NCBI RefSeq assembly: GCF_024166365.1
Contig: NC_064841.1
Span: forward strand, 46,631,680-46,695,679
Direction of reading: 5' to 3'
Length of the DNA: 64,000 nucleotides
DNA from: Elephas maximus
Lineage: Eukaryota
Below the pieces are notes generated by a model. The model did not search any database, was not told the DNA's origin, and worked only from the letters and a program-made list of their open reading frames with translations. The position numbers were made by a program, and so were the translations under genes. Positions 1 to 64,000 of the stretch are shown here, one piece after another. How positions within the stretch are numbered: position 1 is the first letter of the stretch; each line of letters begins with the position of its first letter.

Positions 1-415
1 ACTCTAGGCTCCAAAACCAGTCGCTGTCTCCTGGTGACTTCTCCTCCTGTCAGCCGCGTCGCTGCGCTGCCTGTGTGCACCGGCTGGGCTTCCCCTGAGG
101 TCATTTCTGGGCGCTAGGGCTGCGTCCTGTGTTTGTGCCATCTCAGGATGCTGTGCCCAGCTCCCCCGCGCCCCGTCCAAAGCCCAGCGCCATGGGTTCC
201 TGACTGGGACGCTGGCTTCAGGCTCCGAAAACAGTTGCTGCTTCCCTGTGGTGGTTTGCTCCTAGTCTCTGTCACTCAGGTCAACTCTTTAGATCTGTGT
301 TTGATGGTCAGGGTTCGTAGATTGTCATGTATGTGATCGATTCACTTGTTTTTCCGAGTCTTTGTTGCAAGAGGGATCCGAGATAGCTTCTGCCTAGTCA
401 GCCATCTTGGCCTCG
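1..415 (-). mobile_element. 5'-terminal part of a LINE-1 5'UTR (minus orientation), GC/CpG-rich; ends at the same terminus motif as the L1 5' end at ~2895
   Basis: 300-415 aligns with 2810-2895 (…cacttgttttt…gttgYaagagggatc…tcttggccYcRcc); likely a nested or adjacent L1 whose body lies left of the window. Confidence 0.5.
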
Positions 416-2895
416 CCTCACTTTTATTTCTTTATATCCCCTTGCCTTCCTTTCCAAATGAAAGATCTATGACTACGTTTCTTTATTGTTTTAATGTTGT
501 CTTTTTCAGAATGACATCACAGTTTCCCTGTTTTGAGCTTTTTTTTTTTTAATCTTGATTTATTTTTGTGACTTCCCTATCTGGGTTGACATCTGGTTGC
601 TCTGTCCTGTGTTCTAGTCTTTGGTTGATATCTGATATTGATTTACTAACCAGAGAACACCCTTTAGGATTTCTTATAGTTTTGGTTTGGTTTTTACGAA
701 TTCCCTAAACTTCTGTATATCTGGAAATGTCCTAACTTTGTCTTCATATTTGAGAGACAGTTTTGCTGGATGTATGATTCTTGGCTGGCAGTTTTTTTCC
801 TTCGGCGTTTTATATAAGTCATCCCATTGCCTCTTGCCTGCATGGTTTCTGCTGAGTAGTCCGAGCTTATTCTTATTGACTCTTCTTTGCAGGTGACTTT
901 TTGTTTATCCCTAGCTGCCCTTAAAATTCTCTGTTTATCTTTGGTTTTGGCAAGTTTGGTTATGTCTTGATGACTTTCTTTTGAGATCTACCTTATGTGG
1001 AGTTCAGTGAGCGTCTTGGATAGATATCTTCTCATCTTTCAGGATATCAGGCAAGTTTTCTATGAACAAATCTTCAACAGTTCTCTCTGTATTTTCTGGT
1101 ATCCCTCCGTGTTCTGGTACTCCAGTTACTTGTAGGTTATTTCTCTTGATAGAGTCCCACACGATTCTTAGAGATTCTTTATTTAAAAAAAAAATTTTTT
1201 TTTCTTCGAATACATTGGTGCTGTGTTTTATCTTCAGTCTCACTAATTCTGCGTTCTGGTTCCTCAGTTCTGCTCCTCTGACTTTGTATTGTCTAATTTT
1301 CTAATTTTATTGTTAATCTTCTGAATTTCTGATTGCTGTCTCACTGTGAATTCTTGCAGCCTATTAAATTTTTTGTTAGGGTCTTGAATAACCTTTTTAA
1401 TTTCTTCAACTGCTTTGTCTCTGTGTTCCTTGGCTTCTTCTGCGTTTTGCTTGATCTTATTCCTGATGACTTGAAGAGTTCTGTGTATTAATCTTTTGTA
1501 TTCTGCATCTGGTAATTCCAGGAGGACACTTTCATCCGGAAGATTCCGTGATTCTTGGTTTTGAGACCTTGTTGAAGCCATCATAGTCTTCTTCTTTATG
1601 TGATTTTATATTGACTGTTGTCTCCGAGCCATCTATAAGTTTTTGTATTAGTTTATGTTTGCTTACTGTATCCTAGCTTTTTGCTTTGTTTTATTTTGAT
1701 ATCCCCAGATAGGCTGCTTGAGTGATCTGGCTTCATTATTTGCACCTTTTAAGCTCTAATGTCCTGTCACCAGATGGCTAGAGCTGTTTACCAGGTATAT
1801 GAGCCTAGGAGTCCACTCATTTTTCTTGTATGGATTCAGCGCAGGTGTCCAGGTATTTGGTCATCAAGTGTGTGGTACAGGCTCTGTCCTGCAGTCTTAG
1901 AGGGGCACAGGTGATTGGTGTAGTTACAGGTATTTGGTTACGGCAGGGGGTCATGCTCTGAACAAGGTAGGGGGCTGACAACCGTCTCCTGAGTGTCTGT
2001 GAGGAAAGCACATCCCTGTTCTCTAGAGTACACAGGTGGGTGGGTTCTGCAGCTGGACCATGGGCACCCAATGCTTTTGGTTGTAAGGACTGGGAGGTAC
2101 CACTTATCTGTGGACCCATCACGGGTGGCTAGGTGACATAGGTGGAGCCACCAGGCCTTAGGCCCCTGACGTGGGTAGGTGAGGACCCTGTTTAATAGGC
2201 AAAGCGGTGTCAAACATCAAACACTCACTTCCCCACTGCACTGCTGGAACAGTTGGTCTGCCAACAAGGGCCTGTTCTCCAGAAATGGGCCCACACAGTT
2301 CCATGCAGGGGTGAAAGTTATTCAAAGTCTGTGGACCATTTGTGCCTGGACAAAAGCCGCTTCTGTCCTGAGCACCCCAGCTTAGTGGAACTGGCAGATT
2401 ATCTTTTCCCTAAATTTTTAACTTATTCCTTCTTCAAGGCTGGGAGAATGGCTCAGCGTGCGCAGCAGGACCTATCTCAGGCCCAGGGAAATCGACAGTT
2501 GCTGAAACTGGCTTGGGGGCTGGGGGTGCAGTAAAATAAATGCAAGTACTTAGCTTTTGCCCAGAGCGCTGTTGTTCTCTGGTTCTGGAGGTGTGAGTAG
2601 GCTGTGCAGTTCGCTGTCTCTCCCTGAGGAAACCATGTCCTCTGGAACACTACAGCCAGCCCCGTCGTGGTCGCTCCAGGGAGTGGTGCCTGACGGTTCC
2701 TGGCAATTCTGGTCCTGCAACTCCTCGTTGTTTCTGAGCTGTCTTACCCTCTCCCTGCCACTCAGTCTGTTTTCTAACTTTGCCTTAGATGTTCAGGGCT
2801 CCTGGCTTATATATATAATCGCTTCACTTGTTTTTTTTTGGTTTTTGTTGTAAGAGGGATCACCGGAAGCGTCTGACTACCCCACTGTCTTGGCC
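416..2895 (-). mobile_element. LINE-1 5' portion (5'UTR ~1600-2895, ORF1, start of ORF2), minus strand
   Basis: Minus-strand ORFs 1264..1584 and 1004..1243 resemble L1 ORF1p (coiled-coil, then …VTGVPE…ENLP…). 690-1100 aligns with the ORF1/ORF2 junction region of the L1 at 22780-23220. Confidence 0.75.
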
Positions 2896-3483
2896 CCACC
2901 CTGGACTAGAAGGAATCTTAGATTATTATTTTGTTGTTGTTGAGAATATGCACAGTAAAACATACACCAATTGAACGGTCTCTACATGTACCATTTAGTG
3001 ATGTTGATTACATTCTTAAAATTGTGTAGTCATTCTCACCCTCCTTTTCAGAGTTGTTCCTCCACATTGGCATATGCTCACTGTCACTCTCCCACCAGGC
3101 ACTTACCTACTCTTTCAAGTTGATGTTATAAATTGGATCCCATATATATAGTTCTCAAAAGAGCATGATGCTCAAGGCAGACATTTTTTACTAGTTAAGC
3201 TAAACTATTGTTTGGTGGATCTTAGGTTATTTGAGCCAGTTGGTTTGGATGTTTAAGACTTTTCAAAAGGTATGTATCTTAATGCTCATTTGCTTTGTTA
3301 GCATCTTTTGTATATGAAGTATTTGGTATATTTTCATGTTGGGTTGAGATTTGGAGTAGTTTGGGGTAAAATATCTAATAGCTTTAATATTTTTTCTTGG
3401 TTATCATCTGTCTACAGGTGTTGGAAATCGGTAGCTTTTCTAGTTTTTCCATTACTTTAACATAACGCTGTCTTTGGACTAAA

Positions 3484-3927
3484 ATGTTCCTGATGCCAGC
3501 CTCTTTGGAATTAAACAATGGGCAGAACTTCTTAGCTCAGTGGATGACCAATCCTTCTCGGGCTGGCGTTATATTAAATCATGGATTTCCCATTTTGGAA
3601 GCAGAAGGAGAGAATCAAGCAGCTGTGAACCTTTCTACCAGTTTTCCTGTTAAAGCTACACAGTTTTCGAATAGCTTCAGCTTTATAAATGAAGAAGATT
3701 CACTTCACGAAGAACAGAAATTGGAGACTGACAGTTCTTATAAACTACAATCAGATAAATCCAAAACACATACAGCCTTCTCTGTAACTAAAAATGAACC
3801 ACAAATAGTGGCACGTCAGGATGTTCCTGGACACTGGGAAGATAACAAAAATGACTTTATCCTAGATCTTACAAGTGAATTCAAAGGAATGGCATATAAA
3901 GACCCACTTTTTAAAAAACTGGAACAG
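3484..3927 (+). CDS. CENPJ: CENPJ coding exon 1 (human exon 2), start codon at 3484, 148 codons, ends phase 0
   Basis: [32 protein letters not shown]…[10 protein letters not shown] matches the CENPJ N-terminus from memory. Donor cag|GTAGAG at 3928; the track ORF reads on into the intron. Confidence 0.88.
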
Positions 3928-4334
3928 GTAGAGCAAGATTACCTGATACGTATTTGTGTTACTGCTGTTTATGTTGGAAAGTCACCTATTCCAGGTCCTC
4001 TGGTTTCTTCCCCCTCACTCTGAATTCCTCAGAATTCCAGAATTTCACTTTATCGCATATGAAACATTAAAAAAACTTTAAATATGTAAGATGTGCATAT
4101 AACACTTAGTATCTTGAAGTTGTTGCCTCATTTGATAAAAACTAAATTAGAAATGGTCAGTCAAATATTAGGGGGAAAAAGCTGATGATCATAAACATAC
4201 AGTTGTTCACCCTACTTTAAGAATCAGAGGGTTGATATGGGTGTTTCTGTTTCTTTGTTGAGATAATTGACGTGGTTTCCTTCATAAGATACTAGGCTTT
4301 AGATTTTTGGTAGCAGATTTAGTTAGGAACCCCT

Positions 4335-4560
4335 CTTTGAAACTCTTTATTAGGGAAGATAAGAAAAGGGAGGTGAGAGGACTAGAAGGCAGGAGGGGAC
4401 AGGAAAGCTGGTAATGGGGAATCCAAGGTCGAGAAGAGGAGAGTGTTGACATGTCGTGGGGTAGGCATCCAGTGTCACAAAACAGTATGTGTTGTTTAAT
4501 GAGAAACTAATTAGCTCTGTAAACGTTCTTCTAAAACAATAAAAAAAGGGAGGTGGGAGG
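4335..4560 (+). mobile_element. L1 3'UTR tail fragment (sense), ends in aataaaaaaa
   Basis: Aligns with 6480-6690 (…gagagtgttgacatgtYgt…gtgtcacaaaac…gtttaatgag…aataaaaaa). Confidence 0.6.
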
Positions 4561-4635
4561 GTTAAAGATAAATGTAAGGAGCAAGGGTCTATGAAGAAAT
4601 GTAGCATTAATAAGGTTAATTTTATTTTTAAAAAG

Positions 4636-4759
4636 CTGAAGGAAGTACAGCAGAAGAAGCAGGAACGACTGAAGAAGCAACAGTTAGAGCAACTACAAAG
4701 ACTCATGGAAGAACAAGAGAAGCTGCTTACTATGGTGCCTGAGCAACATAGGTTCCCAG
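4636..4759 (+). CDS. CENPJ: CENPJ coding exon 2, phase 0 in, phase 1 out
   Basis: Acceptor ttaaaaag|CTG. Encodes [41 protein letters not shown](G). Donor cag|GTATTT chosen because only a phase-1 exit keeps the next exon in frame. Confidence 0.8.
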
Positions 4760-5989
4760 GTATTTTTGTATTTTCTCTCATACAGGCCCTTCAGTTAGTA
4801 CAGTGATACATAGTTGCATACATTTCTTACCTTCAGTTGCTTCTTAGGCTATTTCGACCTTTGTCATGTGTTATAAACTGTAATCTCTCAGGGTCAGGCA
4901 GATAAATGTGTGAAATGGTGGCAGCATAATATAATTGGGACAAGTGGGGACTGTGACATGCTGGAGCGTGTGCCATGCTTAAAAGCATACACATTTATTT
5001 GGAAAAAAAAAAAATGTCCAGCAGAAGCCAAATTTGGCTCAAGGCTACTAGTTTACAGCTGCCTGGTGCATGAAAAACTGTTCAGGGGCTATAAAGGTAA
5101 GTATGTGTGGCAGCCATACCAAAAATATTTTGTGGAAGCAGATGACAGTGTTCTTTTATTGTATGTTAGATGTTTTTACAAAAAGCATGATGTGGTTCCT
5201 TATTAGGGGGAAAAAAAAACCTGTTGAAATGTGATCTGAAGGAATGGCTTTGAAAGTTGATTATACTCCATAGTAACAAAAGCATTCTGACATGTAAAGG
5301 ATATTTTCTGTTCTATTCTATTCTATGTTGTTTTATAAAATGTTGGCTATGACCTATTTCATCTGGTGATGAAATTACTAATGGAATGTGTCCCATAGTT
5401 TGAAAACCTGTGATTTGGAGTAATGTGTTTGCTTCTTGGTCCTACCTTTTAAGAGACACACTACTAAATCAGGAAAGTGCCCATTCTGTTCAGAGACTGT
5501 GCTAGGCATTGAACACACAGAGAGGAAAGGCTATTGGAAAATAAGTATGCAAAGTATGACTAGGTGGGAAACAGGGAGGTGGTGGTTAGACAGTTCAGCA
5601 AATGTACAATGGTTGAGGAAATTTTTATCTTGGAAAAGATAGATACCATGTGGATGTATGTTGACATTTTTGAATGTTCTAGATTCCTTTATGGAGTACA
5701 TAAAATGAATAATAAAGATCGCTTAAATAATAGCCTGTGATAGATTTTGAGATAGAGATAACACCATGGTAGAGTGACAGGGAGGTGATTTTGAAGCTAT
5801 TAATATGAGAAATAGCCCCATTCAGTCATGGAACAGATTGCTTTAGGGCAGTGATTTTCAATTTTTTTCATCTCAGGACCCCTTAACACTCTTAAGTTAT
5901 GGAAGATCTCTAAAAGCTTTTATTATAGGGTCTGTATCAATATCTACTATATTAGAAATTAAAACTGAGAAATTTAAAAATTAATAATT

Positions 5990-6690
5990 TACTATCTCGG
6001 GGACATCTAGCTTAACTGGCATAACACAGTTTATTTTCTGTGGTGAGCTTAAAAGTTTTTAAGCAGCCATCTAAGATACTCTACTGGTCCCACCCTGCCT
6101 GGAGCAAGGGAGAATGAAGAAAACCAGGACACAAGGGAAAGGTTAATCCAGAGGACTTACGGACCACAACTATCACGGCTTCCACCACACTGAGTCCAGC
6201 ACAACTAGATGGTACCCAGCTACCACCACTGACTGCTGTGATAGGGATCACAACAGAGGGTCCCAGACAGAGCTGAAGAAAAATGTAGAACAAAATTCAA
6301 ACTCACAAACATCAGATGTACTGGTCTGACAGAGACTGGAGAAACCCCTAGAGTATATCCCCTGGACACCCTTTTTACTCAGTACTAAAGATACTCCTGA
6401 GGTTCACCCTTCAGCCAAAGATTAGACAGGCCCACGAAACAAACAATAACACACGTAGCTCAGCCATGTGTGTGAGACTAAATGGGCAGACTAACCCAGG
6501 GGCAAGGTTGAGAAGGCAGGAGAGGACAGGAAAGCTAGACTAGTGGAAATGGGGAACCCCAAGTCAAGAAGGGGAGAGTGTTGACATGTTGTAGGGTTGG
6601 CAACCAGTGTCACAAAACTGTGTTGTTTAATGAGTAATTTGCTCCGTAAACCTTCGCCTAAAGCTCAATAAAAAAGAAAAAAAAAAGTGT
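5990..6690 (+). mobile_element. L1 3'UTR (sense) with poly(A) tail at ~6665-6690
   Basis: Reverse-complement match to the 3'UTRs of the minus-strand L1s at 15560-15800 and 19860-20250; terminal A-run. Confidence 0.65.
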
Positions 6691-7364
6691 GGTGTAAATA
6701 ACATTTTTAATGAAAAATTTCCTAAAACAAAAAAAATTTAGTGAAAATCTTTTTAACTTCTGGCTTAAAAAAACTCACCTGATTCTGTTTACTTCTGCAT
6801 TCAGCCTATTGAGATATGTTGTTTTGATTGAAGTATGTGGAAAAAAATCCAACCTCACATGGATATGAATGTGAAAAACGGAGAGGAGTATTTTAATATC
6901 TTTTTTAGATAATTGTGGTTATTTTTCTTGGATATTGCACCAAAACTCAACATATGGTTGTTTCTAGGCAATTATTTCCTGTATGAATTCTGAAATCCTA
7001 CTAATGAAGTTTTATTATCTATTACATTAAAATATATACTGATATCTTGGTATTTTTAATGAATCTTATCCTGCATGATTTGGTAATATGCATTGGTTGT
7101 TGGGAAGATAATGGTTTGCTGAGTTATGTAGGTCTTCAAAATGTTGAGATATTTCATTATACAATATAAAAAAATTATATTCACTAGTATAGCAAATTTC
7201 CATCATTACAACTTTTACTTGAAAGCTGCAATTTGTCATTGGCACTAAACACTGTGAGTTGTTTTCCTTGAAGTGACTGGCTCACTTGTTTTACTTTTGA
7301 GAAAATGTCTGTCATGTACTCAGGTTTAAATAATCATAGTTTATCTGTCATTCAATCTTTTTTT

Positions 7365-8230
7365 TTTTAATAATTTATTGTATTTAAGGTTAAAGTTCAC
7401 ACAGTAAATTAGGTTCACATTTAACAATTTCTGCACAAATTATTCAGTGGTATTGGTTACCTTTTTCACATATGTCATCATTCTCATTCATTCTGTTCTG
7501 GTTGTACCATTTCCAGTACTCTAGTTTCCCTGTCCCCTTACCTTCTCATCCTTGTTTTAGAGAAATTTTTGACCATTTGGTTTCATGCAGATGATTTTAA
7601 AGGAGCTCATTACTTATATGTGATAATCTTTATTTTATGAGCCAATCTGTTATTTAAGTCAAAGGTGACCTCTAGGGATAATTTTTGTTCAAGGTTTAAA
7701 GAGTTATCTCAGGGCAGTAGTCTCCGGAAGTCCTCATGTGTCAACTGGTCCAGTAAGTCTGGACTTTTTTTAAGAATTTGAGTTCTGCTCCATGTTTTTC
7801 TCCTGTTCTATCAGGGTTCATTTATTTGACGAGGAGCAGAACTGTTGGTAGTGGTAACCAGACACTATCTAGTTCTTCTGGTCTCAGGGTAGATGAGGCA
7901 CAGTGGTTTGTGTAGACTATTAGTCCTGTAGCCTTTCTTCTGAGTCTTTGGTTTCCATCTTTCACTTTTGTTCTGGACAAATAGAGACCAACAGTTGAAT
8001 CTTAGATGGCCACTCAAAAACTTTGAACACAACTCATCCCTTTGGGATATAGGATACACACTTTATGAACTATGCTATGCTGTTTAACTAAATTGTCCCA
8101 TGAGACTATGGTCCTAAGTGTTCAAACCCAGAAAACCAATCTCACAAGGTATTTGGTTATGTCTAAGAAGTATCTGTAACTATGTCCCCTGTCATTCAGT
8201 CTTTCAAGTAAAACTAATGTTCTTTGAAAA
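7365..8230 (-). mobile_element. L1 3'UTR fragment (antisense), poly-T at its left end
   Basis: tttttttttt at 7365-7375, then blocks shared with 15146-15900 (…agtctccRgaagtcctca…ccagtaagtctgg…atcttagatggccac…). Confidence 0.6.
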
Positions 8231-9304
8231 AAGCAGCTATGTGAGCTTATAATTCAAACAATTACACAAGTGCTTTTCCTTACCAAAAAAAAAAACAAAC
8301 CCATTGCCGTTAAGTCGATTCCTTAAGACAACCTTATTTTGGTAAGTACATTTTGTCTCATAGAATATTAAAAAGGCATGCATTTAGGGGTGAGATTTAA
8401 TAAAATAATACTTTGAGATAATGAGCTGGCAGTTTTATGCATCGCTTTTGTACCATCAGTGCAAATGTCAACACAGTGAAAAGGGCAAATGCTATCTTAA
8501 TACTATTATGAAATAATCTTGGCCTTTTGGGTGCCCTGGAAGTATCTCAGGGACACCCAGGGGTCTGCAGAGTACACGCTGAGAACTGCTTTTATCAAAG
8601 ACATCTTCGGGTTGAAGTGGAATGACCATTTGTCAGAAATATTGAGGAGGGAAGGGTATTGCTATAAAGGAAGGGAGATTAAACCTATATTCAGTGAGGC
8701 CCTGCTTGATTCTCTAGTTTTTTGTTTGTGTACTGGGGGTGAGTTAGATAGGAGGTCAAAATGATAAGTGGCAGTGGCCCTTTTATAAAGCACTTCCTAT
8801 TGTGTCTTCCACATTTAGGTGAGACAGCCTGGGAGAACAGAGGGCTAGTAGCAGGATTTCAAGGGATAGCAGGCAGGATGGATAGGATGCCATCTAACCT
8901 CTTAAGTATATCACAGTTGTGGCCACTGTTTCGGGGAATCTTCTCTCTGTTTATTGGGTTATTCCAAAAGCATAGACTTAAAAAACAAAACAAACAAAAA
9001 GTAACGCAGGAAATTTAGAAAACACAGAAAAATACAAAAAGTAAAAGTCTACTGTAGTTCCCCTACCTAAGGAACTATGTTAATGGTAGCCTAAAGAGAC
9101 AATACTTTTATATGCTGTGACATAGAACAATTATTGATCTTTAGGGAACAATTCAGATCATTTGTAAATATCTGTATTAGTGCTGTGTGTCTGTCCCAGG
9201 GCTGCATAGTTGCTTTCTCAGATGGAAATGTGAATAACATCCTCTGGAGTTAAGAAAAGCTGCAGCTCTACCATGTACAGGTTGTCTGCACATATACTGT
9301 AGTA

Positions 9305-9460
9305 TAACCTGTTGCCATCAAGTTGATTCTGACTCTTAGTGATCCTATAGGACAGAGTAGAGTTGCCTCATAGGGTTTCCAAGGTGCAGCTGGTGGATTC
9401 CAGCTGCCGACCTTTTGGTTAGCAGCCGAACTCTTAACCACTGCATCACCAGGGATCCAC
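9305..9460 (-). mobile_element. tRNA-derived SINE (AfroSINE-like), antisense
   Basis: Reverse complement of ggttaagagttcggctgctaaccaaaaggtcggcag…ccctat…gagtcagaatcaacttgatggcaac. Confidence 0.75.
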
Positions 9461-9657
9461 ACTGTAGTATAAACATCTCTTAGGTAAAATTATATGAAGT
9501 TCATTTTGGAATTTTAAATTTCATGTTTTTGTTAAACACAGTTTCCTACTAAGGAAAAAAATATCACTTTGGAGAATAATTTTTGGGGTGGGAGTCACAG
9601 GTATGCTGAAGAGAAAGTGTTGCAAAACTCATCAGCTTTGTGTTTCTTGATTCCAAG

Positions 9658-9957
9658 CTTCAACTCTACTGCCTGATGATCAGAGCCAAGAGTATAGATC
9701 TCCATGTAATTCAGCTACTGTAGATAAAACCACGTCCTTCTCATCATCATTTATTCACCAGAATCAAACTCAAGAAAAAATGCACACTTCCAACATTTTA
9801 TCTGACGAACAAAACAACTTCCGTAGCACTGCTAATCAAGATTTTGTCTTAACTTTAAAAAGTGGTGCCTTCCCCAGCTTGTTTTGTGGGGCACAGTGTG
9901 AAGAAGCACTTGTGAAAGAAAATGATTTGAAGGAAGAAAACCATCACCCTGCTTCCG
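9658..9957 (+). CDS. CENPJ: CENPJ coding exon 3 (300 nt), phase 1 in and out
   Basis: Acceptor tgattccaag|ct. Encodes (A)STLLPDDQSQEYRSPCNSATVDKTTSFSSSFIHQNQTQEKMHTSNILSDEQNNFRSTANQDFVLTLKSGAFPSLFCGAQCEEALVKENDLKEENHHPAS(G). Donor ccg|GTGAGT. Confidence 0.85.
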
Positions 9958-10078
9958 GTGAGTTAGTTGTCTTCTGTACTTAACAGTGTTACAAAGTTTT
10001 TCCAAGACAGAAGAATCCTTTCTGCATTTTTCCCCCTGTCCATTATAGCCTTAATTGTAAAATCCTACATGCTGTGCA

Positions 10079-10280
10079 AGGAGCTCTGATGGCACAGTGG
10101 TTAAGCATTCGGCTGCTAACCAGTAGGTCATCGGATCAAACTCACCCAGCTGCTGCAGAGGAGTAAAGACCTGGCAGTCTGCTCCTGTAAAGATTACAGG
10201 CTTGGAAACCCTACGGGGTAGTTCTACTCTGTGCTCTAGGGTTGCTATGAGTTGGAATCGACTTGACAGTAACGGGTTGT
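10079..10280 (+). mobile_element. tRNA-derived SINE (AfroSINE-like), sense
   Basis: ggagctctgatggcacagtggttaagcattcggctgctaacc…gggttgctatgagttggaatcgacttgacagtaacgggtt. Confidence 0.75.
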
Positions 10281-10484
10281 AGTAGAAGTACATGCTATGG
10301 AATCACAAGCCTAAATTGTACCCAAAGCAGGGCATAGGATTTGTGACTTTACAAGGACGATAGCAATACTCAGGCTGACTTCAAACTTTGGATTGTAGCA
10401 TGGGGTCTTTAAAAAGGAAGGCAATAGTTCTGCATGTACCACTTCTCGAGAGCTTAGAAATAGCCTGGAGTTGCTTTAAAGTAT

Positions 10485-10508
10485 GTGTGGTGGTGGTGGT
10501 GGTGGTGG
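10485..10508. repeat. (TGG)n microsatellite
   Basis: gtggtggtggtggtggtggtggg. Confidence 0.9.
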
Positions 10509-11787
10509 GAGGAGACATGACAGAAAATATCAAAATTGAGAAATAGGTTGGTAGAATTTACTACTCATAAAAAAAATTCTGCGCTAACCCAGACACTCGG
10601 TTTGTTCATCCACTGTACCTCTTCCTAGCACCTACCAATGTTCCTGGCATATAACTGGCTCTCAGCGTTTGATGGTTTAAAAAAATTCAATTCTCTTAGC
10701 ACTTTTGGTGTATTTTCTTTTAGTCCTTTTTTTTTTTTTAAGTCGTATTCCAGCCTTTTTTTTTTTTTTTTTTGACGTTATATAACAATACTATGTTTTT
10801 TACCTATTCAACATTGGAAATGGTTTTAGTATGTTCTAGATTCTTTATAACTTCAATTTTAATGACTGTGTGCTATTTGTTAAATTATATACCAATATTT
10901 AATGTTCTTTATGGTAGGACACGATTTTGTTGCCAGTATTTTTTATATTAGAAATACGCTTTCATGAATGTGTTCTTTTGAGTAATCTAAGTTACAGAAG
11001 AATACAAGAAAAGGTAACTTACTATTTAAAATTGGACACCTTTGCGTATAATACCTAATTTCTAATTTAGAGTTAATTCTTTGGTATGGAAAGGTCAGTT
11101 GTCTTTTTTAAACAGTATGCTCCCCTAGCATTTTATTTATTTTGGAAGATTTCAGATATCTAGAAAAGATGCAAGATGTGATAGTTGCACCTAGACTTAA
11201 CAGTTAATATTTTGCCATATTTACTTTGTTTTATATGTATGTATCTATGACTATATGTATATTTATGTCTACATTTATATTTTGGTGAACAATTTTATTG
11301 AAAGTAGTATGTACACATTATGTTACTTAATTCCCACATATTTCAGCATGCATCAAGTAAAAATTAAGACATTCCTCTTTATAACCACAACATTGTTACA
11401 CCTAAGTAAACTAATAGTTCTTTAATATCAGTCCATTTTGGAATTTCCTCATTACCCCAAAAATGTTTTTTATAGCTGTTTTTTTGAAAACCAGAATCCA
11501 ATCAAGTTCATGCATTACATTTAGTTTTTATAACTGTAGTCTTTTTTAATCTAGAAAAGCTCCCGCTTTTTTTTCATAGCATTAATCTTTTGAGAAATGT
11601 CAAATGTCTTATTAGGGATTTGTAATTTTTCTTTATCAAATTAAGGAAATCCTTGAGAGTTCTATAATCTTTGCCGTACATTACTTATAATTAAAATTTT
11701 TTCTAGCATCGTAACTTGTAAAATTCTCAAGTTTTAAGACTTTAACCTGCTTTTCTTGAACTAAAATGTTCCTAATTTTTATTCTAG

Positions 11788-11899
11788 GAGAAGGTATTTT
11801 ATCATGTCAGGAGAAAATGACGAAACAGATTCAGGAAGGGAATGATGTGAACTTAAAACAAATTGGTGATTCCCCAGAAGTGGTCAATATTGAAGAAAG
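11788..11899 (+). CDS. CENPJ: CENPJ coding exon 4, phase 1 in, phase 2 out
   Basis: Acceptor ttattctag|gag. Encodes (G)[36 protein letters not shown](R). Donor aag|GTATCA. Confidence 0.85.
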
Positions 11900-12718
11900 G
11901 TATCATCTATGTTGACGGGAGTAAGAAATGTCACAGTGTAATAGCCAGTCTTTGTTATTGAGCCATCTTTGTTTGAAAGATCCATTGTTTTCTTTTGAGT
12001 ATGCTTTTAAGTATAAAGCTTGAAGATGTAACCTATCACATGCTGTCAGCAAAAGAAAGAGGTTGTGGAGATACATAATTAAAGCAGCTTTGATATTGTA
12101 TTGGGAAAATTGAGGAAAATTTTTTCATCTAAGAAAAACATCTGAATAAAATGAATTTTTCAAATAGGTAAATCCTATTTTAGAGAAAGGAAAAATGAAG
12201 TATTGGAATCTCACATTTGGTATCACTTACGAATTATAACTACATAAGTAGTCTAGTTATAGAATAAAAATTCATGGCAAAGATGAAATATCTATACTGA
12301 GGTTATTTATATTTTTTTCATGTATTTGAAATATTTTAATATGTATTACGGTATGGGCAATATAACTTCTGATTGTTGCTCTACTTAAAGATCCTTCCTA
12401 ATTTTAAAATACATATTTAGTGAGTATTTTAAAAATATATTTTAAAGATATTAATATGTTACTCCAAAAGTTAATTAGGTAGGCTTCAGAAGGATTCTTT
12501 AATACCCCCAGGTCCTATGCAAAGTGGTGTGTATTTCTCTATTTGGGGGCACGGATGGGGATTGTAGCTTTTGTTAGATTCTAAAATGGTGACTCTGACT
12601 TTGATAAAGGTTAGTTGTCAGTGCAGTCAGGGGTATTTATATCAGGAACACTAAGTATAAAATATATACCACATCGTGATTTGCTCATTAAATAACTGTA
12701 CTCTTTATTTTTGATTAG

Positions 12719-12821
12719 GCCTATTAAAGCTGCTGTTAGAGAAAGAAAACAGACATTTGAAGATTACTTGGAAGAACAAATTTGGTTGGAAGAACAAGAA
12801 TTGAAACAAAAACAGCTAAGG
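12719..12821 (+). CDS. CENPJ: CENPJ coding exon 5, phase 2 in, phase 0 out
   Basis: Acceptor tttgattag|g. Encodes (R)[34 protein letters not shown]. Donor agg|GTTAGC, a weak but canonical GT. Confidence 0.8.
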
Positions 12822-13141
12822 GTTAGCATTTCAGCTATTTTAATTGATTTATTCCAAGTCTTTAGAGATTAGTTTATAATTTGCTATAAAAATAACTTTG
12901 GCGTGTTAATGGTTGTACATGATGACTGTAATCAGTGTCATTGAATTGTACACATAAATTGTTGAATTGGCAAATATTATGTATATTTTACCACAATTAA
13001 AAAAAAAAGGCTGTAGGACAAAGTAATCCCCAATAGAATATAATTATAAGAAAAACAAAATAACACTTTGAGATTACTTAAATATATCTGTAATATTTAA
13101 GGTATATAAGAATTAATTCATATATTATTCTTTTACTTTAG

Positions 13142-14771
13142 GAAGCAGAAGGATCATTGTTAATCAAAGCAAAACCAAAACAACCATTCTTAAAAAGAGG
13201 AGAAGGTTTAGCTAGATTTACTAATGCTAAAAATAAGTTTCAGAAAGTGAAAGAAAGTAAACTAGTCACTAATCAGAACACTTCAGAGGACCAACATCAG
13301 TTTAAAGTAGATAGACAACAATTCCAACGGAAAACTGCTCTTATAAATAAAGAACCATGTACAGAGAACTCTACTGTTAAAAAGAATAGTAGAGCTAGAA
13401 CCAAGAGTGGTTCTGTCACACATAATCAGAAGCCAAAACTGCTGAAGAGTAATAATAGAAAAAGTCTGTCTCCATTGGAATTGGATATACAGACAGGGAA
13501 GAAATGTGATGGGCAATTTAGAGACAAGATCAAATCAGAAAAAAAAGTTGAATCTAATAATAAAGAAAATGTACTAGAGTGTACAAAGCCTTGTGATACT
13601 GGTTGCAAAGTCTGGAATAAGACACGTGATAAAGAAAAACTTCCTCTTTTGACAGGGCTGGTGAACTGTATAGCTTCTAAGAGTCGTATAGGTGAAACTG
13701 CAAAAGAGTCAGAATCTTCTTTTGATGTTTCCCTTCAGAAAAAGTTAGAAAGTTGGGAACGAGAAAAGGAAAAGGAAAATTTGGAATTAGATGAATTTTT
13801 GTTTTTAGAACAAGCTGCTGATGAAATATCATTTTCTAGTAATTCCTCATTTGTACTGAAAATCTTAGAAAGGGATCAACAGATTTGCAAAGGTCACCGG
13901 ATGTCTTCCACCCCTGTCAAAGCTCTGCAACAGGAGAAGATGAATACGGTGTATCCTGTTAGTCATTGTAACCAAAATAAGAATCTTGACCATGTTGAAC
14001 ATGAAAATAAGAGTGAGTGTGAAGTCACACGCAAACAACATGATTCAGTGTCATCACCTACTGTATTGAGGGAACAATCTTGTAAAATTAGTAGGAAAGC
14101 ATTTCATATGAGCACTTCTGAAAATCAAACTAGATGGAATGCAGGCGATGAAGGTGTTAGGAACAGTGATAGTAGTACTGACTCTGAGGAACAACTTGAT
14201 ATTACCATAAAACCATCAACTGAAGACAAAGAAAGGTGTCTCAGCAGCACAGAAAATAGTCCAGAAGCCTCTGATGGTAAGAGGCTTTTCAGGGACACTG
14301 GGACTCAAGAAGAAGCTAAAAGTAGGGATATTGATCTAGATTTGTCTCGTAAGAACTGTCGTAGTGATGAGTCTATTATAATAGAAAGCTTGAAAAATAA
14401 GGTTTCTGAGTCCTCAAGAAAAACCTCATCCATAAGTATGAGTAGAATTGACTTTGATGATGAAAGAACTTGGTCTGACCTTGAAGAGAATTTATGTAAA
14501 CATGATGTCATTCTTGGGAATGAAGCTGTTTGCGCAACTCTTCAGACAAGATACCCTAATAAAAGTGAAATATGTGTACTAGACAAAACAATAAAAAGAA
14601 AGATTGCACCCATCAAGAAGGGAGAAGACTTAGTCAAATCCAGTGGGAGTGTAAGTCCTCCTACATCAGATCTTGTGATGAAATTTTTCCCTTCTCTGAA
14701 ACCAAAACCAAAGTCAGATTCACATTTGGGAAATGAACCCCAGTTAAACATAAGTCAAGACCAACCAGCTG
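13142..14771 (+). CDS. CENPJ: CENPJ large coding exon 6 (human exon 7), 1630 nt, phase 0 in, phase 1 out
   Basis: Acceptor ttttactttag|gaa. Encodes [30 protein letters not shown]…NISQDQPA(D) within the 550-aa track ORF 13157..14809. Donor g|GTAAGT at 14772; the ORF tail beyond it is intronic. Confidence 0.9.
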
Positions 14772-15145
14772 GTAAGTCAGAGCATTGTAAAATATGTATC
14801 AGAATATAGTAAATTCAATATTTTATCATGTTGTAAAAGAAAATGCTTAAAATCTTAAGCTTTCTAGTTGTTCAATAAAAATCAAATTAGTTGGTGATTT
14901 TTAAAAATTTCACCAATTTTGTGGATCTAAATAATGTAACAATCACTAGTATAAGAGATTCAGATGAATTAGGCTTTCAGATTTTTCACACTTAAGCCTG
15001 TGGCATAGGATTTCCAGGGCTTTACAATGAATTACTTTACAGTAAGATTATATAGCAAGATAACATTTAAGTTTCTTTTATAACCATGGAGTCCCTGACT
15101 TACAGTTTGTGTTATTTTGGGGTTGACCTTTGTGTGTGCACACTT

Positions 15146-18100
15146 TTTTTTAATTGCACTTTAGGTGAAAGTTTACAGTGCAAATTAGTTTCTCATTCAA
15201 AAATTTTGTAGAAAAATTGTTTTTTGACATTGGTTACAGCCTCTGCAATGTGTCAGCACATTCCGCCTTTTCACCCTGGGTTCCGTGTGTGCATTCGTCC
15301 AGTTTTCCTGTCTTTTTCTACCTTCTTGCCTTTGCTTTTGGGCAGGTGTTGCCCATTTTGTCTTCTATACTTTATGGAACAAAGAAGCACTTTCCTCACA
15401 TATGCTATTTATTCTATAGGTCTGTCTGATTTTTGGCTGAAAGGTGGACTTAGGGAGTGGCTTCAGTTTTGAGTTAGGGTGTTTGGGGGCCATAGTCTCA
15501 GGGGTTCCTCCAGTCTCTGTGAGACCAGTAAGTCTGGTGTTTTTTTTTTTTTTTTTTTGTGAATTTGAATTTTGTTCTACATTTTTCTTCTGCTCTGTCT
15601 GGGACCCTCTATTGTGATCTCTGTCAGAGTGGTCGGTTCTGGTAGCCAGGCACCATGTAGTTCTGGGCACAGGATGGTGAAGGTTGTGGTTCATGTGATC
15701 CATTTATCCTTTGGGCGAATATTTTTCTTGTGTCTTTGGTTTTTTTCATTCTCCTTTGCTGTGGGCAGGATAGGACCCATAGATGTATCTTAGATGGCCA
15801 CTTAGAAGTGTTTAAGCACCAGATGATACCGAAGTAGGATGTAGAACATTTTCTTTATGAGCTACATTATGCCAATTGAACTAGATGTCCACTGAGACAA
15901 TGGTCACCAGCCCTTAGCCCCAGTAACTCCGTCCCTCAAGGTGTTTGGATGTGTCTATGAAGCTTCTGTGACTTTGCCATGGTCAAGTTGTACTGACTTT
16001 CCGTATATTGTGCATTGCCTTTCCATTTACCAAAGTTAACAGTTCTCTACTATCTAGTCAGTGAGCTCCTTCCCCACCCCTCTGCTACCCTTCCTCATAG
16101 CCATCAAAGATTGTTTTTTTCTGTATGTGAACCATTTCTTGAGTTTCTATGATAGTGGTCTCATACAATATTTGTCCTTTTGTGATGAACTTATTATTTC
16201 TTTCAGCATAATGCCCTCCAGATTCATCCTTGCTGTGAGATGTTTTGAAGATTCATCGTTGTTCTTTATCGTTGGGTAGAATTCCATTGTGTGTACATAC
16301 CATAGCTTGTTTATCCATTCATCTGTTGATGGGTATTTGGGTTGTTTCCATCTTTTTGCTAGTGTGAATAATGCAGTTAACATGGGTGTGCATATGTCTG
16401 TTCATGTGATGGCTCTGGTTTCTCTAGGATATATTCCTAGGAGTGGGATTGCTGGACCATATAATATTTCTATTTTCTAGCTTTTTAAGGAGGCAGAATA
16501 TCTTACATTCTCGCCAGCAGTGCATAAGTGTTCCAGTCTCCGAGCAAGCTCTACAAAATATGTTAATTTCTGTTTTATAATGTCAGGGTGAGATTGGAGG
16601 TTTGATTTGCATTTCTCTAATGGCTGATGATCTCAAATGTTTCCTCATATGTCTGTTAGCTGCTTGTATGTCTTTGGTGAAGTATCTGTCCATGTCCTTT
16701 GCCCATTTTTAGTTCAATTATTTGTCTTTTTGTTGTTGAAATAGTGAAATATTACATAGATTTTAGAGATTAGACTCATGTAGGATATGTCATAACCAAC
16801 AATTTTTTCCCAGTCTGTAGGTTGCCTTTTTACTCTTTTGGTGATGTCTTTTGATGAGCATAAGTGTTTACTTTTTAGGAGCTCGTAGCTCTCTAGTTTC
16901 TCTTCTGGTGTTAGTTCATTGTTAGTTAGAGTTTGTATTGTATTTATGCCATGAATTAGGGCCTCTGGCTTTGTCCCTGTTTTTCTTACATGATCTTTGT
17001 ACATTTTATATTTAGGTCTTTGATCAATTTTGAGTTTCTGTGTATGGCATGAGGTATGAGCCCTGTTTCATTTTTTTACAGATGGCCATCTAGTTTTGCC
17101 AGCACCGTTTAAGTCTGTCTTTCCCCGTTTAATGGACTGGTCCTTTGTCAAGGATCAGCTGACCACAGGTGGATAGATTTATGTCTGGTTTCTTGCTTCT
17201 GTTCTGTTGGTCTATATGTCTGTCCTTGTAGTGGTACCAGGCTGTTTTGATTATATAGATATATAGTAGGTTCTGAGATCATGTAGTGTGAGGCCTCTTA
17301 ATTTGTTCTTTTTCCTTAGTAATGCTGTGCTTCTTGGGGACCTCTTTCCTTTCCATGTAAAGTTGGTGATAAGTTTTTCCATCTTGTTAAAAATGCTGTT
17401 GGTATTTAGATAGGGATTGCATTAATATCTGTAGATTGCTTTGGGTAGAATTGACATTTTCATGATGTTGAGTATTCCTTTCCACGAGCATGGTATGTTT
17501 TTCCATTTATGTAGGTCTCTTTTGGTTTCTTGCAGCAGCATTTTGTAGTTTTCTTTGTATAGGCTTTTTCCATCCCTGGTTAGATTTACTCCGAAGCGTT
17601 TTATCTTTTTAGGGGCTATTATAAATGGTATTGTTTTCCTGATTTCCTTTTCGAAGTTCTCTTTGTTGGTTTATAGGAATCCAACAGATTTTTGTATGTT
17701 GATCTTGTATCATGCTACCCTGCTGAATCTTTCTATTAGTTCTAGGAGTTTTTTGGTGGAGTCTTTTGGGTTCTGTTTGAATCCGCCAGGCACTCCTTGG
17801 AAACTCTATGAGGCAGGTCTACTCTGTTCTGTAGGGTCGCTGTGAGTCGGAATCGACTTGACGGCACTAGGTTTTTTTATGTATAGGATGATATCATCTG
17901 TGAGTAGGGATAGTTTTACTTCTACCTTCCCAATTTGGGTGCCTTTTATTTTCTTTGTCCTTATTGTTCTAGCTAGAACTTCCATTCCAGCACAATGTTA
18001 AATAGGGGTGGTGATAAAGCATCCTTGTCTTATTCCTATTCTCAGGGGGAATGCTTTCAGCCTCTCTCCTTTGAGAATAATTTCGGCAATTGGTTTTGTA

Positions 18101-19500
18101 TAGGTACCCTTTATCGTGTTGAAAAATTTTCCTTCTATTCATATTTTATTAAAGTTTTGTTTTTTTTTTTTTAATCGGGAATGGGTGTTGGACTTTATCA
18201 GATTCCCTTTCTGCATTGATAAAGATGATCAGGTGATTCTCTTCTTTTGTTCTATTTATGTGGTGGATTATTTTGATTAATTTTCTAATGTTGAACCATT
18301 CTTGCATACCTGGTATGAATCCCATTTGGTTGTGATATATTATTTTTTGGATGTGATGCTAAATTTTATTGGTTAGAATTCTGTTGAGAATTTTTGCATC
18401 TGTATTCATGAGATGCATTTTTTTTTTGTGGTGTCTTTGCCTGGTTTTGGTATCAAGGTTATGCTGGCTTCATAGAATGAATTTGGGAGTATCACTTCTT
18501 TTTCCATGCTCTGGATATTTTGAATATTACTGGCATGAGCTCTTGCCTGAAGTTTGGTAGAATTCTCCAGTAAAGCTGCCTGGGCGAGGACTTTTTTTGT
18601 TGGAAGTTTTTTTTTGGTTTTTAATTTATTGGCTCTTTAATCTCTTCTTTTGTTTTTGGTCTGTTCAGATTTTCTATCTCAGTTTGCATTAGTTTAGGTA
18701 GGTAGTATGTTTCTAGAAATGTGTCCATTTCCTCTAGGGTCTCAAATTTGAAGTACAGTTTTTTATAGTACTCTGTTAGAATTCTTTTATTTCAGTTGGG
18801 TCTCTTGTAATGTGTCCCATCTCATTTCTTAATTGGGTTATTTGCTTCTTCTCCTGTTTTTCTCTTGTAAGTTTGGCCAGTGGTTTGTTAAGCTCGTTGG
18901 TCTTTTCAGAGGACCCAACGCTTGGTCTTGTTGAATCATACTGTTTGTTTTTCTGCTTTCTAGTTCATTAATTTCTGCTCTAATCTTTGCCTGTGAGCCT
19001 CTTTTTTTTTTTTTTTTAATTTTGTGAACCTCTTTTGCTGTTCTATCTCTGTTTGAGTTGAAGGGTTAACGTTTTTAATTTTTGCTCATTTTTCTTTTTC
19101 GATGTATGTGTTTATTGCTATAAATTGACTCTGAGTGCTGCCTTTGCTGTGTCCCAAAGGTTTTGGTACAGTGTGTTTTCATTTTCATTTGATTTCAGGA
19201 ATTTTTTTTTCATTCTCTCTTTGATTTCTTCTCTTACCCAGTTGTTTTTAAGCAAGGCATGAATGAGTTTCCATGTATTTGATTTTTTAGCCTTGCTCTT
19301 CCTGTTACTAATTTGATGGCGTTTTGATCAGACGAGATGCTTTGTATTATTTCGATGTTATAGATTTTATTGAGAATGATTTGTGGCCTAAAATGTGGTC
19401 TGTTCTGGAGAATGTTCTGTGTGCTTTGGAAGAGAATGTATTCTTTGCTGCTGTTGTTTGGAATGTTCTGTATATGTCTATGAGGTCAAGTTGGTTGATT
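15146..19500 (-). mobile_element. LINE-1 (antisense), 3'UTR at ~15146-16000 followed by an ORF2-derived body
   Basis: Poly-T at the left end and an internal T-run at 15541. Minus ORFs 16147..16383 (…KRWKQPKYPSTDEWINKLWYVHTMEFY…) and 16714..17004 (…KRQPTDWEKI…KKTNN) are L1 ORF2-like. Plus-strand …GYIPRSGIAG… is the antisense reading of the AIPLLGIYPK motif. Confidence 0.8.
17780..17877 (+). mobile_element. 3' fragment of an AfroSINE-like SINE nested in the L1
   Basis: …ccttggaaactctatgaggcaggtctactctgttctgtagggtcgctgtgagtcggaatcgacttgacggcactagg. Confidence 0.6.
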
Positions 19501-19504
19501 TTTT

Positions 19505-22500
19505 TTTTTAGTAATTTTTATTGTGCTTTAAGTGAAAGTTTACAAATCAAGTCAGTCTCCCACACAAAAACTTAAATACACCTTGCTACATACTCCAAGA
19601 TACTCTCCCCCTAATGAGACAGCCCGCTCTCTCCCTCTACTCTCTCTTTTCATGTCCATTTCACCAGCTTCTAACCCCCTCTACCCTCTTATCTCCCCTC
19701 CAGGCAGGAGATGCCGACATAGTCTCAAGTGTGCACTTGATCCAAGAACCTCACTCCTCACCAGCATCCCTCTCAAACCCATTGTCGAGTCCAATCCATG
19801 TCTGAAGAGTTGGCTTTGGGAACGGTTCCTGTCTTGCGCCAACAGAAGGTCTGGGGGCCATGACCACTGGGGTCCTTCTAGTCTCAGTCAGATCATTAAG
19901 TCTGGTCTTTTTATGAGAATTTGGGGTCTGCATCCCACTGTTCTCCTGCTGCCTCGGGGGTTCTCTGTTGTATTCCCTGTCAGGGCAGTCATCGGTTGTA
20001 GCCGGGCACCATCTAGTTCTTCTGGTTTCTGGCTGACGTAGTGTCTGGTTCATGTGGCCCTTTCTGTCTCTTGGGCTGGTAATTGCCTTGTGTCCTTGGT
20101 GTTCTTCATTCTCCTTTGATGCAGGTGGGTTGAGACCAATTGATGCATCTTAGATGGCTGGTTGCTAGCGTTTAAGAGCCCAGACACCACTCTTCAAAGT
20201 GGGATGCAAAATGTTTTCTTAATAGATTTTATTATGCCAGTTGACTTAGATGTCCCCTGAAACCATAGTCCCCAAACCTCTGCCCCTGCTACACTGGCCT
20301 TCGAAGCATTCAGTTTATTCAGGAAACTGCTTTTGGTTTAGTCCAGTTGTGCTGACCTCTCTCGTATTGTGTGTTGTCTTTCCCTTCACCTAAAGTACTT
20401 CTTATCTACTATCTAATTAGTGAATGTCCCTCTCCCACCCTCCCTTCCTCCACCTTCTCATAACCACAAAAGAATGTTTTCTTCTCAGTTTCAAGTATTT
20501 CTCAAGTTCTTATAATAGTGGTCTTATACAATGTTTGTTCTTTTGCAACTGACTAATTTCACTCAGTATAATGCCCTCCAGGTTCCTCCGTGTTATGAAA
20601 TGTTTCACAGATTCCTCAGTGTTCTTTATTGATGTGTAGTATTCCATTGTGTGAATATACCATAATTTAGTTATCCTTTCATCCATTGATGGGCATCTTG
20701 GTTGCTTTCATCTTTTTGCTGCTGTAAACAGTGCTGCAGTAAACATGGATGTGCATATATCTGTTCATGCAAAGGCTCTTATTTCTCTAGGATATATTCC
20801 GAGGAGTGGGATTGCTAGATCGTATGATAGTTCTATTTCTAGCTTTTTAAGGAAGTGCCAAATGGATTTCCAAAGTGGTTTTATCATTTTACATTCCCAC
20901 CAGCAGTGTAGAAGTGTTCCAATCTCTCCACAGCCTCTCCAACATTTATTTTGTGTTTTCGCATTAATGCCAGCCTTGTTGGAGTGAGATGAAATCTCAT
21001 TGTACTTTTGATCAGCATTTATCTAATGGGGAATGATCGTGAACATTTCCTCATGAATCTGTTAGCTCCCTGAATGTCTTCTTTAATGAAGTGTCTATTC
21101 ATATCTTTTGCCCATTTTTTAATTGGGATATTTGTATTTTTGTAGTTGAGTTTTTGCAGTTATCATGTAGGTTTTAGAGATCAGGCGCTGATGGGAAATG
21201 TCATAGCAAAAAATTTTTCCCAGTCTGTAGGTAGTCTTTTTATTGTTTCGGTGAAGTCTTTGGATGAGCATAGGTGTTCGATTTTTAGGAGCTCCCAGTT
21301 ATCTAGTTTTTCTTCTGCATTCTTAATAATGTTTTGTATACTGTTTATGCCATCCATATATTAGGGCTCCTAACATTGTCCCTATTTTTTCTTCCATGAG
21401 CTTTATTGTTTTAGATTTTGTATTTAGATCTTTGATCCATTTTGAGCTTGTTTTTGTGCATGGAGTGAGGTATGGGTCTTGTTTTATTTTTTTGCAGATG
21501 GATATCCAGTTATGCTAGCACCATTTGTTAAAAAGACTGCCTTTTCCCCATTTAACTGTTTGGGGCCTTTGTCAAATATCAGCTGCTCATATGTGGGTGG
21601 ATTTATGCCTGGATTCTCAATTCTGTTCCATTGGTCCATGTATCCATTGTTGTACCAGTACCAGGCTGTTTTGACTACTGTGGCGGTATAATAGGTTCTA
21701 AAATCAGGTAAAGTAAGGCCTCCCACTTTGTTCTTTTTTTTCAGTAATGCCGTATTTATCTGGGGCAGTTGGTTGATTTGGACCTTTAGGCCTTCTGTAT
21801 CATTGTTGAGTTTCTATCTAGATACTCTGTCCTTTACCAAGAGTAGTATGTTGAAGCCTCCTACTTTTATTTGTGGAACTGTCTCATTTCCCTTTTCACT
21901 GCTGTTATAGCTTGTTTTATGTATTTTGGAGCCTTGTTGTTGGGTATGTAGATATTTATTAAAGTTATGTCTTCTTGTTGGATTGTTCCTTTAATCATAT
22001 AATATCCTTTTTGTGGTGAATTTTGTCTTAGAAGTCTTTCATCTGAGATTAGTATTGTCAGTACTGCTGTTTTTTGGTTACTGTTTGCTTGATAAGTTTT
22101 TCTCCATCCTTTGATTTTTAATATATTTATGTCTTTGTGTCTAAGGTATGTCTCTTGTGGACAGCATATTGATGGTTTGTGTTTTTTTAAATCAGTTCTG
22201 CTGCTCTTGGTCTCTTTATGGGTGCATTTAAATTATTTACATTCAGTGTGATTATCGATAAAAAAATAGGTATGAGTTTATCGCTGTCCTATTGTGCCTT
22301 CTTTTTTTTTTGTGGTGCTGACTTTTTTTGTTCCTCTTTCTTCCCTGTACTGAAGTCCTTTTGTTTGTGGGTTTTCTTTTAGTTTCTTTCATTATTATAG
22401 ATTTTGTGTTTACTGAGTCTTAATGCTTTTCTTTTTACTTTGATGAATAGATTTGTTAGCTTTCTTTGTGATTTCCTTGAAATTAACCTTTATCTTCCTA

Positions 22501-24600
22501 AGTTTGGACCAGTCCTTTATTAATATTTCCTTGACTTTCTCTCCGTTTGAAAGTTCTACACCTACCCTTTTTATTCCCCCTTTTATTCTTTTGACATTGT
22601 CATTTACAGATTGATGTCTCTGTTTCCCTGTTTTAAGTCTTTTAGCTTTGTTTTGTTATTGAGAGCTCTTTACCAAGGTTGGTATCTCGCTGATGCTGTC
22701 CTGTGGTCCTAGACTCTGGTTGTTGTCTGATGTTGTTGGTTCTCTAACTAAAGGACTCACTTTAGTATTTCTTATATGTTTGATTTAGTTTTTATGAATT
22801 CCCATAACTTTGTTTATCTGGAAATGTCCTAATTTCACCATAGTATTTGAGAGAGATTTGCAGGATATATTATTCTTGGTTGATAGTTGTTTTCTTTCAA
22901 GGTTTTATGTATGTCATCTCATTGCCTACTTGCCTATAGTTTCTGTCAGGTAATCAGAACTTAGTTTTATTGTCTTCCCCCTTTGTAAGTGACTTTTTAT
23001 TTTTCTGTAGCTGCTCTCTGTATTTCTTCTTTGTTTTTGGTTTTGGCAGGTATGATTATATGTCTTGGTTACATTCTTTTGGGGTCTATCCTATGTGGGG
23101 TTTGTTGAGCATCTTGGACGGTCAGCCTTTCATCCTTCATATTTGGGATGTTTTCTGCCAGCAAATCTTCAGCATTCTTCTCTGCATTTTCCATTTTTTA
23201 CTCCTGTTCTGGAACCTGATCACGTGCAGATAATTTCCTCTTGATTGTGTCCCACATAATTTTTAGGTTTTCTTCATTCTTTTCCCAGCAAAGTGGCATT
23301 CGTAGATTTGTCTTCAATCTTGCTGATTCATTTTCCATTGTTTCAGATTTGCCCCAAAACCTTCTAGTGTATTGTCCATTACTGAAATTTTGTTGTTTAT
23401 CTCTTGAATTTCTAGTTGCAGATTTTATATGATTTCTAATTATTTATTCATTTTGATGTTTTGTTCTTCTGTTTTATTTTCCTGAAGTCTTCTATGCTTT
23501 CCTGTGTTTTCATTGGTTTTGTTTGTATTATGCGTGTTTTATCTATTTTTCCCTTGGTTTTGTCTTCGTTTTTCTAGAACTCTATCGTAATCTCTAAGAG
23601 GAGAGCCCTAAATATTAGTCTTTTAAAATCCACATCAGGTACTTCCTTTGCCATCTATCGAATGATTATCTTGTTCTTTATTTTTGGTCACTTGTTGGTG
23701 CTCTCTTGCTCTGCTTTTTTGTGTTCTGATGTTGTCTGGTTTCTACGAAATATTAACATATTATCTTTCTTATTGATTATATGTTTCTTTTGTTCTGATT
23801 TTTTGTTTTGTCCTGATATGTCCTGGTGCACAGACTAGGTGTGCTTTGCTGCTTGCTCATCTGTGGGCATGATAGATTTTACCACCTTATCTGGGTGGGC
23901 AGGGCAGCAGCAGATCAGGCAAGCTTGCTTTGCTATACAGTGATTTGGAGAGGTGGCTGAGGGTAGACAGTGCAGGTGCTGTCAGCCTCCTGATATTGGT
24001 CCAGCTGTGTGGAAGTGTTCACAGCCCCTCGCAGATGGGTGGGGTTGTCAGATGGGGAGTGTATGGGCTCACTTCCCAACTTTGGCAGCTGGTCAAGTGG
24101 TGGGAGAAGGAGGGGCAGTGTGAGCCTGATGTGGTGAGCTGAGCCCTGGAGTCTGGCAGAAATGGGAGGAGGTGGCATATGGCTCTAGGTGGGAGAGAGG
24201 AAGAAAAGAAGGAAAGGAAAGAAAAGAAAAAGAAAAAAGAAAAACAATGGTAGCATGTTGGGGGGTGGCATGGGTTGGTGGGGTGGACTCGGCAGCAGTG
24301 GGCCAGTGCACTAGTGGCACTCTATTCGCAGTGGCACTGTGGGGGCTGATGGGAAGCAGGGAGGTAGCATAGGGGATAGATGGGAGGGAGAAAGAAAAAG
24401 AGAAAAAAAATTGGAATGCAGTGGAGGCTGTCAGGTGGGCTGGGACAGATCCAGGGCCCAGTGGGAAATTTGGGCTTAGTGGGAGGGAGAAAGAAAAGAA
24501 AGAAAAAATGGCTGTGCAGTGGGAGCCAGCAGGTGGAGGCTCCTCGTTCTCTGTTTTCTGTTAATTTCTTTTTCCATTAGGTGTTTATCTAGTTCTGATG
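19505..24600 (-). mobile_element. Second LINE-1 (antisense), directly adjacent to the first: 3'UTR ~19505-20300, ORF2 fragments, ORF1/ORF2-junction region ~22400-23700, purine-rich 5'UTR ~23800-24600
   Basis: Minus ORF 21484..21726 (…[22 protein letters not shown]…LIFDKG…) is L1 ORF2-like. Plus ORF 20745..20987 is the antisense reading of the ORF2 C-terminus. Poly-T at 19505-19515. Confidence 0.8.
24190..24515. repeat. Purine-rich (GAA/GGA-type) low-complexity tracts inside the L1 5' region
   Basis: ggaagaaaagaaggaaaggaaagaaaagaaaaagaaaaaag and similar blocks at ~24198, ~24380 and ~24486. Confidence 0.7.
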
Positions 24601-24956
24601 GCATTTTTTTTTTTTTTTTTTTAACCCTTTAATTTGATCCTCAGGTTTCCAGGATTGACATTTGTATTGTGGTACTTAGTGTTTTTTGTATCTTTGCTGC
24701 AGAGGGCGGAATGGTGCATCTGTTTAGGGTGCCATGTTGACTCTGCCTCCTGCATACTTTTTTTATGATGATTTTTTAAATTAAAATTTTACTTTCCTGT
24801 TCATTAACTTGTGAAGCATGACCATGAGGAGAATATAGTAAAAGTGAGTTTCCTCCCTTCCCCAGACCTTGGGACCCAGGCCCTTTCTTAGAGATGCCAC
24901 CATTACCATTTTATTTGTGTATCTTAAAAATATCCCATGTATATAAAAACATTACT

Positions 24957-24974
24957 CTGTGTGTGTGTGTGTAT
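24957..24974. repeat. (TG)n microsatellite
   Basis: tgtgtgtgtgtgtgtata. Confidence 0.85.
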
Positions 24975-26159
24975 ATAGTCTTCCCCTTTTCTGCACAAAT
25001 GAAAGCATGCTTTTATATACTGCTCTGCACCTTGCTTATGATCAAGTATGAAGGATTCAGTTGATGTTGAAAAGTCCCTTTCCATTATATTATTATATGT
25101 ACTGAATGCTTAGCTGAGCATAGGTGTCTTAAAATACAAATTTACAGCTTAAGCTTTTTTTTAAGTATTAATTTTAAAAGTAATACTCTTTGCAGGAAGT
25201 TTTAAAGCTTAAAAAAGTATTGAAGCAAAATTGTATATAATTATTTTCTATCCGGAGGTAACTAGTATACATTTTGGGATATTTCTTTTCAGTCATTTTT
25301 CCTATGTATTTTTGATATGATAGAGATATATGTTATAACATGCCTCCTTCTTTTTGACCAAGTATTTTATATGCATTACCCATGTTTTTAAAACTTTGTG
25401 AACTTTAAAAATGGTTGCAGAGCACGTCCTTGTATGAATATAGTATAATTTATATTTATAGTTTCCTTAATGATGGACACCTAAATTGTTTTTTACTGTT
25501 AGAAATAATGCTGCAGTACGTATTTTTGTGCAAAACTATTTTGTATGATTTTGCATGTTTATTCTTAACTGGAATTTTAGAAGTAAAATAACTGGGTCAA
25601 AGGGTAGATAAGTGTGTTTTAACCTCATGATATATATAAAATTTTTTTTCCCGAAAGGATAGTACCAGCAGATAAAACACTTGTTTCAGTTGAAGGATAC
25701 AAGTATTAGCTGTTTTATTTTTTTAAAAAGGTCAATTTGATAGGGGGAAAAATCTTAATATGCATTTCTTTGATTAGTAATGGTGGGGTGAGTTTTCTTT
25801 TTGATGGTGATTAGCCCTTTAGATCTCTTGTGAATTACTTCATGTTCTTAAGCTATTTATATATATTGGTCTTTTTAAAAAAATTTATTTGAATGAAGTT
25901 TTTTTTATATATAATATTAACTCATCAGATTCATAATCTTTTACAGTTGAAAAAGTTAATTCTTTCTTAAATTTAGACTGATTTCCTCTGGAACTTAGGC
26001 CAATTAAAATTTTTTTTCTTGTTTTATTTGAAGCATGGTTTCTTTTCCATTTTAATGGCACATATGTTTACCATATTCTTGGTTCTTAGTGTTAATCGCT
26101 AATGTGTTTGCTACCAGAAGGCCTTTTGTGAAGCACAATATTTATGGCCTGTTTTATAG

Positions 26160-26292
26160 ATAACAGTGCTCGGTCCCAGATTTTGAGAGAGAAAGTTATT
26201 GAATTGGAAACAGAAATAGAAAAATTCAAAGATGAGAACACGTCTTTAGCTAAACTTCGCAATGAAAGAGAAAGTGCTTTGGAAAAACTCAG
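26160..26292 (+). CDS. CENPJ: CENPJ coding exon 7, phase 1 in, phase 2 out
   Basis: Acceptor gttttatag|at. Encodes (D)[43 protein letters not shown](R). Donor cag|GTAAGT. Confidence 0.88.
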
Positions 26293-26380
26293 GTAAGTTT
26301 GCATCTGTAAGTCAGAAAAAAGTATATAGTGATGCAATTGAAAATATTTCTCATTAATCCAAGAAATATAAATGAAAAGA

Positions 26381-26531
26381 AGGTGGCACAACCAAAAGGT
26401 CAGCAGTTCAAATCCACGAGCCATGCCTTGGAAACTCTGTGGGATAGTTCTGCTCTGCCCTCTAAAGTCGCACTGAGTCAGAATCAGCTTGATGGCAATG
26501 GATTAATGGGTTGATTTTTTTTTTTTTTTAA
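26381..26531 (+). mobile_element. 5'-truncated AfroSINE-like SINE followed by a T-run
   Basis: gtggcacaaccaaaaggtcagcagttcaaatccacgagcc…ctctgtgggatagttctgctctgccctctaaagtcgcactgagtcagaatcagcttgatggcaatgg. Confidence 0.65.
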
Positions 26532-26879
26532 ATGACCCAGTGTGGTCAAAGACATATTAAAAGGGGAATTCTCTTAGTGGTAAGGTTGTAAATTGTAACT
26601 TGAAAAGCAATTTGGAACCATGAATTCAAGTGCTATAAATCAAGTACTGTCTTGGCCAGCAATATGGTAAATGTGGTATTCCACTCTATGTCATGCCCTA
26701 ACTTGATCTTATTGGGTAACAAAACCTGAACTGGACTTATATGAGCCTATTTATATAGTTCTCCTCTCCCTCCACTTATTGTGAATAGTCACATATTTTG
26801 TTGCAGAAATACTAATGCTTTTGATTTCAGATTGTTGCCCTGGACCTTGCTGGGGATATTTTATGGTATTTAGTATACA

Positions 26880-28560
26880 CACTTTTTTTCTTTCTTTATT
26901 TTAAATTGAGCATAAATTTATGTAACATTCAGATTTAGTGCATTTGCAACATACTGCAACTGCCACCTCTCTCTAGCTTCAAAACTTTATCATTATCCTG
27001 GAAAACACCCTATATCCATTAAGTGATCACCCCATATCCATTCAGTAATCCCTTAATATCCATTAAGCAATCATCTATAAGTAATCTCCCCCCATCTCCT
27101 GGCAACAGAAAATCTGATTTCAGTCTCTGTGGATTTACCAATTCTGGATATTTCATGTACACCTTCTCCTCACTTATAGACTATGTTGTTATCTGAAATT
27201 TCACATTTACTTTGATAGTAAAAAATCTATTTTGTGCATTAACGGCACATGTTTGGCAGTAAAACATTGAGGTGGGAGGAAGTGTAACACTGGCTTTGAT
27301 GGTTAAGGTTATGTGTCAGGTTGGCTGGGCCATGATTCTCAGTGGTTTCGCAGTTACGTAATGTTGTCATTTGGCAGTTATGTAATGTGTAATTTGGCAA
27401 TTATGAAATGATGTCATCCTCCATTTTGTGATCTGATATGGTCATCCCCATTTTCACATAACAACATGGCGTTTGGAACTTAACCATGTTGATAAGTTAG
27501 GAGAGGGAGTAACAGGAGTTATGTAATATGTAACCTTTTGTATCTGGCTCTTTTTACTTAGACTAATATCCTCAAGATTTATTCAAGTTGTAGGAGGTAT
27601 TGGTACTTCATTCCTTTTTTTGGCTGAATAATATTTCATTTTTGTATATGCTGGAGCCCTGGTGGCGTGGTCATTAATGAAAAGGTTGGCAGTTTGAATC
27701 CACCAGCTGCTCCTTGGGAATTCTGTGGGGCAGTTCTACTCTGTCTGTAGGTTTGCTATGAGTTGGAATCTACAGCAATGGGTTTTGATTTTTTTACAGG
27801 TATGTATATGCCACAATTTGTTTATCCATTCATATGTTGATGGACATTTGGGTTATTTCTCCCTTTTTGGTTATTGTGTTTAAGTTTTTGAACAACCGCC
27901 AAAGGGTTATCCACAGTGATTATACTGGTTTACATTTCCACCAGCCGTGGATGAGGAATCCAGTTTTTCCACATCCTTGCAAACCTGTTCTTTTCATTTT
28001 TTTTTTATCGTAGCCTTCTTAGTGGAGATGAAATGGTTTTGATTTGCTTTCCCTTTATGTTTAGTAGAATTCAACAATGAAGCCATCTGACCCTGTGTAT
28101 TTCTTTTTTTGGTAGTATTTTGATTACTGATTCAATCTCTTGACTTGTTATATGTTGAAATTTTGTATTTCTTCTTGAGTCAGTCTACTAGTTTGTGAAT
28201 CTAGGGGTTTGTCCATTTCATCTAGGTTATCTAATTTTTTGGCATACAGTTCATAGTATTCTCTTATAATCCTTTTAAACCTGTAATTATGGTAGTAATG
28301 GCCCCACTTTCTTTTCTGATTTTAGTAATTTGAGTCTTGTCTCTTTGTTTAGCTAAAGGTTTGTCTATATTGTTGATCTTTTCATAGAACCAGCTTTTGG
28401 TTTTGTTGATTTTCTCTTATTTTTATGTTCTATATTTTGTTTTTTTTCCTGCTCTAGTCTTTATTTTTTCCTTTTCTTTGCTGGTTTTGGGTTTGGTTTG
28501 CTCTTATGGTTCCTGTTCCTTAAGGTGCAAAGTTAGGTCATTGATTTGAGATATTTCTTC
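26880..28560 (-). mobile_element. Older LINE-1 3' portion (antisense), interrupted by a SINE at 27652-27800
   Basis: Antisense L1 3'-end blocks (…tcactcagYataat…cattcatRtgttgatggacatttgggtt…ttgatttgctttccc…) in the same order as at 16289-16700. Confidence 0.65.
27652..27800 (+). mobile_element. AfroSINE-like SINE inserted into the older L1, flanked by the 9-bp TSD tgtatatgc
   Basis: ggagccctggtggcgtggtcattaatgaaaaggttggcagtttgaatccaccagctgctcc…; tgtatatgc at 27643-27651 and again at 27803-27811. Confidence 0.8.
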
Positions 28561-28599
28561 TTTTATAATGTAGGCATTCACAGCTAAAAATTTCTCTTG

Positions 28600-29347
28600 A
28601 ATAAACTGAACGCTTTGAAGGCCAGAGTAGCAGGGGCAGGGTTTGGGGACCATGGTTTCAGGGGACATCTAGGGTCAATTGGCATAATAAAAACTATTAA
28701 AACATTCTGCATCCCATTTTGGAGAGTGGTGTTTGGGGTCTGAAATGCTAGCAAGCGGCCACGTAAGATGCATCAACTGGTCTCAACCCACCTGGAGCAA
28801 AGGAGAATGAAGAACACCAAAGACACAAGGAAAGTATGAGCCCAAAGTCAGAATGGGCCACGTAAACCAAGACTACATCAGTTTGAGACCAGAAGAACTA
28901 GTTGTTACCCCGCTACAACTGATGACTGCCATGACAGGGAGCACAACAGAGAATCTCTGAAGGAGCAGGAGAGCAGTGGGATGCAGACCCCAAATTCTCA
29001 TAAAAAGACCAGACTTAATGGTCTGACTGAGACCAGAGGGGCCCTGGCGGTCATGGTCCCCAGACCTTCTGTTAGCCCAAGACAGGAACCATTCTCGAAG
29101 CCAATTCTTCCAACAGGGATTGGACTGGACTACAAGACAGAAAATGATGCTCCTGTCTGGAGGGGAGATGTGAGGGCTGAGGGGGACAGAATCTGGCTGA
29201 ATGGACACAGAAACACAGGGTGGAGAGAAGCAGTGTGCTATCTCATTAGGGGAAGAGCAACTGGGAGTATATGGCAACGTGTATATGAGGTTTTGTAGGA
29301 GAGACTGACTTTGATTTGTAAACTTTCACTTAAAGCACAATAAAAAT
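28600..29347 (+). mobile_element. L1 3'UTR (sense), ends in poly(A) at ~29340-29347
   Basis: Reverse-complement match to 19560-20250; tail …gtaaactttcacttaaagcacaataaaaattaaaaaaaa. Confidence 0.7.
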
Positions 29348-32151
29348 TAAAAAAAATGAACTGTACAAAATGAAAACAAAACTTAAAGATTTGGAAAACT
29401 CTTTTGTATGAATTAAGGACAAATATCCTAAAATTTTCATCAAGGACATGGCTGCACAATCCTTTGTTAAAGAGATTAAGTCTGTGATTGATGGAGCTAA
29501 CTACCATTGCAGAATACCCATCAGCTTAGACTAAAGGGGACAGAGAAAGAACAAAAGGAGAGGATGCTATCTGCCTCTTGGAATTCTATAGGCAGGTAAC
29601 AGGCCAAAGGAGCAACATCTGCTGTCCTCCAAGAAAAGAAAAGGACCATCCCTGGAGCAGCTCAAAGATCAGCAGAATTGTTGGAAACAGCACAGGAGGC
29701 AGAGGGTCCTTGGTCTCAAAGAGTGGGGCCACAGCATCTGGGGTATCAAAAGGTAGAGTCATAGCCTCCTGGATTGCAGAGAGTCAGAACTTCAGCTTGG
29801 TTCTGGAGTGTGGGGCTGCCATTCAGTTTGGCCAACAGGACAGGGCTGCTGTCCAAAGCTGAGGAGGTGGAGCAGCCATGCCCAAGGGGCAGAAGAAAAA
29901 GGGGCCTGCTGGGGCAGAGGAGTTGGGGTCACCACTCAGATGGACTAGACTGGGTCTGCCCCAGTGGGCCTGGAAGGTCGAGCTGAAGCTCAGGGTTGAG
30001 GGGCCTCCACCCAGAATACAGAGAGCATGGCCAACACACAGAGTCTGAAGGGCAAGGCCATTGCCTAGGTGGTCTTAGAGGACAGATGATTATTTTCAAG
30101 CCTTGAGAGGTAAATTGTTCTGCTGTGTTTTAGAATTGTTTGGTTCCTGTCCCTCCAACCATCCTTCCAATTTCTTCCATTTGTAATGGGAATTTATACT
30201 TTGTGCCTGTTCCACCTTTGTATTTTGGAAGCAAATAACCTGTATTCTAGATTTCACAGGTTCTCAGATGAAGAGGAATTTTACTCCAGGATGGAATATG
30301 CCTAATGTCTCACTCATATTTAATTTAGATAATTCATAAGATGAGATTTTAGACTTGGAGTTGATTTAATACTTATTGGGATGACCTGGGGTGAATGGAT
30401 TTGGTACGTGGCAAGGACATGAATCCTGGGGGGGCCAAAAAAAATGTTTAAAATCGTAACCTCCATGCCTGTGGTTATAATGCCATTTGGGAATGATTTC
30501 TTTGTTATGTTAATAAGACAGGATTAGTATAGGGTGTGTCTTAAATCAGTCTCTTAAGATATAAAACAGGTTATACAAGTAAGCTAAAGAGGCTCAAAGA
30601 GAGAAGAAACCTCCCTTTAGAGCTGGCACCCTGTATTTGGACTTGGCCTCCTAAACTGTTAGAAAATAAATTTCTGTTTGTTAAAGGCACTCATTTGTGG
30701 TGTTTCTGTTATAAGCAGCACTAGATAACTAAGACACTGCCCTGATGCCTCAGTGTTTATCACCAACCAGAAAGCTCACTGGAACTTCAGTGTCCAGAAT
30801 TTTTATTAGGGTTCATTACGTAGGAACGATTAACTCATTGCCCATGTGCTTAAATGCAGTCTCCAGCTGCCCTCCCCAGAAATTGGGCAGATATCTCCAA
30901 GTGGGTCTTCTGAGTCCCACATCCTGAGCCACTTCATTAGCATAACAAAGACATTCCAACCACTCAGGAAATTCCAAAGATTTGAAGGTTACCTTCCAGG
31001 ATTTGAGGACAAAGACCAAATTCTTTGGGTCTTAAAGTAATTCTTCATCCTATAATCCTTAAGACAGTTAGTTTGAAGTCTTTGTCTAATAAGTTCAGTC
31101 TGAGTTTTCTTAAGGATGGTTTCTCAGTTTCTTTTTTTCTGTGAGTGGGCTGTACTTTTCTGTTTCTTTGTGTTTAATTTTTTGTTAAAAACTGAACATT
31201 TTGTATATTGTAATGTGGTAACTCTGAACATCAGATTCTCCCCCTCCCAGGGATTGGTGTTGCTACTTGTTGAGGGCAACAGTGGTTCGTTTATCTTTAG
31301 TGACTTACAAACTTTTTTTTTTTTAGAGATTATATTCCTTGCCATGTGTAGTCGCTGAAGTCTGTGTTGCATTATCTCTGCAGTCAGCCAGGCACCTGAC
31401 AGATTTCCTTTAATGCTTAGATCTAAGGGGGTGGGGGGGAAGGTGTTCTGTCTCTTTAAATTCTTTTGATAGCTGCCAGACAGGAACTGCTTCAGATTGA
31501 GGGGTTTGATATAATGTCCAGTCTCTGTTCTTATCTCAGTGAACCTCCAGCCAGATAAAAACACGTAACTCTTAAACTCCTAAAGGTTGACTATTTGGAG
31601 TTTATTGTATTAACTTTACCCTTCCCTGATTCTCCAGTTTTATATGATTGTCTTGGGGTCTTACCTGTGTGCTGGGCCACGACTACTTTGCAATAAACTA
31701 AATGAGTTTATGCACAACAGAAAAAATAAACCACAGCCCTTGAGTTTTGGGGGGCAGGGTCCTTATTGCCCACCCCGACACCAGCAAGCCAGACCAGGAA
31801 CATGGGCTACCATCCCCACAACTGCCTGCCATGGGGCTAGGGGCTGGGGGATGGTATCTATTATGGAAAATGTTGAAACTCACTGAAACTTCCTAGCCTC
31901 TTTCGTCAAGTACTTCCTTGGACACTGCAGGTGTTCAACTAGACTCCAGAATTCTGTAATAGTTGATTCTGGCAGTACCAGCCAGCTTAGTCGTTTTTTT
32001 TGGTGGAGGAACCAATTCCAGTAGCTTACTACTCTGCCATCTGCCATGACGTTACTCTCATATTTTCTAAAATCTGAAGAATTAATGAATTCTGAAACAT
32101 ACTTCCGGCCCCAGAAATTTCAGATAAGGGCTTGTAGAGTGGTATCGTTGT

Positions 32152-35045
32152 TGTTAGGTGTCGTTGAGTCGGTTCTGACTCATAGCAACCCCATGCACAA
32201 CAGAATGAAACACTGCCCGGTCCTGAGCCATCCTTAAAATTGTTGTTATGCTTGAGCCCGTTCTTCCTCTTCTCCGCTGACCCTGTACTTTGCCAAGCAT
32301 AATGTCCTTCTCCAGGGACTGATCCCTCCTAACAACTTGTCCAAAGTATGTAAGACAGTCTCGCCATCCTTCTAAGGAGCATTCTGGTTGTACTTCTTCT
32401 TCCAAGACAGATTTATTCATTCTTCTGGCAGTCCATGGTATATTCAGTATTCTTCGCCAACACCACAATTCGAAGGCATAAATTAATTTTTGGTCTTCCT
32501 TATTCGTTCTCCAGCTTTCACATGCATATGATGCGATTGAAAATACCATGGCTTGGGTCAGGCGCACCTTAGTCTTCAAGGTGACATCCTTGCTCTTGAA
32601 CACTTTAAAGAGGTCCTTTGCAGCAGATTTACCGTTCTTCTTCATATAGTCCAGCTTCTCGGATTATTTGTTCAGCATACAGATTGAATAGGTATGGTGA
32701 AAGAATACAACCCTGGCGCTCACCTTTCCGAACTTTAAACCAGTCAGTATCCCCTTGTTCTGTCTGAATAACTGCCTCTTGATCTATGTAAAGGTTCCTC
32801 ATGAGCACAATTAAGTGTTCTGGAATTCTCATTCTTTGCAATGTTATCCATAATTTGTTATGATCCGCACAGTTGAATGCCTTTGCATAGTCAGTAAAAC
32901 ACAGGTAAACATCCTTCTAGTATTCTCTGCTTTCAGCCAGGATCCATCTGACATCAGCAATGATATCCCTGGTTCCACATCCTCTTCTGAAACTGGCCTG
33001 AATTTCTGGCAGTTCCCTGTCGATATACTGCTGCAGCCGTTTTTGAATGATCTTCAGCAAAATTTTGCTTGCGTGTGATATTAATGATACCCTATAATTT
33101 CCACATTCGGTTGGATCCCCTTTCTTGGGAATAGGCATAAATATGGATCTCTTCCAGTCAGTTGGCCAGGAAGCCATCTTCCATATTTCATGGCATGGAC
33201 GAGTGAGCACCTCCAGTGCTGCATCTGTTTGTTGAAACATCTCAATTGATATTCCATCAATTCCTGGAGCCTTGCTTTTCACCAATGCCTTCAGAGCAGC
33301 TTGGACTTCTTCCTTCAGTACCATCGGTTCCTGATCATGTGCTACCTTTTGAAATGGTTGAACATCGACTAATTCTTTTTGGTATAATGACTTTGGGTAT
33401 TCCTTCCATCTTCTTTTGATGCTTCCTGCATCATTTAATATTTTCCCCATAGAATCCTTCACTATTGCAACTCGAGGCTTGAATTTCTTCTTCAGTTCTT
33501 TCAGCTTGAGAAACACCGAGTGTGTTCTTCCCTTTTGGTTTTCCATTTCCAGCTCTTTGCTCATGTCATTATAATACTTTGTCTTCTCCAGCCGCCCTTT
33601 GAAATCTTCTGTTTAGTTCTTTTACTTCATCAATTCTTCCTTTTGCTTTAGCTGCTCGATGTTCGAGAGCAAGTTTCAGAGTCTCCTCTGACATCCGTCT
33701 TGGTCTTTTCTTTCTTTCCTTTCTCTTCAGTGACCTCTTGCTTTCTTCATGTATGATGTCCTCAATGTCATTCCACAACGGGTCCGGCCTTCGGTCACCA
33801 GTGTTCAATGCATCAAATCTATTCTTGAGATGGTCTCTAAATTCAGGTGAGATATACTCAAGGTCATATTTTGGCTCTCGTGGTCTTGCTCTGATTTTCT
33901 TCAGTTTCAGCTTGAACTTGCATATGAGGAATTGATGGTCTGTTCCACTGTCAGCCCCTGGCCTCTTTCTGACTGGTGATATTGAGCTTTTCCATTGTCT
34001 CTTTCCACAGATGAAGTCAATTTGATTTCTGTGTGTTCCATCTGCCTAGGTCCATGTATATAGTCACCGTGTCTGTTGGTGAAAGAAGATATTTGCAATG
34101 AAGAAGTTGTTGGTCTTGCAAAATTCTATCGTTCGATCTCCAGCATTGTTTCTGTCACCAAGGCCATATTTTCCAACTACTGATCCTTCTTTGTTTCTAA
34201 CTTTCGCATTAAAATCGCCAGTAATTATCAATGCATCTTGATTGCATGTTTGATCAATTTCAGACTGTAGCAACTGATAAAAATCTTCTATTTATCTTTG
34301 GCATTAGTGGTTGGTGTATAAATTTGAGTAATAGTATTAACTGGTCTTCCATAAATTTGAATAATAGTATTAACTGGTCTTCCTTGTAGGCATATGGGTA
34401 TTATCCTATCACTGACAGCATTGTACTTCAGGATAGATCTTGAAATGTTCTTTTTGACGATAAATGCAACACCATTCCTCTTCGAGTTGTCATTCCCAGC
34501 ATAGTAGACTATATGATTGTCCGATTCAGAATGGCCAATACCAGTCCATTTCAGTTCACTAATGCCTAGGATATCGATGTTTATGCGTTCCATTTAATTT
34601 TTTGACGATTTCTAATTTTCCTAGATTCATACTTCATGTGTTCCAGGTTCTGATTATTAATGGATATTGCAGCTGTTTCTTCTCATTTTGAGTTGTGCCA
34701 CATCAGCAAATGAAGGTCCCGAAAGCTTTACTCCATCCACGTCATTAAGGTCGACTCTACTTTGAGGAGGCAGCTCTTCCCCAGTCATCTTTTGAGTGCC
34801 TTCCAACATGGGGGGCTCATCTTCCAACACTATATCAGACACTGTTCTGCTGCTATTCATAAGGTTTTCACTGGCTAATACTTTTCAGAAGGAGACTGCT
34901 GGGTCTTTTTTCCTAGTCTGTCTGAGTCTGGAAGCTCAGCTGTAACCTGTCGTCCATGGGTGACCCTCCTGGTATCTGAATACCAGTGGCATAGCTTCCA
35001 GCATCACAGCAACATGCAAGCCCCCACAGTACAACAAACTGAGAG
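32152..35045 (-). mobile_element. RTE/BovB-type LINE, near full length (antisense): EN-like N-terminus, RT, C-terminus and (TTG)n-flanked tail
   Basis: Minus ORFs 34288..34593, 34064..34273, 32917..33564 (…KAPGIDGISIEMFQQ…SWPTDWKRSIFMPIPKKGDPTECGNYR…) and 32154..32645 (…AFELWCWRRILNIPWTARRMNKSVLEEVQPECSLEG…GVAMSQNRLNDT). Confidence 0.85.
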
Positions 35046-35565
35046 ATACTTTAAAAGGAAGTTCAGTTACTTTTTTAAAAATCAAATCCCAAACAGCAGT
35101 TATTTTGTTACTTTTTTAAATAGAAAATCTTTGCTTTTCTGCTGATAATTTGGAAATATATGCTTATTAGAAACCAAAGTGGTATAAAAAAGTGAGACCT
35201 TATTCCAAACCCCTTCTCCGCCCAAGATAACTTTTTAAATGTCCTCCTCACTATTTTAAAATGTGTACTTTTTCTCTCTAAAGAACATTTAAATCATAAA
35301 ATAATAGCTAATATTTATTGAACATTCGTAATTATGCTAGGCTTTATGCAAAACTCAATCTTTGAGTTCAGTGATTGTTTATTCTTCCTATCTTAACATG
35401 AAACTGAGATACTGGAAGTTGTCCAAATTCCCCCATCTAGTAAGTGATAGCCACAATTCCAACTCAGGCATTCTACTCTCAAGCTCTGGGTATTATTATA
35501 TATGTCTTCTTCTTGAATCTACTTTTTCACTTTACTGTGTAATGGACACCTTTATTAAAAACCAT

Positions 35566-35750
35566 TTGTTCTCAAGTTGGTCCTGACTCATGGTGACCCC
35601 GTGTGTGTTCAAGTGCAACTGTGCTCCATAGGGTTCTCAAGGGCTGGTTTTTCAGAAGTAGATTGCTAGGATTCTCTTCCAAGTTGCCTCTTGGGTGGAC
35701 TCCAAGTTCCAAGCTTTTGGTTAGCATTACACCACCAAGGACTCCTCATT
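35566..35750 (-). mobile_element. tRNA-derived SINE of a second subtype, antisense
   Basis: Reverse complement of ggagtccttggtggtgtaatgctaaccaaaagcttggaa…ccctatggagcacag…ggggtcaccatgagtcaggac. Confidence 0.6.
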
Positions 35751-36424
35751 AGTACCCTCTAATCTTTTATAACCTTTAAATGACTCCATTGTATGGGTGC
35801 TCCTGTAACTTACTCCATCTTCTGATGGAAATTTAACTTGTTTAGAATTTTTCACTATTATAAATTTTATAAATATTTTATAAATATAAATTATTCTGCA
35901 GTAAATATCATATATATGCTACTACTTTTTTTTTTTTGGCTATTAGGATAAATTTCTTAGGAAGAGTTTCCGTTGCATAGCTTAGCCATTGGTGCGTGAG
36001 ACTTATTCTTGTCCCTTTTCACTATCACCAAAGTTGAGTCTTTAAAATCTTGCCAACCTGATAATGATAGCATTTTTTAGCTTGATAAAATTTGCATTTA
36101 CTTACTTTTCAGTAATAAAGCTCAGCACTCTTTTTATATTTAGTGGTCATTTGTATTTATTTTTATAAATTTCTTTGTGACCTTTAATCATATTTCTAGT
36201 GGGAAGTTTGTTTTATTGATTGTAGGAGTTTTGAAGGATATTAAACCTTTGTCAAATGTGCTATAAGCATTCTTCCCCAGTTTTTGCCTTTGAATATATG
36301 ATCTTGTGTTATAGAAATTTTGAAATTTAGTCAAGTATGAATATCTTTTTTCTTTTCTACCTATACTCCTGTAAAGAGGGCTCATCCAATCTCATGGCTT
36401 TAAATATCATCTGTGGGCTGATAA

Positions 36425-36590
36425 GGAAACCCTGGTGGCATAGTGGTTAAGTGCTATAGCTGCTAGCCAAAGGGTCGGCAGTTTGAATCTGCCAGGTGCC
36501 CCTTGGAAACTATGGGGCAGTTCTACTCTGTCCTCTAGGGTCGCTATGAGTCGAAATCGACTCGACGGCACTGGATTTGGTTTTTGTTTA
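36425..36590 (+). mobile_element. AfroSINE-like SINE with the 11-bp TSD tgggctgataa
   Basis: ggaaaccctggtggcatagtggttaagtgctatagctgctagccaaagggtcggcagtttgaatc…; TSD at 36414-36424 and 36591-36601. Confidence 0.85.
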
Positions 36591-37097
36591 TGGGCTGATA
36601 AAGCTCCAATTTCAGTCTCTAGCCCACATCTCATATCCTACTCCCTACTCAATCACTCTACTTGGATATTGGTAGGTATTTCAAATTTATCACTTAGAAA
36701 AAAATTTATTCCTCGTATTTCCTCCCAAACCTATTCTCATTGTCTTCCCCATATTAGCAAATAAGTCTCTTCTTCTGTTTGTCGAGGCCAAAAATCTTGG
36801 AGTCATCCTTGAACCTTCTCTTTCTCTCACACTCTGCATAAAATTCATTAGGAAATACTATCAGCTCTACTTTCAAAAGAGATCTAGAATATGACCACTT
36901 TTCACCACACCCACAGCTACCACTCTAGACCCAGTCATCATGTTTTACCTGGTTAATGAAATCACTTTCTTACTGGTCTCTCTCCTTCCTCCTGTGTCTC
37001 CCTACGCTCTTAACACAGCACCCAGAGTGAACCTAGGTTATGACAGTCCTGATCAAAATTTTTCTAAGCTTCCTGTCTCAGCAAATACCAAGTTCTT

Positions 37098-37252
37098 ACC
37101 AAACCCACTGCCGTTGAGTGAATTCCAACTGATGACAACCCTATAGGGCAGAGTAGAATTGCCGCATATGGTTTCCAAAGAGTGGCAGGTGGATTTGAAC
37201 TGCCGACCTTGGGGTTAGCAGTGGAGCTCTTAACCACTGCATCACCAGGGCA
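37098..37252 (-). mobile_element. AfroSINE-like SINE, antisense
   Basis: Reverse complement of ggtgccctggtgatgcagtggttaagagctccactgctaaccccaaggtcggcagttcaaatccacctgcc…. Confidence 0.75.
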
Positions 37253-37909
37253 CCAAGTCTTCAGAGTGGTCTGTAAGACCCTAATTAATCTGGCCCTCTG
37301 TTATTTTTTTTTGGCATCTTGTTTTACTCTTCTTTCCCTTGTCCCCTTTGTTTTAGCCGCATTGGCCTCTTGACTGTTGTTTGAACACATGAAGCACATT
37401 CCCCTCTCAGGGGTTTTGTACTTGGCGTTCCCTCTGTCTGAACTGCTCTTTGTTCAGATGTGGCTTATTCTCTCACTTACTCCAGGTCTTACTTCACATG
37501 TTATTATCTCAGCAAGGTAACCCCATCCAAAATGTCACTCTCTCGTCCTGATATTTTCTAACCTACTTCCTTGCTTTATTTTTCTCCTTAACACTTGTAA
37601 TATGCTGTGTTTTAATGTATTTACCTTGTTTATTGTCTTTCTCATTAAGTGTGAAAAGGTTCATGGGGACAGAGGGAGTTTTATTCACTATGATTTTTCC
37701 GTTACCTAGTATAGTGCTTGATTCATAGTAGGTGCTCAGTGAATTTGAATGTGTGAATTGGCTGGTATTTCAGTCATATGTAGTGTAGATTCACCAACAG
37801 TAGCAGCTTTTCTTTGTTAGGCTGTCACCTGTTTTCCATTTTGGTACTGCTTGTGGATTATTGTATTGAAATGGTCCTCCTAGACGATAACATGGTTGGG
37901 TCATTTTAG

Positions 37910-38075
37910 GAGAGGAATTTCTGACTTTGAACAACAGAAAGCAAAAGAATTGGCTCGAATAGAAGAGTTTAAAAAGGAGGAAATGAGGAAGCTACAAAAA
38001 GAACGCAAAGTTTTTGAAAAGTACACTACAGCTGCGAGATGTTTTCCAGATAAGAAGGAACGTGAAGAAATACAG
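37910..38075 (+). CDS. CENPJ: CENPJ coding exon 8, phase 2 in, phase 0 out
   Basis: Acceptor tcattttag|g. Encodes (R)[55 protein letters not shown]. Donor cag|GTACGC. Confidence 0.9.
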
Positions 38076-39366
38076 GTACGCCAATTCTTTATATTTTACT
38101 GATGTAAGTTGCTAAAAGTGACAATCTTGTAAGAATCTCATTAGAATGATTTGATGTGTCAGAGAAATTGAATGCCAACCCATTAATCATTCACTCATTC
38201 AACAAATAATATGCCCAAGACATTGCATCAGGAACTGCATCTTTCGTAGTCTCATTTTTAAAGAGTAAAAAACATATCAATTATTTTCTTACTAAAGGCT
38301 TCCAGTAAAAAAAAAAAAAAGGACCGTGATAATGTCGTGGTTGAATTAACAAGGTAGGACTTGAACATTCACCAGTGTAATGTTGTGTTGATCTTTTTGA
38401 CCCAGTGCACACCAAATATTTTTAATTCTGTTCATTTATAATACCTTAAGGCACATACACAAACTAGGTGTTTAATTTTAAAACTTACAACAATAGGCCA
38501 AATTGTGATTCCTATTTATTTCAAAGTTAGAAATGGACATCCCCAACCCCAAAACATAGTTCATGGAATATGATAGTTAAAAAAAGAACTAATGCATTTC
38601 TAGTTAAAAGTATAAAGCTTCTACAAAAAAGATAAATATATTTGACACTGGCATATGCAAAGATTTCTAAGAGAAGACATAAGGAACTGTGAAAGAAAAA
38701 AACATGTATATTGGATGTCATGAAAATGAAAACTTACAGCTTATCAAAACAGAAATTTTATTCATTGCTTATAGCATAAAATACAAACTCATCTTCCACT
38801 TTCCATATTTTAAATATTAGTATTTTCGAGTTTCATCCTTTGTCTTCTTTCTCATATAGTACGCCATCCTTGAACAATCTCATCTGCACACCTATGGCTT
38901 AAGTTATCGCGTACTACTGTGTTGATTAAAGGCCTTTAATTCTACTTATTTTTGTCAAAAAAAAGTGCCATTATATTTTGGTTAGTGAATTTATTAAATC
39001 TAATATATCACACATTTTATTTCAAAAGGTAATATACTCCCATTCAAAATGTACAAAAAGATGTATGGTTAAACCTCTCCACCTAATTTACCCCTCTGGA
39101 GGCATCCAGTGTTACCAGTTTCTTGTGTGTTTTAGAGAAATTCTATGTGTTTAAGCAAGTACATATTTGTAGCTTTTTTAATGTTAGCATTCTGGAATTC
39201 TATATCTTAAAGAGTGTACTTTATTTTATAGTTGCATAGAATTGCGTTATATGAATGTGCTATAATTAAGCATTTATGTACTTTCTATTCTGTTTTTAAG
39301 AATGACATCACCTCTTAGAATCATTCTCCTTTTTCATTTAGCACATGTTTATTGAATACTATGTGC

Positions 39367-39570
39367 CAGGGTTTCTGGGTGGTGCAGATGGTTATACTTG
39401 ACCTAAAGGTTGGAGGTTTGAACCTACCCAGCGATGCCATGGAAGAAAAGCCTGGTAATCTGCTTCTGTAAAGATTACAGCCAAGAGAACCCTATAGGGG
39501 AGTTCTACTCTATAACACATGGGGTTGCCATGAGTCAGAATCAGCTTGATGGCAGTGGGTTTGGTTTTTT
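39367..39570 (+). mobile_element. tRNA-derived SINE (second subtype) with ~10-bp TSD tactatgtgc / tactgtgtgc
   Basis: cagggtttctgggtggtgcagatggttatacttgacctaaaggttggaggtttgaacc…catggggttgccatgagtcagaatcagcttgatggcagtggg. Confidence 0.75.
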
Positions 39571-39751
39571 GTACTGTGTGCTGGACACAGCCTGTGAACT
39601 GAAAATACAGTAGTGAACAAAACAAATAAATCTTTGCCTTCATATAGCTTACATATTCAAGTATATCTGTAAGATATATGTCCACAAGTATAATTTCTGG
39701 GTTAAAAGGTGTGTATGTTGATAGATATTGCCAGGTTATCCTTCTGTATCA

Positions 39752-39912
39752 TATTGTTGTTAAGTGCCATTGAGTCAATTTCGACTAGCAGTGACCTCAT
39801 GTGACAGAGCAGAACTGCCTCATAGGGTTTTCTAGGCTGTAATCTTTATGGGAACAGGTTGCCAAGTCTTCTTCCTGCAGAGCTGCTGAGTAGGTTTGAA
39901 CCAAAATTATTA
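39752..39912 (-). mobile_element. Partial tRNA-derived SINE, antisense
   Basis: …gttaagtgccattgagtcaatttcgactagcagtgacctcatgtgacagagcagaactgcctcatagggttttc…. Confidence 0.55.
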
Positions 39913-40968
39913 GAGTGTTTGTTCTTTCCCTCAATCCTAACTACCACAGTGTAATCACATTTTTTATTCTTTGCCTGTCTTATAGATAAAAATACTAAAA
40001 TTGATATTAATCTTTGATTGAATTTCTTTTGAACAATCTGAAGTATAGCTACAAATTTGGCATGAGTTTTTGTGAACACTTCAGATACTTGAAACAGTGA
40101 TTAAAACATAACCAATTCAGCTATCACAAAGCTTTTGACTCAGTTTAAAACCACAGTCCGTTTTTAAGTACTTTCACAGTGAGTCTGTCATTTCATTTTT
40201 CTTGTTTTTAAGTTCCTTAGGATTAGAGCAGTGCTTTACTTTGATACCTTGCTACATTACGAAAATCTTACTAGACCCAAAAGGTGGGGGAGTGGGAGTT
40301 TCTCAGATCACCCAAGGTAATAAGATTAAAATCGATTTGTTTTCTTTTTCCCCTCTTTTTCTCTTTCTTATAGCTCAGGACCTAATTGCTTCTTCCAAGG
40401 TGATTCAAACCAAAGCATACTGAGCTTTCTTTTTGTAGTTATAGTTTGCTAAGTGAATAACAGTTTACTTTCTTGCAACCTCGTGCTTTTTGCTGAAATA
40501 ATGTATTTAATGTATTTAAGTCTGTGCTGTCTAGCACGGTAGCCACTAGACATATGTAGGTATTTCAATTTAAATTAATTAAAATAAATAAAAAATTCAG
40601 TTTCTCAATCAAAGCCACATTTCTAGTGCTTACGTACCTAGTAGCTACCATATTGAAGAGCACTGATCTAAAGGTTTCACCTACTGGACATAAAGGATTG
40701 GGTTGGTGAGTTAGTGTTCCTCTTTAGGACATTATACTGTTTTATCATTTGGGTACTCATTCTTGAACCCTCTTTCTACTTTGTTATTTTATATGGCTTC
40801 TGGTATTAAGTACTGAACCCCTTTTCATATCAGGTTATGTGTGACCATGAGTATTTCCTCCTGTTTTTGATATGCTTTCTTCTTTTTCCCATGCTGTTTG
40901 ACTTATTCATAGTTCCTTGTGTTTGTCCTTCTTACTTCTTCTCCTGTACAAATATATACTTAATAAAC

Positions 40969-41093
40969 AGCTGCTAACCAAAGGGTCGGCAGTTTGAATC
41001 CACCAGGTGCTCCTTGGAAACTCTACAGGGCAGTTCTGCTCTGTCCTATAGGGTTGCTATGAGTCGGAACCAACTCGACAGCACTGGGTTCTG
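40969..41093 (+). mobile_element. 5'-truncated AfroSINE-like SINE, flanked by atacttaata
   Basis: gctgctaaccaaagggtcggcagtttgaatccaccaggtgctccttggaaactctacagggcagttctgctctgtcctatagggttgctatgagtcggaacc…. Confidence 0.7.
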
Positions 41094-41180
41094 GGTAAAC
41101 AGATACATACTTAATAGAAAGAATACCTATATTTATTGATGCTCTTCTCTTATTGAAGTCATTAACAGATTAAATAGATG

Positions 41181-41332
41181 GTGTATGGTTAAGAGCTCAG
41201 ACTGCTGACCAGAAGGTTGGCAGTTCAAATCCACCAGCTGCTGTTTGGAAATCTTAATGGGGCAGTTCTGCTCAGTCCTATAGGGTCACTATGAGTTGGA
41301 ATCGACTCGACGGCAACAAGTTTGGTTTTTTT
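41181..41332 (+). mobile_element. AfroSINE-like SINE, 5'-truncated
   Basis: gtgtatggttaagagctcagactgctgaccagaaggttggcagttcaaatccaccagctgc…gggtcactatgagttggaatcgactcgacggcaac. Confidence 0.7.
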
Positions 41333-41479
41333 AGTTGCGTATTATTATTTTTTATATTAACTCTTTTTGGGTATTCATTCAATGAATCTATTGAGAACCC
41401 TTTATATACTAGAAACTGTTCTAAGCTCTGGGAAAATTGGTGTTAATAAGACATGGAATTTATATCAATCATCGATTGG

Positions 41480-41900
41480 TAGCCTTTCACAAACTCATGT
41501 TACTCTAATTGTCTTGGTTATCTAGTGCAGCTATTAACAGAAACACCACAAGTGGATGGCTTTAATAAACAACTTTATTTTCTAATGGTTTTAGGAGTCT
41601 AGACGTCCCAATTCAGGGTGCTGGCTCTATGGGAAGGCTTTTCTTTGCTGGCTCTGGAAGAAGGCTCTTGTCTCTTCAGCTTCTGCTTCCTGATTCCCTG
41701 GAAATCTCCATATTTCTTGGCATCTGTCTTACTGCATCTAGGCTTCTTGGTTGCTTGTTTGATCTTTTTTATATCTCAAAAGATACTGACTCAAGATTCA
41801 CCCTACACTAATCCTGTTAGATAACCCATTTCCAAATGGGATTCTAGCCACAGGCAAAGATGTTAGGAATTACAACACATATTTTGGGGGATATAATTTG
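41480..41900 (+). repeat. Ancient mammalian-wide interspersed repeat, copy 1; family not assigned
   Basis: …gtcttggttatctagtgcagctattaacagaaacaccacaagtggatggctttaataaacaa…attttgggggatataatttgatccataa; same family and orientation as 42240-42760. Confidence 0.4.
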
Positions 41901-42239
41901 ATCCATAAATAGCACTAATTAATTGCAAAATTTCCTTTTCAGTGTTCAGATAGTTCTAACTTTACCAGCAGGAGCCTCTTCAAGTATGCCAGCCTTTTTC
42001 CCCTTTTAGCATTGCCCTTGAATTTTTGAAAGTATCCTTGCTTTCTATTATTATTTCAGACTATTTGGGTTTTGGGTTTTCTTTTTTTAAGATTTGTGTG
42101 TTACCATTTTAGTATTAATAAGGGTATTTCCCTGCATGATAAAAATGTTTAGTTAAAATTTCTTATTTATAAAGTCTTTATACCAGTCTGGTGAGATTGG
42201 TTGTAATCTACAATTTTATAAATAGGGAAGCTAATTGTC

Positions 42240-42760
42240 TTAGTTACGTAGTGCTGCTATAACAGAAATACCACAAGCAAGTGGCTTTAACAAACAAATT
42301 TATTTTCCCACAGTCTGTGAGGCCAGAAGTCCAAATTCAGGATGCCAGCTCTTGAGGAAGGCTTTATCTTTCTCTGTCAGCTTTGGGGAAAGGTCCTTGT
42401 TATCAATCTTCCCCTGGTCTAGGTGCTTCTTGGCGCAGGGATCCTGGGTCCAAAGGACACACTGTGTTCGTGGCCCTTTTTATGTGGTGGTAGGAGGTCC
42501 CCTCTCCTCTGCTTGCTTCTCTCTTTTATATCGGAAGGGAGATCAACTCAAGATACAACCAAATCGTATAGATTGAGTCCTGCCTTATTAACGCAACTGT
42601 CTCTAATCCTGCCTCATTGATACAGGTTAAAATCTACAATATATAGGATAACCACATCAGATCACCAAATGGTGGACAGCCACACAGTACTGGGAATCAT
42701 GGCCTAGCCAAGTTGATACACATTTTTGGGGGATGCATTTCAATCCATAACACTAATTTT
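42240..42760 (+). repeat. Ancient mammalian-wide interspersed repeat, copy 2; same family as 41480-41900
   Basis: gtcttagttacgtagtgctgctataacagaaataccacaagcaagtggctttaacaaacaa…atttttgggggatgcatttcaatccataaca. Confidence 0.4.
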
Positions 42761-43054
42761 CAGAGGTTAATGACCTTGTTTAAGAAACTGTCAAGACATA
42801 AAACTGAGATTCAAGCCTTGATCTCATCAACTCCAAAGTCTGTGCTCTTTGTAATGTAATACTCTCTGAGAAAGGGTCTATTATGCCTAGGTGACAGAAG
42901 AAGATATTAGGGGTCAAAAGACTTTCTTGGCTGCTGTGAGGCTTAAATGAGAATGGATGTAAAGTTTTATACAAATATAAACAGAATCAACCAGTGAAAG
43001 CCCAGTATGGACCACAACCAGTTATGGGGATGATACAGGACTGGGGAGCGTTTG

Positions 43055-43262
43055 GGAGTCCCTGGATGGTGTAAATGGTTAGTGGATTCAGATGCCAACT
43101 GAAAGGTTGGATGTCTGAGTACACCCAGAGGCACCTCGGAAGAAAGGCCTGACAGTCTGCTTCCAAAAAATTCACCATTGAAAACCTGTAGAGAGAACGG
43201 TTCACCTGTGACACACGTGGGCTTGCCATGAGTCAGATTTAACTCAATGGCAGCTTTTACTA
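43055..43262 (+). mobile_element. tRNA-derived SINE (second subtype)
   Basis: ggagtccctggatggtgtaaatggttagtg…ccatgagtcagatttaactcaatggcagc. Confidence 0.65.
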
Positions 43263-43298
43263 GTCTAGGGTATGTCACTGCCTATAGTCTTATATCAA

Positions 43299-43503
43299 GG
43301 AGCCCTGGTGGCACAACGGTTAAGTTCTCAGCTGCTAACTGAAAGATCAGTGGTATGAACCCATCCAGCTGCTGCGTAGGAGAAAGACCTAGTGATCACT
43401 TGTAAAGATTATAACCTAGAAAACCCTATGGGCCAGTTCTAGTCTATCACATGGGGTTGCTATGAGTCAAAATCGACTGACTCGACAGCAGCTAGCAACA
43501 ACA
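43299..43503 (+). mobile_element. AfroSINE-like SINE with the TSD agtcttatatca
   Basis: ggagccctggtggcacaacggttaagttctcagctgctaactgaaagatcag…; TSD at ~43286-43298 and 43504-43515. Confidence 0.8.
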
Positions 43504-44234
43504 GTCTTATATCAGTGTGGGTTTTGAGGTGGAAGAGAATGTGTTCTTGTCTCTCCCTTTACTCCTTTTCTTAGCTCTCTGTTATTCCCCATAACTTGCC
43601 ACTCCTGCATAGCTGATTGAGTTCTCCTTTGTTCTGGTGTCACTCTTGATTTTTGTGTAATTGCAGATTGCTTCTAGACACTTCCAGCAGTTTCTTCACT
43701 TACGTCATTTAGACCAGCTAAAGCAACTCATTTTCTTAAACCTGTTTCTTCTTATAGATTCCAAATAGAACCAGTTTTCAGGGCAGCTAGATTCAAATTT
43801 GGAATCTTACTCTTCCCTTTATCTCAACTCTTCCTTCGATTAGTCATGAATTCTTGTTAATTTTTCTTCATCATATGTCCCCCATTTATCCTTATCTTTC
43901 AATTAATATCTTAGTTTAGAAATTTATTACCTCATGACAGTATTATTGCAATAAACTCTTAAGTGGTGTCTGTCTTCTGGAGTTAATTTTTTTCTGTGGT
44001 ATGCGGCAAGGCTCTAAACTGATTCCCTACTTCCCTCTTTTGAAAAATTCATTGTTATTAAAATGTCATTTATTGACTAAGCCTTTTTTTTGCTGCCTAC
44101 GATGCTTCCTTCATCACATTAAATTCTTATGATAGTACCTTTTTGGACTGGCTGTTCTGTTTCTTTGATGTGTCTTTGTTCTTATGTTGCATTGTTTTAA
44201 TTTTAGTAATGCTCCCCCCACCCCCGCCCGGTAG

Positions 44235-44477
44235 ACTTTAAAACAGCAGATAGCAGATTTACAGGAAGATCTGAAAAGAAAAGAAGCAAAATGGTCAAGT
44301 ACACACAGCCGTCTTAGAAGCCAGATAGAAGTGTTAGTCAAAGAGAACACAGACCTCCGGGAAGAAATAAAAGTGATGGAAAGATTTCGGCTAGATGCCT
44401 GGAAGAGAGCAGAAGCTATTGAAAGCAGCGTAAAGGCAGATCAGTGTGTGACTGCTGTGAAAAAAGATGAATCCATG
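44235..44477 (+). CDS. CENPJ: CENPJ coding exon 9 (81 codons), phase 0 in and out
   Basis: Acceptor cccggtag|act. Encodes [81 protein letters not shown]. Donor atg|GTAAGT. Confidence 0.88.
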
Positions 44478-44769
44478 GTAAGTTTGGAGGAGCAATGGGA
44501 TTTGTCATGTCAAGGGTAGAGCATTTGTCACTGTTTGAGCATTGCTACACAGGTAATTCTAAAATCAGTTTTTAATAATTCTTATAAAGGAAGTATACAA
44601 CAATAGGCAAATGATCTCAGTTAAAATAGATGAAGTAAAGCTTTCCTGGAGAGTCACATGCGTATGATCTTTTTTAATCAGTCATTTGGTCTTTCATTTA
44701 TCTATGTTAACAATGACTGTGTGCCAGGCACTGGGATACAATTATTGAACAAAATTCCTGGCTCTTATG

Positions 44770-47100
44770 GAACTTATATTCTAGTGGCAGAGAAAGAATA
44801 CAAATAAGAAGCTAAGGAAAAAAAGCAAGGAAGGGGCGAGAGTGTTGTGATTTTAAATAGGATGGCCAGGGAAGGCCTTACGGAGAAAGTGACACTTGAA
44901 TAATGACCTGAAGGAGATGAGTGAGGAAGCCATGGTAATCCCTGGGTGAAAACTGTAGCAGCCAAAGTGAACACCAAGTGTGAAGAGTTAGTAGTCTACC
45001 TGGTGGGTTTGAGGCATAGCAAGGAGGCTAGTATACCTGGAGTAGAGTGAGTCAGAACAATTATAGGAGCTAAGATTAGAGATATAATGGAGGATGGAGG
45101 GTGCAGATGATGTTAGGCCTTAGTAGATGATTGTGAGCACTTTGAGTTTTACTCTGAGTCAAATGGGAAGCCATTGGAGGGCTTTGAATAAAGGAGTAGT
45201 CTAATCATTTTTATTTTAGTAGGTTCTCTCTATACCTGGTGTAGACTTAAGAATAGAAATCAAATGACATACTGTATTGGGCAAATCTGCAAAAGACCTC
45301 TTTAAAGAGTTAAAAAGCAAAGATATCACTTTGAGGGCTAAGATACGCCTGACCCAAGCCATGGTTATTTTCATTCGCCTCATATGCATGCAAAAGCTGG
45401 ACAATGAATAAGGAGGACCAAAGAAGAATTGATGCCTTTGAATTATGGTGTTGGCTAAGAATATTGAATATACCATGGACTGCCAGAAGAACAAACGAAT
45501 CTGTTTTGGAAGAAGTACAGCCAGAATGTTCCTTAGAAGTGAGGATGGTGAGACTTTGTCTTATGTACTTTGGACATTGTTGTCAGGAGGGACCAGTCCC
45601 TGAGGAAGGATAGCATGCATGGTAGAGGATCAGTGAAAAAGAGGAAGACCCTCAGTGAGACGAACTGACACAGTGGCTACAATAGTGGGCTCAAGCATAG
45701 TAACGATTGTGAGGATGGCGCAGAACCAGGCAGTGCTTCGTTCTGTTGTACATAGGGTCGATATGAATTGGAACTGACTCTACGGCACCTAACAACAACA
45801 ACAACAACATGGGTGCAGTTGGTATGAGTTAGGGGACTACTGCAATAATTGAGACCAGAGATAATAGTGGCTTAGACCAGGATAGCAGCAGTGGAGGTGA
45901 TGAGAAGGAAACAGTATTTGTGATGAATCGAATATGGGGCTTGACAGCAAGAAAGGAATTACGAATAGCTTTTTTTAAGTTTAGTTTTTTGGCCTAATGG
46001 AGTTTCCACTTATTATAATGAGAAGTCACAAGAAGAGATTTTTATGGGATGTGGATATTAGGAGTTCACATTTGGACAAGGTAAGCTTGAAATGCCTACT
46101 GTATATCAAGTGGAGATGTAAAGTAGTTAAACCAAATATCAAGAGAAGTGCAGGTTGGAGATATAAATTTGGGGGTCATCAGAATATGTGGTAAAGCATG
46201 GACCTGGGCGAGATCATCAAAACTGTGAGTATAGATAGTGAAGAGGTGCAAGTACTGAGCCTAATTATCATGAGATGGGGAGATGAGGAGGAGCCAACAA
46301 GGGAGTGGAGAATGAGCAGCCAGAGAAGTATGAAGAAAATTAGGCAAGTATGATGTCCTGAAAGCCAAGTACAGAAAGTAAATCAAGGAGGAGAGAGTGG
46401 TCAGCAATGTCAAATGCTGCCGATAAGTAAGATAAGAACTGAAATTGACCATTAAATTTACCAAGAAGAAATAATTTATGACCTTGATAAGATCCTTTTC
46501 TTGAGGGTGTTACAGATGAAAGCCTAATTGGAGTTGGCTCAAGAGAGAATAAGGGGAAATTACAGAGTGTTAACAGCTTTTTGGAGTGTTTCTGTAGTAA
46601 ATGTAAGGAGATAAGTGGGAGTAGTGGCTAGAAGAAGTATTTTTTTGTTTTTGTTTTTTCAAGATGGGAAACTGAACAGATGTTATGTATTGATAGGATT
46701 GATTCAGGAGAGAGGATAGCACTAATACAGGAGAAAGTGGGGAGAATTGTTGAAGCAATGTCTGAGAGGGGGTGGTATCTAGTGAATAAATGCAAGTGTT
46801 GGCCTTACCTAAGAGTATGGACAATTTATCCATAGTAATAGAGCATATAGGGTAGTTGGGTGGTGGCAGCTTGTTAGAAGTTCCTTTCTAATTGCTTTAA
46901 CTTTGTCAATGCAGTAGGAAGCACAGTCATTAGCTGAGAGTGAGGATGGAGGAGGATTTGTAGGAGACCTGTGGGGATGGGAGGACGTGTGTAATAGTTC
47001 TCTAAGAGTGAAAAAGCAAATAGATGGGGAAATGTAGTGTGATTTCTGGGCTGCATTAAGGGTCCACTTGAGGTTAGTCATAAACTTAAAGTGAGAATTT
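44770..47100. repeat. Old interspersed repeat (MER/DNA-transposon-like; family not assigned), split by the RTE fragment at 45262-45805
   Basis: Long block with the typical …gagttcacatttggacaaggtaagcttgaaatgcctact…ggagatataaatttgggggtcatcag… organisation that I recall from an ancient mammalian repeat. Confidence 0.35.
45262..45805 (+). mobile_element. RTE/BovB-type LINE 3' fragment (sense) with (CAA)n tail
   Basis: ORF 45404..45613 (…AFELWCWLRILNIPWTARRTNESVLEEVQPECSLE…); tail …catagggtcgatatgaattggaactgactctacggcacctaacaacaacaac. Confidence 0.8.
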
Positions 47101-47649
47101 TTCACATTGTTCTTTTTTCTTGTTCAGCTTTTTTGGGTGCGCCCAGATGTGGTGGTAGGGTTATAATTTAGCAGAGGTGTGGTTATCCAAGTGAATACTA
47201 CAAAAGTGAGAGAGGGGCATGCTGCTTGACAGTATACGTAACAAGAGTGACTGCACTGAACCATGAGTTTAAGGTGCATAAGGATACAAGGTTCTGAGAG
47301 GCAGAAAACATATAAATCAATGAGTTGTAGGATCCTTTAGCCTGTAATTGAGATGGGGTTTAAAGGAATGAGCTGGGAAGACAGACTGTGGTAGTCAGAA
47401 AGTGGGATTCTTACACCCCCACTCAACATTTTATTATGAAAGCTTTCTAAAATAGAGAAAAGTTGAAAGAACAGTATAAAACTTGAATACCCACTACCTA
47501 GATTCAACCAGTTAAAATTTATAATTTTTGTGAAATGGGTAATTGTAAAAATCATGATATCTCACCCTAAATACTTTAGTGTTTTATTAAATGGCACTGA
47601 CTTTTTGAAGAGACCATACTAATTATTTTGTAGAATGCCCTAAATAGCA

Positions 47650-47850
47650 ACCAACCTGTTGCTGTTAATTCTGACTCATGGTGACCCCTGTGTGTTACAG
47701 AGTAGAGCTGTTCCATAGGGTTTTCTTGTCCGTAATCTTTACAGAAGCAGATCACCAGGTCTTTCTTCTGTGGTATTGCTGGGTGGGTTTGAACCTCCAA
47801 TGTTTAGGTTACTGGTCGAATGTGAACCATTTGCGCCACCCGGTGACCAG
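47650..47850 (-). mobile_element. tRNA-derived SINE (second subtype), antisense
   Basis: Reverse complement of ggtcaccgggtggcgcaaatggttcacattcgaccagtaacctaaacattggaggttcaaacccacccagc…. Confidence 0.65.
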
Positions 47851-47904
47851 ATAGAGTGCTTTAAAATTGAGATTTTCATGGCATTGCAGTTATTGACCAC
47901 TGCT

Positions 47905-48233
47905 CGTCTGTCAGTTTGTTGTACTGTGGTGGCTTGTGTGTTGCTATGATGCTGGAAGATATGCCACTGGTATTTCAAATACAAGCAGGGTGACCCATGG
48001 TAGACAGATTGCAGCAGAGCTTCCAGACTAAGAGAGAGTGGGAAGAAGTACCTGGCCATCTATTTCTTAAAAAATTGGCCAGTGAAAACCTTATGAATAG
48101 CAGTGGAACACTGATCACAGTATCTGCGGCAGTGGGCTCAACTAGCAATGACTATGGGGATGGCGCGGGACTGGGTACACAGGGTCTCTGTGAGTTGGAA
48201 CCAACTTGACGGCACCTAACAGCAGCAGCAGCA
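47905..48233 (+). mobile_element. Internally deleted RTE derivative: about 220 bp of the RTE 5' end fused to about 110 bp of the RTE 3' tail
   Basis: 47905-48125 matches the 5' terminus of the RTE at 34850-35045 (…gtcagtttgttgtactgtggtgg…ccagtgaaaaccttatgaatagcag…); 48125-48233 matches the RTE tail (…gtgggctcaa…gtctctgtgagttggaaccaacttgacggcacctaacagcagcag). Confidence 0.65.
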
Positions 48234-49124
48234 GTTATTGAAAATGACAAGTTCTAAAGTTTGTCCATTGGATTGAATAGCTCAGGTAGGATAAAGGGCA
48301 GAATCCCTGGGGAGAGTAGGCCAAGAAACTGAGATGCTAAGTTATTGAAAGCATCATTTACTGTTAAAAATAATAACAGTAATAAGAAAGGAGAAAATGA
48401 CAGTAAGCTAGGATCTAAACATCTGCAAGGGGTGAGAGGGGAGTGATGACTGCAACAGTGAGGGAGGGGTAAAGATGGGTGAGTACGAGGACATGAGATT
48501 CAAAGCTGAGGCAGGGGATTTAGGGAGGAGGGATTTAGGGCTGGAAGTGATGATGTGGCGCAAGAAGGACATCTACCCTACCTTTGTCCTAGTGGTTTGA
48601 GCTCTGTGGGAGAGAAAGCTTCCATCACTTGAGAAGGATATAGTGGTAACCAGTATTATGAGGGAGACCTAGGGCTTATTTAGACTGTTAGAGCAAGAAC
48701 GTGAAGGAGAAATGTTTACAGAATAGGTTGAAGACAAAGGGGATTTGCTGATGTTTGACCGTGAATTCTGTTGAGGACCAGGGAATAGAGTAGAGGCACA
48801 GGTCCTCAGTTCACTGGTCCTAATAAAATATCATTATGTCAATATCAGCAATAGGACACTGTTTAGTTTTATGTTACATGTTATATCCTAAGTTCAAGAA
48901 TGATTAGATTTCAAAAAGAACATTTAATTTCAAAAAAAATTTAACTTTTCACTTTAGCCTGTATTGAGATTAGACCCTTTGGCAGGTATTTAATAATGAC
49001 AACTGAAAACAAACGAATGAACAAATTTAAAACACTCTCATTGTTAGCTGAGCTCTGTTAGTTTCATTCATTGTACTACTATGTAGACTAATACTTATGT
49101 TCAAAATTATCTCTCATACCACAG

Positions 49125-49209
49125 AACCCATTATTTTGTTTCCAAAGAAGCCAGATTTCTTCAGGAACCCAGGTAGAAAAATGTAAGAAAAATTATTTGC
49201 CAACACAAG
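49125..49209 (+). CDS. CENPJ: CENPJ coding exon 10, phase 0 in, phase 1 out
   Basis: Acceptor ctctcataccacag|aac is the first AG after an in-frame TAA. Encodes [28 protein letters not shown](G). Donor aag|GTAGGA. Confidence 0.75.
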
Positions 49210-51189
49210 GTAGGAGGTTGTTTATTATCTTTTTAATGTATTAGAAATATAAAGTATAGAAAATTTATACCCAATTTAATCAAAAAGCATTGTAAATATA
49301 ATTGAAGCCCCTGTATCTTTCTCCCCCCAGTTAATTTCTACCCTGATAGCATTCCCATGTTTGTTTTTTATTCTTTTACTACATTATGTCCATTAATCAA
49401 TATAGTACTGTTTCATTGTTTCCGCAACTTGCTTTTTTCTTTCGATGTTTTAAGACTGACCTACATTAATCCATGTAAAATCTGGTTTATTCATTTTAAT
49501 AGCTATACAGATTCCATTGTGTATTTGTTGTAGTTAAGTTTTCCTATTGATAGACATTCAGATTTTTCCCAGTTTTTCATGATAATGAATAAGTCTTGCA
49601 GAACTTGTCTTTGATCATGTGAGTTTCTCTGGGATGCATATTTAAAGTAGGATATTGGGTCACATCAGGCTTGGGCAACTTTATTCTGGAGGCTTTGCCT
49701 TTGTTCTGCAAAGTAGTTCTGCTAGTTATTACTTCCAGCATATTTATATGCTCTTTGTACTTAACAACACTTGATATGATCAGACTTAAAAAGTTTGGCC
49801 AATCAGATGGGTGTGAAATGGTGAGTCAGTGTAGTTTTAATATACATTTCCCTGATTATTGGTAAGGTTGTATGAACATCTTTTTGTATATTTAGTGGCT
49901 GTTTATGTTTCCTGTTTTCTGAATTGCCTGTACCTATTGTTTGCCCATTTAAAATTTCGGTGTGCATGTATATGTGTGTTTCTTGAAGTTAATCATTTAT
50001 TCTGCATACTAATCCTTTGTCAGTTATAAGCACTGCCAATATTTTCTCTGAGTCTGGGTTTAACTTTTCAATTTGTATTTTTTATGTACACGTTTTTCCT
50101 TATATTGGATTTATCAGTCTTATCCTTTATAGTTTTTGCTTTTTGTTGACTTTAAGAAATCCTTTTTAATCATATACTACTTTTTTCTATGAACTTTTGT
50201 TTTCACTTCTGGGTCTTTAATCTACTTGGAATTTTTAAAAAATTATTTCTGTGATATAAATTTAGAGAAGTGGATAAAACATGTGCAATTTGACAAATAG
50301 TTATAAAGCAAATACTTAAAACCACATAATAGGTAAGGAAACACGTTACTAGCACTATAGAACTACCTCCCCCATATACTCCTCTATGATCATATTACAT
50401 TGCTTTTCTTTATGTAGTTTAAACTCGTATAGATGCATCCCTAAGAATATATATAGTTTTATTTGTTTTTTGAATTTTATGAGTAGACTTATATATACTT
50501 TTCTTTCCTTCTTTCACTAAAAATTGTTTTGGAGATTTGAGGTTTAATTATGTTGATGAGTGCAGTCCTAATTCATTAATTTTTACTGCAATGTAGTATT
50601 CCATTTATGAATATATTATATTTTACTATTCTTCTGTTGAGGTACTTGAATTTTTTACATAGTTTTTGGATGTTAATGAATGCTGTGGGCATTCTTTTAC
50701 ATTCTGGTACACACACATTCATTTCTCTAGGGCATATATTTAGGAGTGGAATTACTAATTCATATGAATTATCTTTAATAGATGTTGCCAAAATATTCTC
50801 CATAATGATTTTACTTTCACCAGCCATGTAAGTGTTTGCTTTGTTCCACACTTGCCAGTACTTGCTATTGTTAAAAAAAAAAAAAAGACTTATAATTTTG
50901 CTCATCTGATAGGGGCGTAACAGTAGTTGTAATTTGCATTTCATTGATTAATAAATGTTGAACACCTTTGCCTATGTTTATGAGCTATTTATATTTCCTC
51001 TTTTGAAAAGAACCTGTTCAGGTCTTTTGCCCTTTATTCTGTTGTCTTTTGCCCATTATTCTGTTGTCTGTATTTGCTGGAGGATTCCTTGCCCACCATG
51101 CACCGAAAAACGCACTGCCGTAGAGTCTATTCCGACTCACAGCGACCCTATGCCCACCGCAGTCATCCTTTAATAGTTACACTGCAGTC

Positions 51190-52060
51190 CCATTCTGTTG
51201 CTTGTCTTTTTGCTCTATATTTTTATGAACCAAAATTGTCAGTTTAATGTGGTAGAACTTCAGTTTTGTCCTTTAAGGGTAGTAGTACTATTTTTTTTGT
51301 GCGTGTGTGTGTGTAAACATATATGTAACAAAACATTTGCCATTTCAACATTTTTTACATATACAGTTCATTGACATTAATTATGTTCATCATGTTGTGC
51401 AACCATCACCACTATCTGTTCCCATATTTTTCCATTACCCTGAACAGAAGCTCAGTGTCATCTAAGCAATGCTCCCCTCCTTCCTACCCCTGGTAACCAC
51501 TGATAAACTCTGGCTTCTATATATTCACCCCATCTAGATATTTCACGTAAATGGTTTCACAGTATTTGTCCTTTTGTGACTGACTTGTTTCACTCAGCAT
51601 AATGTTTTAAAGGTTCATCCATGTTATAGCATGTATCAGGGCTTCATTTCTCTTTATGGCTGAGTATATTCCATTATATGTATATACCAGATTTTCTGTA
51701 CCATTCATCTGTTGATGGACATTTAGGTTGTTTCCACCTTTTGGCTACTGTGAAAAAATGTTGTAATGAACATGTGTAAATAAGTAAGTTTGTGTTCTGG
51801 TTTTCAGTCTTTTTAGTATATACCTAAGGGTGGAATTGCTGTGTTACGTGGTAATTCTGTTTCATTTTTTGAGAAAGTGCCAAACTGTTTTCCACAATGG
51901 CTGTGTCACTTTACATTTCCATTAGCATTGGATGAGAGTTTCAAGTTACTCCACATCCTCACAAACATGTTATTTTCATTTTGTTGGTCATAACCATCTT
52001 AGTGGGTATGAAGAGATATCTCATTGCAGTTTTGATTTACATTTCCCTAGTGACATTGGA
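51190..52060 (-). mobile_element. Older LINE-1 3' end (antisense), left part; continues at 55475-56640 after the RTE+SINE insertion
   Basis: Typical antisense L1 3'-end sequence (…tttcactcagcataatgtttt…cattcatctgttgatggacatttaggttg…ctcattgcagttttgatttacatttccctag…). Confidence 0.7.
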
Positions 52061-53202
52061 CTTGCTTTGATTTTCTTCAGTTTCAGCGTGAACTTGCATT
52101 TGAGCAATTGATGGTCTGTTCCACAGTCAGCCCCTGGCCTTGTTCTGACTGATGATATTGAGCTTTTCCACAGTCTCTTTCCACAGATGTAGTTGATTTG
52201 ATTCCTGTTTATTCTATCTGGCAAGGTCCACATGTATAGTCACCGTTTATGTTGGTGAAAAAAGGTGTTTGCAATGAAGCAGTCGTTGGTCTTGCAAAAT
52301 TCTATCATTTGATCTCTAGCATTTTTTCTGTCACCAAGGCCATATTTTCCCACTACCGATCCTTCTTTGTTTCCAACTTTTGCATTCAAATCACCGGTAA
52401 TTATCAATGCATCCCGATTGCATGGTCGATCAATTTTAGACTGTAGAAGCTGATAAAAATCCTCAATTTCTTCATCTTTGGCCTTAGTGGTTGCTGCATT
52501 AATTTCCATAATAGTCCTCTTAACTGGTCTTTCCTTTAGGTGTATGGATATTATCCTGTCACTGACAGCGTTATACTTCAGGATAGATCTTGAAATGTTC
52601 TTTTTGACAATGAATGCAGCACCATTCCTCTTCAAGTTGTTATTCCTGGCATAGTAGACTATATGATTGTCTGATGCAAAATGGCCAATGCCAGTCTATT
52701 TCAGCTCACTACTACCTAGGATGTTTATGCGTTGGATTTAATTTTTTGACAATTTCCAATTTTCCTAGATTCATCCTTTGTACATTCCAGGTTCCGATTA
52801 TTAATGCATGTTTGCAGCAGTTTCTTCTCATTTTGAATTGTGCCACATCAGCAAATGTTAAGGTCCCGAAAGCTTTACTCCATCCATGTCATTAAGGTCA
52901 GCTCTACTCTGAGGAAGCCGCTCCTCCTCAGTCGTCCTTTGAGTGCCCTCTAACCTGGGGGACTCATATTCTGTCACTATATTAGACAGTGTTCCACTGC
53001 GATTCATAAGGTTTTCACTGGCTAATTCTTTTCAAAAGTAGACTGCCGGGTCCTTCTTCCTAGTCTGTCTTTGTCTGGAAGCTCAGCTGAAACCTGTCCT
53101 CTATGGGGTGACCCTGCTGATGTTTGAATACCGGTGGCATAGCTTCCAGCATTACAGCAACACATAAGCCCCCACAGTACGACAGACTGACTGACAGATA
53201 GG
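52061..53202 (-). mobile_element. Inverted 5' segment of an RTE/BovB LINE (EN-like region, reaching the element's 5' terminus)
   Basis: Minus ORF 52240..52635 parallels 34064..34593. 52061-53202 is collinear with 33889-35045 of the reference RTE copy. Confidence 0.8.
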
Positions 53203-55301
53203 TTCAAGTTGAAACTGAAGAAAATCAGAGGAGTCCATGAGAGCCAAAATACAACCTTGAGTATATCCTGCCTGAATTTAGAGACCATCTCAAGAAAGAT
53301 CTGACATGTTGAACAGTAATGACAGAAAATGAGGTGAGCTGTGAAATGACATCAAGGACATCATACATGAAGAAAGCAAGAGGTCATTGAAAAGACAGGA
53401 AAGAAAGAAAAGACCAAAATGGATGTCAGAGGAGACTCTGAAACTTGCTCTCGAACGTCGAGCAGCTAAAGTAAAAGGAAGAAATGATGAAGTAAAAGAA
53501 CTGAAGATTTCAAAAGGTGGCTCGAGAAGACAAAGTAAAGTATTATAATGACATATGCAAAGAGCTGGAGATAGAAAACCAAAAGGGATGAACATGCTCA
53601 GCATTTCTCAAGCTGAAAGAACTGAAGAAAAAATTCAAGGCTCGAGTTGCAATAATGATGGATTCTATGGAGAAAATATTAAATGATGTAGGAAGCATCA
53701 AAAGAAGATGGAAGGAATGCACAGAGTCATTATACCAAAAAGAATTGGTCAACGTTCAACTGTTTTAAGAGGTAGCATATGATCAGAAACTGATGGTACT
53801 GAAGAAAGAAGTCCAAGCTGTTCTGAAGGCATTGGCAAAAAACAAGCCTCCAGGAATTGATGGAGTATCAAATGAGATGTTTCAACAAATGGATTCAGCA
53901 CTGGAAGTGCTCACTCATCTATGCCAAGAAATTTGGAAGACAGCTACCTGGTTAACCGACTGGAAGAGATCCGTATTTATGCCTGTTCCCAAGAAAGGTA
54001 ATCCAACTGAATGTGGAAATTATCGAACAATATCATTAATATCACATGCAAGCAAAATTTTGCTTAAGATCTTTCAAAAGTGGCTGCAGCAGTATATTGA
54101 CAGGGAAATGCCAGAAATTCAGGCTGGATTCAGAATAGGACTTGGAACCAGGTATATCATTGCTGATGTCAGATGGATCCTCGCTGAAAGCAGAGAATAT
54201 CAGAAAGGTGTTTAACCTGTGCCTTTTTTTGACTATGCAAAGGCATTCGACTGTGTGGATCATAACAAATTATGGATAACATTGTGAAGAATGGAAATTC
54301 TAGAACACTTTATTGTTCTCACGAGGAACCTATACATAGATTAAGAGGCAGTTCAGACAGAAGAGGATACCGCGTGGTTTAAAGTCTGGAAAGGTGTGTA
54401 TCAGGGTTGTATCCTTTCACCATACTTATTCAGTCTGTATGCTGAGCAAATAATCTGAGAAGCTGGACTTGATGAAGAAGAATGGGCATCAAGATTGGAG
54501 GAAGACTCATTTAAGAACCTGTGTTATGCAGATGACACAACCTTGCTTGCTGAAAGTGAAGAGGACTTGAAGCACTTACTGATGAAGATCAAAGACCACA
54601 GCCTTCAGTATAGATTACACCTCAACATAAAATAAAAATCCTCACAACTGGACCAATAAGCCACATCGTGATAAATGGAGAAAAGATTGAAGTTGTCAGG
54701 GATTTCATTTTACTTGGATCCACAGTCAACAGCCATGGAAGCAGGAGTCAAGAGATCAAAGATGCACTGCATTGGGCAAATCTGCTGCAAAGGACCTCTT
54801 CAAAGTGTTGAAAACTAAAAGATGTCACCTTGAAGACTAAAATGCACCTGACCCAAGCCATGGTATTTTCAATTGCGTCATATGCATGTGAAAGCTGGAC
54901 AATGAATAAGGAACACCAAAGAAGAATTGATGCCTTTGAATTGTAGTGTTGGTGACGAATATTGACTGTACCATGGACTGCCAAAAGAATGAACAAATCT
55001 GTCTTGGAAGAAGTACGACCAGAATGCTCCTTAGAAGCAAGGATGGGGAGACTGCATCTTACATACTTTGGTCATGTTGTCAGGAGGGATCAGTCTCTGG
55101 AGAAGAACATCACGCTTGGTAAAGTACAGGGTCAGCGGAAAAGAGGAAGACTTTCGATGAGATGGACTGACACAGTGGCTGCAACAGTGGGCTCAAGCGT
55201 AACAACGATTGTATGGATAGAACGGGACTGAGCAGTGTTTTGTTCTGTCGTACATAGGGTTGCTATGAGTTGGATCTGACTCGGTGGCATCTAACAACAA
55301 C
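53203..55301 (+). mobile_element. Direct 3' segment of the same RTE/BovB LINE (RT, C-terminus, (CAA)n-flanked tail)
   Basis: ORFs 53793..54215 (…KPPGIDGVSNEMFQQ…DWKRSVFMPVPKKGNPTECGNYR…) and 54962..55231. Starts at the position equivalent to ref ~33918 and ends …ggcatctaacaacaac. Confidence 0.85.
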
Positions 55302-55313
55302 AGTGACTTTGGG

Positions 55314-55462
55314 AGCTCTGCTGGCTCAGTGGTTAAGAGCTCGGCTGCTAACCAAGAGGAATCTACCAGTTACTCCTTGGAAGCCATACGGGGTAGTTCT
55401 ACTCTGTCCTATAGGGTTACTGTACGTCGGAATTGACTTGATGGCAGTGGGTTTTTGGTTTT
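55314..55462 (+). mobile_element. AfroSINE-like SINE immediately 3' of the RTE tail
   Basis: ggagctctgctggctcagtggttaagagctcggctgctaaccaagagg…ctatagggttactgtacgtcggaattgacttgatggcagtgggtttttggtttt. Confidence 0.8.
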
Positions 55463-55474
55463 AATGACATTGAG

Positions 55475-56640
55475 CATCTTTTTGTGTACTTGTTGGCCAT
55501 TTGCTTTTTGCTTATTTTCTTTTATGAAATGTCTGTTCAGGTCCTTGTCCATTTTTGGACTGGGTTGTCTGTTTGTTGAGTGTAGTTCTTTATATATTCT
55601 GAATAGTAAACCCTTATCAGATATATAATGCATTGCCATTGATTTGGTTCCAACTCACAGTGACCCTATAGGATAGAGTAGAACTGCCCCATATAGTTTC
55701 CAAGGAGTGGCTGGTGGATTCGAACTGCTGACCTTTTGGTCAGCAGCCGAGCTCTTAACCACTGTGCCACCAGGGCTCCGTCAGATATATAGTTCCCCCA
55801 CATTTTCTCTCAATCTGTAGGTTGTCTCTTCACCTTCTTGATAAAAGTCCATTGATGAAAAAACGTATTTAATTTTGATGGTCTCATTTATCTTTTCTGT
55901 GTTCTGTTAGTCACGCTCTTGGAGTCGTATCTAAAAATTCATTGTTAAAAACTGAGTCCCAAAGCATTACCCCTGTGTTTTCTTTTAAGAGTTCTATGGT
56001 TTTACATTTAGGTCTTTGGTCCATTTTAAGTTAATTTTCATATATGGTGTGACGTTTGGGTCTAGTTTCATTCTTTTGTATATGGCAATCCAGTTGTCCC
56101 AGCACCATGTATTAAAGAAATTATTTTTTCCCCCATTGAATGGACTTAGCACCCTTGTTGAAAATCAATTGACCATAGATGTACAAGTTTATTTCTGAAC
56201 TCTGAACTCTATTGGTCTATATGTCTATCATTATACCAGTAGTGTACTGTTGAGATTGAAAAGTGTGAGTCCTCCTCCTTTGTTTTTCTTTTTCAAGACT
56301 GCTTTGGCTATTTGGAGCCCCTTGCAGTTCCACATAAACTTGAGAATTGGCTTTTCCATTTCTGCAAAGAAGGGTGTAAGAATTTTGATAGGGATTGTGT
56401 TGAATCTGTAGAATACTATGGGTAGTATAGACATCTTGACAATATTAAGTCTTTTAGTCTGTGAACATGGAATGTACTTTCATTTATTCAGGTCTTCTTT
56501 AACCTCTTTCAGTAATGTTTTATAGTTTTCATTGTACAAGCATGTCGCTTCCTTGGTTAAATTTATTCCTAGATCCTTTATTTCTTTAGATGGTACTGTA
56601 AGTAGAATTTCTTTTTCAAAATGCTTGTTGCTGATGTAAT
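55475..56640 (-). mobile_element. Continuation of the older LINE-1 (antisense) right of the RTE+SINE insertion; itself interrupted by a SINE at 55632-55780
   Basis: …aatgacattgagcatctttttgtgtacttgttggccatttgc… then antisense ORF2-derived sequence to ~56640. Confidence 0.7.
55632..55780 (-). mobile_element. AfroSINE-like SINE (antisense) with the TSD tcagatatata
   Basis: Reverse complement of ggagccctggtggcacagtggttaagagctcggctgctgaccaaaaggtcagcagttcgaatccaccagcc…; TSD on both sides. Confidence 0.85.
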
Positions 56641-57792
56641 ATAGAAATCAAATTGTAGTATATAGTTTTCAAAGCACTTTGCACACTTGCCCTGTGAGGT
56701 AGTAGGTATTGTTTTTCCTATGTCATATCCAAAACAGAGAACTTGTTGTAGCCCCAAAACCTTGTCTTCTGTCCACTTGTCTCCTCAAGCCAAAACCTAT
56801 GTGTATTCCTTGATTCCTTTCGTATTTTATCCTTACCCCCACTCCCATCAATCTCTAAACTAATCCTGATTTGAATAACTTCTGAATTCATTAGATTGAA
56901 CCATAAGAAATAGCTGATGCTTGACAGTTTTGGACGTATAATTCAGCAATTTCATAGGCGTAATCTAAATATTTGTCTCCACCCAGGCCATCTCGTATAT
57001 CTAATAGCCACCTAAACGGACTTTCTGCCTCTAGTCTGCCTTTCCTCCAGTCCATCCTCTTGCAGCATCAGTTATATTTTTTAACTACTTACACAGTCAA
57101 ATCCTGGCACTAACTTGAAACCCTTTAGAGGTTTCTCCTTGAACTTATAAATCATACTTTTTATCATGGCCTCCAGAATTGAGTATGTTTACAACGTGAC
57201 CCATTGGCATACAGAAAATATTAGAACTTTAATATATTTTAAAAAATCCACCTCATTTTTTTGTACCTGTGTATGTGTACGGCACTGGGTGGGTATGTAT
57301 TTTACAATGTATGTATTATTAATATGATACATGGTTGGTCATGGTCATGATCTAAAAGGTTTAGACCACAGCCATTAGGGCAGTTATGTTTTAATTAAAT
57401 AGTTATTTAGTCAAACCAAATCCTATATATGCTTCGATGCCTTTTTTATCTTTACTCCCACACTTGCTAAGTCCTTGTGATTGTTTCCAAAATACCTTTG
57501 GATCCATCTGTTAGGTTACTTGAGTACCTTTCTCTTTCTCTGGATTGTAAACTCTGAGAACAGATACTGTATTTATCTTTCTTGGTCACTCTGGGCCTTA
57601 AAAGAAGTACCCCAATAAACATTTAAATTTATATAATGAAGAACTCCTACAAATTAGTAAAGAAAAATACTGACTTCCTTAAATAATGGATAAAATGCAG
57701 CATTTCATAAAAGAAGGAAATGTTTGATCATACTAGTAAATTAAAATTTTTGGATTAAATATTTAAACTACCCAAAAATTGTATTCAAACAG

Positions 57793-57857
57793 GCAATCCG
57801 TCTCGAAGACTCAAGTCTCTTCTTCCTTGTGATTTAGGCAGTTCGGAGAACGGACAA
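57793..57857 (+). CDS. CENPJ: CENPJ coding exon 11 (65 nt), phase 1 in, phase 0 out
   Basis: Acceptor attcaaacag|gc. Encodes (G)NPSRRLKSLLPCDLGSSENGQ, which matches human [22 protein letters not shown]. Donor caa|GTAAAT. Confidence 0.78.
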
Positions 57858-58042
57858 GTAAATCTCTTTATATTTTTATATATTAAAAGATAGATTAATT
57901 GAGTTTGAAATTGATTACTTAGTTCACTTGACTTAAATTTCTAAATCATGTATACTTAACACTAAACACTAGTCATAGAATCCTGTGATATTAAAATTTG
58001 ATTTGTCCGTTAGGATAGATGAGAGAAATCTTATCTTTACAG

Positions 58043-58153
58043 GCCAGCTCACCCAGGGAGCCATTTGAACCAATGAGACTCCCAGATTGTGAACATAAAG
58101 AAGAGGAAGAAGAAGAGGAAACTCAGGGAGAAATCAGTCATCCTGATGGAAAG
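58043..58153 (+). CDS. CENPJ: CENPJ coding exon 12 (37 codons) including an acidic E7 tract
   Basis: Acceptor ttatctttacag|gcc. Encodes [37 protein letters not shown]. Donor aag|GTTAAA. Confidence 0.85.
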
Positions 58154-58683
58154 GTTAAAAAACTTTTTTATAATGGATACTATTAAAAAATAAGCTTGAG
58201 TTAAAATTAAGTTGAAATACTTAGATTCTAAAATAATTAAGACTGTTGATGGTGGTTAAGAACTTCATGTTCTTGAAGTACCTTGGGGTGTGACCTAGGA
58301 TTAAACCTTGGAGTCTTCTAAAAATGCTCAGTGCACAACTTGCACTTTGTTGTCTTTTCTAGTTATTGAGATGCAGCAAAAGGAGGACTGTAGTTCCTTT
58401 GTTTTAACTCTGGTTTTGCACCAAACGTCAATAGCTAAGAAGCCTTTAGTAATCCTGGGCACTTTAAAAAGCCGCAGTTCACTTTAAAAAACCCTCAATT
58501 CATTTCTAAACCTTGACCTTCCTGAAGACTTTTATATTCATCCTGGATCAGATGCATTTCTTTCCATCTGCAGGCTCTACAATTTTATTCTTGTGCTTAG
58601 GAAAGTTTTTGAATGGGAAAACTGCCTGGCTAGGTGTTCAGGTAGAAGAATAGAATGAAAAGGCAAAGGAACATATACCAAAA

Positions 58684-58842
58684 CCAAAAACCCACTGCTG
58701 TCGAGTCAATTCCAACTCACAGCGACCCTATAGGACAGAGCAGAACTGCACCATAGAGTTTCCAAGGAGCAGCTCAGGGATTTGAACTGCTGACCTCTTG
58801 GTTTGCAGCCGTAGCACTTAACCATTACGCCATCAGGGTTTC
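58684..58842 (-). mobile_element. AfroSINE-like SINE, antisense
   Basis: Reverse complement of ggaaaccctgatggcgtaatggttaagtgctacggctgcaaaccaagaggtcagcagttcaaatccctgagc…. Confidence 0.8.
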
Positions 58843-58874
58843 CAGAACATACACAGAGTTTGTTAAATGGGAGG

Positions 58875-59215
58875 TGGTGAGAGAATATTTTTTTTTATTG
58901 TACTTCAGATGAAGGTTTACAGAGCACACACGTTTCTAATTAAACAATACACATAGTGTTTTGTGACATTGGTTGCCAACCCCACACCATGTCAATAGTC
59001 TCCCCTTCTCACCCTTGAGTTCCCCATTACCAGCTTTCCTGTCCCCTACTGTCTTCTAGTCCTTGTCCCTGGGCTGGTAGACACCTTCAGTCTCATTTTG
59101 TTTTATGGGCTTGTCTAATCTTTGGCTGAAGGGTGAACCTTAGGAGTGACTTCGTTACTAAACTATAAGGAGGATGTTCGTGGACTATACTCTCAGGGTT
59201 TCTCCAGTCTTTTTT
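58875..59215 (-). mobile_element. L1 3'UTR fragment (antisense) with poly-T at the left end
   Basis: tttttttttattgtacttcagatgaaggtttacag…ctcagggtttctccagtc, parallel to 15146-15520. Confidence 0.6.
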
Positions 59216-60360
59216 TTTAGTTAGAATTTCATTCTAAATTTTTGGCAAGGGAATTTATTCCTCAGATTCATGGAAAATTTACTTTTTCAAATACCTAATT
59301 TGATTCATTTTAATTGGAATTATAGGACCAAAGTCAGATAAAGAACAGTCAAAAGAAATCAGGCTCTTCCCGTACGAACTCCTTAGGGTAACAATTAGTT
59401 GATAAGGAAAGGTTTTCTTTCTTTTTTTAGAAAAACTCCAGCTAACAATTGGGAAAGGAATTAGAAAATCACCAGTTTGATGAAACTTCTAATGAAATAA
59501 AGAATCTAGGCAACAGTCATCAGTGACTACTAAAACCATCAGAAGAAAGGTTGATGGGGGGTTTCATAATAGATATATCAAACTGGCGTGACCCAAATCC
59601 ATTAACAGTAGGACAGCCATAGACTGTACCTTTTAATGTGTTGTAATGAGAAGCACACAGAGGTCTTGTCAACAGAACTCAACCTGAATTTAATCAAGCC
59701 TCTAGATCCAACTACTTGTTTTTTAGGAAATAACGAGGGATATCAGAACATGTTAAATGACACCACTGGAAAGCAATCAGCCAAATCCAGAATCTGGAAA
59801 ATTCTGTAGGTTCAATGATACAGTTCTTTCAAAAGTAATTGGTGTTTAAAAAAAAAAAAAAGGTAGGGGGAGGAAATGGTAACGATTAAGATTTAAGAGA
59901 CGTATCAACCAAGTGTTGTTTATGGACTTTGTTTTGATCCTGATTCAAATAAATCAACTGTAAAAAGCCATTTTTTTTGGAAAACAACATAGTCATTATG
60001 TGATCAAGAAATTACAGTTTGTTAAGTGTGATAATGGTTTTGCTTATGTAAAAAAAAAAAAAAAAACCTTCCATTTGAGATCTCTATTGGAGTATTAACA
60101 GGTTAAGTGATGTCTGTAATTTGCCTTTAAAAACTGACAAAAAAATGAGTTTGCTTTGGGGAAATAAGTGACATAAGAATGGTAATGTGTTGGTACTTGC
60201 AGGTGATTGTTGGGAGTTTATTATACTGTTCTCTCCTTTTTGAAAGAATGTTTTACTTTTTGTGAGAAATTTCAAATAGGCAATTAGAAGAGAATTAGAG
60301 CTATTTTTGTCACATGGTTTTAGGAGGAAATTTTACATATTGATAATCTTTTTTTTTTAG

Positions 60361-60501
60361 GTAGAAAAGGTTTTTAAGAATGGGTGCCACGTTATATTGT
60401 TTCCAAATGGAACACGGAAAGAAGTGAGTGCAGATGGGAAGACTCTCACGGTCACTTTCTTTAATGGTGACGTGAAGCAGGTCATGCCAGATGAGAGAGT
60501 G
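60361..60501 (+). CDS. CENPJ: CENPJ coding exon 13 (47 codons), start of the G-box/TCP10 C-terminal domain
   Basis: Acceptor ttttttttag|gta. Encodes [47 protein letters not shown]. Donor gtg|GTATGT. Confidence 0.9.
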
Positions 60502-60533
60502 GTATGTTTTCATAGGGATGCTTTCCACTGTAG

Positions 60534-60692
<159 letters not shown>

Positions 60693-60759
60693 TAGCTTCC
60701 CCTTTCCTTATTAAATTCTTCCCACCCTTTAAAAAACTAATTATATTAAACTTTTCTAA

Positions 60760-60897
<138 letters not shown>

Positions 60898-61552
60898 TAA
60901 ATTTAGTTTCATGATTTCAACTTTTATTACCAAGTGGGTTTTTAAAAATATAAAACATTCATATATTTATAAGACATTCAAAATTTCAGTAAAAAATATG
61001 AAATTAACCTAGGGCACTTTGGGGGAAGTAAAAAAGTTCTCAACATTTTTAGAGTTCAGAATTTGTGACATGTATATTTTTGATAAGTATTTTGCCACAA
61101 GATAGTTATGTCTTTAGCCTAGAGTTTTAAAGGGAGTTTATAAAGCATTCTATGAAATGGCAAGTATTTGTTTAGAAATAAGCTTGGTTAAATTTGGGAA
61201 CAGTGATTGAAACAGAAAATGGAGGCTGCCTGTGGCCAAACAATGACTAAGTCAGTCTTTATCTCTTCTCTTGCCTAAATTTTGAAATTTTCTTCATCTC
61301 CTTGCCCCAGCCTGATAAATACATCACCCCATCTGGCTTCTCCAACCCAGTTCTTTCAAGTCAACAACCTTTTAGAAAAATCCTTCTGAGCGTTATATTT
61401 CTTGAAGGTAGAAACTTTTTTTAAGTGAATTCTTTAGTCCATGATAAATATCTTCTTATCCCCACTGTTTTAATTAAAACCATGGTGTCCAGTGGCCAGT
61501 TTTCACCCACCTTTCCTAGGTTTTTTTTTTTTTTTTTTTCTCTAAAGTGTGT

Positions 61553-61711
61553 GGAGCCTTGGTGGCACAGTGGTATTAGAGCTATATGGCTGCTAACTAA
61601 AAGGTTGGCAGTTCGAATTCATTATCTGTTCCCTGGAAGCCCTATGGGGCGGTTCTACTCTGTGCTTTAGGGTCACTATGAGTTGGAATTGACTCGATTG
61701 CAGTGGGCAGT
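61553..61711 (+). mobile_element. AfroSINE-like SINE preceded by a T-run
   Basis: ggagccttggtggcacagtggtattagagctatatggctgctaactaaaaggttggcagttcgaattc…gggtcactatgagttggaattgactcgattgcagtggg. Confidence 0.8.
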
Positions 61712-62992
61712 GTTTCCTAGAGTGTGACAATTAAGTACCCATTAACTTGAATAAAATGTCAGTGATAACACTTAGCTGAAATCTCTGATATAAACTTGGC
61801 CAAAAAAAAAAGGTGACAGTATTAATATGGAAACTTCATATGGTCATTATAGTGTTTTTCCCTTAACATTGCCTAAGCCTTTATCTGGTGAATTAGATGG
61901 AAAACTATACTGTACTTTGAGTGATCGAAGAAACTTTTCAAGTTTTTTCTCTTACGTTTGGAATTATAATAAAAAGTAGAGAAAATGATATAAAAACTCC
62001 ATGTACCCATCTATCCAGCTATGACAGTTATTAACTCATGGTCTGTCTTTTTTGTCTATACTCAAGCAAATCCCAGGTATTAATTCATTCAGGGATTATT
62101 TTGACATTCAGATTTTTGACTTCTAACAGTGGTTCTCAAACTTCAGTGTGTATTAGATCGCCTGGAGGGATTGTTCAAACACAGATTGCTGGGTCCCACC
62201 CTAATAATTTGCATTTTTAATAAGTTTTTAGGTGATGCTAATACTGCTAATCCAGGGACGGCACTTTATAAGGCAGTGGCTCTCAGAATGACTTTTGAGC
62301 CTAACACTTGTATGAGAAATACCAAAATAGGAAAACATCATTCATTACTGCTACCTGTCCTTATATGTTCAGAAGTGGTGATTCCTAATCTAGCCCTAGT
62401 CTTGTATTTCTAACTGCACATTATACCTGTATTTAGGAATTTAGTTTGATTATTCCACAGACACATCACGCAGTCAGCTTGGAACATTAACTCTTTTTCA
62501 TATTCTACTTCTTTGTTCCATTGCTTCAAAATGGATCTAAATATTTGATCATGCTCCTTCCCAGGAATATGGCTCTCTTTTTCACCTACTACAGAGCAAG
62601 CACTCAAATGATTTTTAACTTAATACAGTGCCCCTCTCCTGCCATTTTTCAAAAGGCAGAACACATGGAAAGTTAAAAACAAAGAAAAACCAAGAATTTT
62701 GTAGTGAAAAGGTAACATGAATTTATTAAAGCAAGCTTTTTGTGGGTACACGAGTGCTAATCTGATAATTGGAACTTTCAGTGTAAGCAGAAATGTTGTG
62801 GAAAACAATGTGCAAAGAAGGTATTATACATGAAAAAGTACCAAAGGATGTCTCTAGAAGAAATACCAGAATCAAAAGGCTACTTTTACATCATTTACCT
62901 GATGTGCATTTTAGATTTAAATAATTAAAATTTACCTGTTGTATAAACTATACATTTTTTTTAAGAAATTAAATTCTATTTTAAATTTATAG

Positions 62993-63185
62993 TGATGGCA
63001 ACAAAATCATAGAGTTTAGTAATGGCCAAAGAGAACTACATACCGCCCAATTCAAGAGACGGGAATATCCAGACGGCACTGTTAAAACTGTATATGCAAA
63101 CGGTCATCAAGAAACAAAATATACATCTGGTCGAGTAAGAGTTAAAGACAAGAATGGTAATGTTTTAATGGATACAAAATTGTAA
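62993..63185 (+). CDS. CENPJ: CENPJ terminal coding exon, phase 2 in, stop TAA at 63183-63185
   Basis: Acceptor aatttatag|t. Encodes (R)[63 protein letters not shown], which matches the human C-terminus. Confidence 0.9.
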
Positions 63186-64000
63186 TGATCCTTGATTAAT
63201 CATGAGATAACACTAACTTGATTTTCTTATTAAAAGTGCATTTTTCTTGTGGATTCTGTTATTTAATTTACATATACTCTGTGTGCAAATGGTAAAGATT
63301 ATGTTTGGATTCTAAAGGTTTATAGCCTCTTCATTTTTATGTTTTTGAAAAGCACAAGGATAGCTTTCATTTATAATCTACCTACTCTGTCTTCAGATAA
63401 ACTCATGACTAAGGGAAGCATTATTAGTTAAACTGTGTCCAGTAGATTTTAAAATAACATATGGGTGCTTTCATTGGTTGGAGATAATTATAAAAACCCA
63501 GAGGTACAAAAAATACATGTCCCACAAGGCACATCAGCCACAGAACACAGACTTGCAGAGAAAGTTTACACAAGGAGCAAGTGGATCTCACTACAGCCAG
63601 AATATTACTATGTTTAACTAGTACCAAAATTGAAGCACATGATGCACTACAGAAGCTCATTAATTTTAATAGACTGGGGGATTAAAACAATGAATACAAA
63701 TAGGTCAAAGAGTAAAACAGTAAAACAGATTCTTTGAGTAATCTTTCCCCCCCTTCTAAATTGTATTTTCTTGTTGAGCAAAATATAACACCAATTTGTT
63801 TCCACATGTACTGTTTAGTGACGCTGAGAGTTGTGCAGCCATTCTCACTTTCCTTTTCTGAGTTGTTCCTTCCTCATTAACAAACTCATTGCCCCCTAAG
63901 GTTCCTATCTAGTCTTTCAAGTTCCTGTTGTCAGTTTGATTGCATATAGATAATTCTTAAAAGAGCATAATGCTCAAGGAAGACCATTTTTACTAGTTAA
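63186..64000 (+). other. CENPJ: Presumed CENPJ 3'UTR (partial); no canonical AATAAA seen, ATTAAA variant at ~63228
   Basis: Directly follows the stop codon; unique AT-rich sequence. Confidence 0.4.

What the first reader, a model, noticed from the sequence alone, without database searches (positions are those of the whole stretch)
52061..55301. RTE/BovB insertion with a 5' inversion and a ~30-bp junction duplication (twin-priming-like arrangement)
The segment at 52061-53202 is the reverse complement of the RTE 5' region and reaches the same 5' terminus seen at ~35045 and ~47905. It is directly followed at 53203 by the same element in sense orientation, running to its (CAA)n tail at 55301. The inverted block ends, on the left, at the RTE position where the direct block begins. 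That point-of-break matches the comp(B..A)–C..3' layout described for L1 twin priming. About 30 nt (ctttgattttcttcagtttcagcgtgaacttgc at 52063-52097) appear in both arms, as its reverse complement at ~53203-53235. 5' inversions are well documented for L1 but rarely pointed out for RTE-clade elements.
Basis: partly seen in the sequence, partly recalled or inferred. Interest (0 to 1): 0.6.

Follow-up and report, generated by a model that had tools for sequence, protein, structure and literature searches.

The report
RTE LINE insertion with inverted 5' end
A single old, decayed copy of an RTE/BovB-type jumping gene sits inside an L1 remnant with its first ~1.16 kb flipped, a layout that matches the "twin priming" accident well known for L1 but apparently not reported for RTE elements in the papers I could search.

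Summary

- **Inverted arm:** 52060-53200 (minus strand) is the 5' ~1,162 bp of an RTE element, holding the 5' UTR and the APE endonuclease. It reaches the same 5' end, within about 10 nt, as copies at 35042 and 47906.
- **Direct arm:** 53202-55301 (plus strand) is the same element from about position 1126 to its (CAA)n tail, holding the linker and the reverse transcriptase.
- **Shared segment:** 36-37 nt are present in both arms (52057-52093 and 53202-53237, 32/37 identical).
- **Target-site duplication:** one 11-nt pair, AGTGACATTGG at 52049-52059 and AGTGACTTTGG at 55302-55312, flanks the whole composite. Neither arm has its own pair.
- **Microhomology:** the last 3 nt of the left copy (TGG) also match RTE.
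- **Age of the arms:** both are equally diverged from a collinear in-window RTE (12.0% vs 11.1%, p=0.48).
- **Host sequence:** an antisense L1 ORF2 remnant.
- **Neighbour:** an AfroSINE already abutted the site. The right-hand duplication copy ends in its first base.

Best explanation is one twin-primed retrotransposition event (about 0.85). It is an ordinary mechanism in an unusual LINE clade, a single decayed copy, and of modest interest.

The parts
52049..52059 (+). Left (5') target-site duplication AGTGACATTGG. Its last 3 nt (TGG, 52057-52059) also match the RTE sequence, giving microhomology at the internal priming site.
   Evidence: Sequence read. It matches 55302-55312 at 10 of 11 positions. 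P(<=1 mismatch in an 11-mer) = 8.1e-6. The local alignment to RTE already starts at 52057.
52060..53200 (-). Inverted arm: RTE element positions about 1-1162 (5' UTR plus APE endonuclease domain, ending just after the ...GADCGTDHQLL / KFKLKLKKI motif), on the minus strand.
   Evidence: 84.1% identity to the 5' part of the in-window RTE at 33881-35042. Pfam Exo_endo_phos E=3.6e-4 on its translation, which at 20.8 bits is below Pfam's curated cut-off of 24.5. P0037 aa 1-321 and P0001 aa 51-323 map here on the minus strand. The 5' terminus aligns with the copies at 35042 and 47906.
53201..53201 (.). One unassigned base (G) at the inversion junction. It is either the element's first base or an untemplated base. 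There is no microhomology between the two arms here.
   Evidence: RTE has A before GTTCAAG, and the other two copies differ at this position.
53202..55301 (+). Direct arm: RTE positions about 1126 to the 3' end (linker, reverse transcriptase, C-terminal region, 3' UTR), ending in the tail AACAACAAC (55293-55301).
   Evidence: 86.4% and 79.4% identity to the in-window RTE. Pfam RVT_1 E=1.2e-27. The plus-strand tblastn pieces of P0001 run to aa 1013 at 55288. A (CAA)n tail is the one given for RTE1_LA/RTE1_Pca in PMC6007223.
52057..52093 (-). Copy 1 of the RTE segment present in both arms (37 nt, sense GTTCACGCTGAAACTGAAGAAAATCAAAGCAAGTCCA).
   Evidence: the repeat finder I4, alignments.
53202..53237 (+). 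Copy 2 of the same RTE segment (36 nt, GTTCAAGTTGAAACTGAAGAAAATCAGAGGAGTCCA). It is 32/37 identical to copy 1. Both copies carry T where the reference copy has A (AGTCCA versus AGACCA).
55302..55312 (+). Right (3') target-site duplication AGTGACTTTGG. Its last G is the first base of the neighbouring AfroSINE.
   Evidence: The AfroSINE 5' start GGAGC... was defined by aligning 8 copies from the window.
55312..55462 (+). Pre-existing AfroSINE-type tRNA-derived SINE with a GGTTTTTGGTTTT tail, directly abutting the RTE insertion site. It is context, not part of the RTE event.
   Evidence: Matches at least 12 other copies in the window. Alignment. A (GGTTT)n tail is given for AFROSINE in PMC6007223.
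55463..55472 (+). Third TSD-like decamer AATGACATTG. It is either the 3' TSD of the AfroSINE or simply the second of two tandem heptads native to L1.
   Evidence: A reconstruction joining 55302-55308 to 55463 onward aligns without a gap to the L1 paralogue at 20985-21100.
51300..52048 (-). Host sequence on the left: remnant of L1 ORF2 (C-terminal part), antisense to the plus strand. It continues at 55473 onward on the right.
   Evidence: The minus-strand translation of the reconstructed empty site matches human L1 ORF2p residues 1042-1266 (8sxt_A, E=8.9e-28) across the insertion point.

Best explanation
This is one retrotransposition event of an afrotherian RTE-clade LINE (RTE1/BovB type, about 3.2 kb, one APE+RT ORF, (CAA)n tail), resolved by twin priming.

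**Inferred sequence of steps.**
1. The RTE endonuclease nicked the bottom strand at CCCT|AGTGAC, inside an old antisense L1 ORF2 remnant and 10 nt upstream of an AfroSINE that was already there.
2. Reverse transcription primed on the (CAA)n tail produced the cDNA that is now the direct arm, down to element position about 1126.
3. The top strand was cut 11 nt downstream.
4. Its free 3' end (...ATTGG) annealed through TGG:CCA to the same RNA at about position 1162.
5. That end primed a second cDNA, which ran to the RNA's 5' end and is now the inverted arm.
6. The first reverse transcriptase read 36-37 nt past the second priming site, so that stretch is present in both arms.
7. The two cDNA 3' ends were joined bluntly (0-1 nt) by host repair.

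**What results.** The insert carries the full element content (3,206 non-redundant bp) with the 5' 1.16 kb flipped, bracketed by a single 11-nt TSD. The copy is now decayed, with many stops and frameshifts, and has no evident function.

**Shown versus inferred.** Shown: the anatomy, the single TSD, the microhomology, the equal divergence of the arms and the nested L1 context. Inferred: the order of enzymatic steps.
For: 1. **Arm mapping.** Opposite-strand, collinear mapping of the two arms, with a 36-37 nt overlap, onto an in-window RTE. That reference copy is itself collinear with full-length APE+RT proteins. The two independent proteins give the same mapping.
2. **Topology.** The flank-proximal end of the inverted arm is its 3'-most element position, and the element's 5' terminus lies at the internal junction. 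This is the order twin priming predicts (model as summarised in PMC2912911).
3. **Single TSD.** An 11-nt TSD, 10/11 identical, brackets the composite. This is within the 10-12 bp peak reported for RTE-clade elements (PMC4245944). It starts with A, as reported for RTE1_LA (PMC6007223).
4. **Microhomology.** 3 nt (TGG) are shared by the target end and RTE at the start of the inverted arm.
5. **Same RNA.** The breakpoints of the two arms are only 37 nt apart. If two unrelated RNAs or events were involved, the chance of that is about 2.5% (80/3200, my estimate).
6. **Same age.** Substitution divergence from the reference is 12.05% versus 11.06%, p=0.48. The duplicated segments differ by 5/37, in line with that age. 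Both carry the same T variant.
7. **No tail on the inverted arm.** It has no 3' tail of its own, so it cannot be a normal independent insertion.
8. **Empty site.** Removing the insert restores a continuous L1 ORF2 remnant.
9. **Precedent for the duplication.** Small duplications, deletions or insertions at inversion junctions are described as typical of L1 5' inversions (PMC5668948).
Against: - There is only one locus, and no orthologous empty or intermediate site could be examined.
- Nothing is known experimentally about second-strand priming by RTE reverse transcriptase.
- In cell-culture assays 5' inversions were almost confined to human L1 in human cells (PMC4245944).
- There is no microhomology at the internal junction (0-1 nt).
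- A 3-nt microhomology at the 5' junction has about a 1/64 chance on its own.
- The divergence test uses a single reference copy. It cannot exclude two events of similar age from the same subfamily.
Confidence: 0.85

Rival explanations
1. Post-insertional inversion. A normal full-length sense RTE inserted, and its first ~1,160 bp were inverted later by a DNA rearrangement with staggered breaks, which also created the 37-nt inverted duplication.
For: It would produce the same content and the same outer TSDs. Inversions with short inverted duplications at their breakpoints are known products of replication or repair errors (general knowledge).
Against: One inversion breakpoint would have to fall within 0-3 nt of the element/TSD boundary at 52059/52060. 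For a random break inside or around a 3.2-kb element the chance is below about 1e-3 (my estimate). The TGG microhomology would be unexplained. Twin priming yields this exact geometry directly.
Confidence: 0.07
2. Two separate retrotransposition products at one hot spot. One is a 5'-truncated sense RTE (53202-55301). The other is an antisense RTE fragment, or a second RNA molecule used as template by the top-strand primer ('trans' twin priming).
For: The site was used by the RTE machinery at least twice, once for the AfroSINE and once for the RTE. The divergence test has limited power because there is one reference.
Against: The inverted arm has no 3' tail and no TSD of its own. Its left neighbour is L1 plus the shared TSD, not the rest of an antisense RTE. 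The direct arm has no TSD of its own: the GACAGATAG flank does not match AGTGACTTTGG. The arm breakpoints coincide within 37 nt (about 2.5% by chance). The arms are equally diverged and share a variant.
Confidence: 0.06
3. Assembly artefact: a mis-oriented contig piece inside one RTE copy.
For: Repeats are common sites of mis-assembly (general knowledge).
Against: The segment present in both arms has diverged (32/37), so it is not an identical overlap artefact. The left junction abuts unique L1 sequence with a matching TSD, and both junctions are clean to the base.
Confidence: 0.02

Closest known systems
[quoted passage not shown]
   Same: - The layout is comp(B..A)-C..3' tail.
- One TSD pair flanks the composite.
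- There is microhomology between the target end and the element at the start of the inverted arm.
- There is a small duplication at the inversion point.
- The TSD is 10 nt or longer, as noted for inverted L1s (PMC4245944).
   Different: - The element belongs to the RTE clade. It has a single APE+RT ORF, is 3.2 kb long, and has a (CAA)n tail with stringent 3'-end recognition rather than a poly(A) tail.
- The inverted arm reaches the element's 5' terminus, so no element sequence is lost.
- There is no microhomology at the internal junction.
- In the held literature I found no report of twin priming for RTE/BovB.
RTE1_LA / RTE1_Pca (afrotherian RTE-clade, BovB-related LINEs) and their partner AfroSINEs
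   Same: - The length is about 3.2 kb and the ORF encodes APE plus RT.
- The tail is (CAA)n and the TSD starts with A (PMC6007223).
- The 3' end resembles the AfroSINE 3' region (I3, 55254-55289 versus 55634-55669).
- The closest named protein is from Loxodonta africana, at 77% identity.
   Different: - Ordinary copies are collinear and usually 5'-truncated. This one has its 5' third inverted.
- I had no Repbase/Dfam consensus, so the subfamily is not assigned.
Snap-back or template-switch hairpin insertions (inverted duplications of the adjacent cDNA)
   Same: There are two arms in opposite orientation within one insert.
   Different: Here the inverted arm holds the upstream part of the element, not a mirror copy of the direct arm. 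Only 36-37 nt are shared. The hairpin model is therefore rejected.

Membership tests
RTE-clade LINE (afrotherian RTE1/BovB type) | Single long ORF with an N-terminal APE-type endonuclease followed by reverse transcriptase | tested here: met
   Pfam Exo_endo_phos on the inverted arm (E=3.6e-4, 20.8 bits, below the curated cut-off of 24.5, decayed copy) and RVT_1 on the direct arm (E=1.2e-27). The conceptual ORF covers 99% of about 1,000-aa APE+RT proteins (P0001 56% identity, E=0).
RTE-clade LINE (afrotherian RTE1/BovB type) | Compact full length of about 3.2 kb | tested here: met
   3,206 non-redundant bp after removing the duplicated segment. Homologous full-length proteins sit on contigs of 3.0-3.9 kb.
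RTE-clade LINE (afrotherian RTE1/BovB type) | 3' tail is a short tandem repeat, (CAA)n for RTE1_LA/RTE1_Pca, not poly(A) | tested here: met
   AACAACAAC at 55293-55301. The other copies end in (CAA)n at 45799 and 32147. The family table is in PMC6007223.
RTE-clade LINE (afrotherian RTE1/BovB type) | 3' end shared with a partner SINE (AfroSINE) | tested here: met
   The RTE 3' end at 55254-55289 is 75% complementary to the 3' part of the inverted AfroSINE at 55634-55669 (I3).
RTE-clade LINE (afrotherian RTE1/BovB type) | TSD of about 10-12 bp, starting with A for (CAA)n-tailed elements | tested here: met
   An 11-nt TSD, AGTGACATTGG / AGTGACTTTGG. Expectations come from PMC4245944 and PMC6007223.
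RTE-clade LINE (afrotherian RTE1/BovB type) | Phylogenetic placement of the RT within the RTE/BovB clade | tested here: inconclusive
   No tree was built. The best named hits come from BovB-bearing taxa: Loxodonta 77%, squamates, ruminants and a mite, with names such as 'craniofacial development protein 2' and 'endonuclease-reverse transcriptase'. This is consistent but is not a clade test.
Twin-primed (5'-inverted) LINE insertion | The 5' portion is inverted relative to a 3' portion that carries the tail. The inverted portion comes from element positions directly upstream of the direct portion. | tested here: met
   Inverted arm about 1-1162 and direct arm about 1126 to the end.
Twin-primed (5'-inverted) LINE insertion | The flank-proximal end of the inverted arm is its 3'-most element position (comp(B..A) order) | tested here: met
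   Position 52060 corresponds to RTE about 1162, and 53200 corresponds to the RTE 5' terminus.
Twin-primed (5'-inverted) LINE insertion | One TSD pair around the whole composite and none around the single arms | tested here: met
   10/11 match between 52049-52059 and 55302-55312, chance 8e-6. No repeat flanks either arm separately.
Twin-primed (5'-inverted) LINE insertion | Microhomology between the target 3' overhang and the element at the inverted arm's start | tested here: met
   TGG at 52057-52059 belongs both to the TSD and to the RTE alignment. It is only 3 nt, so the support is weak.
Twin-primed (5'-inverted) LINE insertion | Small deletion, duplication or insertion at the inversion point. 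Microhomology there is common but not obligatory. | tested here: met
   A 36-37 nt duplication, 0-1 nt of microhomology, and one unassigned G at 53201. The feature is described in PMC5668948 and PMC2912911.
Twin-primed (5'-inverted) LINE insertion | Both arms arise in one event: same age, same source, and an empty pre-insertion allele | tested here: inconclusive
   Divergence is equal (12.05% versus 11.06%, p=0.48) and the arms share a variant. The orthologous empty site cannot be tested with these tools. A paralogous check restores L1 continuity.

The most novel reading that the evidence does not exclude
RTE-clade LINEs also undergo twin priming. They lack a poly(A) tail and recognise their own 3' end stringently. 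Even so, their reverse transcriptase could start on an internal RNA site from a target 3' overhang with only about 3 nt of pairing and run more than 1.1 kb to the RNA's 5' end. That would make 5' inversion a general consequence of LINEs with TSDs of 10 nt or more in mammalian cells, rather than something peculiar to L1. A side reading concerns the AfroSINE and the RTE. Both entered at the same T|A(A/G)TGAC motif, either the same site or a tandem copy 7 nt away, which hints at sequence-level choice of nick site by the RTE endonuclease.
Probability: 0.8. Interest if true: 0.4.

Novelty: new member of a known kind. Interest (0 to 1): 0.33.

Why it matters
Work on LINE 5'-end joining reports that 5' inversions depend on both the LINE species and the host. 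In culture they were essentially restricted to human L1, with the proposal that a long (10 nt or more) 3' overhang is needed to prime the second reverse transcription (PMC4245944). A clean natural example in an RTE element with an 11-nt TSD fits that proposal and extends the phenomenon to a second LINE clade. It also shows what annotators will see. Such a copy is split into two oppositely oriented 'RTE fragments', which inflates copy counts and hides a full-length insertion. As a single decayed copy it has no functional consequence and does not open a new question by itself. A genome-wide count in afrotherian or ruminant genomes would be the useful follow-up.

Tried and rejected
- **Snap-back/hairpin model.** Rejected because the arms are not mirror copies. 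Only 36-37 nt are shared.
- **Independent antisense insertion for the inverted arm.** Rejected because it has no tail and no TSD of its own, and L1 lies directly to its left.
- **Cap-derived extra base at the junction.** The unassigned base would be C, not G, on the plus strand, so it is not supported (inference).
- **Pfam on plus-strand frames of the flanks.** Nothing found, because the L1 is antisense. The minus-strand translation then matched solved L1 ORF2p.
- **Rfam scan of the whole window.** No family reached its gathering score.
- **Literature searches linking twin priming or 5' inversion to RTE/BovB.** Only incidental co-mentions. The original twin-priming paper and Ichiyanagi and Okada 2008 are not held.
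- **'The same site was hit twice with identical TSDs'.** I first read the three decamers this way and have downgraded it. The ancestral L1 carries two tandem heptads, and joining 55302-55308 to 55463 onward aligns without a gap to an L1 paralogue. The third copy may therefore be native L1, with the AfroSINE having a TSD of about 0-1 nt plus 3 extra nt. This is unresolved.
- **Survey of further RTE copies for inversions.** Not done, because no afrotherian genome collection is available in these tools.
Full report
**What is there**

The region 52049-55312 holds one RTE-clade LINE whose 5' third is inverted. I compared it with the rest of the window and with a near-full-length RTE on the minus strand at 32147-35042.
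- 52057-53190 aligns to reference 33881-35042 (84.1%, 1,280 bits).
- 53202-54485 aligns to reference 33917-32632 in the opposite relative orientation (86.4%, 1,527 bits).
- 54775-55301 aligns to 32633-32147 (79.4%). The reference has a deletion of about 290 bp between these blocks.

In element coordinates the minus-strand arm is about 1-1162 and the plus-strand arm is about 1126 to the end. The reference copy is collinear with full-length proteins, so it is a valid yardstick.

**Identity of the element**

- The inverted arm translates to an APE endonuclease: Pfam Exo_endo_phos, E=3.6e-4, which at 20.8 bits is below Pfam's curated cut-off of 24.5. It ends in ...GADCGTDHQLLKCKFTLKLKKI.
- The direct arm translates to a reverse transcriptase: RVT_1, E=1.2e-27, with a YADD motif.
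- A frameshift-corrected conceptual ORF finds about 1,000-aa APE+RT proteins over 99% of its length. P0001 scores 56% identity at E=0, and many of these proteins sit on contigs of 3.0-3.9 kb.
- The closest named sequence is a Loxodonta africana 'craniofacial development protein 2-like' protein (P0037, 77% identity).
- Other named hits come from squamates, ruminants and a mite.
- The non-redundant length is 3,206 bp.
- The tail is (CAA)3. The literature lists (CAA)n, with a TSD starting in A, for elephant RTE1_LA and hyrax RTE1_Pca. It lists (GGTTT)n for AFROSINE (PMC6007223).
- The window holds at least 12 AfroSINE-like copies.
- The RTE 3' end resembles the AfroSINE 3' region (I3).

The host genome is therefore very probably afrotherian. 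I could not identify the species.

**Independent mapping of the two arms**

Using tblastn:
- P0037 aa 1-321 lies on the minus strand (53007->52051). On the plus strand tblastn reports aa 284-443 from 53145 (38% identity) and aa 340-502 from 53297.
- P0001 aa 51-323 lies on the minus strand. Its plus-strand pieces are aa 290-793 from 53145 and aa 794-1013 ending at 55288.
- The pieces that start at 53145 begin inside the inverted arm. That start is spurious low-similarity extension. The true start of the direct arm is 53202, from the DNA alignments.

The break falls just after the endonuclease domain. KFKLKLKKI is encoded in both arms.

**Junctions, read to the base**

- *Left junction.* The sequence is ...CATTTCCCT|AGTGACATTGG|ACTTGCTTTG.... 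The 11-mer at 52049-52059 recurs directly after the tail at 55302-55312 as AGTGACTTTGG, a 10/11 match. The chance of at most one mismatch at a fixed position is 8.1e-6. Even allowing about 100 boundary combinations it stays below 1e-3.
- *TSD length.* 11 nt lies within the 10-12 bp peak reported for RTE-clade elements (PMC4245944).
- *Microhomology.* The last three bases of the left copy (TGG) also align to RTE (reference TGGTCTTGC, here TGGACTTGC).
- *Internal junction.* The sequence is ...CTGACAGATA-G-GTTCAAG.... The inverted arm ends at the element's 5' terminus. In sense orientation the three copies begin as follows:
  - this copy: C-TATCTGTCAG...
  - copy at 35042: TATCTCTCAG...
  - copy at 47906: (CCACTGCTCG)TCTGTCAG...
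- *Unassigned base.* One G (53201) cannot be assigned. There is no microhomology between the arms at this junction.
- *Shared segment.* It is 52057-52093 (37 nt) versus 53202-53237 (36 nt), 32/37 identical. Both copies carry T where the reference has A (AGTCCA versus AGACCA).

**Tests of the rivals**

- *Separate TSDs.* Neither arm has its own TSD, and the inverted arm has no tail.
- *Divergence.* Substitutions relative to the reference are 135/1120 (12.05%) for the inverted arm and 140/1266 (11.06%) for the first 1.3 kb of the direct arm, or 201/1747 for the whole direct arm. Fisher p is 0.48 and 0.68.
- *Breakpoint coincidence.* The breakpoints of the two arms lie 37 nt apart in a 3.2-kb element. 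For unrelated events the chance is about 2.5% (my estimate).
- *Later inversion.* A later DNA inversion would need one breakpoint within 0-3 nt of the element/TSD boundary.
- *Assembly artefact.* This is unlikely because the duplicated stretch has diverged.
- *Hairpin product.* This is excluded because the inverted arm is the upstream part of the element, not a mirror of the direct arm.

**Context**

The insert lies in an L1 ORF2 remnant that is antisense to the plus strand. The minus-strand translation of the reconstructed empty site matches human L1 ORF2p residues 1042-1266 (8sxt_A, E=8.9e-28), running across the insertion point.

Directly after the right TSD copy comes an AfroSINE (55312-55462). 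Its first G is the last base of the RTE TSD, so the AfroSINE was there first and the RTE landed at its 5' edge.

After the AfroSINE comes AATGACATTG (55463-55472), a third look-alike of the TSD. Two readings remain open.
- *Reading (a).* It is the AfroSINE's own 10-nt TSD. The RTE then reused the same nick site, and a 7-nt slippage deletion or two substitutions account for the details.
- *Reading (b).* It is the second of two tandem heptads native to L1 (AATGAC-T-AATGAY). Joining 55302-55308 to 55463 onward aligns without a gap to the L1 paralogue at 20985-21100, whereas a single-copy reconstruction needs a 7-nt gap. In this case the AfroSINE has a TSD of about 0-1 nt plus 3 extra nt.

Under either reading, both elements were nicked at T|A(A/G)TGAC, and the RTE's 11-nt TSD stands.

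**Mechanism**

The anatomy fits twin priming as defined for L1 (PMC2912911; PMC5668948).
1. First-strand priming on the tail gives the direct arm.
2. The top-strand 3' end, released by the second nick 11 nt downstream, pairs through TGG:CCA with the same RNA at about position 1162.
3. It primes a second cDNA that runs to the RNA's 5' end.
4. The first reverse transcriptase overshoots the second priming site by 36-37 nt, which produces the duplication.
5. Host repair joins the two cDNA ends.

These steps are inferred. The structure they explain is shown directly.

**Novelty and score**

In the held library I found no paper reporting twin priming or 5' inversion for RTE/BovB. One experimental study states that 5' inversions depend on LINE species and host and were seen almost only with human L1 (PMC4245944). 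That study relates them to TSDs of 10-20 bp, which an RTE with an 11-nt TSD satisfies.

So this is a new member of a known kind: a familiar accident of target-primed reverse transcription, seen in a second LINE clade. It is one decayed copy with no apparent function. Interest is modest (0.33). The worthwhile follow-up is a genome-wide count.

Noticed in passing
window 47886-48241: A 334-bp internally deleted 'mini-RTE' at 47897-48230. It joins about 217 bp of the RTE 5' end directly to about 110 bp of the RTE 3' end and has a (CAG)n tail instead of (CAA)n. It is flanked by a TSD (GCAG)TTATTGA at 47886-47896 and 48231-48241. Its 5' end extends about 6-10 nt further (CCACTGCTCG) than the other copies. 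It may be a non-autonomous deletion derivative that was itself mobilised.
   Followed up: partly
window 55302-55312, 55312-55462, 55463-55472: The RTE and an AfroSINE entered at the same T|A(A/G)TGAC motif, either the same nick site or a tandem heptad 7 nt away. This leaves three similar decamers in a row. It suggests sequence-level nick-site preference of the RTE endonuclease. It could not be resolved without an empty allele.
   Followed up: partly
window 55312-55462 (+) and 55631-55779 (-): Two AfroSINE copies in opposite orientation about 180-370 bp apart form a long imperfect inverted repeat (repeat finder I1 and I2: 91 nt at 79% and 48 nt at 90%). These are two independent SINE insertions in the same L1 remnant. 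The second has its own TSD, TATATATCTGA.
   Followed up: partly
window 32147-35042 (-): A near-full-length collinear RTE copy with an internal deletion of about 290 bp (element about 2390-2680) and a (CAA)n tail. I saw no convincing TSD at its ends. It served as the in-window reference.
   Followed up: partly
window 45255-45799 (+): An ordinary 5'-truncated RTE 3' fragment (about 550 bp) ending in (CAA)6. It is the usual fate of RTE insertions, for comparison.
   Followed up: no
protein hits (P0030, P0071): RTE/BovB-type reverse transcriptases are deposited under bacterial names (Staphylococcus aureus, Sinisalibacter lacisalsi) on contigs of 2.3-2.7 kb. This is most likely host-DNA contamination in bacterial assemblies, not bacterial genes.
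   Followed up: no
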